From the NCBI GenBank assembly GCA_044070495.1, contig JBIPSI010000020.1, positions 32,001 through 96,000 of the forward strand: 64,000 bases of DNA, in the 5' to 3' direction. Below, piece by piece: positions 1 to 64,000 of this stretch. Below the pieces are notes generated by a model that was not told where the DNA came from, did no database searches, and saw only the letters and a program-made list of their open reading frames with translations. The position numbers were made by a program, and so were the translations under genes. The DNA is from Spirulina sp. Its GTDB lineage: Bacteria; Cyanobacteriota; Cyanobacteriia; Phormidesmidales; Phormidesmidaceae. Numbering within the stretch: position 1 is the first letter of the stretch; every line of letters starts with the position of its first letter.

Positions 1-1131
1 AAACTAGGTCTCGCTGCAAACTCAAAACGTCTTCGTGTGCCGAGAGTCAGATACCCTCAATTCCCCGCAAGGGGACGGAAACGGACACGGATCTACTCTC
101 GCACAAGTCTAAGAGGACTTGTCAGATACCCTCAATTCCCCGCAAGGGGACGGAAACGGCGGCAGCTTGCCGGACTCGTAGGACGGGATGACCTGTCAGA
201 TACCCTCAATTCCCCGCAAGGGGACGGAAACTTCGTCTGTTCGGGCTTTTGCCCGGAGGGCGTTCTCAGTCAGATACCCTCAATTCCCCGCAAGGGGACG
301 GAAACCAACCCGACCGCCGGGGGTGGTGATTTCGATCCAGTCGTCAGATACCCTCAATTCCCCGCAAGGGGACGGAAACCGCCTGAAACCATACCGTTAC
401 TTTTGTCGGTGCCTGTTGGGTCAGATACCCTCAATTCCCCGCAAGGGGACGGAAACTGCCGTAGCGGATGATTTCGGCCACCTGCGCCTCTAGGTCAGAT
501 ACCCTCAATTCCCCGCAAGGGGACGGAAACAATCCTAGCTCAAGATGCTGCCGCAAAGCGGTATTGTCAGATACCCTCAATTCCCCGCAAGGGGACGGAA
601 ACCAACCTAATGGTTATGGCTTTCTTACCTTCATCATTCAAGTCAGATACCCTCAATTCCCCGCAAGGGGACGGAAACAGAGAATTAATGGACTTAGAAT
701 TATGCAACCTCCAATGCGCTGTCAGATACCCTCAATTCCCCGCAAGGGGACGGAAACCCATACCCTGACTCCATCACGTCGGCTTGCTCACCACGTCAGA
801 TACCCTCAATTCCCCGCAAGGGGACGGAAACAAACTACTAGGACACCTCCAATTGAAATCTCAATCTCTTTTGTCAGATACCCTCAATTCCCCGCAAGGG
901 GACGGAAACTCCATATAGAGATTGCCGAACAAAACAAACTTAAAGTCAGATACCCTCAATTCCCCGCAAGGGGACGGAAACTACTCTGGCAATATAAGCT
1001 AATAAACTTTCTGCGTCTGGGTCAGATACCCTCAATTCCCCGCAAGGGGACGGAAACCCGTAGACGAACTACTCGATAAACTACCCAATGCTGTGTCAGA
1101 TACCCTCAATTCCCCGCAAGGGGACGGAAAC
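1..1131 (+). CRISPR. CRISPR array, 37-bp repeat GTCAGATACCCTCAATTCCCCGCAAGGGGACGGAAAC; 15 full repeats plus a partial one at the window edge, 15 spacers of 35-42 bp
   Basis: Identical repeats start at 46,121,195,269,343,420,494,566,642,721,795,873,945,1021,1095; positions 1-4 (AAAC) are the end of a further repeat. Hairpin TCCCC-GCAA-GGGGA and a 3' GAAAC end suggest + orientation. From recall, the repeat resembles the Synechocystis CRISPR2 (III-D) repeat. Confidence 0.99.
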
Positions 1132-1158
1132 GAATTGGATTTAGGATAAGCCCCATCC

Positions 1159-1488
1159 CTAGGGTTCGTCTGCTTCGTCTAGATTGTCATCTGGTAAGGC
1201 CCAGGTGGCCACTGGCTTCAGGAGAGCAGGGATCTCCGCGCCCTCGGCAAACTCCAGGATGGTTTCGGAATAGCCCAGGTAGCCAGATTCTGCAAAACTG
1301 GTGAGCATTCGGACGAGGGCAGGCCACACCTCATCGGCAAATTCCCAGTCCTGGTTAAACAGGGCACGGTCGGCAATCGACCGCAGCGCCCAGAAATAGC
1401 TATTGCGAACCACTGAGCCAGATTTTTTGTACCGGGGCACATCGTCCTGGTGCAAAAAGAGGATTTGCTGCTGAAGGTAAACGCGCAT
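1159..1488 (-). CDS. conserved cyanobacterial hypothetical protein
   Basis: 109-aa ORF with protein-like composition (VRNSYFWALRSIA), convergent on the array end. Confidence 0.75.
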   Translation of the reverse strand: MRVYLQQQILFLHQDDVPRYKKSGSVVRNSYFWALRSIADRALFNQDWEFADEVWPALVRMLTSFAESGYLGYSETILEFAEGAEIPALLKPVATWALPDDNLDEADEP

Positions 1489-1524
1489 AGAAACACCCCG
1501 TATTCTGAAGCCTAATGTCCTAGC

Positions 1525-1683
1525 CTCAGTAGATCACAAAGTCCCTGCTAGCCCTCACCCCCAACCCCTCTCCCACGAGGAGAGGGGAGCCGGAAACGGC
1601 CTTCAAAGTCCCTCTCCCCACGGGAGAGGGATTTAGGGTGAGGGCTGGATCGCGGCAAGAGAGCATGTTTGTGATCTACTGAG
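1525..1683. mobile_element. MITE, 159 bp, perfect 16-bp TIRs, 14-bp flanking direct repeat
   Basis: CTCAGTAGATCACAAA (1525-1540) / TTTGTGATCTACTGAG (1668-1683); CCTAATGTCCTAGC at 1511-1524 and 1684-1697; internal double hairpin at 1551-1645. Confidence 0.9.
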
Positions 1684-1723
1684 CCTAATGTCCTAGCCTA
1701 CTATCCTTAAGCCTGCCCCAGCG

Positions 1724-3334
1724 CTAGGGTAGCCAGGTGGCTTGGATGCCTTGGAAAGGGAACTGTTCTGGGGTATCGAGGAGGGGCGCACCCTGATCGG
1801 CGGCGATCACCAGGGGCAGGTACCACAGCCCTGGGGCGAGGTCGGCTTCGACGTTGGCCTCCTCCTCCTCTAAGTCGGCTTCAGCATCCAGGCTGACCAA
1901 ATCTAGCAGCAGGGCGCGGCCATCGGGGGCAAGGCTCATGGATAGGGTGGGCTGCTGAGGCAGGATGGCCAGTTTGGTCATGGCCTTGGCCTCTAGGTCA
2001 ATCAGCAGCAGCAGGGGTTGCTCAGCGTATTCTTCGGTGTCGAGGGCATCGCGGCGGCGGCTGTCCACCTGTTCGCTGGCCAGCACGTAGAGAAAACGGC
2101 GGCTGGGGTCAAACTGGGCGTCGCGAATGGATCCGCTCACCCGCATCAGTTCCTCTTCGGTGCCCTGGCTAGTAACGAGAAAGAGCGATTCGGTGAAGCG
2201 TTTTTCGGGGTCGTTTTGGTTGAAGTTCACCATGGCCGCCGCCAAGCCATCATTGGAGAGATCCAGCACTTGGCCATAGTTGGGCAAAAAGTCGAGGGGT
2301 TGCTGGGGGCCACGGGCCGATTCGGGGCTGAGGTCGAGGATAGCGGTGCCTTCGCCCTGGAGGAGAACGAGGGACTGACTATCGGGGGCAATTAAAAAGT
2401 CGCCGCCCGGATCGGTGTCCAGGGGATAGGGAGCCTTGCCCGTCCGCACCACCCAGGGGCCAAAGTCCGATGGATCGTCTCGGTTTACCCGCTGCACGAC
2501 GATGGTTTGCCCATCGGCAGAGAGGTCGAATTTGAGGTTTTGGTAGTCGCGGTTGTCTAGAACAAGGGTGAGTTCTCCAGGCGTGGCCTCGGTGGGTTCG
2601 GGCCGCAGGCGCTTCCAGAAGGGCGGCGGCTCGGCCAGCAAATCCTGGGGTGGACGGGGCACAATGCCCGTGGTGACGGTGTAGATCTGTTGGTTTAGCA
2701 GGCCATCGGTTTCGGCGGCATCGGTGGCAGAAAACAGGATTCTATCGCCCCAAGAGTAGGGCTTGAAGGCCAGCACCGACAGGTTTTTGGGGGTGAGGAT
2801 GACCCGCTCCTGCTGTTCCAAATCGGCCAGTACCAGGCGGTTCAACTCGTCGCCCTCGGTGCCAATGTAGACAAAGGCGCGTTTGCGGGTTTGAAACTGT
2901 CCCTCAAAGGGTTGAAATCGGCCTGGGTTGTCTGCGTCCGCAAAGCGATCCTTCGCCTGTTCCAACCGCAGGGTAAAGGATTGGCCGTAGGGCAGGGGGT
3001 CGGTAAGGGTATAGGCCATGCGGCGTCCGGCCCAGCTTACTTTGCCATCGAGGGGTGGATCGAGGGTCAAGTTCTCCTCCACGCTCACCGGATCCATCGG
3101 TCGGCTGAAGGTGATCAAAAAGGCCCGATCCTCGATGCCCACCTGCCGATTGTGCCAGCTAAAGTCGCGTACCCTGGCGGTGGCGTGGTCGCCGGAAAAG
3201 ATCAAAATCCCCAGCACCAGGGCCAAACCCGCCATCACGGTGACGGCCAGCCGATCCAACGGATAGCGGCGACGGGGTGCGCCAGCACGGGGGGCTTTTC
3301 CAGGGGTAGAACGACGGGAACGGCGACGGGCCAT
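1724..3334 (-). CDS. membrane-anchored Ig-like (SbsA/Big_5) domain plus beta-propeller-like protein
   Basis: N-terminal TM helix, ITFSRPMDPVSVE motif, repeated LSxDG/IAPDS blades. Confidence 0.75.
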   Translation of the reverse strand: MARRRSRRSTPGKAPRAGAPRRRYPLDRLAVTVMAGLALVLGILIFSGDHATARVRDFSWHNRQVGIEDRAFLITFSRPMDPVSVEENLTLDPPLDGKVSWAGRRMAYTLTDPLPYGQSFTLRLEQAKDRFADADNPGRFQPFEGQFQTRKRAFVYIGTEGDELNRLVLADLEQQERVILTPKNLSVLAFKPYSWGDRILFSATDAAETDGLLNQQIYTVTTGIVPRPPQDLLAEPPPFWKRLRPEPTEATPGELTLVLDNRDYQNLKFDLSADGQTIVVQRVNRDDPSDFGPWVVRTGKAPYPLDTDPGGDFLIAPDSQSLVLLQGEGTAILDLSPESARGPQQPLDFLPNYGQVLDLSNDGLAAAMVNFNQNDPEKRFTESLFLVTSQGTEEELMRVSGSIRDAQFDPSRRFLYVLASEQVDSRRRDALDTEEYAEQPLLLLIDLEAKAMTKLAILPQQPTLSMSLAPDGRALLLDLVSLDAEADLEEEEANVEADLAPGLWYLPLVIAADQGAPLLDTPEQFPFQGIQATWLP

Positions 3335-3336
3335 GG

Positions 3337-4146
3337 CTAATATTCGTAGGGGGTGCGAGGTTCAGGAATTTCGGTGAGGGTGGCCTCTCCGATCACCAGT
3401 TGGCGCTTGTTGTCGAGGGTTTGGGTGGTCATGGATCCGGTCACCTCCAGCCAGGTGTCGGGCTTGGGACGCTCGGTGCCGGGGGACAATTCTACGGGTA
3501 GGCCCACCGGATAGGCATCGGCGGCGCAGCAGGTGAGCACAAAGCGGGTGATCATGAAAACATTGTCGGGCCAGCCGGGAATGTGGGTGACAAAGCCGCT
3601 CACCTTTACCCCTTGTCCGGCGTAAGCTTCGGGTTCGGGGTAGACATTGAGGGTGCGGATCCAGTCCACGATGGTGCGATCCTCCGAAGCCCCGCTGAGC
3701 ACAAACCGCTGGGGCCGAGACCGAGTTTGGCCCAGCACATCGGTAATGCCCCGCTGAAAGGCGGTTTCGCTGGTGAAGGGCCGGGGGGTGTAGATTAGCC
3801 CAAACACCGCCACCGCCAACAACAACCCGGTGCTAATCCGGCGGGGCAGCAGGGCAATGTGTTCCTGGCTGCGGGGGCCAGTCTGCCGCTGCGACGACTG
3901 CATCACCTGCCAAACCTGCCACATCCGCGCCATGCCCATGGTAAAAGTTAGCCCCATGGCTAGGTGAGACAGCCACATATAGTCGGGGTGCAGCAGCAAA
4001 TACAGCTTGCCCGTAACGGTAAACCGCAGCAGCATGGCCGCCCACAGCAGCAGCATAAGACCATCAATAATGGCCTGCCAGGGCAACGGGGCGCGCTGGG
4101 GGGCGGGGGAACGGCGGCGGCGAGAGCGAAGGGAGGAGGAGGTCAT
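3337..4146 (-). CDS. TIGR03943/DUF1980 family putative permease subunit
   Basis: TM helices, LLLHPDY and RFVLTCCAADAYPVGL motifs; start set at MTSSS. Confidence 0.85.
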   Translation of the reverse strand: MTSSSLRSRRRRSPAPQRAPLPWQAIIDGLMLLLWAAMLLRFTVTGKLYLLLHPDYMWLSHLAMGLTFTMGMARMWQVWQVMQSSQRQTGPRSQEHIALLPRRISTGLLLAVAVFGLIYTPRPFTSETAFQRGITDVLGQTRSRPQRFVLSGASEDRTIVDWIRTLNVYPEPEAYAGQGVKVSGFVTHIPGWPDNVFMITRFVLTCCAADAYPVGLPVELSPGTERPKPDTWLEVTGSMTTQTLDNKRQLVIGEATLTEIPEPRTPYEY

Positions 4147-4198
4147 GGAATCAGAGAGAGTTAGCATCCAGCATGGTCGTAATCCCCTAGAGGAGCCC

Positions 4199-4618
4199 CT
4201 AGAGGAGATTCTCAAACTGTTGGCGCAGGCGATCTAGCTCGGTTTGGGAGAGATTGGAACTGTCCTCAGTCTTGGCGTCCCGCTCGCCCTCCCGGAGAGC
4301 AGGGTCAGCATCGGGATCCCAATCGAGGGCCTCAACCCGGTTTTCAGGGGGGATGGCCAGGGATCCTTCGGGGACGATTTTGCAGCCATAGCCCGCACTT
4401 TCACAAAAGGCTTCGATCTCGTCTTGTTCCATCCCTTCCACGGTGGCCTCCGGGAAATCCTGGGCCTCTAGCATGAGGGCAAAGCGGGTGGCGTCGTCTT
4501 CGTTTTCAAACATCAGCACAATGTCCTCGCTGTCATCAACCCTGAGGGTGTGGATGCCCTCATTGTCGGTACGCGCATTGAACAGTAAAACGTACACCAC
4601 CATAACCAAACTATCCAT
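4199..4618 (-). CDS. DUF3110 family protein
   Basis: VYVLLFNARTDNEGIHTL...MFENEDDATRFALMLEAQDFP. Confidence 0.85.
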   Translation of the reverse strand: MDSLVMVVYVLLFNARTDNEGIHTLRVDDSEDIVLMFENEDDATRFALMLEAQDFPEATVEGMEQDEIEAFCESAGYGCKIVPEGSLAIPPENRVEALDWDPDADPALREGERDAKTEDSSNLSQTELDRLRQQFENLL

Positions 4619-5016
4619 GTGAGTGATCAGGGCTTATCCCACGCTCAGCCCAAACGCAGCACCCTTGCCTTGGCTAAACGCTGGTCAACGGGATGGGCGG
4701 CAAAGGGAATGTATGCCAAGTCCGAACTACCCCCCCAATTCCCAACCTGTCAAACCATCGGAGCAAGGAAACCTCGTCCGTTGGAACCGGGGTTAAGCCA
4801 TCAGGGTTTCGTATTAGATCGGAACAACGCCTATTCTATCGGGTTTGCCCCAGGGGATTTAAGCCACGGGCCAAGAATGCCCCTAGCGCAACCAGCGGAT
4901 CCGTCACCTTAGCGTTTTGGGGGGATGCCATAGACAACACGAAGGCGTTCCTTTGCTGGGATGTCCATTACCATTAGCTAGAGATTTTTGGCTAACCTGA
5001 GCGAGGACGATACCCC

Positions 5017-5592
5017 ATGGTGACCTGGGCGCTGAAGGAGTGGGATGCAGCGGTAACGGCTCTGTTAACCGGGCAGACGATTTTGTTACTGCGAAAGGGG
5101 GGGATTCGAGAAAAGCAGGGAGAATTCTCAGTGGTAACGCGCCAGGTGTTGCTGCTGCCCACCTTTGAACACCAAAAGCCGGAACTGATTAAGCCGGAGT
5201 TTCAGCCCTTGGTGCAACCCGCCCCCCCGGAGGCAAAGGCTGACTCCGTACCCTTTGCAGGCTGGGCCGACATTACCCACGGGTTCACGCTGCCCTCTAC
5301 CGCTGCGGCCCTAGATTTGGTGCCCGACCTGATTTGGACGGGTCAGTTTGTGCAGGAGCGCCTCCATTGGCAGTCGGATCGCCCCCTCTACGGTCTTTTA
5401 CTGCGGGCCTACCGCTTCCATGCGCCCGTTCAACTCCCCTGGCACAAGGGTTATCGGGGCTGTCGGTCGTGGGTAGATCTGGGGCAATCGGTCGCCGTGG
5501 AGGACAGCACCCCAGCCCTAGCCGACGCCGACTACCAGCATCGAGTGGATCGTATTTTGGCGGATTTGCCCGATGGGGCAACGCCCCTGTAG
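5017..5592 (+). CDS. DUF1802 family protein
   Basis: ALKEW...GQTILLLRKGGIRE...LLPTFEHQ...YRGCRSWV. Confidence 0.9.
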   Translation: MVTWALKEWDAAVTALLTGQTILLLRKGGIREKQGEFSVVTRQVLLLPTFEHQKPELIKPEFQPLVQPAPPEAKADSVPFAGWADITHGFTLPSTAAALDLVPDLIWTGQFVQERLHWQSDRPLYGLLLRAYRFHAPVQLPWHKGYRGCRSWVDLGQSVAVEDSTPALADADYQHRVDRILADLPDGATPL

Positions 5593-5800
5593 GCAGGGCA
5601 GAGATCCTAGGGTGGTCGGCCCGGCGGTGGCGCTGGATCACCAACCTTAACCAACTCTTGATGCAGCCCTTCACAGCGATCCCACAGTATTGAATGATGG
5701 AGAGGGATGAATTGCCATCTGCACCTGTGCGATGGCAGATGGGCTGTGGCCTGTTCCATACCGCTGTGTCCCCCTTAGACCAATCACTAGGACAATCACT

Positions 5801-7702
5801 ATGATGAGCTTTCCCATTGACCTGGGCGCGTACCAACGAATTTCTCTAGATGCCGCTAACCCCACCCTCACCGACGAGCAACGCAGCGCCATCAAGGCCA
5901 ATATTCAGCTCTGTCGTGATGCCATTGTCTTTTTCACGGCCACGGGGGCTGCACGGGGCGTAGGCGGACACACAGGCGGCCCCTACGATACGGTGCCCGA
6001 AGTGGTGATTTTGGATGCCCTATTCCGGGGCGCGGGCGAGAAGTATGTGCCCGTGTTCTTTGACGAAGCGGGACACCGGGTAGCCACCCAATACCTGATG
6101 TCGGTGCTGAACGGCGACATGCCCGCCGAGCAACTGATGCACTACCGCGAAGCCGGGTCTAAGCTGCCCGGACACCCGGAACTGGGCCTGACCCCCGGCG
6201 TCAAGTTTAGCTCTGGCCGTCTGGGTCACATGTGGCCCTACGTCAACGGTGTGGCCCTAGCCAACCCCGGCAAGACGGTGTTCTGCCTCGGTTCCGACGG
6301 TGCCCAGCAGGAGGGCGACGACGCTGAGGCGGCCCGCTTTGCGGTGGCCCACCATGTCAACGTCAAGATTTTGGTGGATGACAACGATGTCACCATTGCC
6401 GGACACCCCTCCAGCTACATGGGCGGCTACAGCGTCAAGCAAACCCTCGAAGGCCACGGCCTGACGGTATTTGAAGGCGACGGCGAAGACATCGACAGCC
6501 TCTACGCCAACATTGTTCAAGCCATCAACACCCCTGGCCCCGTGGCGGTAATCAACAAGCGCCCCATGGCGGTGGGCATCGAAGGCATCGAAGGCAGCAC
6601 CCACGGCCACGATGTGATCTCCGTTAAAGCAGCCATTGCCTACCTAGAAAGCAAGGGCCACACGGCGGCGGTGGAGATCCTCAACAGCATTTCCCCCAGC
6701 CCCAACCCCTACGAGTTCATTGGCTCCAGCAAAAACGTGGGGGCCAACCGCAACACCTTCGGCGATGCCATGGTGGAGGTGCTGGGCGAGATGGACGAAG
6801 CCACCCGCAAGGCCAGCGTCCTCGTTGTGGATAGCGACCTGGAAGGCTCCTGTGGCTTGGCCCAAATCCGCAAAGCCTACCCGGAAATCTTCATCAGCGG
6901 CGGCATCCAAGAGCGGGGCAACCTGTCGGCGGCGGCTGGGTTCGGCATGGAGAAGGGCAAGCAGGGCGTCTTTGCCACCTTCGCCGCCTTCTTGGAAATG
7001 TGCATTTCCGAGATCACCATGGCCCGGTTGAACTACTCCAACCTGCTGTGCCACTTCTCCCACTCCGGCATCGACGACATGGCCGACAACACCTGTCACT
7101 TCGGCCTCAACAACTTCTTTGCCGACAATGGCCTCGACGACGGCTACGAAACCCGCCTCTACTTCCCCGCCGACCCCAACCAGATGAAAGCCTGCGTCAA
7201 AACGGTCTTCCACGACCCCGGCCTGCGCTTCATCTTCTCCACCCGCTCCAAGGTGCCGATGATCCTCGACGCCGACGGCAACGAAATGTTTGGCGGCGAC
7301 TACACCTTCACCCCCGGTAAGGATGAAGTCATCCGCGAGGGCACCGCTGGCTACATCGTTACCTTTGGCGATTCGGTCTACCGCGCCCTGGATGCGGTGG
7401 AACGCCTGAAGCAGGAAGGCATCGACGTGGGCCTGATCAACAAAGCCACCCTCAACGTCGTAGACGAAGAGATGATGGCCAAGATTGGCAAAGCCCCCTT
7501 TGTGCTCGTCACCGAAGCCTTCAACCGCAAAACGGGCCTGGGCAGCCGCTTTGGCTCCTGGCTGCTGGAGCGCGGCTATACGCCCAAGTTCGCCTACCTC
7601 GGCACCCACGAAGAAGGCTGCGGCGGCCTCTGGGAACAGTACCCCCACCAGGGCATCGACCCCACAGGCATCATGGCCAAAGTGAAGGAACTCGTCGGGT
7701 AA
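5801..7702 (+). CDS. transketolase-like thiamine-diphosphate enzyme
   Basis: GGHTGG, LPGHPELG, SSGRLG, TPP motif GSDGAQQEG...DDN, GIQERG; strongly biased codon use; start MMSFPID. Confidence 0.85.
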   Translation: MMSFPIDLGAYQRISLDAANPTLTDEQRSAIKANIQLCRDAIVFFTATGAARGVGGHTGGPYDTVPEVVILDALFRGAGEKYVPVFFDEAGHRVATQYLMSVLNGDMPAEQLMHYREAGSKLPGHPELGLTPGVKFSSGRLGHMWPYVNGVALANPGKTVFCLGSDGAQQEGDDAEAARFAVAHHVNVKILVDDNDVTIAGHPSSYMGGYSVKQTLEGHGLTVFEGDGEDIDSLYANIVQAINTPGPVAVINKRPMAVGIEGIEGSTHGHDVISVKAAIAYLESKGHTAAVEILNSISPSPNPYEFIGSSKNVGANRNTFGDAMVEVLGEMDEATRKASVLVVDSDLEGSCGLAQIRKAYPEIFISGGIQERGNLSAAAGFGMEKGKQGVFATFAAFLEMCISEITMARLNYSNLLCHFSHSGIDDMADNTCHFGLNNFFADNGLDDGYETRLYFPADPNQMKACVKTVFHDPGLRFIFSTRSKVPMILDADGNEMFGGDYTFTPGKDEVIREGTAGYIVTFGDSVYRALDAVERLKQEGIDVGLINKATLNVVDEEMMAKIGKAPFVLVTEAFNRKTGLGSRFGSWLLERGYTPKFAYLGTHEEGCGGLWEQYPHQGIDPTGIMAKVKELVG

Positions 7703-7735
7703 GGGTTCGGAGTCTCACAAATATCACCTAAATCC

Positions 7736-7772
7736 AAAACCCCGGCTTCTTGAAGAAGCCGGGGTTTTCTTT
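7736..7772. terminator. intrinsic terminator hairpin
   Basis: AAAACCCCGGCTTC-TT-GAAGAAGCCGGGGTTTT followed by T-rich sequence, after the transketolase stop. Confidence 0.7.
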
Positions 7773-7902
7773 GGGGGAGTTCATCGATACCTAAAAGACC
7801 ATCCAGTTTTGAAGAATCATTACTATCTACAGGATTACAGCCCCAACGGACTGAAGTCATTCCTATCTAGGTCAATGAGGTCTAGGCCGTTGAGGTGATG
7901 GG

Positions 7903-8418
7903 ATGTTTAGCACTCAACATCACTGGCTCACCCGCCTTTGGCAAAGTGTTTTGTTAAGTTTACTGATCAGCGGTGCAGGATTCGTTTTTGCGCCTGCTGT
8001 TGGGCCTGCCTTGGCCCTAACGAATGAGGAAATTGCCGCCCAAGTGGAGCACCTGCAACAATCCAACCAACGCTGGTTGCAGGTCGATTTATCTAGCCAG
8101 CGTTTGTATGCCTGGGAAGGTAACACGCCCGTCTATGCCGTTATTGTTTCCACTGGAAAGCCCTCAACGCCAACCGTTAGGGGCGTGTTTACGATTCAGT
8201 CTATGCATCGCACCGCCAGAATGCAAGGCGCAGATTATGACGTGCCCAATGTGCCATGGACGATGTATTTTCACCGGGGCTATGCCATCCATGGAGCCTA
8301 CTGGCACCACAATTTTGGTACTCCCGTGAGCCATGGTTGCGTGAATGTTGCCGTGGATCATGCCGAGTGGTTTTTCCACTGGTCGAGTATTGGCACCCCC
8401 GTTGTTGTCCAAGAATGA
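7903..8418 (+). CDS. L,D-transpeptidase (YkuD family)
   Basis: Signal peptide, VDLSSQRL, AIHGAYWH...SHGCVN catalytic motif. Confidence 0.93.
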   Translation: MFSTQHHWLTRLWQSVLLSLLISGAGFVFAPAVGPALALTNEEIAAQVEHLQQSNQRWLQVDLSSQRLYAWEGNTPVYAVIVSTGKPSTPTVRGVFTIQSMHRTARMQGADYDVPNVPWTMYFHRGYAIHGAYWHHNFGTPVSHGCVNVAVDHAEWFFHWSSIGTPVVVQE

Positions 8419-8470
8419 AAGACGATTTCTAGGGTCTGGGTAGTCGTTGTCCTAGCTAGGTGTTGTTCGG

Positions 8471-8794
8471 CTATACATCAAGCATGTTGTTTGCATGACT
8501 TACGCTGTAGTCGTTCATTCTGCTACTCCTAAAAAAATAATTTTGGGCATTTACCTTCATCGTCGTCCCTGCGATCAAAGGGATATTGTCTTGGCTGAGA
8601 GCAATGTGGGGATACTCAGTTGGTATCAGGCTTTGAGCATTGAGCATGGCACGAGAGGTGATGACGACTAACTGCCATCGTAACAACTCCAGCGGATACC
8701 AAACCAATGACACAGTAATGGTGTGGCCATCCATTAAATCGACGTTGATGGTGTCTTCTGTGAAGTGGATAGAGATATACCGATGCTGCCTCAT
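8471..8794 (-). pseudogene. chimeric remnant: DUF2442 N-terminal part joined to a DUF433-like fragment
   Basis: IHFTEDTINVDLMDGHTITVSLVWYP matches the 13449-13527 copy; TEYPHI...PLIAGTTMKV is DUF433-like. Confidence 0.65.
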
Positions 8795-8846
8795 AGTCGA
8801 TTAAAATGGATTCAGAGATCAGAAAACCAGGCTAGATAATCATTAG

Positions 8847-9119
8847 GTGATGGAATTTGAGTTTGATGAGAACAAGAGCCGCTCAAACAAACTCAAGCAT
8901 GGCGTGGATTTTGTCGAAGCCCAGGTTCTCTGGCAAGATGATGACCGCATCGAAGTGCCTGCCCGTACCGCAGACGAGCCGCGATTGGTTATTGTAGGGA
9001 AAATTGGCTCAAAGGTATGGTCGGCAGTTGTAACCTAGCGAAACGGTAAGGTTCATATTATCTCAGTTCGGCGGGCACGGCAGCAAGAGGTAGAACTCTA
9101 TGAAGGCAGAAGTGTTTGA
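8847..9119 (+). pseudogene. BrnT-family toxin with in-frame amber stop
   Basis: FEFDENKSRSNKLKHGVDFVEA; TAG at 9036-9038, then the frame continues RNGKVHIISVRRARQQEVELYE to TGA 9117-9119, overlapping the antitoxin start. Confidence 0.85.
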
Positions 9120-9324
9120 CCAAAAGTTTGACGAGGACCAGGAGGACATTATCGACGACCTCGATCTATCTCAACTCAAACGCCCTGGTTACGAACAGCG
9201 AAGCATCGACATTGATTTCCCAATTTGGATGATTGAGGCATTGGATCGCGAGGCATTACGGCTAGGAGTAAGCCGACAATCCATTATTAAAGTGTGGATT
9301 GCTGAGCGACTGGAACACATTTAA
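9100..9324 (+). CDS. BrnA/CopG-family antitoxin
   Basis: IDFPIWMIEALDREALRLGVSRQSIIKVWIAERL ribbon-helix-helix. Confidence 0.88.
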   Translation: MKAEVFDQKFDEDQEDIIDDLDLSQLKRPGYEQRSIDIDFPIWMIEALDREALRLGVSRQSIIKVWIAERLEHI

Positions 9325-9329
9325 AAGAG

Positions 9330-9539
9330 ATGTCTTTTATGCAATATCAAGACATTATCACTATTGAACCGGGCAAGCGTGGCGGAAAGCCCTGTATTCG
9401 GGGGATGCGGATTACGGTTTATGATGTGTTGGAATATTTGGCATCGGGGATGACCTATGAGGAAATTCTGGATGATTTTCCCTACCTCACCCAGACCGAT
9501 ATTCTGGCCTGCCTGAGTTTTGCGGCCAACCGTGAATGA
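9330..9539 (+). CDS. DUF433 family protein (C-terminus possibly clipped)
   Basis: ITIEPGKRGGKPCIRGMRITVYDVLEYLASGM...DFPYL; the start may be 9339. Confidence 0.88.
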   Translation: MSFMQYQDIITIEPGKRGGKPCIRGMRITVYDVLEYLASGMTYEEILDDFPYLTQTDILACLSFAANRE

Positions 9540-9614
9540 ATGCCGTAGCCGCCGCCGCAAATTTCCCACTGGGCAAGCTGTTCGGGTGGAGCGTTTGAAT
9601 TTCAAGTGGCCTGG

Positions 9615-9920
9615 TCAAGCGGCTTGCTCATCTCGTACCGTGACCGAAAGCTTTAGCCCTAGGTCATGGAGTAGGGCTGATATTAAGTGAATGTTTGGCA
9701 TTTCGCCACGGGAAATGAGTTGATAGTAAGTCTCCCAACGGGCGTTAGAGGAATCTGAAGGGTGGCCTATGTCCCGTCGAGCTTCTGCAACATTCTTAAG
9801 CGCTAGCAGCATCGGTTCAATGTCGCCATCTTCTAGAACGGCATCCAAATAAGCGGCGGCCTCGGCTGGATCTTTCAGGGATTCGATTAAGTAGGTGTGA
9901 TAGCTCCTAGAAGCTTTCAT
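9615..9920 (-). CDS. addiction-module antidote protein (HTH)
   Basis: LIESLKDPAEAAAYLDAVLEDGD...LLALKNVAEAR; downstream of the RelE-like toxin. Confidence 0.8.
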   Translation of the reverse strand: MKASRSYHTYLIESLKDPAEAAAYLDAVLEDGDIEPMLLALKNVAEARRDIGHPSDSSNARWETYYQLISRGEMPNIHLISALLHDLGLKLSVTVRDEQAA

Positions 9921-10260
9921 CTTGCCTCCGTTGGAAATCTGTCCAGTATTACTGAGCCTTCAAGATATCTTGCCTTTGGGTGCTTTTATCGCCGCCACAG
10001 AGCAGCAGGATAAGCGTACTACCAGTTTCGGCAAAGTAAACCCGGTAGCCAGGGCCATAGTCGATTTTTAGTTCTGATACCCCTTCGCCAACGGAGCGCA
10101 CATCTCCCAGGTTGCCTAGCTCAACTCGGGCGAGTCGTTTCTTGATTCTAGCTCTTGCCCTGATGTCGCGAAGACCATCTAGCCAGCTTACGAGCGGGCA
10201 ATGGCCATGCTCTGTTCCGTAGAGGATGAGTTCTCGTGGGGTGGCCTCCATGCCTGTCAT
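9907..10260 (-). pseudogene. RelE/ParE-family addiction-module killer with premature stop near the C-terminus
   Basis: GNLGDVRSVGEGVSELKIDYGPGYRVYF...LLCGGDKSTQ; TAA at 9949-9951, then YWTDFQRRQDESF to TAG 9907-9909, overlapping the antitoxin start. Confidence 0.8.
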
Positions 10261-10401
10261 GGGCGGTGGGCTGGATTTGGCGGCGGTTGATGCTTAGCAT
10301 TTTAGCAAGGGACATATAGAGCGCCTGCTGGAGGAAAGAGCTAACCGCATCTAAAATTAGATGAGATAAACGCTAGTTTTAGACAAGCCCAAAAAGCAGC
10401 C

Positions 10402-10746
10402 ATGGTTCAAGATGTGCGCTACGTAACCGATGAATTAGGGGAGTGGGTGGCGGTTTTGCTAGATTTAGCCACCTATCAACGGCTCATGGCTACTCATAAT
10501 GACCCGGATCTACTGGTGGGGCTAAGCAACGATGCACTGCTTGCCTTGGCGGAAAGCGCCCTGTCCCTAGCGGCTCAAAGCCAACTCCAGGATTTACTGA
10601 GCCGCCATGCCGACAGAGAACTGTTAGGCGATGACTTAGCAACCCTCGATCATCTCTTGGCAAGGGTGGATGACCTCAACCTGCTCAAGGCTAAAGCCCG
10701 CTACACCCTGGATTATCAAAGCTACCTCCATCCCCTATCCCAATGA
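10402..10746 (+). CDS. hypothetical antitoxin-like protein
   Basis: 114-aa ORF, VRYVTDELGEWVAVLLDLATY; stop overlaps the next start. Confidence 0.7.
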   Translation: MVQDVRYVTDELGEWVAVLLDLATYQRLMATHNDPDLLVGLSNDALLALAESALSLAAQSQLQDLLSRHADRELLGDDLATLDHLLARVDDLNLLKAKARYTLDYQSYLHPLSQ

Positions 10747-11003
10747 GTAAGCTCACTCTAGAAATTTCTAGCGACCTAGCCGAAGCCCTACGTTTGCCTG
10801 AGGATGAGCGTCTGTCTCGGCTTCAGCAAGAACTTGCGATTCGCCTTTACCAAAAAGGCTTATTATCCTTTGGTAAAGCCCGTGAATTGGCGGCTCTCAG
10901 CAAGTGGGATTTCCATGAACTGCTGAGTCAGGAAGGGATTGAACGCAGCTATGACGAGGAGGAACTGGAGGACGATCTTGCGACCCTGGAGGCTTTGGGT
11001 TGA
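10743..11003 (+). CDS. UPF0175 family antitoxin
   Basis: ELAIRLYQKGLLSFGKARELAALSKWDFHELL. Confidence 0.88.
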   Translation: MSKLTLEISSDLAEALRLPEDERLSRLQQELAIRLYQKGLLSFGKARELAALSKWDFHELLSQEGIERSYDEEELEDDLATLEALG

Positions 11004-11488
11004 AAGCGGTTTCTAATTCATCGGTGTTAATTGCCCTCAGCGCTATTCAGCAGCTTGATTTACTTCAGCAGCGGTTTCCAGACGGGATTTTGATTCCTCC
11101 TGCGGTGTGGCATGAGGTGGTCATCACGGGTGGCGGACGACCTGGCTCTCAAGCTGTAGCAACTGCGTCGTTTATTCAGGTTTGTTCTATCACCAATAGG
11201 CCGCTGGCCCAGGTTTTGCAGGCCGAGCTAGATTATGGCGAAGCTGAGGCGATTGCTCTGTTTCTGGAGAACCCCACCGATGCTTTGCTGCTAGATGAAA
11301 AAAGTGCGCGGCGAGTAGCCGCCAGAATGCGCTTGCCCGTGCTGGGAACGGTGGGGATTTTGATTTGGGCCAAACAGAATGGCCTAATTGCCAGCCTCAA
11401 GGAGCAATTAGATCGACTGACCAATCAGGGCGGTTTTCGCCTAGGGCAGCGAATTTACCATCGGGCCTTGCAGCAAGTAGGAGAATAG
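11000..11488 (+). CDS. DUF3368 PIN-domain protein
   Basis: AVSNSSVLI, LDYGEAEAI, LLLDEKSARR, GTVGIL; coupled to UPF0175. Confidence 0.88.
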   Translation: MKAVSNSSVLIALSAIQQLDLLQQRFPDGILIPPAVWHEVVITGGGRPGSQAVATASFIQVCSITNRPLAQVLQAELDYGEAEAIALFLENPTDALLLDEKSARRVAARMRLPVLGTVGILIWAKQNGLIASLKEQLDRLTNQGGFRLGQRIYHRALQQVGE

Positions 11489-11638
11489 GTTCTCTTATCT
11501 CGCTTTCGTTTCTGCGGCAGGGGCACCGCGCAGCATTCCTTCGGTACTGAGGTTTTCGCCTAGGGATTCCCAGCAGGAGAGGTGGATTGGTAATAGCTGT
11601 GGTATTCAAGTCTGTCTGGGTAGCTGTAGTTAGGTGGC

Positions 11639-11887
11639 TCAATAGCGCAGCCATTTGGTGAGCACACGCATGGGTCTGCCCGTTTTGGGGTCAATCTGAG
11701 GTTTACTCCAGGCTCTAGCTTCGGCAAAGCCCAGGCGATGGAGGATTTTGACCACCAAGTCGAGGCCAGTGGCGGAACCGATGATGGTAATGAGAATCGG
11801 TTCGCGACTGGGCTGGGTAGGCGCAGGGTCGCTGGGTGGAGCGCTGTAGATTTCGCTGTTGGGGATGAATTCTTCTGACATAAGCAC
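11639..11887 (-). CDS. small hypothetical protein divergent from an XRE regulator
   Basis: REPILITIIGS...LHRLGFAEARAWSKP; the start may be 11881. Confidence 0.7.
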   Translation of the reverse strand: MLMSEEFIPNSEIYSAPPSDPAPTQPSREPILITIIGSATGLDLVVKILHRLGFAEARAWSKPQIDPKTGRPMRVLTKWLRY

Positions 11888-11896
11888 ACCAGGTCA

Positions 11897-11952
11897 ATGT
11901 AGTCACAAGTGTGACATTAGCACAGGCGCGATGTATCCACAAGTGTGACATT
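11897..11952. promoter_or_regulatory. tandem operator-like sites
   Basis: ATGTAGTCACAAGTGTGACATT (11897-11918) and ATGTATCCACAAGTGTGACATT (11931-11952); the first contains the palindrome GTCAC-N4-GTGAC. Confidence 0.7.
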
Positions 11953-11985
11953 TACCTTCGCGTGCGGCTCTGACAAGATTAGGGC

Positions 11986-12234
11986 ATGGGAAGGGCAAGC
12001 GACGCACTGAAGCAGGTTTTAGACACCTACAGCATTAGCCAGAACAAGCTGGCGGTGACGATGGGCATTAGTCGCGCCAATGTGGGGCGCTGGTACCATG
12101 GGCTTGACCCCAGTGCTGAAAACATTGCTCAGATTACCCAGGCACTTAAAACCCTGAACCCCCTGGCGGCTAAGGAGTTTGTTAAGCTCTATCTAGGTAA
12201 CCTTGTCGAAGATGACCAGGCTAGCGAGTCATAG
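11986..12234 (+). CDS. XRE-family HTH transcriptional regulator
   Basis: LKQVLDTYSISQNKLAVTMGISRANVGRWYHG. Confidence 0.9.
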   Translation: MGRASDALKQVLDTYSISQNKLAVTMGISRANVGRWYHGLDPSAENIAQITQALKTLNPLAAKEFVKLYLGNLVEDDQASES

Positions 12235-12259
12235 GTGATGGGCTTTTGGATGAATCTCT

Positions 12260-12380
12260 ATGAAGGCAACAGCGTTTGACCAAAAGTTTGACGAGGGCCA
12301 AGAGGACATTATCGATGACCTCGACTTATCTCAACTCAAACGCCCTGGGTACGAACAGCGGCGCATTGATTTCCCAATTT
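12260..12380 (+). pseudogene. truncated second copy of the BrnA antitoxin
   Basis: Near-identical to 9100-9225 (MKATAFDQKFDEGQEDIIDDLDLSQLKRPGYEQR), then similarity ends. Confidence 0.85.
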
Positions 12381-12407
12381 TAGATACTAAGCTCAAAGAT
12401 AAAGCCG

Positions 12408-12656
12408 ATGACTCAACTCAGTGCTCTAGAAATACCTGATGCCCTCTATACCCAAATTCAGGGTATGGCCTTGTCTCAGTCTCGCTCTATGAACGAGCAA
12501 ATTGTGGCACTACTTCAGCGGGCGCTAGACATTGAAGCCCAGCGGCATAGCCAAGCAAAAATCTTACAAGAGATTCATCAAGCACGATGGACACCTCCTG
12601 AAATCGTCCCCGACAGCGTAACCCTTTTACGAGAAATTCGGGGATACGATGAGTGA
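12408..12656 (+). CDS. FitA/RHH-like antitoxin
   Basis: IPDALYTQIQGMALSQSRSMNEQIVALL...DSVTLLREIR; overlaps vapC. Confidence 0.8.
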   Translation: MTQLSALEIPDALYTQIQGMALSQSRSMNEQIVALLQRALDIEAQRHSQAKILQEIHQARWTPPEIVPDSVTLLREIRGYDE

Positions 12657-13083
12657 CCCCACCCGCTGCGTGGTTGATGCTAGCGTTGCTATTAAGCTTT
12701 TCATCGAGCAAGAAGGATCGGCCCAAGCCGAAGCGCTCTTTGACCAACTCAGTACCCAACCAGGCACCGAGTTGTATGTACCGGATCTGTTTTTTGCTGA
12801 ATGTGCCAATGTGCTCTGGCAGTATGTGCGCCGGGTCAACTACCCGCCGGATAAAGCAAAAGCAAGTTTGGCTCGGCTGAAGACGTTGTCTTTGCAGACG
12901 GTCGCTATTCAAGACGTTGTCAGTGAAGCGTTAGAGATTGCGATTACCCACAACATTTCAGCCTATGATGCCTGCTATGTTGAATTATCTGAACGCTTGC
13001 AGTTGCCTCTAGTGACCGCCGATCAGAAATTGATTCGTGCGCTTGCAGGTACGAATTACCAAATTCAAAACTTGATGGATTGA
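12649..13083 (+). CDS. vapC: VapC PIN-domain toxin
   Basis: VVDASVAIK, ECANVLW, SAYDACYV, LVTADQKL. Confidence 0.92.
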   Translation: MSDPTRCVVDASVAIKLFIEQEGSAQAEALFDQLSTQPGTELYVPDLFFAECANVLWQYVRRVNYPPDKAKASLARLKTLSLQTVAIQDVVSEALEIAITHNISAYDACYVELSERLQLPLVTADQKLIRALAGTNYQIQNLMD

Positions 13084-13298
13084 AATCGAGAATATTTTTT
13101 CGGCTGAGGGCAATACGCTCGAATATCTTCTGATCCCAGTGTTAGCAAAGCCAGAGTCTCCCCCGACTCAGCCACAAATTCTACTTCAAAAGCTTGTCTG
13201 TCCGCGTAGCAATGAACAATCGCACCCCGACTACCCTTCGATAAGCCATGCTCAGGTATATCGTGGGTCAGCATAACGACATCGAGTTCTTTAATCAT
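13065..13298 (-). CDS. DUF4926 family protein
   Basis: MIKELDVVMLTHDIPEHGL..GSRGAIVH...FEVEF..GETLAL. Confidence 0.85.
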   Translation of the reverse strand: MIKELDVVMLTHDIPEHGLSKGSRGAIVHCYADRQAFEVEFVAESGETLALLTLGSEDIRAYCPQPKKYSRFQSIKF

Positions 13299-13302
13299 GT
13301 CG

Positions 13303-13545
13303 TCACCTTGTTCTTGCTTCTGGGGAAGGTGCGCCACGCAGCATTCCTTCGGTACTGAGGTCTTCGTCGAGGGATTCCCAATGAATGCCGTAGCCGCCGC
13401 TGCAAATTTCCCACTGGGCAAGCTGTTCGGGTGGGGCATTCAACAGACGCGGATACCAAACCAGCGGCACGGTAACGGTGCGGCCATCCATTAAATCAAC
13501 GCTGATGGTGTCTTCTGCGAAGTGGATATCTTTGACCGTAATAAT
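13303..13545 (-). pseudogene. DUF2442 family protein, probably 5'-truncated
   Basis: VKDIHFAEDTISVDLMDGRTVTVPLVWYPRLL...GYGIHWESLDEDLSTEGML; in-frame TGA at 13546-13548 and no ATG before the conserved region. Confidence 0.7.
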
Positions 13546-13995
13546 TCACTCCCCTCCTGGCTAAATCGCTATAACCTTTTATCTCTCATTCAAAGGTAGG
13601 GGTGGTGTGAACAGTTGCCTTTAGCGTCCTTTACCCTTTACCCGCTTACTGGAAGATACAACTTTAATAGCCTGCCTTATAAGACTTCCAAGCAAGATAC
13701 CAAAAAAGGGGAAGTGTGATAGGCCATAATGGAAGAATTACTCCGAGAATCAAGAATATAACAGTCCTGAATTTAACAGTATTTGCTTGTTCCGCAGCCA
13801 TAGTGACTCCTCCTGCATCAGCCTACATTAGCTAAACATGTTTCAATTTTCAACAATCTATGACGCAATCATTGAATTGACAAAGAGCATATCTAAGACT
13901 AACCCAAGCCAAGAGATATGAATCTGCGCATTATTGAAATTTAAATCAAGTAAAGTCCTATTAGATTATACTATCTAAATGTTCTCTCAAGTCGT

Positions 13996-14718
13996 TTAGC
14001 GAGATTTAAACCACAAAATCCCCCTCTTTACTCCTGCATTAACGTCATCTAATATACTTTTAACATCCTTCACTGTATTAAACAGGCCATTGCCAATTGA
14101 ATCGCCAATATCACCAATATCTTCTATCACCTTTTGCTCTCGCCTAAAAATAGTGTAGTCGGATGAGCCTGGAAGCATTCTAAAATTAGCCTCATACAAT
14201 GCGGTACAGCTTTCTGCATAAGGCAAAAGATTATATACTTCTTCTCCCTTCCTTAAAGAGTTCAGCGCATCTTGACCAGCAGTTGTAGTCGCAGTAAATA
14301 GAGATGTGTAAGTTGAAATATTTTTGTGCCATTCTAAATTACTACCTTGTGAAAACCCCTGCGATTGGTTTGGCTTCTGAATGACTTGGCTGATGATTTC
14401 CCCTGCGGCTGTCTTTGCTATTACAATTGTTCCTTTGGCGATTTCCGCTCTCCACTTACGTGCCTGCTCAACTCTGGCCTTGAAAGTGGTGCTTATCGGC
14501 AGAGAAAGCTCGCCTTCAATGAGAAGATAATCATGAATATTAGCGAATTTAGCTTTTGCAGCAGAACCATGAAACTCTTGTTCAGTTTCAACTATCCAGA
14601 CTTTTTCGTTTTTCTTTAAATCCTCTTCTGAAAGAAGCTTTACCCAACAACTCGGACAAAATAAAAGTCCTTCCCAGACCCTTTGATTGCAATTTTCGCA
14701 ACGAATTCGATTTTCCAC
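13996..14718 (-). CDS. hypothetical protein with N-terminal zinc ribbon, low GC
   Basis: CENC...CPSC; 240-aa AT-rich ORF. Confidence 0.7.
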   Translation of the reverse strand: MENRIRCENCNQRVWEGLLFCPSCWVKLLSEEDLKKNEKVWIVETEQEFHGSAAKAKFANIHDYLLIEGELSLPISTTFKARVEQARKWRAEIAKGTIVIAKTAAGEIISQVIQKPNQSQGFSQGSNLEWHKNISTYTSLFTATTTAGQDALNSLRKGEEVYNLLPYAESCTALYEANFRMLPGSSDYTIFRREQKVIEDIGDIGDSIGNGLFNTVKDVKSILDDVNAGVKRGILWFKSR

Positions 14719-14757
14719 CCTAAGTATCCTCCTGAAAATAAGTCAAACTCAAAAAGT

Positions 14758-15465
14758 CTATTTTGAAGTGAGAACAAGTTTTAGCACCTCCTCGAGATGT
14801 TCTAGACCGCAACCAATAGGACTACCCGCCCATTCAACTAGGGCACTAACTCGATCTGCCTGTGGAGATGTCGCAGAAGGAATATTTCCAGAGGGTACCT
14901 CTAGTCCAAACACAACTCGATTAAATTGAGGTGGCGGTAAACTAGAAAGTATTTGATAGAGTTGACTTAGCTTATTAAAGCGCTCAAGCTTTCGTTTCTT
15001 GTCAAGATATGCACAAGCTGCTGGATCCCCAAGTTCTGCAAGCAGGATTAGCTTCAGTTCTTCAGTGTCAAGTCCCAAGTTTTCAAGTACTCGATTTGCC
15101 ACTCCTTCTCCATCTCGGATAATTGCCAGCAACAAATGCTCAGTTCCTTGATAACCATGACCAAGCTTTCTTGACTCTTCCAATGCAAACTCTAAGATTC
15201 TCTTTGCCCTTGGGGTAAATGGAATTTCTTCTGCTACAGCGTCATTTCCAAATCCAATAATTTGCTCTACCTGGACTCGAGAATTATGCCAGTTAACACC
15301 ATATGAATTTAGTATCTTGGCAGCAATCCCACTTCCTTCACCAATGAGTCCAACCAAAATTTGTTCAGAGCCAACAAAATTATGTTTTAGACGACGGGAC
15401 TCTTGTTGAGCAATCATAATCGCCTTGATTGATTCATTAGTAAAATGTTCAAACATCATTCTCAA
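14758..15465 (-). CDS. Clp N-terminal (ClpC repeat) domain fused to a small C-terminal helical domain
   Basis: [37 protein letters not shown]...[11 protein letters not shown]...GTEHLLLAI; no AAA+ module. Confidence 0.85.
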
Positions 15466-15763
15466 CTGGGGGATCTTCCGGGGTCAGGGGGATAAGACAA
15501 GCTAATGTCTAGGCACAGCAAAGCTTTCAGCAGGCTCAATACAAACACTACGTATCGAATGATACGGTTTTAACCGCAGATCCGGCAGAACCTAACTAAC
15601 TGGCCCTGTGCAGTAAATGAGGAAGTTTTTATTTTTATAGTAATGTTACACACATATTATCACATCTAATTTCCACAGAAATTAGAGCAAATCCTTGATT
15701 ACAACCCTTACTTATCCTATAGACAAGAATCGATCAGTCAAACAGGGACTGCTAAATTCTAGC

Positions 15764-15801
15764 TTAGCAAAAGGGATAGACGCAAACGCCTATCCCCCCT
15801 T
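15764..15801 (-). terminator. intrinsic terminator downstream of chlN
   Basis: Minus strand GGGATAGGCG-TTTG-CGTCTATCCC-TTTT. Confidence 0.65.
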
Positions 15802-15942
15802 GGGATTTCGAGTTTGTATGCCTCGCCCGTTAAGTCAGTGAGGCTCAGCCATGAGATGCACCTAGCGCCCATCGGTCTAGAGCAGCATGCTTAAGCGGGA
15901 AGCGCTGCTTGCCAAAGGTAGGTGCTCATGAAAATTACGTGT

Positions 15943-17875
<1,933 letters not shown>

Positions 17876-17980
17876 AGATCCTCGTGGGCGGGGTTCGCCA
17901 ATCTCTAGTTCAGAGATGGATTAAACCAGAAAACCGTACCGGGAGTCAGTGATATACCAGTGATTTGCTAGGGAGATTCG

Positions 17981-18328
17981 CTATAAATCAGAGCCATCGG
18001 ACAGTAGGGGATGATCTTCGTTGGCTTCGATGGTGGTCGTTTCTTCGCCGTTGTCCAAAATCATCTCTGGGTCGAAATTGAGACCCAACACCTGTACCAG
18101 GGCGTCTTCATCAGAGTTGAGCTGATAGAAGGGCACCATCAGGTTCGAGAGCTTTGGCTCTAGGGCATTGACCACCCCCAAAATCAGGAAAGAGGACGGT
18201 CGGCGGCCCCCATCGGGCGTACGGACAGAGGTTTGCTGCATTTGGATGGTCAACCAGCCGCGATTGGCTTGCACATAGTCCAACCACTTCTGGCGGATGA
18301 CCTGGGTAAAGTTCTCAAAAAAGGCCAT
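17981..18328 (-). CDS. DUF5331 family protein (paralog)
   Basis: MAFFENF...KWLDYVQANRGW...RRPSSFLILG...LGLNFDPE. Confidence 0.85.
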   Translation of the reverse strand: MAFFENFTQVIRQKWLDYVQANRGWLTIQMQQTSVRTPDGGRRPSSFLILGVVNALEPKLSNLMVPFYQLNSDEDALVQVLGLNFDPEMILDNGEETTTIEANEDHPLLSDGSDL

Positions 18329-18429
18329 AATCCTGCCTCGTTTGCTAAGTTGAATGGCTGCGTACCGATGATAATGCAGCCCTTCCAAATCAGAACTTTA
18401 TCCGGTGAGATCTTTGCAGCGGGGGGGAT

Positions 18430-18527
18430 GCCCTCACCCTAAATCCCTCTCCCAAGCTGGGAGAGGGACTTTGAAATTGTCTTCCGGCTCCCCTCTCCTC
18501 CCTGGGAGAGGGGCTGGGGGTGAGGGC
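18430..18527. repeat. double-hairpin dispersed repeat (reverse orientation of 1551-1645)
   Basis: GCCCTCACCCTAAATCCCTCTCCC..GGGAGAGGGACTTTGA...CCCCTCTCC..GGGAGAGGGG..GGGGGTGAGGGC. Confidence 0.9.
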
Positions 18528-18535
18528 CGATAGGA

Positions 18536-19417
18536 TCAAACCATCATCAGATCCAGCTCCTCCACCTCCTGCTTGGGGGCATCGGCGGGGGGATTGAGGT
18601 AGAAGTCCGACAGCAGGCTGAATAGGTCGCGGTCGGGGGTTTCGGTGGGTACTACGCCTTCGGGACGGGCCAGGATTTGGTCGGCGATGTTGAGGTAGTA
18701 CTGGCAGACGGGTTCCAGGGCGGGATCGGTTTCCGCCATTTCAAACACCGTCTTACCCTTCACGCGGGAGATGCGGATGTCTTCAATCAGCGGCAGAATC
18801 TCCAGCACGGGCATGGGCACATGCTCGACGTACTTGTCGATCAAATCCCGCTTGGAGGTGCGGTTGCCGATCAAGCCTGCCAGCCGCAGGGGGTGAGTAC
18901 GGGCCTTCTCGCGTACCGAAGCCGCAATACGATTGGCGGCAAACAGGGCATCAAAGCCGTTGTCGGTGACGATCATGCAGTAGTCGGAATAATTCAACGG
19001 GGCCGCAAACCCACCGCAAACCACGTCGCCCAGCACGTCAAACAAAATCACGTCAAACTCGTCGAAGGCGTTCAGTTCCTTCAGCAGCTTCACGGTTTCG
19101 CCCACCACATAGCCACCGCAGCCTGCCCCCGCCGGAGGCCCACCCGCTTCCACGCAATGCACGCCGCCATAACCCTTGTAGATCACATCCTCCGCCCACA
19201 CGTTCTCGTAATGGAAATCTTTTTCTTGCAGCGTGTCGATGATGGTGGGAATCAGAAACCCGGTGAGGGTAAAGGTGCTGTCGTGCTTGGGGTCGCAGCC
19301 AATTTGCAACACCTTGCGACCCCGCTTAGCCAGGGCCACGGAAATATTGCAACTGGTGGTGGACTTGCCAATGCCCCCTTTTCCATAAACAGCGAGCTTG
19401 AGTGTCTGGTTGTCCAT
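18536..19417 (-). CDS. chlL: DPOR iron-sulfur ATP-binding subunit
   Basis: [42 protein letters not shown]; start MDNQTLK. Confidence 0.97.
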
Positions 19418-19455
19418 AGGGATGACGCGATGTAGGTAGGGCAAACGAGAAGTGG

Positions 19456-19564
19456 GATCCCCCCTAGCCCCCCTTGTTAAGGGGGGAACTGGAGTCAAAC
19501 TCCCTTTTTGGGAAGGGGGAATCAGAGTCAAAGTCCCCCTTCCCAAGGGGGATTTAGGGGGATC
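19456..19564. repeat. triple C/G-run hairpin dispersed repeat
   Basis: GATCCCCCCTAGCCCCCCTT..AAGGGGGG...AAAGTCCCCCTT..AAGGGGGATTTAGGGGGATC upstream of chlL. Confidence 0.8.
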
Positions 19565-20049
19565 AAATCTAGGCAACAGTTCACCCAGGGGCACCTTGCG
19601 GTTTGGGGATAGGCCACCCGCAACGGCAGGGCACCCCCAGAGGATCTGTTTTCAAACTTGGTCTACGTCGATGGGGTCTGACGCAGCCCAGGGTGTTTCG
19701 GCTGTTTGGATTATGCGCACAGCCCCAGAGCCTTGAGAAGGGGCGTTGAGAACGACTAGGGGCGTAAATCAGTCCTTAATAGACTAAATCGATTTTAAGC
19801 AGCTTTCCTAGCCTCAAAATCTGATTCAAGGATTTATAAATCCTAAAAATCAGTTTTGTGTAAATATTAAAATTAAATTAGAACAATAACAAAAACCAAA
19901 TCCTTAAATCTTTTAGCGCAGAATATTTCCGCCTAGGTAGTGGCAATCGGGCCATCCTCCCGCCTAGGCCGTTGCCCGCCAAACCTGGCCAACGCCCAAA
20001 CCATCAAAGGGTCAGGTCTTCTGTCCCTGGGTGTCTGACATTCTCAAGG

Positions 20050-20134
20050 GTAGGTTGGGTGCAGTGAAGCGAAACCCAACGCTCACGGAGGTTTTGGGGC
20101 TTGTTGGGTTCTGCTATCGCGCCACCCAACCTAC
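20050..20134. repeat. GTAG-type REP doublet (REPIN-like), 85 bp
   Basis: GTAGGTTGGGT...AACCCAAC...GTTGGGTT...ACCCAACCTAC; second copy at 26140-26224. Confidence 0.85.
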
Positions 20135-20580
20135 GAGAAATCAAGGCCTCGCGGAGTTGTATCAGTCAGCCAGATCCTGACCTCTAACGTCTCCCAATGC
20201 TGTAGAGGACAGCCCGATGCAGAATCTTTGGCCCATCGCGTAGGGTGCATTCGCGAAGCAATGCACCACCCAGCAGTTTCGACCGAGTCATCAGCCTGAC
20301 AGGCTCGTTGATTCGGTTCTTGGCCTGTCGCGATCCCTGGCCGCGATTCAACGAAATCGAACTTTCTCTATAGATTTGTAAAACTTTTGTCTGTGCAACG
20401 AACTGTTGCCGATTGTGTGGAGATAGTTGCAATCCTCTTTCTCCCACTGGCCCCATGCAGGAGGTGAGTCTCAGTGGTGGATGGGGTCAGGAATTTTTGG
20501 CGCTGGCCGAGCCGTTCGATGGGGCGATGGTTGTGGATCAACCCTAGCAATGGCGGTTTTCTCCGGCATTTCTCAGGAAG

Positions 20581-21663
20581 ATGGGTTCTAATAAGTCATT
20601 GTCCCTAGTTATTCCAGCGAGTTTGCCGATGGTTGCCTCCCCCCCCTCTGTTTCCGCCGTTTCCACTGAATCTGCCGCTGTCCTTGGCGTAACGCCCTTT
20701 GATCAGCGGATTGGCCAACCCCTCACCAAGCTGCCGATTACGGTGCTGCAAATTAACCTAGGGCGGCGCTGCAACCTGGCCTGCACCCATTGCCATGTAG
20801 AAGCAGGGCCAAAGCGCACGGAGGAACTCTCGGCAACGGTGTGCGACCAGCTCATTGAGGTGATTCGCCGCTATCCGCAACTTGCCACGGTAGATTTGAC
20901 CGGTGGTGCCCCAGAGATGAACCACGGCTTTCGGCCCATCGTAGAGGCGGCCAGGGCGGCGGGCAAAACCGTGATGGTGCGCACGAATTTGACCATCTTT
21001 TTTGAACCGGGCTATGGCGACCTGCCGGACTATTTCGCCCACCATCAGCTTCAGGTAGTGGCTTCGATGCCCTGCTACCTAGAAAACAACGTTAACCAGC
21101 AGCGCGGATCGGGGGTCTACGATGCTTCGGTGCGGGCCTTGCAATGGCTCAACCAACTGGGCTATGGCCAAGACCCCAACCTGCGGCTAGATTTGGTCTA
21201 CAACCCCCCCGTGCCCCGCTCCGCCGAGTTCTCCCTCACCCCGCCCCAGGCCCAGCTCGAGGAAGACTATCGCGCCTACCTGAAAACCCACTTCGGCATT
21301 GCCTTCAACCAGCTCTATACCCTCACCAACCTGCCCATTGGCCGCGTCAAACAAGCGCTAATGGCTCAGGATCTCCATGAACCCTACCTTCAGTTCCTCT
21401 CGCTGCACCATAATGACGCCACCGTGGCTAATGTCATGTGCCGCAACCAGCTTTCCGTGGATTACCTAGGAAATCTCTACGACTGCGACTTTAACCAAAT
21501 GGAAGGGGTGCCCTGCCGCCTGCCCAACGGTCAACCCTTCACCGTGGCAGATTTGCTAACGGAAGCGGGATTAGATCAGCTTCAAACGGTGCAAACGCGG
21601 CCCTACTGCTATGGCTGCACGGCGGGCAGCGGATCTAGCTGTGGCGGTGCGTTGGTGGATTGA
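20581..21663 (+). CDS. arsS: arsenosugar biosynthesis radical SAM protein ArsS-like
   Basis: LQINLGRRCNLACTHCHVEAGP, DLTGGAPE, C-terminal CYGCTAGSGSSCGG; the start may be 20629. Confidence 0.85.
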   Translation: MGSNKSLSLVIPASLPMVASPPSVSAVSTESAAVLGVTPFDQRIGQPLTKLPITVLQINLGRRCNLACTHCHVEAGPKRTEELSATVCDQLIEVIRRYPQLATVDLTGGAPEMNHGFRPIVEAARAAGKTVMVRTNLTIFFEPGYGDLPDYFAHHQLQVVASMPCYLENNVNQQRGSGVYDASVRALQWLNQLGYGQDPNLRLDLVYNPPVPRSAEFSLTPPQAQLEEDYRAYLKTHFGIAFNQLYTLTNLPIGRVKQALMAQDLHEPYLQFLSLHHNDATVANVMCRNQLSVDYLGNLYDCDFNQMEGVPCRLPNGQPFTVADLLTEAGLDQLQTVQTRPYCYGCTAGSGSSCGGALVD

Positions 21664-21674
21664 GTATTGACCCA

Positions 21675-24600
21675 TCAGGAGGGGGTCGTTAGCTGAGCTT
21701 GCCATAGGGCCATCGCCATCTGGTTCAATAGGGTTTCTGCGTCAAAGGGCTTATCCAAAAAGGCGTTGGCCCCCAAGGCTCGGGCGAGGGTTTCGTGGCT
21801 GGGAATACCGCTAAAGGCGACGATCGGCACCTCGGTATTGTGGGCGCGTAGGATTTCGATCAAGGTTAGGCCGTCTACGACGGGCATCATGATGTCGGTC
21901 ATGACGAGCTGAATGGTGTCTTGGTGCTGTTGGTACAGTGCTAGGGCGGCGGCCCCATCCTCGGCCAGGATGAGGTGATAGTGGTGGCTTTCGAGGAGCG
22001 AACGCAACATTTCGCGCAGGATTTCTTCGTCCTCCGCCAGCAGCACCGTTGCCCCTGGGGGGCTGGGGAGGATGGGCCGTGGCGAGGCTTCCTCATCTCC
22101 GGGGACAGGGTCGGCAACCTGGGGAAGGTATATCTGAAACCGGGTACCCTGGCCCACTTCGCTCCAAACCTGTAAAAAGCCGCCGCTGTCCTTCACCAAT
22201 TCGCGCACGGTGGCCAAACCCAAGCCGGTGCCCTGTTTGGGGGCTTTGGTGGTAAAAAACGGTTCAAACATCCGCCTTTGCACCTCAGGGGTAATGCCGA
22301 TGCCGGTGTCGGCCACGGTAATCACCAGGTAGGGGCCACTATGGGCCTCTGGAATTTGGCTGGCCATGGCCTCGTCCACCTGGGTTTGGGCCACCGCCAG
22401 GGTGAGGGTGCCGCCCTTGGGCATGGCGTCGCGGGCGTTGACGCATAGGTTGAGGAGGATCTGGTGCAGGTAGGTGGGGTCGGCCATAATTCTGCCCAGG
22501 GGCGCGGTAACGGGGTCTGATGGGGGCAAACTAGCCTGAATTCGGATAGATTTCGGAAAACTTTGCTGAATTAGCGCAATTTCCTCCCATAGCAATGCCA
22601 CCGGATCGACAGGGATGGGATCGCCGTTGGGGGCGCGGGTGACCGCCAGAATTTGTTTAACTAGGTTGGCTCCCCGTTGGGCACTCCGTTCGATTAGGGC
22701 GAGTTGATCCTGCCCCTTGTCGTCTAGCCCTGGCTGGGTCTGCCCCAGGTTTTGGGCCATGGTCAAAATGGGGGTGAGGACGTTGTTGAGGTCGTGGGCG
22801 ATGCCGCTGGCCAAGGTGCCCAGATTCTCTAGCCATTGGGCATGGTAAAACTGGGCTTCCATCGCCTTCCGTTCAGTGATGTCGGTGGAGATGCCGCCGA
22901 GGGCGTAGGGTTGGCCCTCGGCATCGTAGAGGGGAAACTTGACGGTGATGTAGCTGTGATTACCATCGGCAAGGGGAACCGTCTCCTCAACTTGCAGCCG
23001 TTGGCCCGTGTCTAGCACCGTGTGGTTTTGAGCAGCAAAGAGATCGGCGGTCTTGGTGGGCCACACCCCATGGATGGGCTTGCCGATCAGGGCTTCTGGC
23101 GTGGTCGCGAGCTGTTGGGCATAGCTCTGGTTGACCAGCAGATGCCGGTTCTGCCTATCGATGAGATAAATGATGGCAGGGGAGTTGTCTAGAATGGCCT
23201 GGAGCCGTCGCTCACTGGCCCGCAGAGCCTGTTCGGTGGTGCGCCGTTCAGTGATGTCTACGGCGGTGCAGACATGGCCAATAATTTCTTGGTGGCTGGC
23301 CTGAATGGGGGCAAAACCCATGGAAATCCAGCGAATGGTTCCGGTTGGGGTTAGCAGCCGAACGTCGGGCGGGCTTTGGAGGTCGTCACCTTCTAAATAA
23401 CTGGCCCAGGCGGTGGATAGGGCCTCATAATCGTCGGGATGAACGCTATGAAGCCAGCCAGCCCCCAGGCAGTCTTCGTAGCTAAACCCTGAGAGTTCGC
23501 ACCAGCGGGGGTTGACGTATAGGCAAACGCCATCGGCATTGGTCTGACAAATGCCAATGGGGGCCGCTGTACTGAGGGAACGAAAGCGGGCCTCACTTTC
23601 CTCCAGCACCGTCTGCATGGCCTCCCGTGCAGCGAGCTCGTTGCGGGCCTGGGCGTAGAGTTCAGACTGGTGGATGGCAATGCCCACCTGGGTAGTCAAC
23701 CGCTTCAGCAGGGCAATGTCTGAACCTTGCCACTGGCGCGGGGCATCACACTGATGGGCGATCAACAATCCCCAAAGGATCTTTCCCCTAAAAATCGGTA
23801 CGGCCAAACTAGCCTGCACCTGAAACTGCTGCAACAGATCCACGTAGCAAGGTTCTAAACCGGGCTGACGAATGTCGTCTAAGACCGCCACATGGCCCCG
23901 GCGAAAGGGTTCAATTAAGCGATCAGCAAAGCAGGGGTCGGCAATGGTCGTGGACTGAATCGCTGTCCACCCATCGCCCACCGATTCCATCACCACATCG
24001 CCCTGCCAGTTGGGCCAAAAGCGAAAAATGACGACGCGATCACAACTCAGCCAATCTCGCACCCGATTCACCGCCGTGCAGAGTACCTGGCTAAGATCGA
24101 GGGACTGGCGAATTTCCTGGGCAATGTCGCCCAGCAAATACTCCTGGCGAATTTGCTGCTCTAGGGTAAGGGCAGCCACCTTACGATCGGTGACATCGCT
24201 AAATAAGACAGCCGCCTGGCGGGTTCTCCCATCGCCAATCCGCGAGACATAGGACGAATACCAGCGTTTGGTGTGTTCGTTATAGTTCTCTAGGCGAATG
24301 GGCTGCCCGGTCCGCACAACTTGCTCGTAGACGGCAAGGCAGTGGGCGTTTGTGGTTGGCGTAATCTCGCCGCCCAACCGACCCACGACGTTTTTTAAAC
24401 CGGTCTGCCGTTCAAAGGCTGGGTTGACTTCCATAAAGCGGTAATCCACTGGATTACCAGCTTCGTCCTCAATCAACTCGATAATACAGAAGCCCTCATC
24501 CATCAAATTAAATAAAGATTGATACCTGGCTTCCGAAACCTGAAGGGTCTGTTCGGCGTAGGCCCGTTCGATGCGGGGAAAGGTGCGGTTGGCCACCTCT

Positions 24601-25463
24601 TGAATCAGATCAATCTCATCGTTACGCCAGCGGCGGACGGCGGAATCACCGACTACAAACAGGTATTTCCAAACCCCTTGGCGATGAAAGGGCACGGCAA
24701 TGTAGGCATAGGCCTTGAGGGCAGCGTAGCGCTGGCTATCGACGCGAGGATCGCTCTGGGTATCGTTGATGATAATGGGGTCTCCGGCCCGTGCCGCCCG
24801 CCGGAAATCTTCGTTGATAAAGTCGGAGAGACAATATCTCCCCGCCACCTCTGGGGTATCGGCGGTGTGCCAGGCGTGGTAAGCCATCGCCTGATCGTGT
24901 TCCTCGTCAATTTCAAAAAACAGGCAGGTGGTCGTCGCTAGATACGCGCCTACCTTTGCGCCGATGGCCTGCATAATGTCCTGGGCGGTCGAAAGCCGAG
25001 AAAAGTCATCCTCAAGGCTGGCAAAAAAGACCAGGTGCGCGGCGATGCTTTTGAGATCCGGCACCGTATCCACCGTGAGAAGACGGCCTGAGGCTGCCCC
25101 AGAGGACGGCGCAGCAACCACTTCTCCATACTGCGGATTGAGCTGATACCCCCGCCGAGGCACCGTTTTCACCAGGTCTGCCGGGGCACCGTGCTCGCAA
25201 AGCACCCGGCGCAACCGCTGGATCTGGGTACGAATCTCGCTATCCCTGGGAGGAGCTAAGCCACCCCAGCCGCGCTCTGCCATGGCGTGGGCACTCAGAA
25301 TGGCGGGAGCCCAACGCAGCAAGATTTCCAGCAGCCGGTATTGCAGAGGCGTTAAGGGCAGATCTGTCTCACCATAGCTCACCTGTAGCTGGCTAGGATC
25401 TAAGCACAGGGAACCCCATCTCAACACCGGGGACTTTAGCTGATTAGAACGATGATTCTGCAT
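21675..25463 (-). CDS. hybrid sensor kinase: wHTH-GAF-PAS-CBCR GAF-PAS-PAS-HisKA-HATPase-REC
   Basis: OmpR-type wHTH (LTPLQYRLLE...KTVPRRGY), DPCF and PCY in the second GAF, GIAHDLNN, N/G boxes, C-terminal receiver (MTDIMMP). Confidence 0.92.
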   Translation of the reverse strand: MQNHRSNQLKSPVLRWGSLCLDPSQLQVSYGETDLPLTPLQYRLLEILLRWAPAILSAHAMAERGWGGLAPPRDSEIRTQIQRLRRVLCEHGAPADLVKTVPRRGYQLNPQYGEVVAAPSSGAASGRLLTVDTVPDLKSIAAHLVFFASLEDDFSRLSTAQDIMQAIGAKVGAYLATTTCLFFEIDEEHDQAMAYHAWHTADTPEVAGRYCLSDFINEDFRRAARAGDPIIINDTQSDPRVDSQRYAALKAYAYIAVPFHRQGVWKYLFVVGDSAVRRWRNDEIDLIQEVANRTFPRIERAYAEQTLQVSEARYQSLFNLMDEGFCIIELIEDEAGNPVDYRFMEVNPAFERQTGLKNVVGRLGGEITPTTNAHCLAVYEQVVRTGQPIRLENYNEHTKRWYSSYVSRIGDGRTRQAAVLFSDVTDRKVAALTLEQQIRQEYLLGDIAQEIRQSLDLSQVLCTAVNRVRDWLSCDRVVIFRFWPNWQGDVVMESVGDGWTAIQSTTIADPCFADRLIEPFRRGHVAVLDDIRQPGLEPCYVDLLQQFQVQASLAVPIFRGKILWGLLIAHQCDAPRQWQGSDIALLKRLTTQVGIAIHQSELYAQARNELAAREAMQTVLEESEARFRSLSTAAPIGICQTNADGVCLYVNPRWCELSGFSYEDCLGAGWLHSVHPDDYEALSTAWASYLEGDDLQSPPDVRLLTPTGTIRWISMGFAPIQASHQEIIGHVCTAVDITERRTTEQALRASERRLQAILDNSPAIIYLIDRQNRHLLVNQSYAQQLATTPEALIGKPIHGVWPTKTADLFAAQNHTVLDTGQRLQVEETVPLADGNHSYITVKFPLYDAEGQPYALGGISTDITERKAMEAQFYHAQWLENLGTLASGIAHDLNNVLTPILTMAQNLGQTQPGLDDKGQDQLALIERSAQRGANLVKQILAVTRAPNGDPIPVDPVALLWEEIALIQQSFPKSIRIQASLPPSDPVTAPLGRIMADPTYLHQILLNLCVNARDAMPKGGTLTLAVAQTQVDEAMASQIPEAHSGPYLVITVADTGIGITPEVQRRMFEPFFTTKAPKQGTGLGLATVRELVKDSGGFLQVWSEVGQGTRFQIYLPQVADPVPGDEEASPRPILPSPPGATVLLAEDEEILREMLRSLLESHHYHLILAEDGAAALALYQQHQDTIQLVMTDIMMPVVDGLTLIEILRAHNTEVPIVAFSGIPSHETLARALGANAFLDKPFDAETLLNQMAMALWQAQLTTPS

Positions 25464-26139
25464 GACAACGAGTTCGGATTTTCAGCGGAACTTAAACAAC
25501 GGTTCACCCCATTGATGAAAGAAACGCAAGCTATTAGAGTACCTATCGAAGGTTTATTGCCGACTCTTCAAGACAGGCGCGATCACCCGTTTTTAGGTTT
25601 TTCTGCCACGCCCTGCATTTCTCTCAATGATAACCTCCTTCACAAATTCCTTACAAGTATCTTGCATAATCTTAAAGAAGAAAGTAGTTCACCTTTTAAG
25701 GGCAGATAATGTAAAGCTATATAAACGCCATTGTCCTGATGGGTTCGATTGAGAAAAATAAATTTTGAATAAATTTCAGGTGTTTTGTAAGTCTCGTTAG
25801 ATTCACACTTTTAGATCATCACAGTTTTAGATCAATAGAGTTTGCATCCTATCATCAGGCAAGGTTAACAAAAATGAACATAGCATCAACCATAAAATCA
25901 AGATCTTTTCACATGTCTTGCCAGCGATGCAAATACTATCAACACCAAGGCAGACGGGGTGGGCAGTGTCATCGGCTCGATGTACCCGTTAAAGCCGATT
26001 GGCGTGCCTGTTCCTTAGCTATTTCTGTATTTTTAGCCGCCTAGGATCGGTCTATTCTTCCTGATTGACTGGCAAAACTTGCCAGAACTGCCACAGGCTC
26101 AGGAAACTTAATCCCCTGATTGCCTGACACATCTTCTAT

Positions 26140-26224
26140 GTAGGTTAGGTGCAGCGATGCGGAACCCAACACTCGCCGAGGATTTCGAGCTTGTTGGGTT
26201 CTGCTATCGCGCCGTCCAACCTAC
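26140..26224. repeat. GTAG-type REP doublet (second copy)
   Basis: Same length as 20050-20134 and shares GCTTGTTGGGTTCTGCTATCGCGCC. Confidence 0.85.
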
Positions 26225-26449
26225 CGAACGATACCTGAGACAACCCTTTTCAAACCCCCTCAAAGAGACTCATTCATTGACACAAAACCTTAGCGAAATG
26301 GAAGGTGGCGAATGGCCTACTACCTTTCTACAAGTACCTTGACAGCGCATAGCCAAGCGCATTCTTCTTCTTAGGTTCTTGTATATCTAAGGACATTTTT
26401 CGGTTACCATATCCCTTACATTTTTTCTTTGTTGCCCCCGGTATTCGAT

Positions 26450-26752
26450 ATGATCATCTCTTTAAGTTCCATCACCCATCGAACCAGTCAACTTTTCAGC
26501 CAATCAGGCTCAGCCCTGAAGCAATTTTTGAGGCCCCAACAGCCTTGGTGGGTGAAAATTCACACTCAAAACCCAACCTATACCTACTACTTTGGGCCTT
26601 TTGATGGTAAGGCAGAGGCTATGGTGGCACAGGCAGGCTACGTTGAAGACTTAGAGCAGGAAAATGCTCAGAATATTCGGCTTGAAGTGAATCAATTTTC
26701 TCCCCAGCAGCTAACGATTGATGAAGACGTGCTATCTCCGCTAGCTCGCTGA
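26450..26752 (+). CDS. DUF1816 family protein
   Basis: WWVKIHTQNPTYTYYFGPF...GYVEDLEQENAQ. Confidence 0.88.
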   Translation: MIISLSSITHRTSQLFSQSGSALKQFLRPQQPWWVKIHTQNPTYTYYFGPFDGKAEAMVAQAGYVEDLEQENAQNIRLEVNQFSPQQLTIDEDVLSPLAR

Positions 26753-26854
26753 GTAACCAGCAATTCTCAGTATGACTAGGCTGGTGAATAAAATACCGCT
26801 CAGGCTGAGGGCGAACGGCCAATTTGCCAAAATGAGAATTGCTGCTGAGTAACA

Positions 26855-27052
26855 AACCTGAGTTCGGGTTAAGCTCAGCAGCCCTATGCCCTGGCAGCCC
26901 TCACCCCCAGCCCCTCTCCCACGAGGAGAGGGGAGCTAGAAAGGCTCAAAGTCCCTCTCCCTTGGGGAGAGGGATTTAGGGTGAGGGCTGAAGTACAAGC
27001 TGGCAGTAGGTTTCTCAAGATTGAAGTGTTTGGCTTATCCCGAACTGAGGTT
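26855..27052. mobile_element. MITE, 198 bp, 20-bp imperfect TIRs, AACA flanking duplication
   Basis: AACCTGAGTTCGGGTTAAGC / GCTTATCCCGAACTGAGGTT (18/20); AACA at 26851-26854 and 27053-27056; double hairpin at 26897-26988. Confidence 0.8.
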
Positions 27053-27153
27053 AACAAGGTATGCCCAAGGAGGGATTGGGTATCCCCTTGCTACGCCCAG
27101 CATAGCCGCTACCCGCTATCGGCGGCGGCTTGACTATGTCCACGCCATGATGC

Positions 27154-27756
27154 CTACAGTTCAGAGTCAACGGGAAGGCCGCTGGGGGTTTGAAGGGAGC
27201 GACCATCCACAGGGGTGGCCACTGGCGCAGGGATCGGGAAGGCGGGTTCATCGATGGCAATGTGAAGGGTCTCGCCGGGAACCCCATGCGGCCCTTGGGC
27301 CACCGACCACCGGGCTGGGCCAGATCCCATGGTGCCCGATAGCAGGTTTAAGACGCCCACAATGGCAACGCCTGCCCCGGCCATGGTAACCATCCGCAGC
27401 CGACGATTGAGGCATTGAAACACCCCGGAGAGGGTGACTTCTGGATCGCAAGGGGTGTTACAGGCATCCTCTCGCAGACCATGGCGCAGCGCCATAAGGC
27501 GGTTGTATAGGCACTTGGCGGTGGGGTCATTGTGGAGCCAAGTTTGGACAAGGCGACGCTCCTCCGGGGTCACTTCCCCATCGAGGTAGGCGCTCAGCAG
27601 TTCAAAGCGATCTCGTTTCATTACATCTAGGTCCGAACACATCGCTACAGCGGAACCGAACCGGGGACTGACTTGGCCGTAGTGGCCCCCGCGACCTTGG
27701 AGTGAAACCGGCGTGTAAGGGGAGGTGGACATACCGAAAACAGCACCTAAAGTCAT
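27154..27756 (-). CDS. anti-sigma factor family protein (zf-HC2-like)
   Basis: RFELLSAYLDGEVTPEERRLV plus TM segment; start uncertain. Confidence 0.8.
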   Translation of the reverse strand: MTLGAVFGMSTSPYTPVSLQGRGGHYGQVSPRFGSAVAMCSDLDVMKRDRFELLSAYLDGEVTPEERRLVQTWLHNDPTAKCLYNRLMALRHGLREDACNTPCDPEVTLSGVFQCLNRRLRMVTMAGAGVAIVGVLNLLSGTMGSGPARWSVAQGPHGVPGETLHIAIDEPAFPIPAPVATPVDGRSLQTPSGLPVDSEL

Positions 27757-28153
27757 GACACTAGACGACAGAGGCGACTCCCAGGTTTCCCAGGCTGGGG
27801 ATCGGGCATTGGCCTATTACATTGAGAAGCCAGAACTGATCATAAGCGGAATTTCTAAAAATCGGTAATCCCCCTTAGAAGAATTCGTTATTTCTTTAGG
27901 GCAGATTGGCAAATCAGCCCTGTCAAGGTAAGAGGGCGTTTACTCCCTGGTGGTCGTGGCCAGAGTCCCTCAGTCTATCGGCGTTTGGGGAATAGTTGAA
28001 CCCCCTTGACAGGGCTGAGATTAGCCAATCTACGAACAGCGCTAGATGGCTTCCACCGGATCCCATCTAGGGCGCAGTCATGGGCCATTTCCTTTGCCGA
28101 GGGGGATGGCCGTGAGCTAGGGTTAGAACCAGTGCTCTCGAACGACTGCCCCT

Positions 28154-29371
28154 GTGATGACTTCCTCCGCCACCCACCCATCGACCGCCGACCTCGACAG
28201 GCTACTTCACCATCGTCAGACCTTTCCCGCCCTTCAGCGGAGCCAGTATTTTAACTACGGTGGCCAAGGCCCCATGGCGACGGTGGCCCTAGAGGCCATG
28301 GCCGAAACCCATCGCCACATTCAAACCGTGGGGCCGTTTTCCAACACGGTGAACCAGTGGATTGGGGCCGAGGCCGCCCGTACCCGTGAGGCCATCGCCG
28401 CCGAGTTGGGCACCACCGCCGCCACCATTACCCTCACCGAAGACGTGACCGTGGGCTGCAATATCCCCCTGTGGGGAATGCCCTGGCAGGCGGGCGACCA
28501 TATTCTGCTGTCCGACTGTGAACACCCTGGGGTGATTGCGGCGGTAGAAGAAATTAGCCGTCGCTACGGCGTCACCCACAGCCCTTGCCCCCTGCTGGAG
28601 ACGGTGAACGGCGGCGACCCGGTGGCGGTGATTGATCGCGCCCTGCAACCCAATACCCGCCTGCTGGTGATCAGCCATGTGTTTTGGAATACGGGCCAAG
28701 TGCTTCCCCTCCAGGCCATCGTGGATCTCTGCCATAGTCGGCCCCAGCCCGTGCGGGTGTTTGTGGATGCGGCCCAGTCGGTGGGGGTGCTGCCCCTGGA
28801 TTTGCCTGCCCTGGGGGTGGATTTCTATGCCTTTACGGGGCATAAGTGGTGGTGTGGGCCGGGGGGATTGGGTGGCTTGTACGTTAGCCCAGCGGCCCTA
28901 GAGGCCATTCATCCCACCTTCATCGGCTGGCGCAGCATCACCACCGATGCCACCGGAAACCCCACGGGGTGGCAGCCCAACGGCCAACGCTTTGAAGTGG
29001 CCACCTCTGACTACGCCCTCCAGGCTGGACTGCGGGCCGCCCTAGCCCACCAGGCCACCTGGGGCACCGCCGAAGAACGCTACCAGCGCATCTGCCAACT
29101 CAGCCAGCGGCTTTGGCAGCAGTTGAACACCCTTCCCCATCTGCGCCCAGTGCGGCAAACGCCCCCCGATTCGGGCCTGATTTCCTTTTGGGTGCTGCAC
29201 AACGGCGAACCCTCCCCCCAACACCACCGGCAACTGGTAAACACCCTAGAATCCGAGGGCATCTTCCTGCGTACCCTGCTGTCGCCCAACTGTGTGCGGG
29301 CCTGCGTCCACTACCTCACCCTAGAATCCGAGGTCGATGCCCTAACGGAACGCTTGCGCCACTCGGTATGA
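28154..29371 (+). CDS. L-cysteine/cystine C-S lyase (C-DES-like), aminotransferase class V
   Basis: [39 protein letters not shown]. Confidence 0.9.
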
Positions 29372-29411
29372 TGGGGCCGATGCCCTCTCCCCGCTGCTCC
29401 CAGCTACTGCC

Positions 29412-29981
29412 ATGTCCCACGACACCACAACGGCTCTGGTTCTCCAGGCCCTCCAGTTTGCGGCTCTCAAACATCGGGATCAACGCCGTAAGGATGCGGC
29501 GGCTTCCCCCTACGTCAACCACCTGATTACCGTGGCGAACCTCTTGGCCAACACCGGGGCCGTCACCGACGCCGTTACCCTGATGGGGGGCATTCTGCAC
29601 GACACCATCGAAGATACTGAAACCACCCCCGACGAGCTAGAGGCCGCCTTTGGCCCAAGGGTGCGCCAGGTGGTGCAGGAGGTCACCGACGATAAGCGCC
29701 TCCCCAAGGCGGATCGCAAGCGAATTCAGATCGAGAAAGCGCCTCACCTGTCTATCCACGCCCGCCAGATCAAGCTGGCCGACAAAATTTCCAATGTGCA
29801 GGATATCACCCACTCCCCCCCAGCCGCCTGGTCGTTGGAACGCTGCCAAGCATACCTAGCCTGGACGGAACAGGTTGTAGCGGGGTGCCGGGGGGCAAAT
29901 CCGGCCCTAGAAGCCCTCTACGACCAAGCCCTAGCGGCAGGCTGGCAGGCCCTAGGGAAGCCTACCCCCACGCCCAATTAG
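29412..29981 (+). CDS. HD-domain (p)ppGpp hydrolase-like protein (Mesh1/SAH type)
   Basis: HRDQRRKD...PYVNH...LHDTIEDT...EVTDDK...IKLADKISN. Confidence 0.9.
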
Positions 29982-30107
29982 GCCATCCTAATTCCCCGCC
30001 CGTCACACCGTAGGGGCGAGATCTCCTCGCCCGGTTGAACCGGGGACAAGCCCTCAGGATGTCCTGAGGGAGGCAGGACGCCATGGCTTTGAACAGGGCT
30101 TGATCAT

Positions 30108-30143
30108 AAAAAAGACGCTTGATCGCCTTGAGATCAAACGTCT
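30108..30143 (-). terminator. intrinsic terminator
   Basis: Minus strand GACGTTTGATC-loop-GATCAAGCGTC-TTTTTT. Confidence 0.8.
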
Positions 30144-30544
30144 ATAGCTGGAGATAAAGCCTGAGCTTAGAAAGCACGGGTTTCTTTCACCTGGAGCAAC
30201 AGGGCCAAGACACAGTCCCTAGGGCCGCTAGCGCAGGGCTTGGGTTCCATGCTGTAGCCATTATGGGGATGGTTAGGCCGAGAAGCAAACGACAGGCCGT
30301 CAAAGATTTCTAACCCGACAACTGCCCCTGCCGTTGGGATTTGGGGTATATCGAGGGGGTGGGCTGCGGATTGGGTTGTCGCGAACCCTGGGTAGCGATC
30401 CCTTGTCAAATAGCCCCTATTCAATAAACTATGGATATCGTCAAGGCAAAGCATGTTTGGTCTTGGCTGTGGGGCTGTCGGTGCCCTAGCCGATACCACC
30501 TCGGCTAAAGACGTTGTTTCGTACCCTGTCACCCTGCCTGAACC

Positions 30545-30985
30545 ATGGCTCCCCTTCCCTTGTCTCGTCCCCACCAGTTGACCCTTGGCCCCCTAGAACA
30601 GGAAATTTTGTCCATTCTGTGGCAGCGAGGTTCCGCCACGGTGAAGGACATTTTGGAAGAGATTTTGACAGATCTAGATCGCGATCTCAGCCAAGCTACG
30701 GTGACGACGGTGTTGCAGCGTCTCGCCAAAAAGGGTTGGGTGCGCCGAGAGCCAATCACCTTCTCCAGCCTGAAAGGCCGAAAGGGCTACGTGTGGCACC
30801 CCCAGGTGAGCCAGCAGGAAGCTAGGATGCTGCAATCCCACCGACAGCTTGAAGAATTCTTGGCCATCAGCAACCCAGACCTTGTCGCCGCCTTTGCTGA
30901 TAGCCTAGATGCCACGGCCCTAGACCGCTTGGAAGCCATTGCCCGTCGTCTGCGGGATATCCGCGCCACCCAGGAGGATGCCTAA
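30545..30985 (+). CDS. BlaI/MecI/CopY family repressor
   Basis: LGPLEQEILSILWQRGSATVKDI...TVTTVLQRLAKKGW. Confidence 0.92.
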   Translation: MAPLPLSRPHQLTLGPLEQEILSILWQRGSATVKDILEEILTDLDRDLSQATVTTVLQRLAKKGWVRREPITFSSLKGRKGYVWHPQVSQQEARMLQSHRQLEEFLAISNPDLVAAFADSLDATALDRLEAIARRLRDIRATQEDA

Positions 30986-30987
30986 CC

Positions 30988-31845
30988 ATGCACCTAGGAC
31001 TTCTGTGCTTGACGATAACGGTGGCAGCGGTGGTGCGCTGGCGGTGGAAGCCAGGGTTAGGGACTTGGTCGCAGCGGTGGTGGTGGGCGGTGCTGGCCCT
31101 ATGTTGTCCGATTTTTGGGCTGTTTTCTACGGCCATCGCCATTCTGGGCATGGGGCACCACGGCACCATGCTGGGTTGGGCGGTGGGGCCAACGGGTTGT
31201 CGCATCAGCCAACTAGTCCTAATCGGCGGTCTGATGGCGGGGCTGTATGGGGTGTTCCAGGCCGGATGGACAACCTGGCGGTGGCGGCAATATCCGCTAA
31301 CTCAGTTACCCCAGGGCATTCCCGCCCGCCTTATAGATACGGAAGTACCTATTGCCGCCCAGGTGGGGTTTTGGCGATCCGCCCTCATGGTCAGTCGTGG
31401 CTGGCTCGATCAGCTCTCTAGCGAAGAGCAGGCCATGGTTTTGGCCCACGAACAGGCCCATGCCTACTATCGCGATCCGCTGGGGTTTTGGCTGCTGGGC
31501 ATGGTGCGGCAGCTCACGGCTTGGCTCCCTTGCACCCAAGCCCTTTGGCAAGAATTGCTGCTACTGCGGGAAATTCGGGCGGATCGCTGGGCGGCCCAAC
31601 AGGCCCATCCCCTGGCGGTGGCAGAACTTTTGGTGAAAATGTCTCGCCAAACCATACTAGAAAAGGCTGTTCCGTCCTCCGCGCTGATCGGTTTCAGCAG
31701 CCCCGACGAGATGGATCGTCTAGAACAGCGGGTGGATGCCCTCCTAGAACCGATGCCTAGCGAGGAGACACCACCCCTGGGCAAGGTCGTCGTGGGGTTT
31801 ACCCTTACCCTTCTGCCTCTCCTGGCCATGGGGCTGCACCATTAA
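30988..31845 (+). CDS. M56 family metallopeptidase (BlaR1-like)
   Basis: TM helices, LAHEQAH..RDP, LREIRADRWA; adjacent to BlaI. Confidence 0.9.
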   Translation: MHLGLLCLTITVAAVVRWRWKPGLGTWSQRWWWAVLALCCPIFGLFSTAIAILGMGHHGTMLGWAVGPTGCRISQLVLIGGLMAGLYGVFQAGWTTWRWRQYPLTQLPQGIPARLIDTEVPIAAQVGFWRSALMVSRGWLDQLSSEEQAMVLAHEQAHAYYRDPLGFWLLGMVRQLTAWLPCTQALWQELLLLREIRADRWAAQQAHPLAVAELLVKMSRQTILEKAVPSSALIGFSSPDEMDRLEQRVDALLEPMPSEETPPLGKVVVGFTLTLLPLLAMGLHH

Positions 31846-31921
31846 AGTAAGGCAAAATAAGGGTTCCCGGCATGGGGTGATGACTTCGTGCCGTCTTTGA
31901 ATCGGGGAACCTTGGCATGGC

Positions 31922-34816
31922 GTGTTGCCCAAAACCTGGAGGGTTGTGTTGATCAGACGCTACATTCGACTGGGGTTGATTCTCCTCTGTGGCCTGCTAG
32001 TGAGCTTGCTGTTCCAAGCGGCCCCGGTGTCGATCTCTGGAGTTCCAACCCTGGTTCACGCGGCTAAGGCCACTGAGGCTAAGGCGGCATCGGGCGACGG
32101 GCTTAAGCCCTTTGCGGAGGTGACCCGCGATTTTACGGCCACGACGGGGCTATTTACGCTGTATCACCAGCCCCGCACCAACCGCACCCTGCTGGGGTTG
32201 CGCCCCGACCAACTCAACCAAAATCTGTTGCTCATTACTACTCTGGCCTCTGGGGTGGGGGAGGCCGGACTGCTGCGGGGGATGCCCGTGAATAACGGCC
32301 TGCCGATCCAGTTTCGGGCCGCGCCCAACGACCGTTTGCAGGTGGTGGTGCCCAATTTCTTTTTCCGAGATGAGCTAGGCCAACCCCGTGATCGGCAAGC
32401 TCTAGCGGATTCCTTCAGCGATTCAGTACTGTTTGCCCTGCCCATTCTCAGCCGCCACCCCGACAGCGGCGAAATGCTGATTGACCTCGCTGAGTTTTTG
32501 ATCACCCAGGATCCGGCCAATGTGTTGGCTGCCTTCCCGTGGATTGCCGATAACTATGGTGTGAATGCCGATCTGTCCTACCTGGGGCCAGTCCAGGTGT
32601 TTCCTGAAAATGTGGAGATGGAGACGGTACTGGGGCTAAGTGGAGGCGGTGGATCGGCGGATTTCTTTGGGCAAGGGCTAAGCAGTCTGTCCGATCAGCG
32701 GGGGTTTACCCTGCGGGTGCGCCATAGCCTTTCGGCCCTGCCCAACCATCCCAGTTTTCAGCCCCGTCCGGCGGATCAGCGGGTGGGCTATTTCATCACC
32801 GCCTACCGCACCGCCGAGCGTCGTCGTTCCCCCGACCCTGTGGTGCGATACATCCATCGCTGGCACCTAGAAAAGCAAGACCCCACGGCGGCCCTGTCTG
32901 CTCCCAAACAGCCCATCGTGTTTTGGCTGGAAAATACCATTCCCCAGGAGTACCGATCCGTCATTCGGGAAGGGGTGGAATGGTGGAATGCGGCCTTTGA
33001 ACAGGCGGGGTTTCTGCGGGCCATCCAGGTGGAACAAATGCCGGACAATGCCCCCTGGGATCCGGCGGACGTGCGCTACAACGTGATTCGCTGGTCGGAT
33101 TCCTTCCGGTCTAGCCTACTGGGCATTGGGCCATCGCGGGTGAATCCCCTCACCGGGGAAATTTTGGATGCGGATGTGATTCTGGATGCTAGCGCCATCA
33201 GCTACGCCAACCAGCAATATCAAACCCTCGGCCCCGGTGGCGGCGGGGAGGCGATGGCCCTTGGCCCCCTCTGCCAGTCTGGTTTGCTGCGTTCTGCCCT
33301 ACGGCGGGAGGGTGCCCTCGCCAACGCCCCGGTCAACCTGCGCCTGTTTGCCACCCTGGCTACCCCCACCGCCGCCGGGGCCATGGCCGATGGGGCGGAT
33401 TTCTGTGCCGGACTAGCCGGACTGAGCCAAGTCGCCTTTGGCCGCCTCGCCCTCAACACCCTAGGCGCACCCCTAGCCAATCGGGCCACCCAGGAGGCCT
33501 ACGTGCAAGACTTTTTGCGTACCCTAACTGCCCATGAGGTGGGCCATGTGCTGGGGTTGCGCCACAACTTTGTGGGCAGCGTCCTGCGATCTCCCGAAGA
33601 ACTCCACAACCCGGAAATCACCCGCACCGAGGGCATGATCACCTCGATTATGGATTACCTGCCCCCCAACATTGCGCCGCCCGGATCGCCCCAGGGCGAC
33701 TTTTTCCCCAATCAGCTTGGGGCCTATGATCGGTGGGCCATCGAGTACGGCTACCGCCCCACCAGCAACCCCATCGTCGCCCAGCGGGAACTCCAGGCCA
33801 TTGCCGACCGGGCCAGCGACCCCCAATTGGCCTACGCCCCCGACGAAGACATCTTTGACGTGCTGGATCCCAAGGCCAACCCCTGGGACTGGAGCCACAA
33901 CCCCCTCGACTACGCCGCCGGACAAATGGCCCTCGCCCAAAGCATTTGGAGCAATCTGGACTGGTTTTCCCTCAACCCTGGTGAAGGCTACGGTCTGCTG
34001 CGCCAGCGGGTGGATTTGGTCTTCAACCACTACCTCAGCCAGGCCCTGGTGATGGCCAACTACATTGGTGGGCAGCGGTTCCTACGCACCGACCCCTGGA
34101 GTTCGAGAGGGCAGCCCCCCTTCCAACCCATCGCCGCCGCCGACCAGCGCCGCGCCTTAGAGGTCTTGGGCCAATCCCTGTTTGCCGTCGATGCGGTACA
34201 GATCTCCCCTGATCTGGTGCGCCTGCTGGCCCCCGACCGCTGGTGGCACCAGGGCCAACAGCCCACGTTTTTTCCCCTAGACTACCCCCTCTCCGACCGG
34301 GTTTTGACCATGCAGGCCATTGTCCTCAGCGACCTGCTCTACGGAGATCGGCTGTCCCGGCTCAGCAGTGCCGACCTCTACACCAGCGGCGATCACCTCA
34401 GCCTCACGGAACTCTCTGCACGGATCACCCAGGCGATTTGGGGAGAATGGATGGCCCCCGCCGACCCGCTACCCGCCTCCAGCCTGCGCCGAGGGCTGCA
34501 ACGGTTCCACCTCGATCTGCTGACCCAGTTTCTATCCCCCACCGCCAGCGCCCCCAACACCGTCCTAGACTGGCTGGCCCAGGAAACCGCCCGCACCGCC
34601 CCCGCCGATGCCCGACTGATGGCCCGCCACCAGCTTCGTCAACTTCAAACCGCCCTGCAAACCTACCACCGACACCACGCCACCCGCCTCGACAGCCTCA
34701 GCCGCGCCCACCTAGAGGAGGTCACCCAGCGCATCAACCAAGCCCTTAGCGCCATCAGCCCCGGTACCCGCTACGGCAGCGGGGCTAAAGGCGATGCCGA
34801 CTTCCCCCCAGCCTAG
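31922..34816 (+). CDS. zinc-dependent metalloprotease (DUF5117/EcxA-like)
   Basis: PRPADQRVGYF, DVRYNVIRW, NPLTGEILDAD, HEVGHVLGLRHNF, SIMDY. Confidence 0.9.
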   Translation: MLPKTWRVVLIRRYIRLGLILLCGLLVSLLFQAAPVSISGVPTLVHAAKATEAKAASGDGLKPFAEVTRDFTATTGLFTLYHQPRTNRTLLGLRPDQLNQNLLLITTLASGVGEAGLLRGMPVNNGLPIQFRAAPNDRLQVVVPNFFFRDELGQPRDRQALADSFSDSVLFALPILSRHPDSGEMLIDLAEFLITQDPANVLAAFPWIADNYGVNADLSYLGPVQVFPENVEMETVLGLSGGGGSADFFGQGLSSLSDQRGFTLRVRHSLSALPNHPSFQPRPADQRVGYFITAYRTAERRRSPDPVVRYIHRWHLEKQDPTAALSAPKQPIVFWLENTIPQEYRSVIREGVEWWNAAFEQAGFLRAIQVEQMPDNAPWDPADVRYNVIRWSDSFRSSLLGIGPSRVNPLTGEILDADVILDASAISYANQQYQTLGPGGGGEAMALGPLCQSGLLRSALRREGALANAPVNLRLFATLATPTAAGAMADGADFCAGLAGLSQVAFGRLALNTLGAPLANRATQEAYVQDFLRTLTAHEVGHVLGLRHNFVGSVLRSPEELHNPEITRTEGMITSIMDYLPPNIAPPGSPQGDFFPNQLGAYDRWAIEYGYRPTSNPIVAQRELQAIADRASDPQLAYAPDEDIFDVLDPKANPWDWSHNPLDYAAGQMALAQSIWSNLDWFSLNPGEGYGLLRQRVDLVFNHYLSQALVMANYIGGQRFLRTDPWSSRGQPPFQPIAAADQRRALEVLGQSLFAVDAVQISPDLVRLLAPDRWWHQGQQPTFFPLDYPLSDRVLTMQAIVLSDLLYGDRLSRLSSADLYTSGDHLSLTELSARITQAIWGEWMAPADPLPASSLRRGLQRFHLDLLTQFLSPTASAPNTVLDWLAQETARTAPADARLMARHQLRQLQTALQTYHRHHATRLDSLSRAHLEEVTQRINQALSAISPGTRYGSGAKGDADFPPA

Positions 34817-35169
34817 GGAATACCGCCTAGACTCCATCCACCAGGGCTTGGCTAAGCGCGACAGACCAGCAACCTTCCCATGGCCTGACCGCCTAACACC
34901 CCTGCAACCTATCGCCAGTACAAATCTGCGACCGCAAAGGCCAACGCTTGACCTGCCTGCGGCCTTCCCCAAGGTCTGCCTTCCGGCGCTGAGTGATAGA
35001 CCGCCTCAATTGCCTGGGGAAAGCCTTTTAGGCCATCACAGCAGGCCATCAGGATATCCTTGAGTTCTCGATTTCGCTAACTATGGCGGTGACCTCGCTT
35101 GAAAGAAGGCGAGATGCGCCGTTAACGTATCTCGCCCCCTGTTATGGAGAACAGTGTCCGAGGGAAATC

Positions 35170-36342
35170 CTAAACTAGTTGAAAGGCAGCCCCTAGGCCA
35201 ACACCGATTTCGTGGACGGAGAGTTTGCCGTCGTGGTCGGAGTCGAGGGCATCAAAGACGGCATCGGTGCCGAGCCATTCTTCGCGGGTGATGAAGCCGT
35301 CGCCATCGAGGTCGTAGGCTTTGAATAGGTCGTCGCGGGCATGGGTGATCATGATTTCGCCCTGGGTGAGCTGAGCTAGGCGGGTGGCGAGGAAGTCTTC
35401 CAGGGTTTCTAGGGCCTTGCTAAAGCCTTTGATACCTTCGTCTAGCTTTTCCTTGGACATGCGGTCAGCTTCATGCATGGTGCGGAAGGTGGCCTCATCC
35501 ATAGAGATTTTCTCGATATCCATGGTCGCCGCCTTCTCAGGGTCGAGCTTGCGGGGCAGGTCGGCCTCGGTGCCCTCTAGCTGAGCCAACAACTGGGGCG
35601 AAATGGTGAGCAAGTCACAGCCCGCCAGTTCCGTAATCTCGCCAATGTTGCGGAAGCTGGCCCCCATGACCTCGGTGCTGTAGCCAAACTTTTTGTAGTA
35701 GTTGTAGATCTGCGTGACGGAGACCACACCGGGATCTTCGTGGGGGGCGTACGCTTCACGCCCGGTCTCTTTTTTGTACCAGTCTAAAATGCGCCCCACA
35801 AAGGGAGAAATCAGCGTTACCCCGGCCTCGGCGCAGGCGATGGCTTGGTGCAGGCCAAACAGCAGGGTGAGGTTGCAGTGAATTCCCTCCTTCTCCAACA
35901 CCTCGGCGGCTTTGATGCCCTCCCAGGTGGAGGCGATTTTGATCAGCACCCGATCCTTACCAATGCCGAGCTTGTCGTACTGGTCGATGATGTTGCGGGC
36001 GGTGGTAATGGTGGCCTCGGTGTCGTAGGAGAGCCGCGCATCGACTTCGGTAGACACTCGACCGGGGATAATCTCCAAAATTTTCTGGCCAAAGGACACC
36101 GCCAAACGGTTAAAGGCCAGGTTAGCAATGTCCTTATCCGACGCCCCAGCGCCCGCATCGGTCTTGGCTTTGAGCAAGGTTTCATCCACAATTTGGTGAT
36201 ACTGGGGCATCTGCGCCGCCGCCGTAATCAGCGAGGGGTTGGTGGTGGCATCGCGGGGCGTAAATTTTTCGATGGCTTGGATGTCCCCGGTGTCGGCCAC
36301 CACAATGGTGACTTGCCGAAGCTGCTCTAAAAGGCTGGCCAT
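35170..36342 (-). CDS. tal: transaldolase with C-terminal EF-hands
   Basis: [49 protein letters not shown]; start MASLLEQ. Confidence 0.96.
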
Positions 36343-36723
36343 AATATTCTCCTGAAATGGTAAGCGGGCTGGGGCGGGCTGCCCCCATGGGCTGTCCACA
36401 TTATTGTAATCACAGCGGTTTTAGCCGTTGTGAACGCCCCATTAACGCCCTCAGGTTGCCATAGCCGCCTCCTGCACCGCTGTCCTGTCCATTCATCTGC
36501 GGGTTTTCTTAAGCTTTGGCGGCGAAATTTTTGGGCCTGTGCAGATCCTTGCCTAGGGATTCCCACCGCATGCCGGGCTGGCGCTTGGCCTGTCGTGGGC
36601 GGTGGGCTGGCTTTGGCTGCGGGGAGGGATTGGCATCGTCGCAAAGGAAGGATCAAGGCAATCGCACCCAAAAGCCAAGGAAAGCCCTATAGAATAGCCG
36701 ACAGCGAATCACTCTCCTGCCCT

Positions 36724-37950
36724 ATGACGTCTCAACGCAAACCCAAATTCCACCCATGGATGCTGCTGTTCTGGGCCGCGCTGCTGGCCGTGGTCATGCT
36801 AGATCGGCCTGCGGTTGCCTTTTCGCCGCCGGTGGTGCCTTGGGGGGCCGATCCGTGGGAGACCGCCCCAATTCCCCAGAGCTTCCAGAACATTCGGGGG
36901 GTGTGGCTGACCACCAACGATATGACGATGCTGCGAGATTCCTCTCGGGTGCAGATCGCCATGGCCGAGTTATCTCAGCTCAACTTCAATACGGTCTATC
37001 CCGTCGTCTGGAATTCGGGCTATGCCCTCTACCCCAGCGTGGTTGCCCAGCAAGCCGGGATCCCCTACATTCACCGAGGCGCGGCGGGGCAAGACATTCT
37101 GGCCGACGTGATTCACCAAGCTCACCGTCAGGGGCTGCTGGCAATTCCCTGGTTCGAGTTTGGCTTTATGGCTCCGCCGTCATCGGAGTTGGCCATCGCT
37201 CACCCCGACTGGCTCACCCAGCGCCAAAACGGCAGCCAAACCTCAGGCAGTGCGGCGGGGGAAGTGGTATGGCTCAACCCCTTTAAGCCAGAGGTGCAGC
37301 AGTTCATTACCAGCCTGGTGGCCGAAATGGCCTCCCGCTACGACATTGACGGCCTTCAGTTCGATGACCACACCGCCCTGCCCAGCGACTTTGGCTACGA
37401 CCCCTACACCCTGGCCCTATACCAGCAGGAAACCGAGCAGCCGGTGCCAAATAACCCCCGCGACCCAGCCTGGATGCGCTGGCGGGCAGACAAAATTACA
37501 GACTTTGTGGCTCAGCTCAACCAGACCGTGAAACAGTATCGTCCCCAAGCCATCATCTCTGTATCTCCCAATCCCTACGACACCGCCTACAACTCGTTTT
37601 TGCAAGACTGGGTGGGCTGGATCAATCGTGGCTTGGTGGATGAACTGCTGGTACAGGTCTACCGCTGGGACATGGACAGCTTTACGAACCAAATTCTGCG
37701 GCCCGAAATTCAGACCGCCCAAACTCAAATCCCGGTGGGCATTGGCATCCTAACGGGGTTACGTAATCGCCCCATGCCGATGTCGATGATTCAAGCCAAG
37801 GTGCAGCGGGCGACAGCCCAGGGGTTAGGGGTGGCCTTTTTCTACTACGAAAGCCTCTGGTACGATGCACCGGAGCCTGTGGCAGAACGTCAGGCCCGTT
37901 TCCGAGATTTGTTTAGCGTTCCGGCCTCCCGGTTTAGTCTCCGTCGCTAG
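36724..37950 (+). CDS. glycoside hydrolase family 10-like (GHL10/DUF187) protein
   Basis: IRGVWLT, NFNTVYPVVWN, IPWFEFG, YDIDGLQFDDH; start MTSQRK. Confidence 0.9.
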   Translation: MTSQRKPKFHPWMLLFWAALLAVVMLDRPAVAFSPPVVPWGADPWETAPIPQSFQNIRGVWLTTNDMTMLRDSSRVQIAMAELSQLNFNTVYPVVWNSGYALYPSVVAQQAGIPYIHRGAAGQDILADVIHQAHRQGLLAIPWFEFGFMAPPSSELAIAHPDWLTQRQNGSQTSGSAAGEVVWLNPFKPEVQQFITSLVAEMASRYDIDGLQFDDHTALPSDFGYDPYTLALYQQETEQPVPNNPRDPAWMRWRADKITDFVAQLNQTVKQYRPQAIISVSPNPYDTAYNSFLQDWVGWINRGLVDELLVQVYRWDMDSFTNQILRPEIQTAQTQIPVGIGILTGLRNRPMPMSMIQAKVQRATAQGLGVAFFYYESLWYDAPEPVAERQARFRDLFSVPASRFSLRR

Positions 37951-38044
37951 GCTTAAAAAGCCGTAGTTTGAAGAGTATTAGGCAGAAAGCTTCCCTCTAA
38001 TAAAGGGCTATACCCCCAAACACACTACAGGTGATACGTGAAAT

Positions 38045-38176
38045 ATGGAAGCATCAACAACTATTAGGAAAATGATGGCTGGCAACAAAATTCTTGTGCC
38101 TGCATATCAGCGTGCGTATTCGTGGGATACCCCTATAGAGAAAGCAGGTAGAACGACACAAACTGACGTGTTCTTG
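38045..38176 (+). pseudogene. N-terminal fragment of a DUF262 (GmrS/ParB-like) protein
   Basis: KILVPAYQRAYSWD motif; AT-rich; collides with the convergent gene after ~44 codons. Confidence 0.7.
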
Positions 38177-41100
38177 TCAGAACAGCGTGATCGGTGCGAC
38201 GGGTTCGATGTCGGGGTTGTTGCCGCCGATTTGATTGGTGCGGAGAACCCAAAGGGCGGCTCCGTGGTCGAGGCAGAGTTCGGTGATGGTGTCGCTGGCC
38301 TTGCGGGGCAGCATGGTGCGCCAGCTTAGCAGCCCTCGGCCCAGGGTTTTGAGGGGATAGTCGGAGAGGTTGCTGCCGAGGGTGTCGTTGGCGGCTTCCC
38401 AATCGGCGCGGGCGCTGCCGAAGGGCAAGAGTTGTCGCTGAATGGCTTTGCGGAAATGGATGAGTTGCCGCAACTGTTGGGCCTGTTGGGGGTAGCGGGC
38501 TTCCCAGGCTTTGAGTTTGGCGCGGTGCGCTAGGATGGCCTCTTCCAGGTATTTGGCGCTGGCATACATGGCCTGGTTCGAGTCTTGGGCGCAGTTGTTG
38601 GCGGGGCCGATGTAGGTGACGCCGTTGCCATCTCCAATGCGGTAGCGGGCGGTCATGATTTCCAGTTCTAGGCACAGATCATCCAGGGCCGACCAAGCGC
38701 TACCGACAAAGGCAAAGGGTTCGGTGTAGGCGGGCAGCTTCACCAAAATATCTGACACGGGCCGAGTGCCCAAAAAGCCCCACTGACGGTCGCCCATATA
38801 CAGCGACCAGTCCAGCGTTCCGGCAATTAGCCCCCGCCGATTGTGGGTATAGACCTGGTGGTAGCGAATTTGAAACTGAAGCTCGTTGGTGATGGGTTCC
38901 CGCACCACCCGCGCAATGCCGTAGGAAAAATGGCCAAAATACACCGGCCCCTGGGTGGCAGGTTCCGCCTTGGCCCCCCCAATGCCGCCATAGACATGCA
39001 CCAATAGGGCCTGATCTCCCTCCTGCCATTGGGCCACAGCCTCCTCGGCATCGGCCCAGCGGGGATCAATCAGCACCGATTCTAGGGTGTTTTGCTTGGC
39101 TGCGAGATTTTGCCAAGATTCCCGTTCCAAGTACTGCCTGCCCTGGCGATGGTTGCCAATAAACCGCCCAGGGCGCAGTTGAAACAGCCGCCGAGGCCGC
39201 AGGGATTGCACCACAAACTCGCCGTTGGCCGCACAGGCCCCATAGATGTACCAACCGTCCTGGTTGAGGGGAGACTGTTCCAAATCCTGATTCACCGAGG
39301 CCGGGGTGTTGTTGATATCCAGCACCACCGTCGGCAACCACAGGGTTTCGATCAGGCCATCAAACTGCCCTGTAGACGGGTTGAAATGTACCACCCGAAA
39401 CCGCTCTGGCCCTTCATCCACGGGTTCCACAAACCGCACCAACCCATAAAACCGCCCGGAGGTCTGAATCGGCTCCTGGGTCACCGTCAACCGCAGCGTT
39501 TTCCCTGAAATCGTTGATCTACCACCACTCTTGTCCCCCTCTCCCAGGGGGAGAGGGGCTAGGGGTGAGGGCTGCACCCACTCCACCGTCACTGGATCCG
39601 GCAACTGCACCACCACGTCATCCACCGGACGCGCCCCCGCCAAGGATTCCAGCGGCGACACCACCCGCCAGTGGTTCAGCCGAGTCGGCAAAATTAACCC
39701 ATCCCGGTGGGAGGCCTCCGCATCGGCACTGAAGTGAATATCGCGGCTGATGATCTGGAACTCGCGCCGAAAGTCGGGGTCGGGCCGCCAGTGGATCTGC
39801 ACCACCTGACCAATCCAGTCGGCGTATTCCGGTGGTGCGTGGAGAACCTGGAAGCCCACATCGCCCTGGGGGTGGCGGGCTTCCAGGGCGGGCAAAATCA
39901 GTCGCCCTACCCAGGGGGCCACGGGCTGATACCAGGGGGCCGGGGGCGTGATGCCGGGGGGGTAGAAACTGGGGTGGTTGAAGTCGGCGGTTTGGTAGCG
40001 GTAGTAGTTGCCCTTGGTGAGAATGTCGTCCTTTTGTAGATCGAGCTGTTGCCGCAGATCGCCCACCAGAATGTCGAGCGTCAAGTCCACGGTTTGCTGG
40101 AGGTGGCTGCGGCCATCGGGCAAAAAGGCGTTGGGATCCACCACACCCCCCGGCACCTGGTGGGCCACGGGACCAAGGGAAATGAAGGTGATATTGCCCT
40201 GGCGTTTGGCTCGGTTCCAGTAGGATAGCCGCATCAGGGGCCAACGGCGGGGAAACATGATTGGCCCCAGGCGTTCTACTTTGTCGCGGTCGCCCACGAG
40301 GTGATAAAGCTGCTCGGCCTCTAGGGCACGAACGTTGCCGCTAATCACGCCGCCGAGGGAAATTACCTCGATGGGGGCAAATAGCGCCTGCCGTAGAAAG
40401 GGCATGATGCCCATGGCAATTTGGCCGCCACCGCTGTAGCCAATCAGGGTGAGGGGCACACCACCGCCGAGGGGGTAGCCGTGCTGCACCAGGCTTTCGT
40501 AGACCCGCTGGGCCACGCCCTGGTTGTAGATGGGGCCATAGCGCGAGTCGGCAGAAACCGCCACAATCAGCAAATTGCGCAGGTTAATCACCATCCCCAG
40601 CCAGCCCGCAAACCGCTTAGACATGGCCTTGGTGGAGCGCCAAAAGAAGGCTAGCGGTCGCCCCTGGGTAAGGGAACGGTTTAGCACCGAGTAGGGCATC
40701 AACCCCTTCACGAGGGCCATATCGGCGGGAAGACACTGCTCCAGTTCCGCTAAATATTGGGCCACCGCTGGCTGATAGTCTGCCGTAGCCTGATTGATGC
40801 CATCCAAATAAACGATGTAGCGACGAATGGCCGGAGCCTCTGGGGTCGCGAGGGCCGAAGGGTCTAAGGGGGGCAGGGTTTGCACGGTATCGCCATACCA
40901 CCCGGCCCACCAGCCCAGGGCTTCTAGGGGAGCCAGCAACCCCGCCACGACTAGGGCCAAACTGCCAATCCAAAACAATTCAAACAGTGGCCCCGTGGGC
41001 AGGCGGGTAAAACTGAGGCGGTTAAACAGCAGCAGCAGCAGATCGCGCACAGGCTCTAGGGCAAAGCTGATCGCCAGGGTGAGCAGGGCCAACCCACCGT

Positions 41101-41947
41101 AGATCAAAAACAACCGTAGCCATCGTCGCAGCCACCGGATACGAGGATCGGTGGCGGCACGGGCTAGCCGCTCTTGGCGGGATGGAGGGGACTCTGGTTG
41201 AGGCGTGGCTCGTGGTGTGGAATTTGAAGGATCTGGATAAATCGTTGAATTTAGCGATTGGGAATCGTTTTGCGACGATTTTACCGTTAAATCCAGGTTA
41301 GACGGGTTGTTCGTCGTCCCAGAGGATGCGTCCGACGTTCCCCAGCCCTCCGTTGTGGCCCGTTGGTTAATCAGCGTCCGCAGTTGATTTTGATCCACCA
41401 CCAACTGCACCCCGGCCACTTTGTTGGTCAGCCAATGGCCAAAGTTCACCAGGGGTTGTCCCACGGTTTGCTGAAGCACCAGCATCACCACCCAGCCCAG
41501 CCCCACATGGGCCACCACCAGCGGGGTAGAGAGGTGGGCCAATAGCTCGAAGCTAGCCACCACCAGCAGCAAACTCCACACCGCCAGCAGCCGCAGAATG
41601 GGCAACCCCAGGTAGGGGAGCGCCCCCAAAAAACTTAAGGTCAGCGGCAAATAGCCCAGGGTCAAGCTCTGGGTGATCACCCGCAGGGAAAGGGGGGCAT
41701 TCAGCAGCCAAGCGCTGGCCAGCCAAATGCTGAAGGCCCAGGTGCCATAGCCCACCACAAACAGCAGGGCTGCCAACACCAGGCTAATCACAAACCGCAG
41801 GGGCCGCACTTGGTTGACAAACAAAATGATGCTCTGGGCAACGGCCTGGGAAAACCCCGCCAAAAACACCACCCAAAAGCCACTATTTTGAAAGCTATCG
41901 CTCCAGGGTAGAACGTTGCCCAGGAGGTCGAACAGGTTATTGAGCAT
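38177..41947 (-). CDS. large cyanobacterial membrane protein (Yip1-like TM region, alpha/beta-hydrolase-like GYSGGG, CAAX-protease-associated C-terminal region)
   Basis: 1256-aa ORF; TM cluster, IGYSGGGQ, WVGRLILP, GHFSYG, NNCAQDSNQA. Confidence 0.75.
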   Translation of the reverse strand: MLNNLFDLLGNVLPWSDSFQNSGFWVVFLAGFSQAVAQSIILFVNQVRPLRFVISLVLAALLFVVGYGTWAFSIWLASAWLLNAPLSLRVITQSLTLGYLPLTLSFLGALPYLGLPILRLLAVWSLLLVVASFELLAHLSTPLVVAHVGLGWVVMLVLQQTVGQPLVNFGHWLTNKVAGVQLVVDQNQLRTLINQRATTEGWGTSDASSGTTNNPSNLDLTVKSSQNDSQSLNSTIYPDPSNSTPRATPQPESPPSRQERLARAATDPRIRWLRRWLRLFLIYGGLALLTLAISFALEPVRDLLLLLFNRLSFTRLPTGPLFELFWIGSLALVVAGLLAPLEALGWWAGWYGDTVQTLPPLDPSALATPEAPAIRRYIVYLDGINQATADYQPAVAQYLAELEQCLPADMALVKGLMPYSVLNRSLTQGRPLAFFWRSTKAMSKRFAGWLGMVINLRNLLIVAVSADSRYGPIYNQGVAQRVYESLVQHGYPLGGGVPLTLIGYSGGGQIAMGIMPFLRQALFAPIEVISLGGVISGNVRALEAEQLYHLVGDRDKVERLGPIMFPRRWPLMRLSYWNRAKRQGNITFISLGPVAHQVPGGVVDPNAFLPDGRSHLQQTVDLTLDILVGDLRQQLDLQKDDILTKGNYYRYQTADFNHPSFYPPGITPPAPWYQPVAPWVGRLILPALEARHPQGDVGFQVLHAPPEYADWIGQVVQIHWRPDPDFRREFQIISRDIHFSADAEASHRDGLILPTRLNHWRVVSPLESLAGARPVDDVVVQLPDPVTVEWVQPSPLAPLPLGEGDKSGGRSTISGKTLRLTVTQEPIQTSGRFYGLVRFVEPVDEGPERFRVVHFNPSTGQFDGLIETLWLPTVVLDINNTPASVNQDLEQSPLNQDGWYIYGACAANGEFVVQSLRPRRLFQLRPGRFIGNHRQGRQYLERESWQNLAAKQNTLESVLIDPRWADAEEAVAQWQEGDQALLVHVYGGIGGAKAEPATQGPVYFGHFSYGIARVVREPITNELQFQIRYHQVYTHNRRGLIAGTLDWSLYMGDRQWGFLGTRPVSDILVKLPAYTEPFAFVGSAWSALDDLCLELEIMTARYRIGDGNGVTYIGPANNCAQDSNQAMYASAKYLEEAILAHRAKLKAWEARYPQQAQQLRQLIHFRKAIQRQLLPFGSARADWEAANDTLGSNLSDYPLKTLGRGLLSWRTMLPRKASDTITELCLDHGAALWVLRTNQIGGNNPDIEPVAPITLF

Positions 41948-42794
41948 GGACAGCGGCCTGTAGGGAGGCTTCTAGCGATGTTTTGGCCTGCCGCAATGGT
42001 TCTAGCAGCGCCATCGATAACTGAAGCTGATTCAGCCGAGTTTGGCTTTTTGCCCTGGCGGCATCGGGGCTGGGGCCGTGGTAATCGCTGCCCCCCGTCA
42101 TCACCAAACCGTAGCGCTGGCAAAACGCCTCCAGCCGCCGCACATCGCTGGGGCTGTGGCTGGGGTGATAGACCTCTATCCCCATCAACCCTGCTTCTAC
42201 TAATTTGGGCAAAGTCTTGTCCACCGTGCCGCCCCGGAACAGGTAGGGATGTGCCCACACGGGCACCGCCCCACAAGCCCGCAGCAGCCGAATGCCGTCC
42301 GCCGCCGAAAACTCCGCGTAGGGCACGTAGGCAGGGCCATGATCCCCCAGCCAACGGTCAAACACCTCATCCATGGAGTTGGCATAGCCCGCCGCCACCA
42401 TCGCCGCCGCTAGGTGGGGCCGTCCCGGTGCCCGATTGCCCTCCATCGCAGGTAGCGTAATCGGATAGCCCAGTTCCGCCAGCCGATCCACCATCGCTGC
42501 CGCCCGCTGCCGCCGCACCGCTAGTCGCTCCTGCAAAGCCGGATCCAAAGCGTCGCGATTGGGATAAAACCCCAGCACATGGAGCGACCGCCCGTTTTCC
42601 GTGGTGCTCAGTTCCACCCCCGGCACAATCTCTAGGGCATCCCCCGCCGCTGAGAACGCCTCATCCCAGCCCGCTAGGGTGTCGTGGTCGGTAATGGCCA
42701 AGGCTTTTACCCCCGCTGTGATCGCCTCTTGCACTAAAGTGGCTGGAGAGAGGGTGCCGTCGGAGTAGGTCGTGTGGTTGTGGAGATCGAGCAT
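41937..42794 (-). CDS. PHP domain protein
   Basis: LDLHNHTTYSDG, ITDHDT, GVELS, WAHP, GGSDYHG. Confidence 0.93.
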   Translation of the reverse strand: MLDLHNHTTYSDGTLSPATLVQEAITAGVKALAITDHDTLAGWDEAFSAAGDALEIVPGVELSTTENGRSLHVLGFYPNRDALDPALQERLAVRRQRAAAMVDRLAELGYPITLPAMEGNRAPGRPHLAAAMVAAGYANSMDEVFDRWLGDHGPAYVPYAEFSAADGIRLLRACGAVPVWAHPYLFRGGTVDKTLPKLVEAGLMGIEVYHPSHSPSDVRRLEAFCQRYGLVMTGGSDYHGPSPDAARAKSQTRLNQLQLSMALLEPLRQAKTSLEASLQAAVHAQ

Positions 42795-43084
42795 GGGAGA
42801 GAGGAAAGAAAGGTCTCAACGGCTGACGCTGGAGGCTGAGGGCGAGGCTGATCACATGGTCGCAGGTTTCGCCTAGCGGTGTCGGTTCTATTTTACCGCC
42901 CGTGTTCAGACGCAGTTGGTGGAGGTGAACCATGGGAAAGCCGACTTGTGAAGCCAGTCTAAAGGTTGAGGATGATTCGGCCTGGGGCTTCTTACCATGG
43001 AGAGAGGTGATGGAGCGAGGAATTTTGGATCTTGGATTTCAGAATCTTCTGCCCCTGCCGCTTCCGACTTACCAAGGTATCTCC

Positions 43085-44149
43085 ATGACGGACATGACAG
43101 ACTATCAACCCACCGATGCTACCTTCGCGGTGGATCGGGACTGCAAAACCCTGTCGCGCCACGTCCTAGAACAGTTGCAAAGCTTCAGCCCCGATGCCCA
43201 GGATCTGAGCGCCCTGATGAACCGCATTGCCCTGGCCGGAAAGCTCATTGCCCGCCACCTCAGTCGGGCTGGGCTGATGGAATCGGTGCTGGGCTTTACC
43301 GGAGAAACCAACGTGCAGGGCGAGGCCGTCAAGAAGATGGATGTCTACGCCAACAACGTCTTTATTTCGGTGTTCAAACAAAGCGGCCTCGTCTGTCGGC
43401 TGGCTTCCGAGGAAATGGAGCAGCCCTACTATATCCCCGAAAATTGCCCCATTGGCCGCTATACCCTGCTCTACGACCCCATCGATGGATCCTCTAATAT
43501 CGACATTGACCTCAGCATCGGCTCCATCTTTTCCATCCGCCGCCAGGTGGGGGACGACCTCGATCAATCCGCTGGGGATCTCTTGCAGGATGGCCACCAG
43601 CAGTTAGCCGCAGGCTACATCCTCTACGGCCCCAGCACCATGCTGGTCTACACCCTGGGCCAGGGGGTTCATGCCTTTACGCTGGATCCTAGCCTGGGGG
43701 AATTCATCCTCGCCGCCGAGAATATTAAGGTGCCCAGCCACGGCCCCACCTACAGCGTCAACGAAGGCAACTTCTGGCAGTGGGACGACTCCATCCGCGA
43801 CTTCACCCGCTATGTTCATCGCCACGAGGGCTATTCGGCCCGCTACAGTGGGGCACTGGTGGCGGATTTTCACCGGATTTTGCTCCAGGGCGGCGTGTTC
43901 CTCTATCCCGGCACCGTCAAAAAGCCCGACGGCAAGCTGCGGCTGCTCTACGAAAGTGCCCCCCTCGCCCTGCTGATTGAACAGGCCGGAGGCCGCGCCA
44001 GCACCGGCATTCAGCCCATCCTGGATATCGTGCCGACGGAACTGCACCAGCGCACCCCGCTGATCATCGGCAGCACCGAAGACGTGGCCCTAGTGGAATC
44101 CTTCATCCACGACCACAGCCGTCGGCAGCAAGACCAAGAGGCAGAGTAA
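43085..44149 (+). CDS. fbp: class 1 fructose-1,6-bisphosphatase
   Basis: [36 protein letters not shown]. Confidence 0.96.
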
Positions 44150-44152
44150 TGA

Positions 44153-44185
44153 GGTAAGGGGCTTGTCCTAGGCAAGCCCCTTACC
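44153..44185. terminator. hairpin between convergent fbp and mnmG
   Basis: GTAAGGGGCTTG-TCCTAGG-CAAGCCCCTTAC. Confidence 0.65.
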
Positions 44186-44229
44186 CCCATCCATCCGGTT
44201 CTATACCAAGGTGTTGGCTCAGGATGGCC

Positions 44230-46188
44230 TTAGCCTATTAGGGTTGTTTCGGTGGTTTGGGACTTCGATCCATGGGTTCCAGCAGGCGGCTGATTGCGGC
44301 GCAACTGAATTTCCAAATGCACCAGCAGGGCATTCACATCGGCGGGGTTGACGCCCCCAATGCGGGAGGCTTGGCCGATGGTGAGGGGTTTCACCTGGTT
44401 GAGTTTTTCGCGGGCCTCTTTAGAAAGGGTGTCGATGGTCGTGTAGTCGAGGGTTTCGGGCAGTTTGCGGTTAGCGTTTTTGGCGATTTGGTCAATCTGG
44501 TTTTGCTGACGCTGAATGTAGCCGGAGTATTTGATGTCGATTTCAGCCCCTTCCTTTTCCTCGCGGTTGAGGTCGGGATGGCCCAGTCCGTAGCGATCCA
44601 AATCCACGTAATGAAAGCCGGGACGACGCAGCAGGTCGGCCAGGGTGATGGAACCTTTGATACGTTGATCGGTGTCGGCGGCAATTTGTTGGCCAATGGG
44701 ATCGTTTTCTTTAACGCGGGTGCTGTGCAGACGGTCTTTTTCGGCGGCGATGTGGTCGTATTTGCGGGTGAACAAATCCCAGCGGCGGTCGTCAATCAGG
44801 CCGATTTCTCGTCCCAAAGGCGTCAGTCGCTGATCGGCATTGTCGGAGCGCAGCAGCAGACGGTACTCCGAACGGGAGGTCAGCATTCGGTAGGGTTCCC
44901 GCAGATCCTTGGTACAGAGGTCGTCTAGCAGGGTGCCGATGTAGCTGCCTTCGCGGGGCAGAATCAGTAGGTCTTGGCCCTGTACCAGTCGCGCCGCGTT
45001 GACCCCGGCCACAAAGCCCTGGGCGGCGGCTTCTTCGTAGCCCGTGGTGCCGTTGATTTGTCCGGCGCAGAACAGCCCTTCCACCCGTTTGGTCATCATG
45101 GTGGGGTAGCACTGGGTAGCGGGTAGATAGTCGTACTCCACGGCGTAGGCGGGGCGCAGCATGGCGCAGTGCTCCAAACCGGGGAGGGTGCGCAGCATGG
45201 CCAGTTGCAGCTTTTCGGGAAGCCCCGTCGAAAAGCCCTGGACGTAGATTTCGGGGATGTCGCGCCCTTCGGGTTCGAGGAAAATTTGGTGGCTTTCCTT
45301 GTCGGCAAAGCGGACGATTTTGTCTTCAATGCTGGGGCAATAGCGGGGGCCTTTAGAATCCACCCAGCCGCCGTAGATGGGCGACAGGTGAATATTGTCT
45401 TGGATCAGGCGATGGGTGGCGGCGGTGGTGCGGGTGAGGTGGCAGGGCATTTGTTCCCGCTCGACCCAGACCTTTGGGTCAAAGCTGAACCAGCGCACAT
45501 TGTCGTCACCGGGCTGGGGTTCCAGGACATCGAAATTGATCGAACGACGGTCTACCCTGGCCGGAGTGCCTGTTTTCAGCCGTCCTGTTTCAAAGCCCAA
45601 TTGATTCAGGGTATCGGTCAGCCCTTCAGCGGCAAACTCCCCGGCTCGTCCAGCGGCCATGGATTTATCGCCAATCCAGATCGTGCCGCCTAGGAAGGTG
45701 CCCGTCGTCAGAATCACCGCCCGACAGCGGAAGGCCACCCCAAAGTAGGTTTGAACGCCAATTACCTCGTCGTTTGGCCCCAGCACCAAGTCCGTCACCA
45801 TGCCCTCGCGGAGGGTGAGGTTTTCCTGGTTTTCTACGATGGTCTTCATCACGGCGGCGTATTCGCGCTTGTCGGTCTGTGCCCGCAAGGCCCACACCGC
45901 AGGGCCACGGGAGTTATTCAAAATGCGCTTTTGCAGGTAGGTGCGGTCGGCCATTTTGCCAATTTCGCCGCCGAGGGCATCCACCTCGTGGGTAAGCTGA
46001 GATTTGGCAGGGCCACCCACCGCCGGATTGCAGGGCTGCCACGCAATTTTGTCTAAGTTGAGGGTGATCATCAACGTGCGACAGCCCAGTCGCGCCGATG
46101 CTAAAGCCGCCTCGCAGCCGGAATGCCCCGCGCCAACCACGACGACATCATATTCATCCAAAAAATCAGCGGTATCGGGGGCAATCAT
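44230..46188 (-). CDS. mnmG: tRNA uridine 5-carboxymethylaminomethyl modification enzyme
   Basis: [48 protein letters not shown]. Confidence 0.98.
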
Positions 46189-46335
46189 GGGCGTTGGGCA
46201 ACAGGGCAGTCAATGAACAGAACGTTATATCAATTCTAGCGGTTCAGTTCTAGGGATTTTGGTTGAGTTTTTCGCCTGGGTGATCATAGGCTTCTCCGGG
46301 GCTGACCCTGGTTTTTCCCCAGACTTCCCCCTGGG

Positions 46336-46863
46336 CTATGACGAGGAGGATCGACCGACGACCCAGGCGATCAATCCGTGGACTAGGGCAGGGCTAAGGC
46401 AACTGCCCACAAGGGCACCCAGGATAGCTGGGGTAGCACGATCACTGCTGGTGGGCAGCAGCCACTGGGCAATGGCGCTGAAAACGATCACCACGATCAG
46501 CGGCAGGACGGCCCCCACCAGGATGCTGCCCAGTAACCCAATCCCTTGCCAGAGCAAGAAATTGTGCTGGCTAGCTCCAAACCAATAGCCCCAGGCCACA
46601 GACCATACCCCAATTAAAAGACCAGAACCCACAAACAGGGGCACGAAAAATACTAAAAAGGCAATGCCACCGCCCTGGCTTTCAAAGGTTTCTGGGGCAA
46701 AGGTCTGGAGCATGAAGATACCTAAGCCTAACCCTAGAATCGTCGCCACCGCAACCGCTAGCACCATCCATCCCAAAAAAGCAAAGGATCCGCTTTTGGC
46801 CCAACTGATCACCCCCGCTGCCACAAAATATAGAAGCACAAATCCTAACAGCAGGTATTCCAT
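46336..46863 (-). CDS. hypothetical membrane protein
   Basis: 175 aa with about five hydrophobic segments. Confidence 0.7.
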   Translation of the reverse strand: MEYLLLGFVLLYFVAAGVISWAKSGSFAFLGWMVLAVAVATILGLGLGIFMLQTFAPETFESQGGGIAFLVFFVPLFVGSGLLIGVWSVAWGYWFGASQHNFLLWQGIGLLGSILVGAVLPLIVVIVFSAIAQWLLPTSSDRATPAILGALVGSCLSPALVHGLIAWVVGRSSSS

Positions 46864-46989
46864 CTGGATTATCTCCTGTAGCTATGTAGGGCTAGTTACC
46901 GAGGGCTATCGCTCCCGCAGGAGATGACAGAAAAAGGATTGCCCTTCTGCCTTCCACCTCCATAGTTTTGCATTGCTGTACTCTGGGCA

Positions 46990-47811
46990 TTACACGGCAA
47001 CAACGTAAGAACTTACCTCGCTAAAGGTAGCCTGACTTAACTGTTGTGGATCGATAAAGAAATAGAAGTAGACCCCGTCTGAATCGGGATGTTCTAACTC
47101 TAGCAAAAGCTGCCCTTCTGCATCTTCTAGCGTTTCTGGTACGTAGGAGTGAACTTCGGGATATCCCCCTAGCTTACCCTGCTCTTTCAACGCCATGTGC
47201 TCTTTTTGCTCATAGAACCAGTCGTAGTAAAATTCCTCCCACATTGGTTCTAGCTCCTCCGGTGTATCGAGAGGCTGAGAAACCTGGAAGGCAGAGGATC
47301 GATAGTCGAAAAAAACGTCCTGTTCGATTGAGAAGCTAAGGCGATAAACGGGAGTAAACCATTCGTCGTTGCTGCGATCATGCTCTAAAAAACTGAAGTC
47401 TGTAGTTAAGTCTTCGGCATCACGAGAAAATTTTGGGAAATAACGGATGTAGTGCTGTGTCGTGCCCCACTCCCCCATGGGAACCACGTATCCAGTATAG
47501 AATTGCAAAAGTCCCTGTTTTGGAAAGTTAAAGCCCTCAATCTCTGGCACGTCTGCACAATTAATTTGCCCCAAGAACATCAAAAAGCGATCCGCGTCTT
47601 CATCCTTGGGATAATCCATACCCTTGGGCAGATAGGGATACCCTCCAACCTTACTTTCCCAAGGGTTTAACAAATCTGGGTCGGCGGCATTATCGAGGTA
47701 GCCTATTTCCTCGCATTTGAGGGCAATATAGGGCAGAAGATTCTGGGTAAGAAAGGGTTTGACGGCTGCAAACTCCTCAGGGATTTTGGCGATCAAGGTA
47801 GGATCAATCAT
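46990..47811 (-). CDS. YwqG/DUF1963 family protein
   Basis: SKVGGYPYLP, FLGQIN, GLLQFY, KLGGYP, YFFI. Confidence 0.85.
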   Translation of the reverse strand: MIDPTLIAKIPEEFAAVKPFLTQNLLPYIALKCEEIGYLDNAADPDLLNPWESKVGGYPYLPKGMDYPKDEDADRFLMFLGQINCADVPEIEGFNFPKQGLLQFYTGYVVPMGEWGTTQHYIRYFPKFSRDAEDLTTDFSFLEHDRSNDEWFTPVYRLSFSIEQDVFFDYRSSAFQVSQPLDTPEELEPMWEEFYYDWFYEQKEHMALKEQGKLGGYPEVHSYVPETLEDAEGQLLLELEHPDSDGVYFYFFIDPQQLSQATFSEVSSYVVAV

Positions 47812-47940
47812 GGTTTTCCTGAGCTAGGTTTGGCGTTTTTCCATGCTGGTCAAGTCAATAGAACCTGTTTAACTAGGGGTTAAATCAGGGGCATCTTGGC
47901 GGCGGGCGGGTACCCAGCGCTTTCATTATGGCAATAATCC

Positions 47941-48801
47941 CTAGGGTAGCCAGGGATATTGACGGAAATCGGGGGGGCGTTTGTCGAGGAAAGCCTGTTT
48001 GCCTTCGGCCCCTTCTTCGGTCATGTAGTAGAGCAGGGTGGCGTTTCCGGCGAGTTCCTGGAGACCCGCCTGCCCGTCGCAGTCGGCATTGAAGGCGGCT
48101 TTGAGGCAGCGAATGGCCAGGGGGCTTTTTTGCAGAATTTCCTGCGCCCACTGAACACCCTCAGCCTCCAGGTGTTCCACGGGCACGACGCAGTTGACCA
48201 GGCCCATATCGAGGGCTTCCTGGGCATTGTATTGGCGGCAGAGATACCAGATTTCTCGCGCCTTTTTCTGACCTACCAACCGCGCCAGGTAGCTGGCCCC
48301 AAAACCCCCGTCAAAACTGCCGACCCTTGGCCCCGTTTGGCCAAAAATGGCGTTGTCTGCGGCAATGGTGAGATCGCACACCACATGGAGCACGTGGCCC
48401 CCGCCGATGGCATAGCCCGCCACCAGGGCAATCACCACCTTGGGCATGGATCGGATCAGCCGCTGCAAATCCAGCACGTTTAGCCGAGGGGTGCCGTCTT
48501 CATCTACGTAGCCGCCCTGGCCGCGCACGCTTTGGTCGCCGCCGGAGCAAAAGGCGTATTTGCCGTCGGTGTGGGGGCCAGCCCCGGTGAGCAGCACCAC
48601 CCCAATGCGGCTGTCCTCCCGCGCATTGACAAAGGCGTCGTAGAGTTCCGAGACGGTTTTAGGCCGAAAGGCGTTGCGCTTGTGGGGCCGATTGATGGTG
48701 ATTTTGGCGATGCCGTCGGCCTTTTCGTAAATGATATCTTCGTAGGGTTTAACCGAGTGCCATTCAACCTGCATGGGGCGCTTATCCAGAACTGTATCCA
48801 T
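47941..48801 (-). CDS. menB: 1,4-dihydroxy-2-naphthoyl-CoA synthase
   Basis: [34 protein letters not shown]. Confidence 0.97.
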
Positions 48802-49048
48802 TTTCCAATACTTCAGCCTCTCACACCCTTGTCCCCTTAGGATCGACTCGGTACCCGCCCGCCGTCTAACCCTTGCCGGTGTTGACGCACCCAGTCGGTC
48901 AAGGACAGCAACCCCTAGGTCAACGGCCTTCCCTCGTCCACCGAAATGCCGAGGGGAATGATACTATCTTGGAGCTTCAGTGCTATCCCCAGGGCTTCGG
49001 GGGAATGTTGTGGCCAAGGACACCCTAGGAGAGACTCGTAGGACGGTT

Positions 49049-49885
49049 ATGCAGACGCGGATTTTGGAGAAGCAGGATATCTTAACGGGCTACGATGCCG
49101 TGTGTCCGCTCTACCCCCATCTTCCGTCGGTGAGCCACTGGCGTGCCTGGGAGTACGCAGGCTACCAGCACTATCACCTGAGTGGAGACATTCTGGATCT
49201 GGGCTGTGGCGATGGGCAATACTTTCGGCTGCTGTGGCCCCAGACGGGCTGTGTGGTTGGGGTGGATATTAACCCCGCCGCGATCAGTCTGGCCGAGGGA
49301 AGTGGCGTCTACAAGACCGTTCACCTCACGGAGGCCCACCAGGTACCGGAGCCGGATGGGCGCTTTGATCATGTCTTTGCCAACTGTTCCCTAGAGCACA
49401 TGGATGAACTCGATGCGGTGCTGGCGGAGGTGTATCGCTGCCTGAAGCCAGGGGGAACCTTGCTCTGTAGTGTGGTCACCCATCGCTTTATTGAGTGGGC
49501 CTGGCTAGGGCAACTGATGGCCCAGGCCGGATTTCGTGAAGCGGCCCAAGCCCTCAACCAGGATTTTCTAGATTTCCACAACCTCGCCAACCCCCTCACC
49601 CCAACAGAGTGGGAGCAGCGTTTTCTGAAGGCCAAGCTGGTGCCAGAGGATCACATCCCGCTTTTGCCCCAGCACAACAGTAGTGTGTTTTTATTTATCG
49701 ATAGCCTTTGGCACCTGAGACAGGCCGGGGGTGGCGAGGTCGGGCATCAGGTGCTTCCGATCTTGGCCACCAACCCCAACTTCCCCGCCGGGTTTCGATC
49801 TGTCCTGGCCGGGTTGTTAGATATGGAAACCGACTGGCTAGACTGTAGCGGGGCCATTTTCCACGCCAGAAAGCCCATGGCCTGA
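49049..49885 (+). CDS. class I SAM-dependent methyltransferase
   Basis: ILDLGCGDG, FDHVFANCSLEH, RCLKPGG. Confidence 0.9.
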   Translation: MQTRILEKQDILTGYDAVCPLYPHLPSVSHWRAWEYAGYQHYHLSGDILDLGCGDGQYFRLLWPQTGCVVGVDINPAAISLAEGSGVYKTVHLTEAHQVPEPDGRFDHVFANCSLEHMDELDAVLAEVYRCLKPGGTLLCSVVTHRFIEWAWLGQLMAQAGFREAAQALNQDFLDFHNLANPLTPTEWEQRFLKAKLVPEDHIPLLPQHNSSVFLFIDSLWHLRQAGGGEVGHQVLPILATNPNFPAGFRSVLAGLLDMETDWLDCSGAIFHARKPMA

Positions 49886-49994
49886 TTGCCCCCTTAAACC
49901 CAATGCCGGTCAGGGTTTTGTCCCGCAGAGTCTGCGGGGTGGCGAATCGCGACAGCCTGACCGTGCCTTCGCCCAGATTTTCTCTAAAAACATC

Positions 49995-50234
49995 GTGCAA
50001 CCAGGGTTTGCCGAGGCGGCCCAGGCCAAAGCCCAGGCCACTCCTCCGGTTGAGGTGGTCAAGCCCGTGGATGAGCGGGCCACGATGCGGGCCACGATGC
50101 GGGCCGACCTCCGCCAGTATTTGGACGTGCAGGCCCAGCACCCAGAGGCCATCATTCTCGTAAAGTCCCCGGATCTGCGGTTTTATAAGGCGTTTCTGGA
50201 GGGAGTTCAGCAAACGCTATCATCATCGCCATAA
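49995..50234 (+). CDS. small hypothetical protein (doubtful)
   Basis: 79-aa ORF with a 12-bp tandem duplication. Confidence 0.3.
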   Translation: MQPGFAEAAQAKAQATPPVEVVKPVDERATMRATMRADLRQYLDVQAQHPEAIILVKSPDLRFYKAFLEGVQQTLSSSP

Positions 50235-50347
50235 ATTCCATCACAGCAAGCTCCTCAGACCCTCGCCTGAATTCTGCTTGCTGCTTTCCTTGTCGGACCA
50301 AATGGATAAAGTCGAGCTAAGATAGTAGCGTCCGAAAATGCTCCAGA

Positions 50348-51436
50348 CTACTTGGCTGCAATAATATGAAGATCGACGCTAGGAAGCGCTCGCATGAGCC
50401 GCTGGACAATCGAGCCTTTTGTCAGCAGTTGCCAGCGTGATCGTTGGGTTTCTCCCAAAACAATTTGAGTGACATAATTGTTGGTCGCAATGTTGGCAAT
50501 GGCTCTGACCACATCCTCAGATTCTACCCGCAAAAACTCACCCTCAAATTCCTCACAGAGCCGTTTGCAAGTTTCGACATGAAGCGCTTCTACCTTAGAC
50601 AAAAACTGATGGGGATGAGCGACAAACAGCACATAAAAGCGACCATTCATTTGGCTTGCGATACGTGCCCCTCGCCGCAACAGTTGAATTGAACTGGGAT
50701 TTGTTGAAACACATACCAAAATGCATTCTTGGATATTGCAGTAATTCTGGGCGTTTTCCTCTCGGCCATTTTCTTCAATATTGTCGGCAACTTCTCTCAG
50801 GGCTAATTCTCGCAAAGCCACCAGATTCTGGCGCTTAAAAAAGTTTTGCAAAGCCTGATCAATCTTTGTGGGAGCGTAGATTTTACCCTCCTGTAACCGC
50901 TCTTGCAACGTTTCAGGGGTGACATCAATGACTACGACCTCATCGGCTTCGTCAATCAGGCGATCAGGCACTCGTTCTCGCACCACGACCCCAGAAATTT
51001 TGTGTACTAGATCATTCAAGCTCTCCAAATGTTGAATATTGATGGTGGAATACACATCAATCCCTGTATCTAAAATGAATTCCACATCTTGATAACGCTT
51101 TTCTCGTAGTGAACCAGGAACATTAGTATGGGCCAACTCATCAATAAGCACTAGGTGGGGGCAACGGTCGATAATACCCTGGACATCCATCTCCATCAGG
51201 CCACGTCCCTGCCAAAATGTCGGCTTCAGTGGGACTTGTTCTAGGCCATCAGCCTTTTCAGCAGTGTCGGCTCGTCCGTGGGTTTCTAATAAACCAATCA
51301 CCACATCAAAGCCTTCCTGCTTAAGCTGCTGTCCTTCCTCCAGCATCCGGTAGGTTTTGCCCACCCCAGGAGCCATGCCGATAAAAATTTTGTGCTTGCC
51401 TCGGCGGGGAGGAGAGGGGGATTGGGTGGGGGACAT
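50348..51436 (-). CDS. kdpD: short cyanobacterial KdpD (KdpD + USP domains, no kinase)
   Basis: RRGKHKIFIGMAPGVGKTYRML, DELAHTN, NIQHLESLND; real start MSPTQ (the upstream in-frame extension is repeat DNA). Confidence 0.93.
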   Translation of the reverse strand: MSPTQSPSPPRRGKHKIFIGMAPGVGKTYRMLEEGQQLKQEGFDVVIGLLETHGRADTAEKADGLEQVPLKPTFWQGRGLMEMDVQGIIDRCPHLVLIDELAHTNVPGSLREKRYQDVEFILDTGIDVYSTINIQHLESLNDLVHKISGVVVRERVPDRLIDEADEVVVIDVTPETLQERLQEGKIYAPTKIDQALQNFFKRQNLVALRELALREVADNIEENGREENAQNYCNIQECILVCVSTNPSSIQLLRRGARIASQMNGRFYVLFVAHPHQFLSKVEALHVETCKRLCEEFEGEFLRVESEDVVRAIANIATNNYVTQIVLGETQRSRWQLLTKGSIVQRLMRALPSVDLHIIAAK

Positions 51437-51445
51437 GGGGGGGTG

Positions 51446-51586
51446 GAGGGTTGGGAGGTTGGGAGATTGGGAGGTTGGAGGGTTGGGAGGTTGGGAGGTT
51501 GGGAGGTTGGGAGGTTGGAAGGTTGGAAGGTTGGAAGGTTGGAGGGGTTGAGAGTTTGAGGGGTTGAACTTTCCAGCTTTCCCACC
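51446..51586. repeat. 8-bp tandem array (12 units GGAGGTTG/GAAGGTTG) plus short inverted arm
   Basis: Units at 51446-51541; inverted AACTTTCCAGCTTTCC at 51567-51582. Confidence 0.95.
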
Positions 51587-51587
51587 T

Positions 51588-52274
51588 TCAACCGTTGAAT
51601 TGAGGACGGGTGTGGGGTTGGGTGGTGGCGCGGTGGAGGGTTTGTTGAGCGGGTGTGTAGGTGGGGTCGAGGTCGAGGGCGGCACGGTATTTTTTTAGGG
51701 CGTCGAGTCGGTTGCCGAGGTATTCTTCAATTTCACCCAAGAGGGTTAGGGCTTCGGGGCGTTTTGGGTTGCAGCGCAGCGCCTCTTTCAAAAAGCCTGT
51801 GGCCTGGGAGTAATCTTGGCGATTGAGGTAGTCTTGAGCGGTCTTAAGCAGGGTGTCGTAGTCCGCATCAAGCTTGGCCCAGGGGTGGGGACTTTCCAGG
51901 GTCTTACGGACAATGGATTGAATGGTGCGGGCGCTGAAAGGCTTTTGCACATAGCCATGGGGTTCTTGAATAAAGTCCATAGCACCCGACTTCATGGCCT
52001 GTACGGCTTCATCAACGCTACTGTGAACGGCGGTAACGATCACCCGCAAGCAGGGATAGTCGTGAAGTAGCTGCCGAATGATGTCCACATCCTCAGTCTG
52101 GGTAAGCATCGCATCTAAGATCGCCACATCGATATGCTGATGAGCCAGAATTTCATTAGCAGCCTCAATGGTTTCTGCTTGGAGGACTTCGTAGTCAGCG
52201 GCAGTTAAAAACTGTGCCACGGTGCTGCGGGATATCTCGTCATGGTGAATAATCAGGATGGTGTTTTTTAGCAT
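51588..52274 (-). CDS. response regulator receiver plus TPR protein
   Basis: DVAILDAML, AVQAMKSGAMDFI, KPF; TPR PEALTLLGEI...YRAALDLDPTY. Confidence 0.88.
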   Translation of the reverse strand: MLKNTILIIHHDEISRSTVAQFLTAADYEVLQAETIEAANEILAHQHIDVAILDAMLTQTEDVDIIRQLLHDYPCLRVIVTAVHSSVDEAVQAMKSGAMDFIQEPHGYVQKPFSARTIQSIVRKTLESPHPWAKLDADYDTLLKTAQDYLNRQDYSQATGFLKEALRCNPKRPEALTLLGEIEEYLGNRLDALKKYRAALDLDPTYTPAQQTLHRATTQPHTRPQFNG

Positions 52275-52288
52275 GGGATTAGAGCGAT

Positions 52289-52375
52289 GAGAACGTGAGA
52301 ACGTGAGTAGGGGAGGTTGGGAGGTTGGGAGGTTAGAAGGTTAGAAGGTTGGGAGGTTAGAAGGTTGGGAGGTTG
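52289..52375. repeat. 8-bp tandem array (8 units G(G/A)AGGTT(G/A)) preceded by GAGAACGT x2
   Basis: Units at 52312-52375. Confidence 0.93.
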
Positions 52376-52446
52376 TAAAGGTTTAAGTCTCTAAAATTTT
52401 TCACTTTCAAATCTTCACACTTACTAAAAATCCTCACACCTATATT

Positions 52447-53016
52447 TCAGCGGTTATCCAGCGCTAAATTTAGGGTCAAGACATTGATTCCGGGTTCACC
52501 AAAAATCCCTAGAAATCGACCGTCAGTGTTTTGAGCAATGAGTGATTGAACTTCGTCTACCGACAGCCCTCGTGCCTGAGCTACTCGCTCCACCTGGGCT
52601 TCGGCGGCGGCGGGGGAAATATGTGGGTCAAGGCCAGAGCCAGAGGAATAAAGCAGATCGGCAGTGGGTTCCACTCCCTCACTGCGAAGGCGTTCAGCTT
52701 CTACTTTAATGCGCTCTAACAGTTCAGAATTATCGGGAGCTAGGTTGCTGCCACCGGATAGGCCCGTGGGATTCGCATCGCCCCCTTCGCTGTAGGCAAT
52801 GACGCTGGGACGACTCCAGAAGTACTCATTGGTGGTGAAGGTTTGGCCAATCAATGCTGACCCCACGATTTCACCCTGGCTATTGGTTAGTAAGCTGCCG
52901 TTGGCCTGGTAGGGAAAAGCCGTTTGGCCGATGAGAAAAATTAGGAGTGGATAGAGAAATGCTGTCAAGAGCCAGAGGGTGGCAATACTGCGGATGCTGA
53001 TGATGAGGTCTTGCAT
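52447..53016 (-). CDS. kdpC: K+-transporting ATPase subunit C
   Basis: FPYQANGSL...GSALIGQ, YFWSRPS, SGSGLDPHISP, NVLTLNLALD. Confidence 0.96.
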   Translation of the reverse strand: MQDLIISIRSIATLWLLTAFLYPLLIFLIGQTAFPYQANGSLLTNSQGEIVGSALIGQTFTTNEYFWSRPSVIAYSEGGDANPTGLSGGSNLAPDNSELLERIKVEAERLRSEGVEPTADLLYSSGSGLDPHISPAAAEAQVERVAQARGLSVDEVQSLIAQNTDGRFLGIFGEPGINVLTLNLALDNR

Positions 53017-53040
53017 GGGAAGTAAGGGGGTAGGGGTTTG

Positions 53041-53080
53041 AAGGTGTGAACGTGTCAACGTGTGAACGCTGGAACGTTGG
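53041..53080. repeat. degenerate 8-bp tandem array (5 units)
   Basis: AAGGTGTG AACGTGTC AACGTGTG AACGCTGG AACGTTGG. Confidence 0.8.
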
Positions 53081-53084
53081 TTTT

Positions 53085-53276
53085 TTAAAACTTTTCGGGT
53101 TGGACGATCACTGCGGCTAAATAGACAGCGAGACCCACGACAACGAGGCCGAGAAGACCGAGGGCATAGGCGGTGCCACGGGAGATATCTGGGCCGGTAG
53201 TGGCATGGAGAGCGGGTGCAATCAAAGCGTTGATCAGCAAACCCAGCAGCAAAATTTTGGGGAGATTAGGTTTCAT
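53085..53276 (-). CDS. kdpF: KdpF-like small hydrophobic subunit (cyanobacterial KdpG position)
   Basis: Two TM segments, C-terminal YLAAVIVQPEKF; lies between kdpB and kdpC. Confidence 0.85.
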   Translation of the reverse strand: MKPNLPKILLLGLLINALIAPALHATTGPDISRGTAYALGLLGLVVVGLAVYLAAVIVQPEKF

Positions 53277-53329
53277 AGGAAGAAAGGTTTTGTGATGGAT
53301 GATGGATAGGGTTTAAGAATTAGATGTTG

Positions 53330-53430
53330 TCAGGTTAGAAGGTTGTCAGGTTAGAAGGTTGGAAGGTTGGAAGGTTAAAAACTTAGAAAACCTAAACCTT
53401 CACACGTTCCAACCTTCACATGTTCCAACC
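53330..53430. repeat. 8-bp tandem arrays in inverted arrangement
   Basis: Six forward units at 53330-53377; inverted AACCTTCA CACGTTCC AACCTTCA CATGTTCC at 53395-53426. Confidence 0.92.
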
Positions 53431-53432
53431 CC

Positions 53433-55523
53433 CTAAAAATTCGTTACCGCCGACACCCCCAAATCAATGACCTTAATGGCGACAAACGGGGCGATAATGC
53501 CGCCGAGGCCGTAGATCAAAATGTTGCGCTGGAGCAATTGATTAGCAGTTAACGGACGAAATTCGATGCCTTTTAGGGCCAGGGGAATGAGGGCGGGGAT
53601 GATAAGGGCGTTGTAGATTAGAGCCGAAAGTACGGCGGTGCGTGGGCTGCTGAGGCCCATCACATTTAGGGCACCGATGCCTGCCGATGCAAACATTGCA
53701 GGGATGATGGCAAAGTATTTGGCGATGTCGTTGGCTAGGGAGAAGGTGGTGAGGGCACCACGGGTGATCAATAACTGTTTGCCAATGGTGACCAGGTCGA
53801 TCAGTTTGGTGGGATCGGAGTCGAGGTCTACCATGTTGGCGGCTTCTTTGGCGGCCTGGGTGCCGGAGTTCATGGCTACTCCGACGTTGGCTTGGGCTAA
53901 GGCGGGGGCATCGTTGGTGCCGTCCCCGGTCATGGCCACTAGCTTGCCTTGGGATTGTTCAGCCTGAATCACCTGAATTTTGTCCTCTGGGGTGGCCTCG
54001 GCCACAAAGTCGTCTACCCCGGCCTCTTCGGCAATCACGGAGGCGGTGATGCGGTTGTCTCCGGTTAGCATCACGGTGCGTACCCCCATGCGGCGCAGTT
54101 GGTCAAAGCGCTCTCGAATACCCGGTTTGATGATGTCTTTGAGGTAAATAACGCCGTAGACATTGCTATTCCGGCAAACAGCCAGGGGGGTGCCGCCCAG
54201 GCGTGAAACTCGCTCGAAAGCTTGATCGAGTTCGGCAGGGGCGGTGCCGCCGCGTGAACGCACAAAGCCGCGAATGGCGTCCACAGATCCTTTACGCACT
54301 TCGCTGCCGTCGGGCAAATCGGTGCCACTCATGCGAGTGCGGGCGGTAAACTCCACGCCTTCGGCCTTGTCTTTGTTAAAAGAGATGGCGGCTCCCAACT
54401 TTTCGGCTAAGCGCACAATAGATTTGCCCTCTGGGGTGGTGTCGAATACGCTGGCCGCCAAGGCGATGTCAGCCACCTCCTGCTCACTGTGGCCGTTGAC
54501 CGGGATAAATTCTTCGGCCAGACGGTTGCCTAGGGTGATGGTGCCAGTTTTGTCTAGCACCAGGGTGTTGATGTCGCCACAGGCTTCTACCGCTCGCCCG
54601 GAGGTAGCCACCACATTGAACTGAGCGACCCGATCCATTCCGGCAATACCGATGGCACTGAGCAGCCCGCCAATAGTGGTAGGAATCAGCGCCACCAGTA
54701 GCGCCACCAAAATGGTGATACCCACTGGACTATTGGCGTAGTTAGCGGGGGCGGGCAAAGTCGCCACCACAATTAAAAACACCAGGGTAAGCACCGCCAG
54801 CAGCACCGTCAGGGCAATTTCGTTGGGGGTTTTGCTGCGCTCGGCCCCTTCCACCAGGGCGATCATGCGGTCAATAAAGCCCTTGCCGGGGTCAGAGGTG
54901 ACTTGCAAAATCAGCTCGTCGGAAATAATCCGGGTGCCGCCCGTCACCGAACTGGCCACGTCGGAACCAGGCTCCTTCAGCACCGGGGCCGACTCGCCCG
55001 TAATCGCCGACTCATCCACCGAGGCCACGCCTTCAATCACCTCACCATCGGCAGGAATCATGTCGCCAGCCACAACTTTGATACGATCCCCCCGCTTCAA
55101 GCTAGTCGAGTTCACCTCTTCTATCGCCCCATCAGCCCGCAACTTTCGAGCAACCGTATCCGAGCGGGTAGATCGCAGGGCATCCGCCTGGGCCTTACCG
55201 CGCCCTTCAGCCACGGCCTCCGCGAAGTTGGCAAACAGCACCGTCAACAACAAAATCAACGTAATTAGCCCGTTATAAACCGCTGCGCCGTCCCCATCGG
55301 TAGGGCCAAATAGGGTAGGGTTCACGGTCAACACAGCGGTGATCACCGTGCCGACCCAAACCACAAACATCACCGGATTTTTCACCATGATGCGTGGATC
55401 GAGCTTGCGAAAAGCTTCGACCACAGCTCTTTGATAAAGGTCGGTCATCTTCGCCTTGGGGGTGTGCTTGCGCTGTTGGCGTGGCCCACCGGGTTGTTTG
55501 AGGGGGAGGGTAGATTGGGTCAT
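53433..55523 (-). CDS. kdpB: K+-transporting ATPase subunit B
   Basis: [39 protein letters not shown]. Confidence 0.98.
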
Positions 55524-55562
55524 GGATCGGGTAAGAGGAATGGTTGGATAATTGGAGAATTA

Positions 55563-55642
55563 GGAGGTGTGAAGGTTGGAAGGTTGGAAGGTGTGAAGGT
55601 TGGAAGGTTGGAAGGTGTGAAGGTTGGAAGGTTGGAAGGTTG
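55563..55642. repeat. 8-bp tandem array, 10 units with a 24-bp higher-order period
   Basis: (G[G/A]AGGTGT GAAGGTTG GAAGGTTG)x3 + GAAGGTTG. Confidence 0.95.
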
Positions 55643-55685
55643 AGATGTGGGAATACTCAGGGAGATATGTTTTTGGTTGATGCAG

Positions 55686-56057
55686 ATGGGTGCTATTCAG
55701 AGATTTGAAGATATCTTGGCTTGGCAGTCGGCGCGGGAGTTGACCAGGTTGGTTTATAGCCTGTCAAATACGGGGAGCTTTGCACGGGATTTTGGCTTGA
55801 AAGATCAAATGCGACGGGCGGCGGTTTCTGTGATGTCCAATATTGCAGAAGGGTTTGAAAGTCGAACTCGAGGCATGTTCATTAACTATTTAGGTCATGC
55901 CAAGGCTTCAGCAGGAGAAGTACGTGCTCAAGCCTATGTGGCGTTGGATGTGGGCTACATTGACCAGACACAATTTGATCACCTAATAACGTTGGCAGAG
56001 CGGTGTAGCAAACAAGTTAGTCGGTTCATGGTGTATTTGGAGGGGAAAAAGGGGTGA
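55686..56057 (+). CDS. four-helix-bundle protein (TIGR02436 / 23S rRNA IVP family, Avd-like fold)
   Basis: RFEDILAWQSARELTRLVY...DFGLKDQMRRAAVSVMSNIAEGFE...FINYLGHAKASAGEVRAQAYVALDVGYI; the start may be 55680. Confidence 0.93.
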   Translation: MGAIQRFEDILAWQSARELTRLVYSLSNTGSFARDFGLKDQMRRAAVSVMSNIAEGFESRTRGMFINYLGHAKASAGEVRAQAYVALDVGYIDQTQFDHLITLAERCSKQVSRFMVYLEGKKG

Positions 56058-56161
56058 GGGTGGGGAGGTGGGGAGGTTAAAAGGTGGAAAGGTTAAAAGG
56101 TGGAAAGGTTCAGAACTTGTCAACTTTCCAACCTTCCAACCTTCCAACTTTCCAACCTTCC
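56058..56161. repeat. inverted pair of 8-bp tandem arrays
   Basis: G-rich units at 56058-56110; five AAC(C/T)TTCC units at 56122-56161. Confidence 0.93.
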
Positions 56162-56163
56162 CA

Positions 56164-57840
56164 CTACCCCAATCTAAACGCCGCTGCCACTGGCCCTAAC
56201 GCTAAAACTGGCAGGAAGGTCAAGGCTCCGAGGATTAAAATGGCTCCGGCGGTGACTCCGGTGAACAGGGGGGTGTCGGTGCGGAGGGTGCCTGCGGTTT
56301 CGGGGACGGGTTGTTTGCGGGCCATGCCGTCGGCGAGGAAAATCAGGGCGGCAATGGGCACGTAGCGACCGACGAGGAGGGAGAAGCTGGTGCTGAGGTT
56401 CCACCAGAGGGTGTTGTCGCCTAACCCCTCAAAGCCGGAGCCGTTGTTGGCGGCAGCGGAGGCATATTCGTAGACTACCTGGGAAATGCCGTGGAAGCCG
56501 GGATTGCTGATGCCGGAGAGGGTTGCCGGGAAAGCTAGGGTGATGGCGGTGGGAATCAGGATGGCAATGGGGTGAACGAGCAGAATTAGGCTAGCGAGGA
56601 CGATTTCGCGCTTTTCGATTTTGCGACCCAGAAATTCGGGAGTGCGCCCCACCATTAGCCCGGTGAGGAAGACGGTAAGAATCAGAAATACAAATAGGTA
56701 GGCGGTTCCGGTGCCCTGTCCACCCCAAACGATCTGCAAAAACAGGTTAGAGAGGGTGACAAAGCCGCCTGTGGGCATCAGGGAATCGTGCAGACCGTTG
56801 ATGGCTCCGCACATGGTGCCCGTGGTGGAAACGGCCCAAAGAGCGGTGAGGAAAGGCCCAAAGCGGGTTTCTTTACCCTCCAAATTGGGCTGTTGGCTGC
56901 CAAGCACCTGATTGACCAGCGGATTGCCCTGGTATTCACCCACGGCGGCAATGGCGATAAAGGCAACAAAGATGGCAAACACCATCCAGAAGATCAGCCA
57001 ACCCTGTTTGGGATTGCTCGCCATGTAGCCGTAGGTGAGAATCAGTCCGGCGGGAATCACCAGCATGATCACGGTTTCGAGCAGGTTGGTAAAGTTGTTG
57101 GGGTTTTCAAAAGGGTGGGCGGAGTTGATACCAAAGAAGCCGCCGCCGTTTTCCCCCAATTCTTTGATGATTTCAAAGTGGGCTACTGGGCCACGGGCGA
57201 TGAATTGGGTGGCTCCCTCCAGGGTAGTAGCCTGGGCGGGGGCTGCAAAGGTTTCGGGTACTCCGGCAATTAGCAGGGCAATTGCCCCCACGATTGAAAT
57301 CGGCAGCAAAATGCGGGTAATCGACACCATTAAATCGGTGTAGAAATTGCCTAGGGGTCGCCCCGTTAACCCACGAATAAAGGCAATCGCCACCGCAATG
57401 CCCGTCGCCGCCGAGGTAAACATCAGAAATCCCAACGCCCCCACCTGACTGAAATAGCTGTAGGTGGTTTCGCCGGAATAGTGCTGCTGGTTCGTATTCG
57501 TGGTAAACGAAATAGCCGTGTGCAGACCTAGATCCCAGCTTGGGGCACCTAGCTCTGTCGGATTTAGGGGCAGCACCCCCTGGAGCATAAAAATAACGTA
57601 GACCAACATGATCATGGCTAGGTTGCTGACCAGTACGGCACGAATATATTGACCACCAGTCATCGGACGGTTATCAAGTACGCCAGACCCAGAAAAAACG
57701 ACTCGCTCCACCGGAGAAACAATCCAATCCAGCCAGGTTTTTTCACCCAGAAAGACTTGGGCCATATAGCGCCCCAGTACAGGTGAAACCGCCGCCAAGA
57801 TGACGAGTATCAAAGCTATCTGAAGAAATCCTTGTAGCAT
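56164..57840 (-). CDS. kdpA: K+-transporting ATPase subunit A
   Basis: [52 protein letters not shown]. Confidence 0.98.
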
Positions 57841-58374
57841 GGGATTGATAGATATAAAGCAACACAGACAGACACATCCAGAAGAAAACAGTCCCCGCTA
57901 ATGCACTTTTTGCCTGAGCTTCAAGCAATTTCCTAGATGAGGAGAGATGGCAGGGTTGAGAGCAATGGCAATCAGACAATCACCATCTTCAACCACAGGA
58001 TTCTGGTGAAAATGAATCAACTGCTCTGCTCGAACTAAGCCTAGAAAATGACAACTATCCGGCAGACAAATTGCCCCCAGGGTTTTTCCAAGGTGTGCGC
58101 TGTGAAAATAAACCGTACCAGTAATCAACTTGGCCTTCATGACGAGAGACTTTCCAAAAAAGAGCCATTCGATATCTCCATTTTGCTACTCTTTCACCTA
58201 AAAATAAGGTATAGAAAAGTGTTTAATCTAGATTTATACCCTCCATCTAAGCTCCAACTAGACATAGCGTTTAGGCAATGATTAAACTCCTATATCATTT
58301 GATATAAACGTCACCACTCCACACCAAGTCAGCCCTAAAATAGATTGACAAAATCACCTCAACCAAACGCCCAT

Positions 58375-58427
58375 AACCTTCCAACCTTCCAACCTTCCAC
58401 TCTCCCAACCCCCCACCTCCCTCCCCC
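58375..58427. repeat. AACCTTCC x3 plus degenerate units directly before the kinase start
   Basis: Perfect units at 58375-58398. Confidence 0.85.
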
Positions 58428-59537
58428 ATGCCCCGCCCCACCCCCCCCTGGCAACAAACCCACTGGCTGATTGCCGCCCTCTTTGTTGTGGTCATTGGGC
58501 TGGAATACAGCACACCACCGCCCTACGTATTTGGCTATCTGTACATTGGGGCGGTGCTTTTGGCCAGCGGACGACTGGGCCGAGGGGCAACACGGTGGGT
58601 AACGGCAATCGCCATTGTGCTCACCCTGCTCAACCTGGTGATCCCTGGCCTAGAGCCGATTAGTACGGTGACCATCGCCAATCGGGCGATTACGGTGCTA
58701 GCCCTGGCGGTGACGGGATGGCTGAGCGACCGCATTCAGCGCTACGAGAAGGCCATCACCCACCAGCACGCCCAAATCTTGGCCCAGGCCCAACTGGCTC
58801 GGATGCGGGAAGATTTTGTCTCGACCCTGACCCACGATTTGAAAACACCACTGCTGGGGGCGATAGAGACCCTCCACGCCCTGGAGACCGAGCAGTTTGG
58901 AGCAGTGACATCGGCCCAGCGGCGGGCCATCACGATCATGACGCGCAGTCACCAGACCACCCTGCAACTGGTGGAAACCCTGATGGATGTCTACCGCAAC
59001 GACGCCGAGGGGTTACGCCTCAACCTGAGCGCTGTGGACGTCGTTTCCCTGGCAGAGGACACCATCATGCAACTCACGGCCCTAGCGGCTTCCCGGCAGG
59101 TGCATATTCGTCTACACCAAGGGGAATCCGACTTTCGCCAGCCCTGCTGGGTAAGGGCCGATGTGCTCCAGCTCCAGCGAGTGCTGAGCAACCTGATTGC
59201 CAACGCCATTCACCATTCGTTGCGGGGCAGTTTGGTGGAGGTCGTGATTCGCCATCACGGCGATGATTGTTTGGTGCAGGTATTGGATCAAGGCCAGGGC
59301 ATCGCCGCCGATGAAATGGCCCACCTATTCGAGCGGTTTTACCAGGGCCACAGTGATCGTCAGGCCAAGGGTACCGGACTGGGCCTCTACCTCAGCCGTC
59401 AGATTGTGGAGGCCCACGGCGGCAGAATTTGGGCCGAACCGCGCCAGCCCACGGGGGCGGTGTTTGCGTTTCGACTGCCCGCTCAGTCCCCGGTACAGGA
59501 TAATAGCCTGATGGTACGCACTGCTAACCTCCGATGA
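58428..59537 (+). CDS. membrane sensor histidine kinase, divergent from kdpA
   Basis: TM region, STLTHDLKTPL, NLIANAI, DQGQG, GTGLGL. Confidence 0.95.
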   Translation: MPRPTPPWQQTHWLIAALFVVVIGLEYSTPPPYVFGYLYIGAVLLASGRLGRGATRWVTAIAIVLTLLNLVIPGLEPISTVTIANRAITVLALAVTGWLSDRIQRYEKAITHQHAQILAQAQLARMREDFVSTLTHDLKTPLLGAIETLHALETEQFGAVTSAQRRAITIMTRSHQTTLQLVETLMDVYRNDAEGLRLNLSAVDVVSLAEDTIMQLTALAASRQVHIRLHQGESDFRQPCWVRADVLQLQRVLSNLIANAIHHSLRGSLVEVVIRHHGDDCLVQVLDQGQGIAADEMAHLFERFYQGHSDRQAKGTGLGLYLSRQIVEAHGGRIWAEPRQPTGAVFAFRLPAQSPVQDNSLMVRTANLR

Positions 59538-60202
59538 CCGACCAGCCTATTGATATTCTTCTGGTCGAAGACGATGAGCTGTTTCGACTGGGCCTTACCA
59601 CTCGGTTGCAGCAGGAGCCGACCTTGCAGGTTGTCGCTGAAGCGGAGGACGGCGAAACGGCCATCGCCCTAGTCAACCAGCAGCCCTTCGACGTGGTGCT
59701 GCTGGACATCGGCCTGCCGGGAATTGGCGGTCTCGAAGCCTGTCGCCAGATCAAGCAGCAGCATCCCAACTTGCCAGTGCTGGCCCTCACTTCCCACAAC
59801 CAGCCAGCCCTGATTGCCCGCCTGATCGAAGCCCAGGCCCAGGGCTACTGTGTCAAGGGCATTGCCGCCGAGGCGCTGGTGCTGGCGATTCGCTCCGTTG
59901 CCCTGGGGGCTACCTGGTGGGATGCCATCGCCTCCCAGGAAATTCAGGCTGCGTTCCAGTCCCCCGCCCTAGAATCGCCACCCACCCATACCCCGACCAC
60001 CCTAGACACCCTCACTAAACGCGAGCAAGAAATCCTAGCGCTGATGGCGGTAGGGCAAAGCAATCAGGAAATTGCCGAGGCTCTCTACATTGCCCCCGGC
60101 ACGGTGCGCGTCCATGTCCACTCCATTTTGCAAAAGCTGGAGGTGCGTGATCGAACCCAGGCCGTCATTCTGGCGATGCAGATGGGTCTCGTTTCACCCT
60201 AG
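59534..60202 (+). CDS. NarL/LuxR-family response regulator
   Basis: LLVEDD, LLDIGLP, LTKREQEIL...TVRVHVHSILQKL. Confidence 0.95.
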   Translation: MTDQPIDILLVEDDELFRLGLTTRLQQEPTLQVVAEAEDGETAIALVNQQPFDVVLLDIGLPGIGGLEACRQIKQQHPNLPVLALTSHNQPALIARLIEAQAQGYCVKGIAAEALVLAIRSVALGATWWDAIASQEIQAAFQSPALESPPTHTPTTLDTLTKREQEILALMAVGQSNQEIAEALYIAPGTVRVHVHSILQKLEVRDRTQAVILAMQMGLVSP

Positions 60203-60607
60203 AAAAAGCCTGCGGCAATGACTGATGATCGGAATCCTTCGGCCTAACGATGACTTAGACCAACCCCCACAACGTTGATTCCCCCTGATCATCCGCAGGG
60301 GCGTGCGCTTGGCTCCAGTCAATAGGGCCTGACTAGATGGAGCCTGACTAAATAAAGCCTGGCAAGCTAGGCCAACCTAGGACTTTTATGGAGACTTGGT
60401 TAAGGCGAGATTGCCCTGCATCAAGTTCTGTCCGTCGCTGCCCTAGATCAGCCTAGGGGTTTTCCCGGAGGTGTTAGGGTAATGTCGAGTTCTGGGGCCA
60501 TCGCTAGGCCAGGGGATATTCCACCAAGCCTAGGGCAGCAATTGGCAATCTGGGACAACGTTATAAATGACCGCCATAGATACTGATATTGATACCTGTC
60601 ACGTAAC

Positions 60608-61432
60608 GTGGATCTCCATCAGCTACACCAAGCCCTCCAACAACCTCCCGGCAGCCTCGGTGTTTTGCCGGAGTTTGCTGGATTGCGCCCCTGTTTCCAA
60701 GTCCAGTGGGTGAAGCAAACCGAATCCACCAATCACGATCTAATGGCCCAAATGGCGTCGGGGGCAGTGGCAGGAACCGTATTGATCGCGGCTACCCAGC
60801 GGGCCGGACGGGGGCAGTGGGGCCGCCAGTGGCAGTCGGCGGCGGGGGGGCTGTATCTCTCCCTAGGGCTGCGGCCAGAGATGACGGTGGAGCGCAGTCT
60901 CTATCTCACCCTGGCTAGCGCTTGGGGGCTGGCCACCAGCCTAGCCAACCTGGGTATTCCAGCTCAGGTGAAATGGCCCAACGATCTCGTGGTGCAGGGG
61001 CGCAAGCTGGGGGGCATTTTGACCGATACACGGGTGCAGGGGGATCGGGTGCAGGCGGTGGTGGTCGGATTGGGGCTGAACGTCCAAAATCCAGTGCCGC
61101 CTACGGGAATTTCCCTAGGCCACCTGTCAAAGTTGCCGGAACCGCCGCCCGGCCCCCTGAATACCTTGGAGGGCGTCGCCGCTGTAGCGCTCTACGGGCT
61201 GATGCAGGGCTACAGCGTTTGGCAAAACCAGGGCGATCAAGCTTTCCTGGCCCTCTATCAGCAGCGTATGACCCACCTGGGCCAGCCGGTGGTGATAGAG
61301 GACCAGTCGGCCACAGTAACGGGTCTTGCCCCTTCCGGGAACCTGTCGGTGCGGGTCTCGTCCGACGGTAGCTGTGCGCCCCTGGAATGGGAAATTAAGC
61401 CGGGCGAAGTAACTTTAGGCTACAATGCGTAG
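60608..61432 (+). CDS. birA: biotin--[acetyl-CoA carboxylase] ligase
   Basis: STN, QRAGRGQWGRQW, KWPNDL, KLGGIL. Confidence 0.93.
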   Translation: MDLHQLHQALQQPPGSLGVLPEFAGLRPCFQVQWVKQTESTNHDLMAQMASGAVAGTVLIAATQRAGRGQWGRQWQSAAGGLYLSLGLRPEMTVERSLYLTLASAWGLATSLANLGIPAQVKWPNDLVVQGRKLGGILTDTRVQGDRVQAVVVGLGLNVQNPVPPTGISLGHLSKLPEPPPGPLNTLEGVAAVALYGLMQGYSVWQNQGDQAFLALYQQRMTHLGQPVVIEDQSATVTGLAPSGNLSVRVSSDGSCAPLEWEIKPGEVTLGYNA

Positions 61433-61439
61433 CGGTTGA

Positions 61440-62948
61440 TTGATGGTGAACTCTAAACGCAATTCAGCTCAATTTTCGAGGCTCCCTCGACTCATGCAGG
61501 GCAATGTTTACCGTGGTTCCAGCCTCGGTGGATGCCCCAGGCTACACCCCGTCCAGGGGCTTGCCCTAGTGGGCAGTTTAGGTCTCATGGCCAGCGGTGC
61601 AGCAATAGCCGAGGAATCGGGCTTAGAGGTTGCCGAGCCGACGGCAGAGTTCCCGGTGAAAGCCCCTGACAAGGCTCCTGATGTGGAGGTCGTTCCGCGC
61701 CCCCAGGTCAGCTTGCCCCACGTGAGCGGTGCTACCGGATCAGCGGTCACCTTGACGGCCCCTGCCAAGCCTCAGTTTTCACCCCCCGCCATTGCTCAGA
61801 CGTCTCCCCCCCACCTAAGCCAGCCCATGCAACCCCCGGTTCCACCCCCAGCCGCAGCGGCCATCGTCATTCCTGAACCCGCCGCCGCCCCCACCATGGC
61901 CGAGAGTTTGCTAACGCCAGCCTCGCCCGCCGCCGCCCCCACCATGGGTGAATCAGCGGCCCCTAGTACTTCGGTGACCCCCAGCCCAGGCACCCCCAGC
62001 GCCGCCGACCTCGTGGTACCCGGATCAATTGCCGCCGATGAGTCGGTGCCAGCGGGCTACAACAGCGTCTTCATCGATCCCACCCGCTACGACGTGGGAG
62101 CCACCTCGGCTCCGGCGGCCCCCAATGTGGTCTTTGCGGATCGCTCAACGGGCTGCCAAATTACGGTTGCCAGTGGCCAAACGGCCTCCAACTGTGGCGG
62201 TGGTGCCGGGGTCATCCCCGGTTCAGGCGTGACCACCACCCCAGGCGGTGCCCTAGCGTCTAACGGGTCTTTGGTGGGTGGTTCCCGGTTGCCCTCCGGC
62301 ACGGTGACCGTTAGCCCCCGTGGGGTGAGCCTAGACAGCCGCAGCGTTGTCAGTCGCGCCGCCCTCAATGACCGCATCCGACCCCTCAACATTTTGCGCC
62401 GGGGCAACGAAGAATTTGTCTTCCCCCTGTCGATTCCGGCCCCCATTTCTTCGGTGTTTGGTTGGCGGATGCACCCCGTCCACCAATCCTGGCGCTTCCA
62501 CTCCGGCACGGATTTAGCGGCTCCCATGGGCACCCCCGTATTGGCCACCCAGGCGGGGCGTGTGGCCGTGGCCGATTTCCTCGGTGGCTACGGCCTCACG
62601 GTCATTCTGCGCCATGGCGACGGCAACCTAGAGTCTCGCTATGCCCACCTATCCCAGGTGGCGGTGCGATCCGGCGAATGGATTGACCAGGGCGAAGTGA
62701 TTGGCCTGGTGGGCAGCACAGGAACTTCCACTGGCCCCCACCTGCACTTTGAGGTACGCCAACTCACCGGAGAAGGGTGGGTAGCGATGGATCCCGGCGA
62801 GGTGCTGGAGTACGGGATTGCCAACCTGCTCAACGTCATCAACAATCCCATGGCGGCCCTAGGGCAAACCCAGCCGACCTCCACCGAGGACGATGGTTCG
62901 CTGCCCGTAGACTATCCCTACCGCCCAGCCCAGCCCAACGCCAGCTAG
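61440..62948 (+). CDS. M23 family metallopeptidase with Pro/Ala-rich N-terminus
   Basis: SSVFGWRMHP, HSGTDL, YAHLS, STGPHLHFE; start uncertain. Confidence 0.92.
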   Translation: MMVNSKRNSAQFSRLPRLMQGNVYRGSSLGGCPRLHPVQGLALVGSLGLMASGAAIAEESGLEVAEPTAEFPVKAPDKAPDVEVVPRPQVSLPHVSGATGSAVTLTAPAKPQFSPPAIAQTSPPHLSQPMQPPVPPPAAAAIVIPEPAAAPTMAESLLTPASPAAAPTMGESAAPSTSVTPSPGTPSAADLVVPGSIAADESVPAGYNSVFIDPTRYDVGATSAPAAPNVVFADRSTGCQITVASGQTASNCGGGAGVIPGSGVTTTPGGALASNGSLVGGSRLPSGTVTVSPRGVSLDSRSVVSRAALNDRIRPLNILRRGNEEFVFPLSIPAPISSVFGWRMHPVHQSWRFHSGTDLAAPMGTPVLATQAGRVAVADFLGGYGLTVILRHGDGNLESRYAHLSQVAVRSGEWIDQGEVIGLVGSTGTSTGPHLHFEVRQLTGEGWVAMDPGEVLEYGIANLLNVINNPMAALGQTQPTSTEDDGSLPVDYPYRPAQPNAS

Positions 62949-62977
62949 ATCCCCGGTTAACACCCTAGAGGCAGCCC

Positions 62978-63400
62978 ATGGCCTTTACCCACACCTATCC
63001 AATTCGGTTTCGAGATACCGATGCAGCGGGGGTGATGTATTTTGCTAATGGGCTGGCCCTATGCCACGCCGCCTACGAAGATTCTCTACAAGCCGCTGGC
63101 TTTGATTTAAAGGTTTTTTTTAGCCCCACCGCCGCCCTGGCCTACCCGATCATCCATGCTGGCATGGACTATCGGCGACCGATCCGCTGTGGTGATTGGG
63201 TGACCATTGCCCTACACCCCAAACGGCTGGAGTCCTCCAGTTTTGAGGTGACCTATCGGCTATCCTTAGAGGCCAATGCGGATCACATTCTAGGGGAAGC
63301 CCTAACCCGCCATTGTTGTATTAACACTCCTAACCGTCGCCGCCATTCCCTACCAGCGGAGATGGAACAGTGGATTCAGCGCTGGAGTTGTGATCCATAG
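62978..63400 (+). CDS. hotdog thioesterase, probable DHNA-CoA hydrolase
   Basis: IRFRDTDAAGVMYFAN...CHAAYE. Confidence 0.85.
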   Translation: MAFTHTYPIRFRDTDAAGVMYFANGLALCHAAYEDSLQAAGFDLKVFFSPTAALAYPIIHAGMDYRRPIRCGDWVTIALHPKRLESSSFEVTYRLSLEANADHILGEALTRHCCINTPNRRRHSLPAEMEQWIQRWSCDP

Positions 63401-63844
63401 TTCAAGGGAATTCCGAGATAAATCCAGCATTTTTCCTTGGGGTTTAATGGAGGTTCTATTGATGGATGGGTTGACGGGTAGTGCTTGGCAGGAATGGATC
63501 TTTGTGGCAGGCTACGTATCGTTTTTGCTGGCCATTGCCTGGTTGGCCGTGCGGCCTAGACTGTAGACCGATCAGGGAACATAGCCCAACTAGAGTACGA
63601 CTAGAGAGGAGAGAAGCCGCTTTCTCCAAGGGATGTATTGCTCTAGAATCAACGGTTCTCCCACTGGCTTGGTTATTTAGGCACAAGCCGTTTAGCCTAG
63701 GGATGGTACACTGCCTACGAAGTTTCTCCCGTTTTTACAGGCCATCGCCCCTACCATTTCTAACGATGCCTGAAACGTGCCCTCGTCCTTAGCACCGGGC
63801 TAAGCGAGACCTTCATTTTCGATGACGAACGCAAGGTATTCAAC

Positions 63845-64000
63845 GTGAAGATTGATCCAAAGGCTGTCCGATCTACGGCTCCTCATCCCGCTGTAGATCC
63901 CTTTGTATCGGTAATTATTCCAGTCTACAATGACGCCCGTCGTCTAAAAACCTGTCTTGCGGCTCTGGAGGAGCAAACTTACCCCAGCCACCGCTACGAA
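63845..64000 (+). CDS. glycosyltransferase family 2 (partial, runs off the window)
   Basis: Manual translation from GTG: ...FVSVIIPVYNDARRLKTCLAALEEQTYP. Confidence 0.85.
   Translation, partial: MKIDPKAVRSTAPHPAVDPFVSVIIPVYNDARRLKTCLAALEEQTYPSHRYE

Follow-up and report, generated by a model that had tools for sequence, protein, structure and literature searches.

A four-helix-bundle gene between inverted octamer arrays in a cyanobacterial kdp operon: a probable IVS-type hairpin cassette among separate gene-less repeats

The kdp locus of this Spirulina sp. genome raises the question of whether a four-helix-bundle (4HB) gene and the octamer tandem arrays in the surrounding gaps form a single protein-repeat module, as the original prediction proposed for a stretch of 64,000 nucleotides (the window). 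The proposal stands for the 4HB gene and its two adjoining arrays, which make up one unit, and is not supported for the arrays in the other gaps. We consider it probable that positions 55544-56161 are an IVS-type hairpin cassette, with the 4HB gene between inverted arms, and that the neighbouring gaps hold separate, gene-less arrays of the STRR class (Table 1).

Arrays had been claimed at seven intergenic sites, and TRF together with reading of the sequence confirmed these places. A search of the window for GGAAGGTTGGAAGGTT with at most 2 mismatches returned 33 two-unit matches where 0.06 were expected, a number reached by none of 100 shuffles, and because every match falls in 51445-58398, the statement that the other 57 kb hold none is correct. 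The intergenic position holds for all arrays once the kdpD-like gene starts at the ATG at 51436, which is its likely start judging from homologues that align as far as that codon; the mechanical ORF 50348-51685 overruns the first array. On the kdp sense strand this first array is (AACCTYCC)n, the TGAACGTG unit differs from that of the other arrays yet is related to it, the gene-less hairpin lies immediately past the kdpB stop, and the array beside the histidine-kinase gene is C-rich on the sense strand of that gene. The 80-aa ORF 5' of kdpA is 92% identical in the related genome G005 and 40-68% identical in others, and the histidine kinase/LuxR-type regulator pair is kept beside kdp in relatives.

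Table 1. Genes and repeat features of the kdp locus (positions in the window)
Feature	Positions	Strand	Setting	Evidence
kdpD-like non-kinase potassium sensor, N-terminal KdpD and Usp domains	50348-51436	-		PF02702 3e-94, NF038185 1.2e-133
Gene-less octamer array, GGTTGGGA x14.6	51449-51566	+	RR-TPR gene/kdpD gap	TRF
Response-regulator receiver and TPR protein (RR-TPR)	51588-52274	-		PF00072 1.9e-15, TPR families
Gene-less arrays, TGAGAACG x2.5 and GGGAGGTT x8.1 (latter 52311-52375)	52288-52375		kdpC/RR-TPR gap	TRF
kdpC	52447-53058	-		PF02669 7.6e-67, TIGR00681
Short array, TGAACGTG x4.9	53039-53077		Between kdpF-like ORF and kdpC	TRF
Small membrane ORF, C-terminus KdpF-type	53085-53276	-		PF09604 2.1e-08, residues 40-63
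Gene-less hairpin, AGGTTAGA x7.1 (53326-53388) then inverted AACCTTCACACGTTCC x2.2 (53395-53430)	53326-53430			TRF
kdpB, P-type ATPase subunit	53433-55523	-		TIGR01497 1163 bits
Cassette arm 1, (GGAAGGTG TGAAGGTT GGAAGGTT) x3.2	55544-55653	+		TRF 55565-55653, 24-mer of three octamers, 100% matches
4HB protein gene, 123 aa	55686-56057	+		PF05635 107.2 bits, TIGR02436 100.9 bits
Inner array, AGGTGGAAAGGTTAAA x2.8, oriented as arm 1	56056-56110	+	Begins at 4HB stop codon	TRF
Cassette arm 2, CAACCTTC x5.1, reverse complement of arm 1	56121-56161	+		TRF
kdpA	56164-57840	-		PF03814 1e-231, TIGR00680
Conserved 80-aa ORF	57898-58140	-	5' of kdpA	NF007032 4.5e-4, weak TrkA C-terminal-like match
Array, AACCTTCC x4.5	58375-58421		Immediately 5' of divergent histidine-kinase gene	TRF
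Histidine kinase (58428-59537) and LuxR-type response regulator (59534-60202)	58428-60202	+		Profile matches

The 4HB gene lies antisense to the kdp genes, between kdpA and kdpB. Its assignment as a TIGR02436-type gene was borne out by profile search, with scores above the cut-offs of 33.8 bits (PF05635) and 24 bits (TIGR02436), and the fold said to be common to this protein and Avd was recovered structurally, the AF2 model (pLDDT 92.8) matching 2gsc (TM 0.86/0.90), 2rld and the Avd structure 4dwl_D (TMq 0.76 / TMt 0.86, rmsd 2.0). Relative to the G005 orthologue, dN/dS was 0.042 at dS 0.25, compared with 0.035 for kdpB and 0.058 for kdpA, and at the level of sequence these values establish that purifying selection acts on the 4HB protein of the kdp cassette. 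The gene's surroundings showed neither a sigma-70-like promoter nor an intrinsic terminator. The protein folds like Avd and XCC0516, and its most likely activity would be binding of nucleic acid of its own cassette.

The two arms of the cassette are mutually inverted arrays of one octamer. Arm 1, purine-rich on the 4HB sense strand, ends 32 nt 5' of the 4HB start codon, and arm 2 ends 2 nt short of the kdpA stop codon. Minimum-free-energy folds of the 640-nt spacer join arm 1 to arm 2 whichever strand is folded; the fold of the kdp-sense strand reached −134.5 kcal/mol (z −5.46), equalled by none of 20 shuffles, and that of the 4HB-sense strand −204.3 kcal/mol (z −3.67). We propose that the cassette inserted antisense into the kdpA-kdpB gap and that its arms would pair into a long duplex enclosing the 4HB gene, within polycistronic kdp RNA as well as within the predicted 4HB transcript. 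Such a duplex is a predicted RNase III-type substrate, by which the kdpA-kdpB junction would be cut as an IVS stem is cut from 23S rRNA; three RNase III-family genes are present in the genome.

The layout recurs around PF05635 genes. Short tandem arrays adjoin all four paralogues of the present genome, against a background of 200 in 4154 crude ORF-genes that have an array no more than 120 bp away on one side or both. In 41 related genomes, with percentiles from 1189 control genes, the inverted-flank score of 34 of the 45 homologues that could be tested exceeded the 99th percentile (a score of 29), and that of 41 the 95th; the same layout extends to other phyla, where 49 of 72 testable loci exceeded the 99th percentile (a wide set of 80 loci from many phyla, percentiles from 270 in-locus controls) and 40 of the 80 carried tandem arrays within 200 bp on both sides. 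The remaining 11 of 45 in relatives and 23 of 72 in the wide set scored below the 99th percentile. The surroundings of these paralogues and homologues are unrelated, and include the cas1-cas2 interval, the interior of a Y1-transposase gene and sites following toxin-antitoxin-like genes, across many phyla. Conceivably, the 4HB gene landed or survived in a permissive, array-rich region, and its "arms" are ordinary arrays that were there before it. Arrays are indeed frequent here, with 177 of period 7/8, and are present in genomes lacking the gene; however, arrays do not generally come with inverted arms, since an inverted partner within 150 bp accompanies only 8 of 244 in the present genome. Inverted flanks are likewise rare for control genes and are the rule for PF05635 genes, and the kdpA-kdpB gap of G015, which has no 4HB gene, is empty and without an array. 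The inverted-flank controls strongly disfavor such a coincidence, which we regard as highly improbable.

On the preferred reading of a hairpin cassette among separate arrays, the gene-less gap arrays would belong to the STRR/heptamer-repeat class, dispersed genome-wide with the C-rich strand on sense; they would grow and shrink through tandem duplication and would require no 4HB gene nearby or anywhere in the genome. The original prediction had tied the arrays to 4HB genes, a dependence that largely fails in the genome-wide map, in which the 177 period-7/8 arrays (TRF rows: 115 of period 7, 75 of period 8) compare with 4 4HB genes. The predicted co-location held in part: array density peaks round 2 of the 4 genes, but 10 other contigs carry 14 additional clusters of the kdp octamer, none near a 4HB gene; a single one has such a gene on its contig at all, 114 kb away. 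Nor is the gene needed for arrays, since arrays of another octamer family, GGGTGGAT, are common in G016 and G017 (48 and 73 matches, respectively, to a GGGTGGATx3 search), two 100%-complete genomes of the same genus in which no PF05635 match was found. Among arrays genome-wide that lie in co-directional gaps, the C-rich strand is sense 60 times versus 21.

The two densest 7-kb stretches of the 5.31-Mb assembly are the kdp locus, with 8 period-7/8 arrays, and the cas locus, with 6, where 0.23 would be expected per 7 kb; each holds a 4HB cassette, and the neighbouring arrays there are built from arm units. That the two densest clusters fall on 4HB cassettes and share their arm units would not be predicted if the neighbouring arrays had arisen wholly independently, and our best guess is that the crowding round the kdp cassette, and the shared arm unit, reflect arm sequences copied locally. 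An abundance of TTGGTTA arrays is restricted to G000 (152 matches) and G019 (83), the two genomes with a TTGGTTA-unit cassette; the other 39 genomes have at most 5 each. The locus might be the work of a selfish cassette whose arms spread as copies into the intergenic DNA nearby, whether through gene conversion, template switching or a protein-aided step, such that gene-less arm-unit arrays accumulate. Such seeding would suit the kdpC-kdpD gap, which is 248 bp and array-filled in cassette-bearing G018 and 105 bp in its cassette-less sister G015 (KdpB 97% identical). Cassette gain versus loss in this pair is not polarisable because a recombination breakpoint falls at the site. Several observations weigh against seeding: G005 has the kdp cassette without such expansions; no additional period-7/8 array lies within 8 kb of C16 or C19, the other two cassettes of the present genome; the three clusters next in density, sited in mannosidase, metH and oxoprolinase genes, lack a 4HB gene; and the comparison comprises two loci of one genome and one sister-species pair. 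We regard seeding by the cassette as possible, if rather unlikely.

The cassette is old at the kdp site: G000, G005 and G018 have kdp 4HB copies that group in a single clade (support 100/97), and the cassette is common to the present genome and two other species. The orthologous cassette in G018 is built of unrelated arm units (GCGAGGGTGCG-type), and pairing between its arms is nevertheless retained in the fold (−231.1 kcal/mol, z −5.29), which indicates that arm sequence is free and arm pairing is kept. The long stem is not kept in every carrier, because G005 has a weak outer stem, with an inverted-flank score of 24 and a fold z of −1.22, and 3 of 20 shuffles folding equally well. The RR-TPR/kdpD gap measures 151 bp here versus 50 bp, arrayless, in G005, and the kdpC/RR-TPR gap 172 bp versus 109 bp; G005 also has a shorter version of the hairpin past kdpB and GTTGGCAC-type units at the site of the array beside the histidine-kinase gene. 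The arrays of the present locus are expansions of shorter G005 versions. The kdp operon of G015 keeps an array 5' of kdpC and a remnant 5' of kdpD, so that operons with and without the gene did not divide as predicted, the gene-less G015 being arrayed and G005, with the gene, having two gaps nearly arrayless. These operons also bear on the proposal that the 4HB protein is an RNA-binding regulator, tuning potassium-pump expression through (AACCUUCC)n runs before each kdp cistron, for which (AACCUUCC)n or (GGAAGGUU)n, as RNA or DNA, would be the candidate ligands. The unit occurs in every operon gap, near start codons and invariably with its C-rich strand as kdp sense, the gene is retained under purifying selection in the kdp operon of three species, and the protein folds like Avd, which binds nucleic acid. 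The C-rich-on-sense arrangement is, however, a genome-wide rule of arrays and not specific to kdp, the octamer also occurs at 14 unrelated places, the paralogues and homologues sit in unrelated contexts in many phyla, G005 has the gene with little or no array in its kdpC-RR and RR-kdpD gaps, and the gene is absent from 12 of the 15 kdp loci examined, which work without it. A regulatory module is accordingly an improbable account of the locus, and we retain the hairpin cassette with separate gene-less arrays as the preferred one.

RAYT-REPIN systems have a single gene between inverted copies of a short repeat that is also dispersed gene-less over the genome. The 4HB gene resembles them in its inverted repeat flanks and in a repeat found gene-less elsewhere in the genome, but no nuclease or transposase motif can be recognised in its protein, its repeats come as tandem arrays and not as fixed palindromes, and arrays of one unit persist in genomes without a 4HB gene. 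The four-helix-bundle fold is shared with Avd, the accessory protein of diversity-generating retroelements (PDB 4DWL, 8UB7), and Avd and PF05635 are treated as homologous in the available part of PMC10053308; unlike Avd, to which it is 12% identical and which phmmer did not reach, the 4HB gene has no reverse transcriptase among its neighbours. Cyanobacterial STRR and heptamer/LSSR repeats, as described in the accessible portions of PMC2670836, PMC4692102 and PMC4679880, are short tandem units in co-directional gene gaps, sometimes forming hairpins within operons (hupS-hupL), with strain-variable copy number and lineage-specific distribution. The kdp arrays share with them a G-rich strand antisense 5' of ORFs, and the 60 versus 21 count agrees with that part of PMC4692102; the kdp unit is 8 nt and not 7, and the present genome has both periods. 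Those portions of the three papers contain no repeat-PF05635 link, and the accessible text of PMC4679880 lacks "four helix", "23S" and "S23".

We found no paper describing the cassette layout outside rRNA. The closest known build is the ORF-carrying 23S rRNA IVS (Leptospira, Coxiella burnetii helix 45, Brucella, Xanthomonas-type S23p). According to the available part of PMC4990558, the Coxiella IVS has a terminal-inverted-repeat stem cleaved by RNase III, and tandem heptamers 5' of the S23p start codon. Like the IVS of that source, the kdp cassette carries a PF05635 ORF in the loop of a long terminal-inverted-repeat stem, with no other gene. The IVS lies in an rRNA helix, whereas the kdp cassette lies antisense in an mRNA operon, with a protein gene on either side, and its arms consist wholly of tandem octamers (~90 nt and ~40 nt) where the IVS stem has 28 bp (PMC4990558, same part). 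Excision by RNase III is demonstrated there for the rRNA elements, and is predicted here for the kdp cassette.

The original prediction had placed arrays of an octamer unit in the gaps of the kdp locus, and this was borne out: Tandem Repeats Finder reported short-period arrays at every one of the places proposed, and a two-unit octamer pattern (GGAAGGUU/AACCUUCC; up to 2 mismatches) gave 33 matches against 0.06 expected, all 33 of them lying within 51445-58398. The same program returned no array of the octamer unit elsewhere in the 64-kb window. Direct reading of the sequence assigns the array at 53039 to a related but different unit, TGAACGTG, and resolves two further stretches as pairs of inverted arrays. 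The features concerned are collected in the table, which also lists a CRISPR-like array near the start of the window.

Genes and arrays of the kdp locus, followed by other loci mentioned in the text
Feature	Location	Strand	Remarks
KdpD-like non-kinase sensor	first in window order	minus	
Receiver-TPR protein	second in window order	minus	
kdpC	third in window order	minus	
KdpF-type small ORF	fourth in window order	minus	
kdpB	fifth in window order	minus	
4HB gene	55686-56057, between kdpB and kdpA	plus, opposite to kdp genes	PF05635 107.2 bits (cut-off 33.8); TIGR02436 100.9 bits (cut-off 24)
kdpA	after 4HB gene in window order	minus	
Conserved 80-aa ORF upstream of kdpA	57898-58140	minus	weak TrkA C-terminal-like match; in several relatives' kdp loci
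Histidine kinase and LuxR-type regulator	last in window order	divergent from kdp genes, not minus	
Cassette arm 1	55544-55653		
Cassette arm 2	56121-56161		
Inverted array pair	53326-53430		
Inverted array pair	56056-56161		
CRISPR-like array	419-1131		repeat ~37 nt, period 74 nt, two blocks
cas operon (L134)	G000:C1:141000-148000		type I-D-like; heptamer arrays in several gaps
Split transposase gene (L138)	G000:C16:82400-83500		Y1 (IS200-like); TTCAAAG-armed cassette
Locus with in-frame array (L136)	G000:C14:10798-13048		
Locus with in-frame array (L135)	G000:C19:6111-8403		
Locus with in-frame array (L137)	G000:C11:48325-50219		
Arrays at contig ends	G000:C19:108494-108645; G000:C43:4-146		

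The 123-aa product of the gene between kdpA and kdpB (4HB, for four-helix bundle) scores above the curated cut-offs of both PF05635 and TIGR02436, which upholds its predicted family. Its AF2 model consists of four long helices (pLDDT 92.8) and superposes on XCC0516 (2gsc; TM 0.86/0.90, rmsd 1.6) and BT_0352 (2rld; TM 0.78/0.89), both of which are also found by sequence search, 2gsc at 8.4e-12. Avd (4dwl_D) is a more distant structural match (TMq 0.76, TMt 0.86, identity 12%) and was beyond the reach of a phmmer search of PDB chains. The fold is thus shared with a component of diversity-generating retroelements, but the kdp gene has no neighbouring reverse transcriptase: every ORF of at least 200 aa between 49000 and 61000 belongs to a kdp, two-component or methyltransferase family. 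The motif GxxRxxxSxxxNxxE, reported for the family in PMC3936711, is present in the stretch QMRRAAVSVMSNIAEG, with its leading G off the stated spacing, and an alignment of 4HB proteins (A2) holds Q41, R43, R44, S48, N52 and E55 invariant. The phmmer search also returned PDB chain 2x3e_A, named 3-oxoacyl-ACP synthase 3 (E 1.4e-05, chain residues 104-211).

We mapped the arrays across the source assembly (G000; 5.31 Mb, 74 contigs, G+C 56.7%), in which the window occupies C20:32001-96000. The octamer forms 20 clusters, 6 at the kdp locus and 14 on 10 other contigs; none of these 14 is near a 4HB gene, and the only one that shares a contig with such a gene is 114 kb away. The expected co-location of octamer arrays with 4HB paralogs therefore failed to appear, and tblastn with 44 homologues (E up to 10) returned the four known genes and chance-level matches, with no decayed 4HB copies near the other array clusters. 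The Tandem Repeats Finder output for the genome comprises 115 period-7 and 75 period-8 rows that belong to many unit families, among them AACCAAT, AACAACC, ACTCCCG, AAAGTTC, ACCACCCC and AACCTTCC, and that merge into 177 arrays of at least 3 copies. The arrays favour co-directional gaps (88, against 25 divergent and 11 convergent), where the sense strand is the C-rich one in 60 cases versus 21 (7 neutral); for arrays at most 150 bp upstream of a start codon the split is 60 versus 16 (5 neutral), and the kdp arrays obey the same rule. This orientation is also described for the G-rich heptamer repeats of Xanthomonas and Nostoc (PMC4692102), and repeats of this kind within cyanobacterial operons are recorded as STRR sequences, to which PMC2670836 assigns no function. 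Like STRR and heptamer repeats, the G000 arrays are head-to-tail, dispersed through the genome, biased to co-directional gaps and G-rich on the antisense strand upstream of ORFs, whereas the unit is 8 nt at the kdp locus and ~7 nt in the known repeats. The arrays other than the cassette arms are members of this already known repeat class, and the chief value of the present analysis for the original finding is one of correction, since the greater part of the arrays is unexceptional in G000.

Arrays of heptamers or octamers also occur in frame within large housekeeping genes whose ORFs continue uninterrupted: metH codes for 1238 aa, a GH38 mannosidase gene for 1230 aa and an oxoprolinase gene for 1298 aa. 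These arrays lie at domain borders with the C-rich strand as sense, and are translated, for example, as PHHPTTPPPHHP, DSRLPTP or GFKVQNSKFKIQSS. Contig ends often coincide with tandem arrays, and many PF05635 matches in relatives are no more than a few hundred bases from such an end; both arrays and PF05635 genes are probably undercounted in draft assemblies.

The gene-less arrays in the other kdp gaps were compared gap by gap with those of a relative, G005, and prove to be tandem expansions of its shorter versions: the gap between the response regulator gene and kdpD measures 151 bp in G000 versus 50 bp in G005, that between kdpC and the response regulator gene 172 versus 109 bp, and the hairpin after kdpB contains more units in G000. 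G015, which lacks the 4HB gene, carries AACGTTGG x4.4 upstream of kdpC, as does G018, together with a remnant upstream of kdpD; in the other 11 cassette-less kdp loci no gap holds an array of at least 3 copies. GGGTGGATx3 is found in 20 of 24 same-genus genomes, including G016 (48 matches) and G017 (73), both 100% complete and both devoid of PF05635 matches; these arrays therefore need no 4HB gene.

A different picture emerges for the arrays that touch the gene. Each of the four PF05635 genes of G000 adjoins short tandem arrays built on a unit of its own: the octamer GGAAGGTT, the heptamers TTGGTTA/AACCAAY and TTCAAAG, and a 9/17-mer of GGGGGTGAG type. Among 4154 crude ORF-genes taken as background, 200 carry a period-6-9 array no more than 120 bp away on one side or more and 10 carry arrays on both sides; when only periods 7 and 8 are counted, 167 genes have one array flank and 10 have both, and the 4HB genes score both, both, one and none. 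In a 4HB cassette, the arrays on the two sides are reverse complements of each other, a property that we scored by local alignment of the left flank with the reverse complement of the right, using 1189 G000 genes as controls. Among PF05635 loci from 40 relatives (45 testable, 3 with flanks too short), the score exceeded the 99th percentile of controls in 34/45 and the 95th in 41/45. A wider set of 80 loci, obtained by scanning species genomes with a 10-sequence alignment and including Chloroflexota, Planctomycetota, Nitrospirota, Bacteroidota, Acidobacteriota, Saccharibacteria and other phyla, contained 72 testable loci, 49 of which scored above the 99th percentile of 270 same-locus control intervals. 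At a distance of up to 200 bp, 51 of the 80 had an array to the left and 61 had one to the right, with 40 having both; the most frequent period was 7. The 5' flank is purine-rich on the 4HB sense strand at 29 of 43 cyanobacterial loci (pyrimidine-rich at 6) and at 51 of 75 wide-set loci (pyrimidine-rich at 2). Because only 8 of 244 G000 arrays have an inverted partner within 150 bp, the arms belong to the 4HB gene and not to arrays generally. The 4HB gene makes up one unit with the two arrays that touch it. The proposal that protein and repeats form a single module is thus partly supported, for the gene with its arms but not locus-wide, given the octamer clusters elsewhere and the arrays in genomes without PF05635. 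The literature available to us, poor in subscription journals, yielded no account of a PF05635 gene flanked by inverted tandem arrays in any setting but rRNA.

Two other cassettes of G000 lie at loci unrelated to kdp. One splits a transposase gene, the upstream piece of which corresponds to PF01797 positions 5-58 of 121 and ends at the start of the arm. Another lies in a cas operon with the order csc2, cas6, Polbeta/HepT pair, cas4, cas1, 4HB cassette, cas2 and CRISPR array; the cas1-cassette-cas2 order recurs in the relative G019 (L029), whose 4HB protein is 97.5% identical (dN/dS 0.049). PF05635 genes in cas loci are on record (PMC3936711).

Across 15 kdp loci (the window and 14 relatives) the cassette is present in three, G000, G005 and G018, always antisense in the kdpA-kdpB gap, and absent from 12; the strain named for locus L055, Nodosilinea nodulosa PCC 7104, carries the kdp cassette. 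The three proteins form one clade (support 100/97). Between G000 and G005 the 4HB gene has a dN/dS of 0.042 (dS 0.25), like kdpB (0.035; dS 0.30) and kdpA (0.058; dS 0.21), and is thus functional and has stayed at the kdp site since these genomes split. G015 and G018 share 97.0% identity in KdpB, but G015 lacks the cassette and its gap is short and free of arrays; its KdpA C-terminus is outgroup-like, while in cassette carriers the final codons extend into the arm. In 150-nt windows, DNA identity between G018 and G015 is 86-98% in kdpB versus 57-92% in kdpA, a contrast that places a recombination junction at the cassette, so that this pair gives no polarity of gain versus loss. The kdpA genes of G018 (L002) and G015 (L003) are mosaic, with identity lowest (57%) at the 5' end, a pattern that points to recombination within the kdp operon.

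Period-7/8 arrays of G000 reach their highest density per 7 kb at two places, the kdp locus with 8 arrays and the cas locus of contig C1 with 6, against 0.23 expected; both hold a 4HB cassette, on C1 between cas1 and cas2, and their neighbouring arrays use the arm units. TTGGTTAx3 has 152 matches in G000 and 83 in G019, at most 5 in each of the other 39 genomes (G005, 5), and these two are the only genomes whose orthologous cas-locus cassette has a TTGGTTA arm. GGGAGTCx3 peaks in G005 (158), which has a cassette with that arm, and reaches 59 in G019 and 43 in G000, in neither of which such a cassette was found. Dependence of dispersed repeats on the flanked gene thus fits TTGGTTA, fits GGGAGTC in part and does not fit GGGTGGAT, with 48 and 73 matches in genomes lacking PF05635; the strict rule that a genome is rich in an arm unit only if it has the matching cassette was rejected on this last unit. 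PF05635 proteins could conceivably be partners that act in trans on bacterial short tandem repeats (STRR, heptamer, octamer), recognising the unit carried by the arms and promoting the copying, expansion or maintenance of same-unit arrays, nearby first and then genome-wide, as RAYTs relate to REPINs, with gene-less arrays as fossils kept by slippage. We regard this as improbable, because the same correlations between unit and cassette would also arise if the arms merely adopted the commonest local unit, and because draft assemblies may miss cassettes. Were the trans-acting reading true, it would account for a class of repeats that has lacked an explanation since 1990. The kdp locus offers a tangible candidate connection between a protein family of unassigned function and the unexplained heptamer and octamer repeats of cyanobacteria and other bacteria.

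When the 640-nt kdpA-kdpB spacer was folded as RNA, arm 1 paired with arm 2 on both strands, with predicted energies of -134.5 kcal/mol on the kdp-sense strand (z -5.46) and -204.3 kcal/mol on the 4HB-sense strand (z -3.67), and 0/20 shuffles as good in either case. The orthologous G018 spacer keeps the pairing with arm sequences unrelated to those of G000 (-231.1 kcal/mol, z -5.29); that of G005 folds weakly (z -1.22; 3/20 shuffles as good). Scanning 55300-56400 for promoter and terminator consensus sequences gave no match. To our knowledge, hairpin inserts that carry a gene are textbook matter for 23S rRNA only, where RNase III excises them. In the ORF-carrying Coxiella 23S rRNA intervening sequence (IVS), RNase III cleaves a terminal-inverted-repeat stem, and the start codon of S23p is preceded by three tandem heptamers (PMC4990558). 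Three genes of the RNase III family are present in G000, and by likeness to the IVS the arm stem in the kdpA-kdpB spacer may undergo cleavage of RNase III type. The kdp cassette is an IVS-type element in an mRNA operon. An IVS build inside a protein-coding operon, kept across species and under purifying selection, suggests a broader, so far undescribed group of small cassettes that are able to reside in polycistronic mRNAs and may split them. Like a 23S rRNA IVS, the kdp cassette has a PF05635 ORF lying between terminal inverted repeats, which pair in a long predicted stem; unlike one, it sits between kdpA and kdpB and not in helix 25 or 45 of 23S rRNA, and because of this site we class it as built like an rRNA IVS rather than as one.
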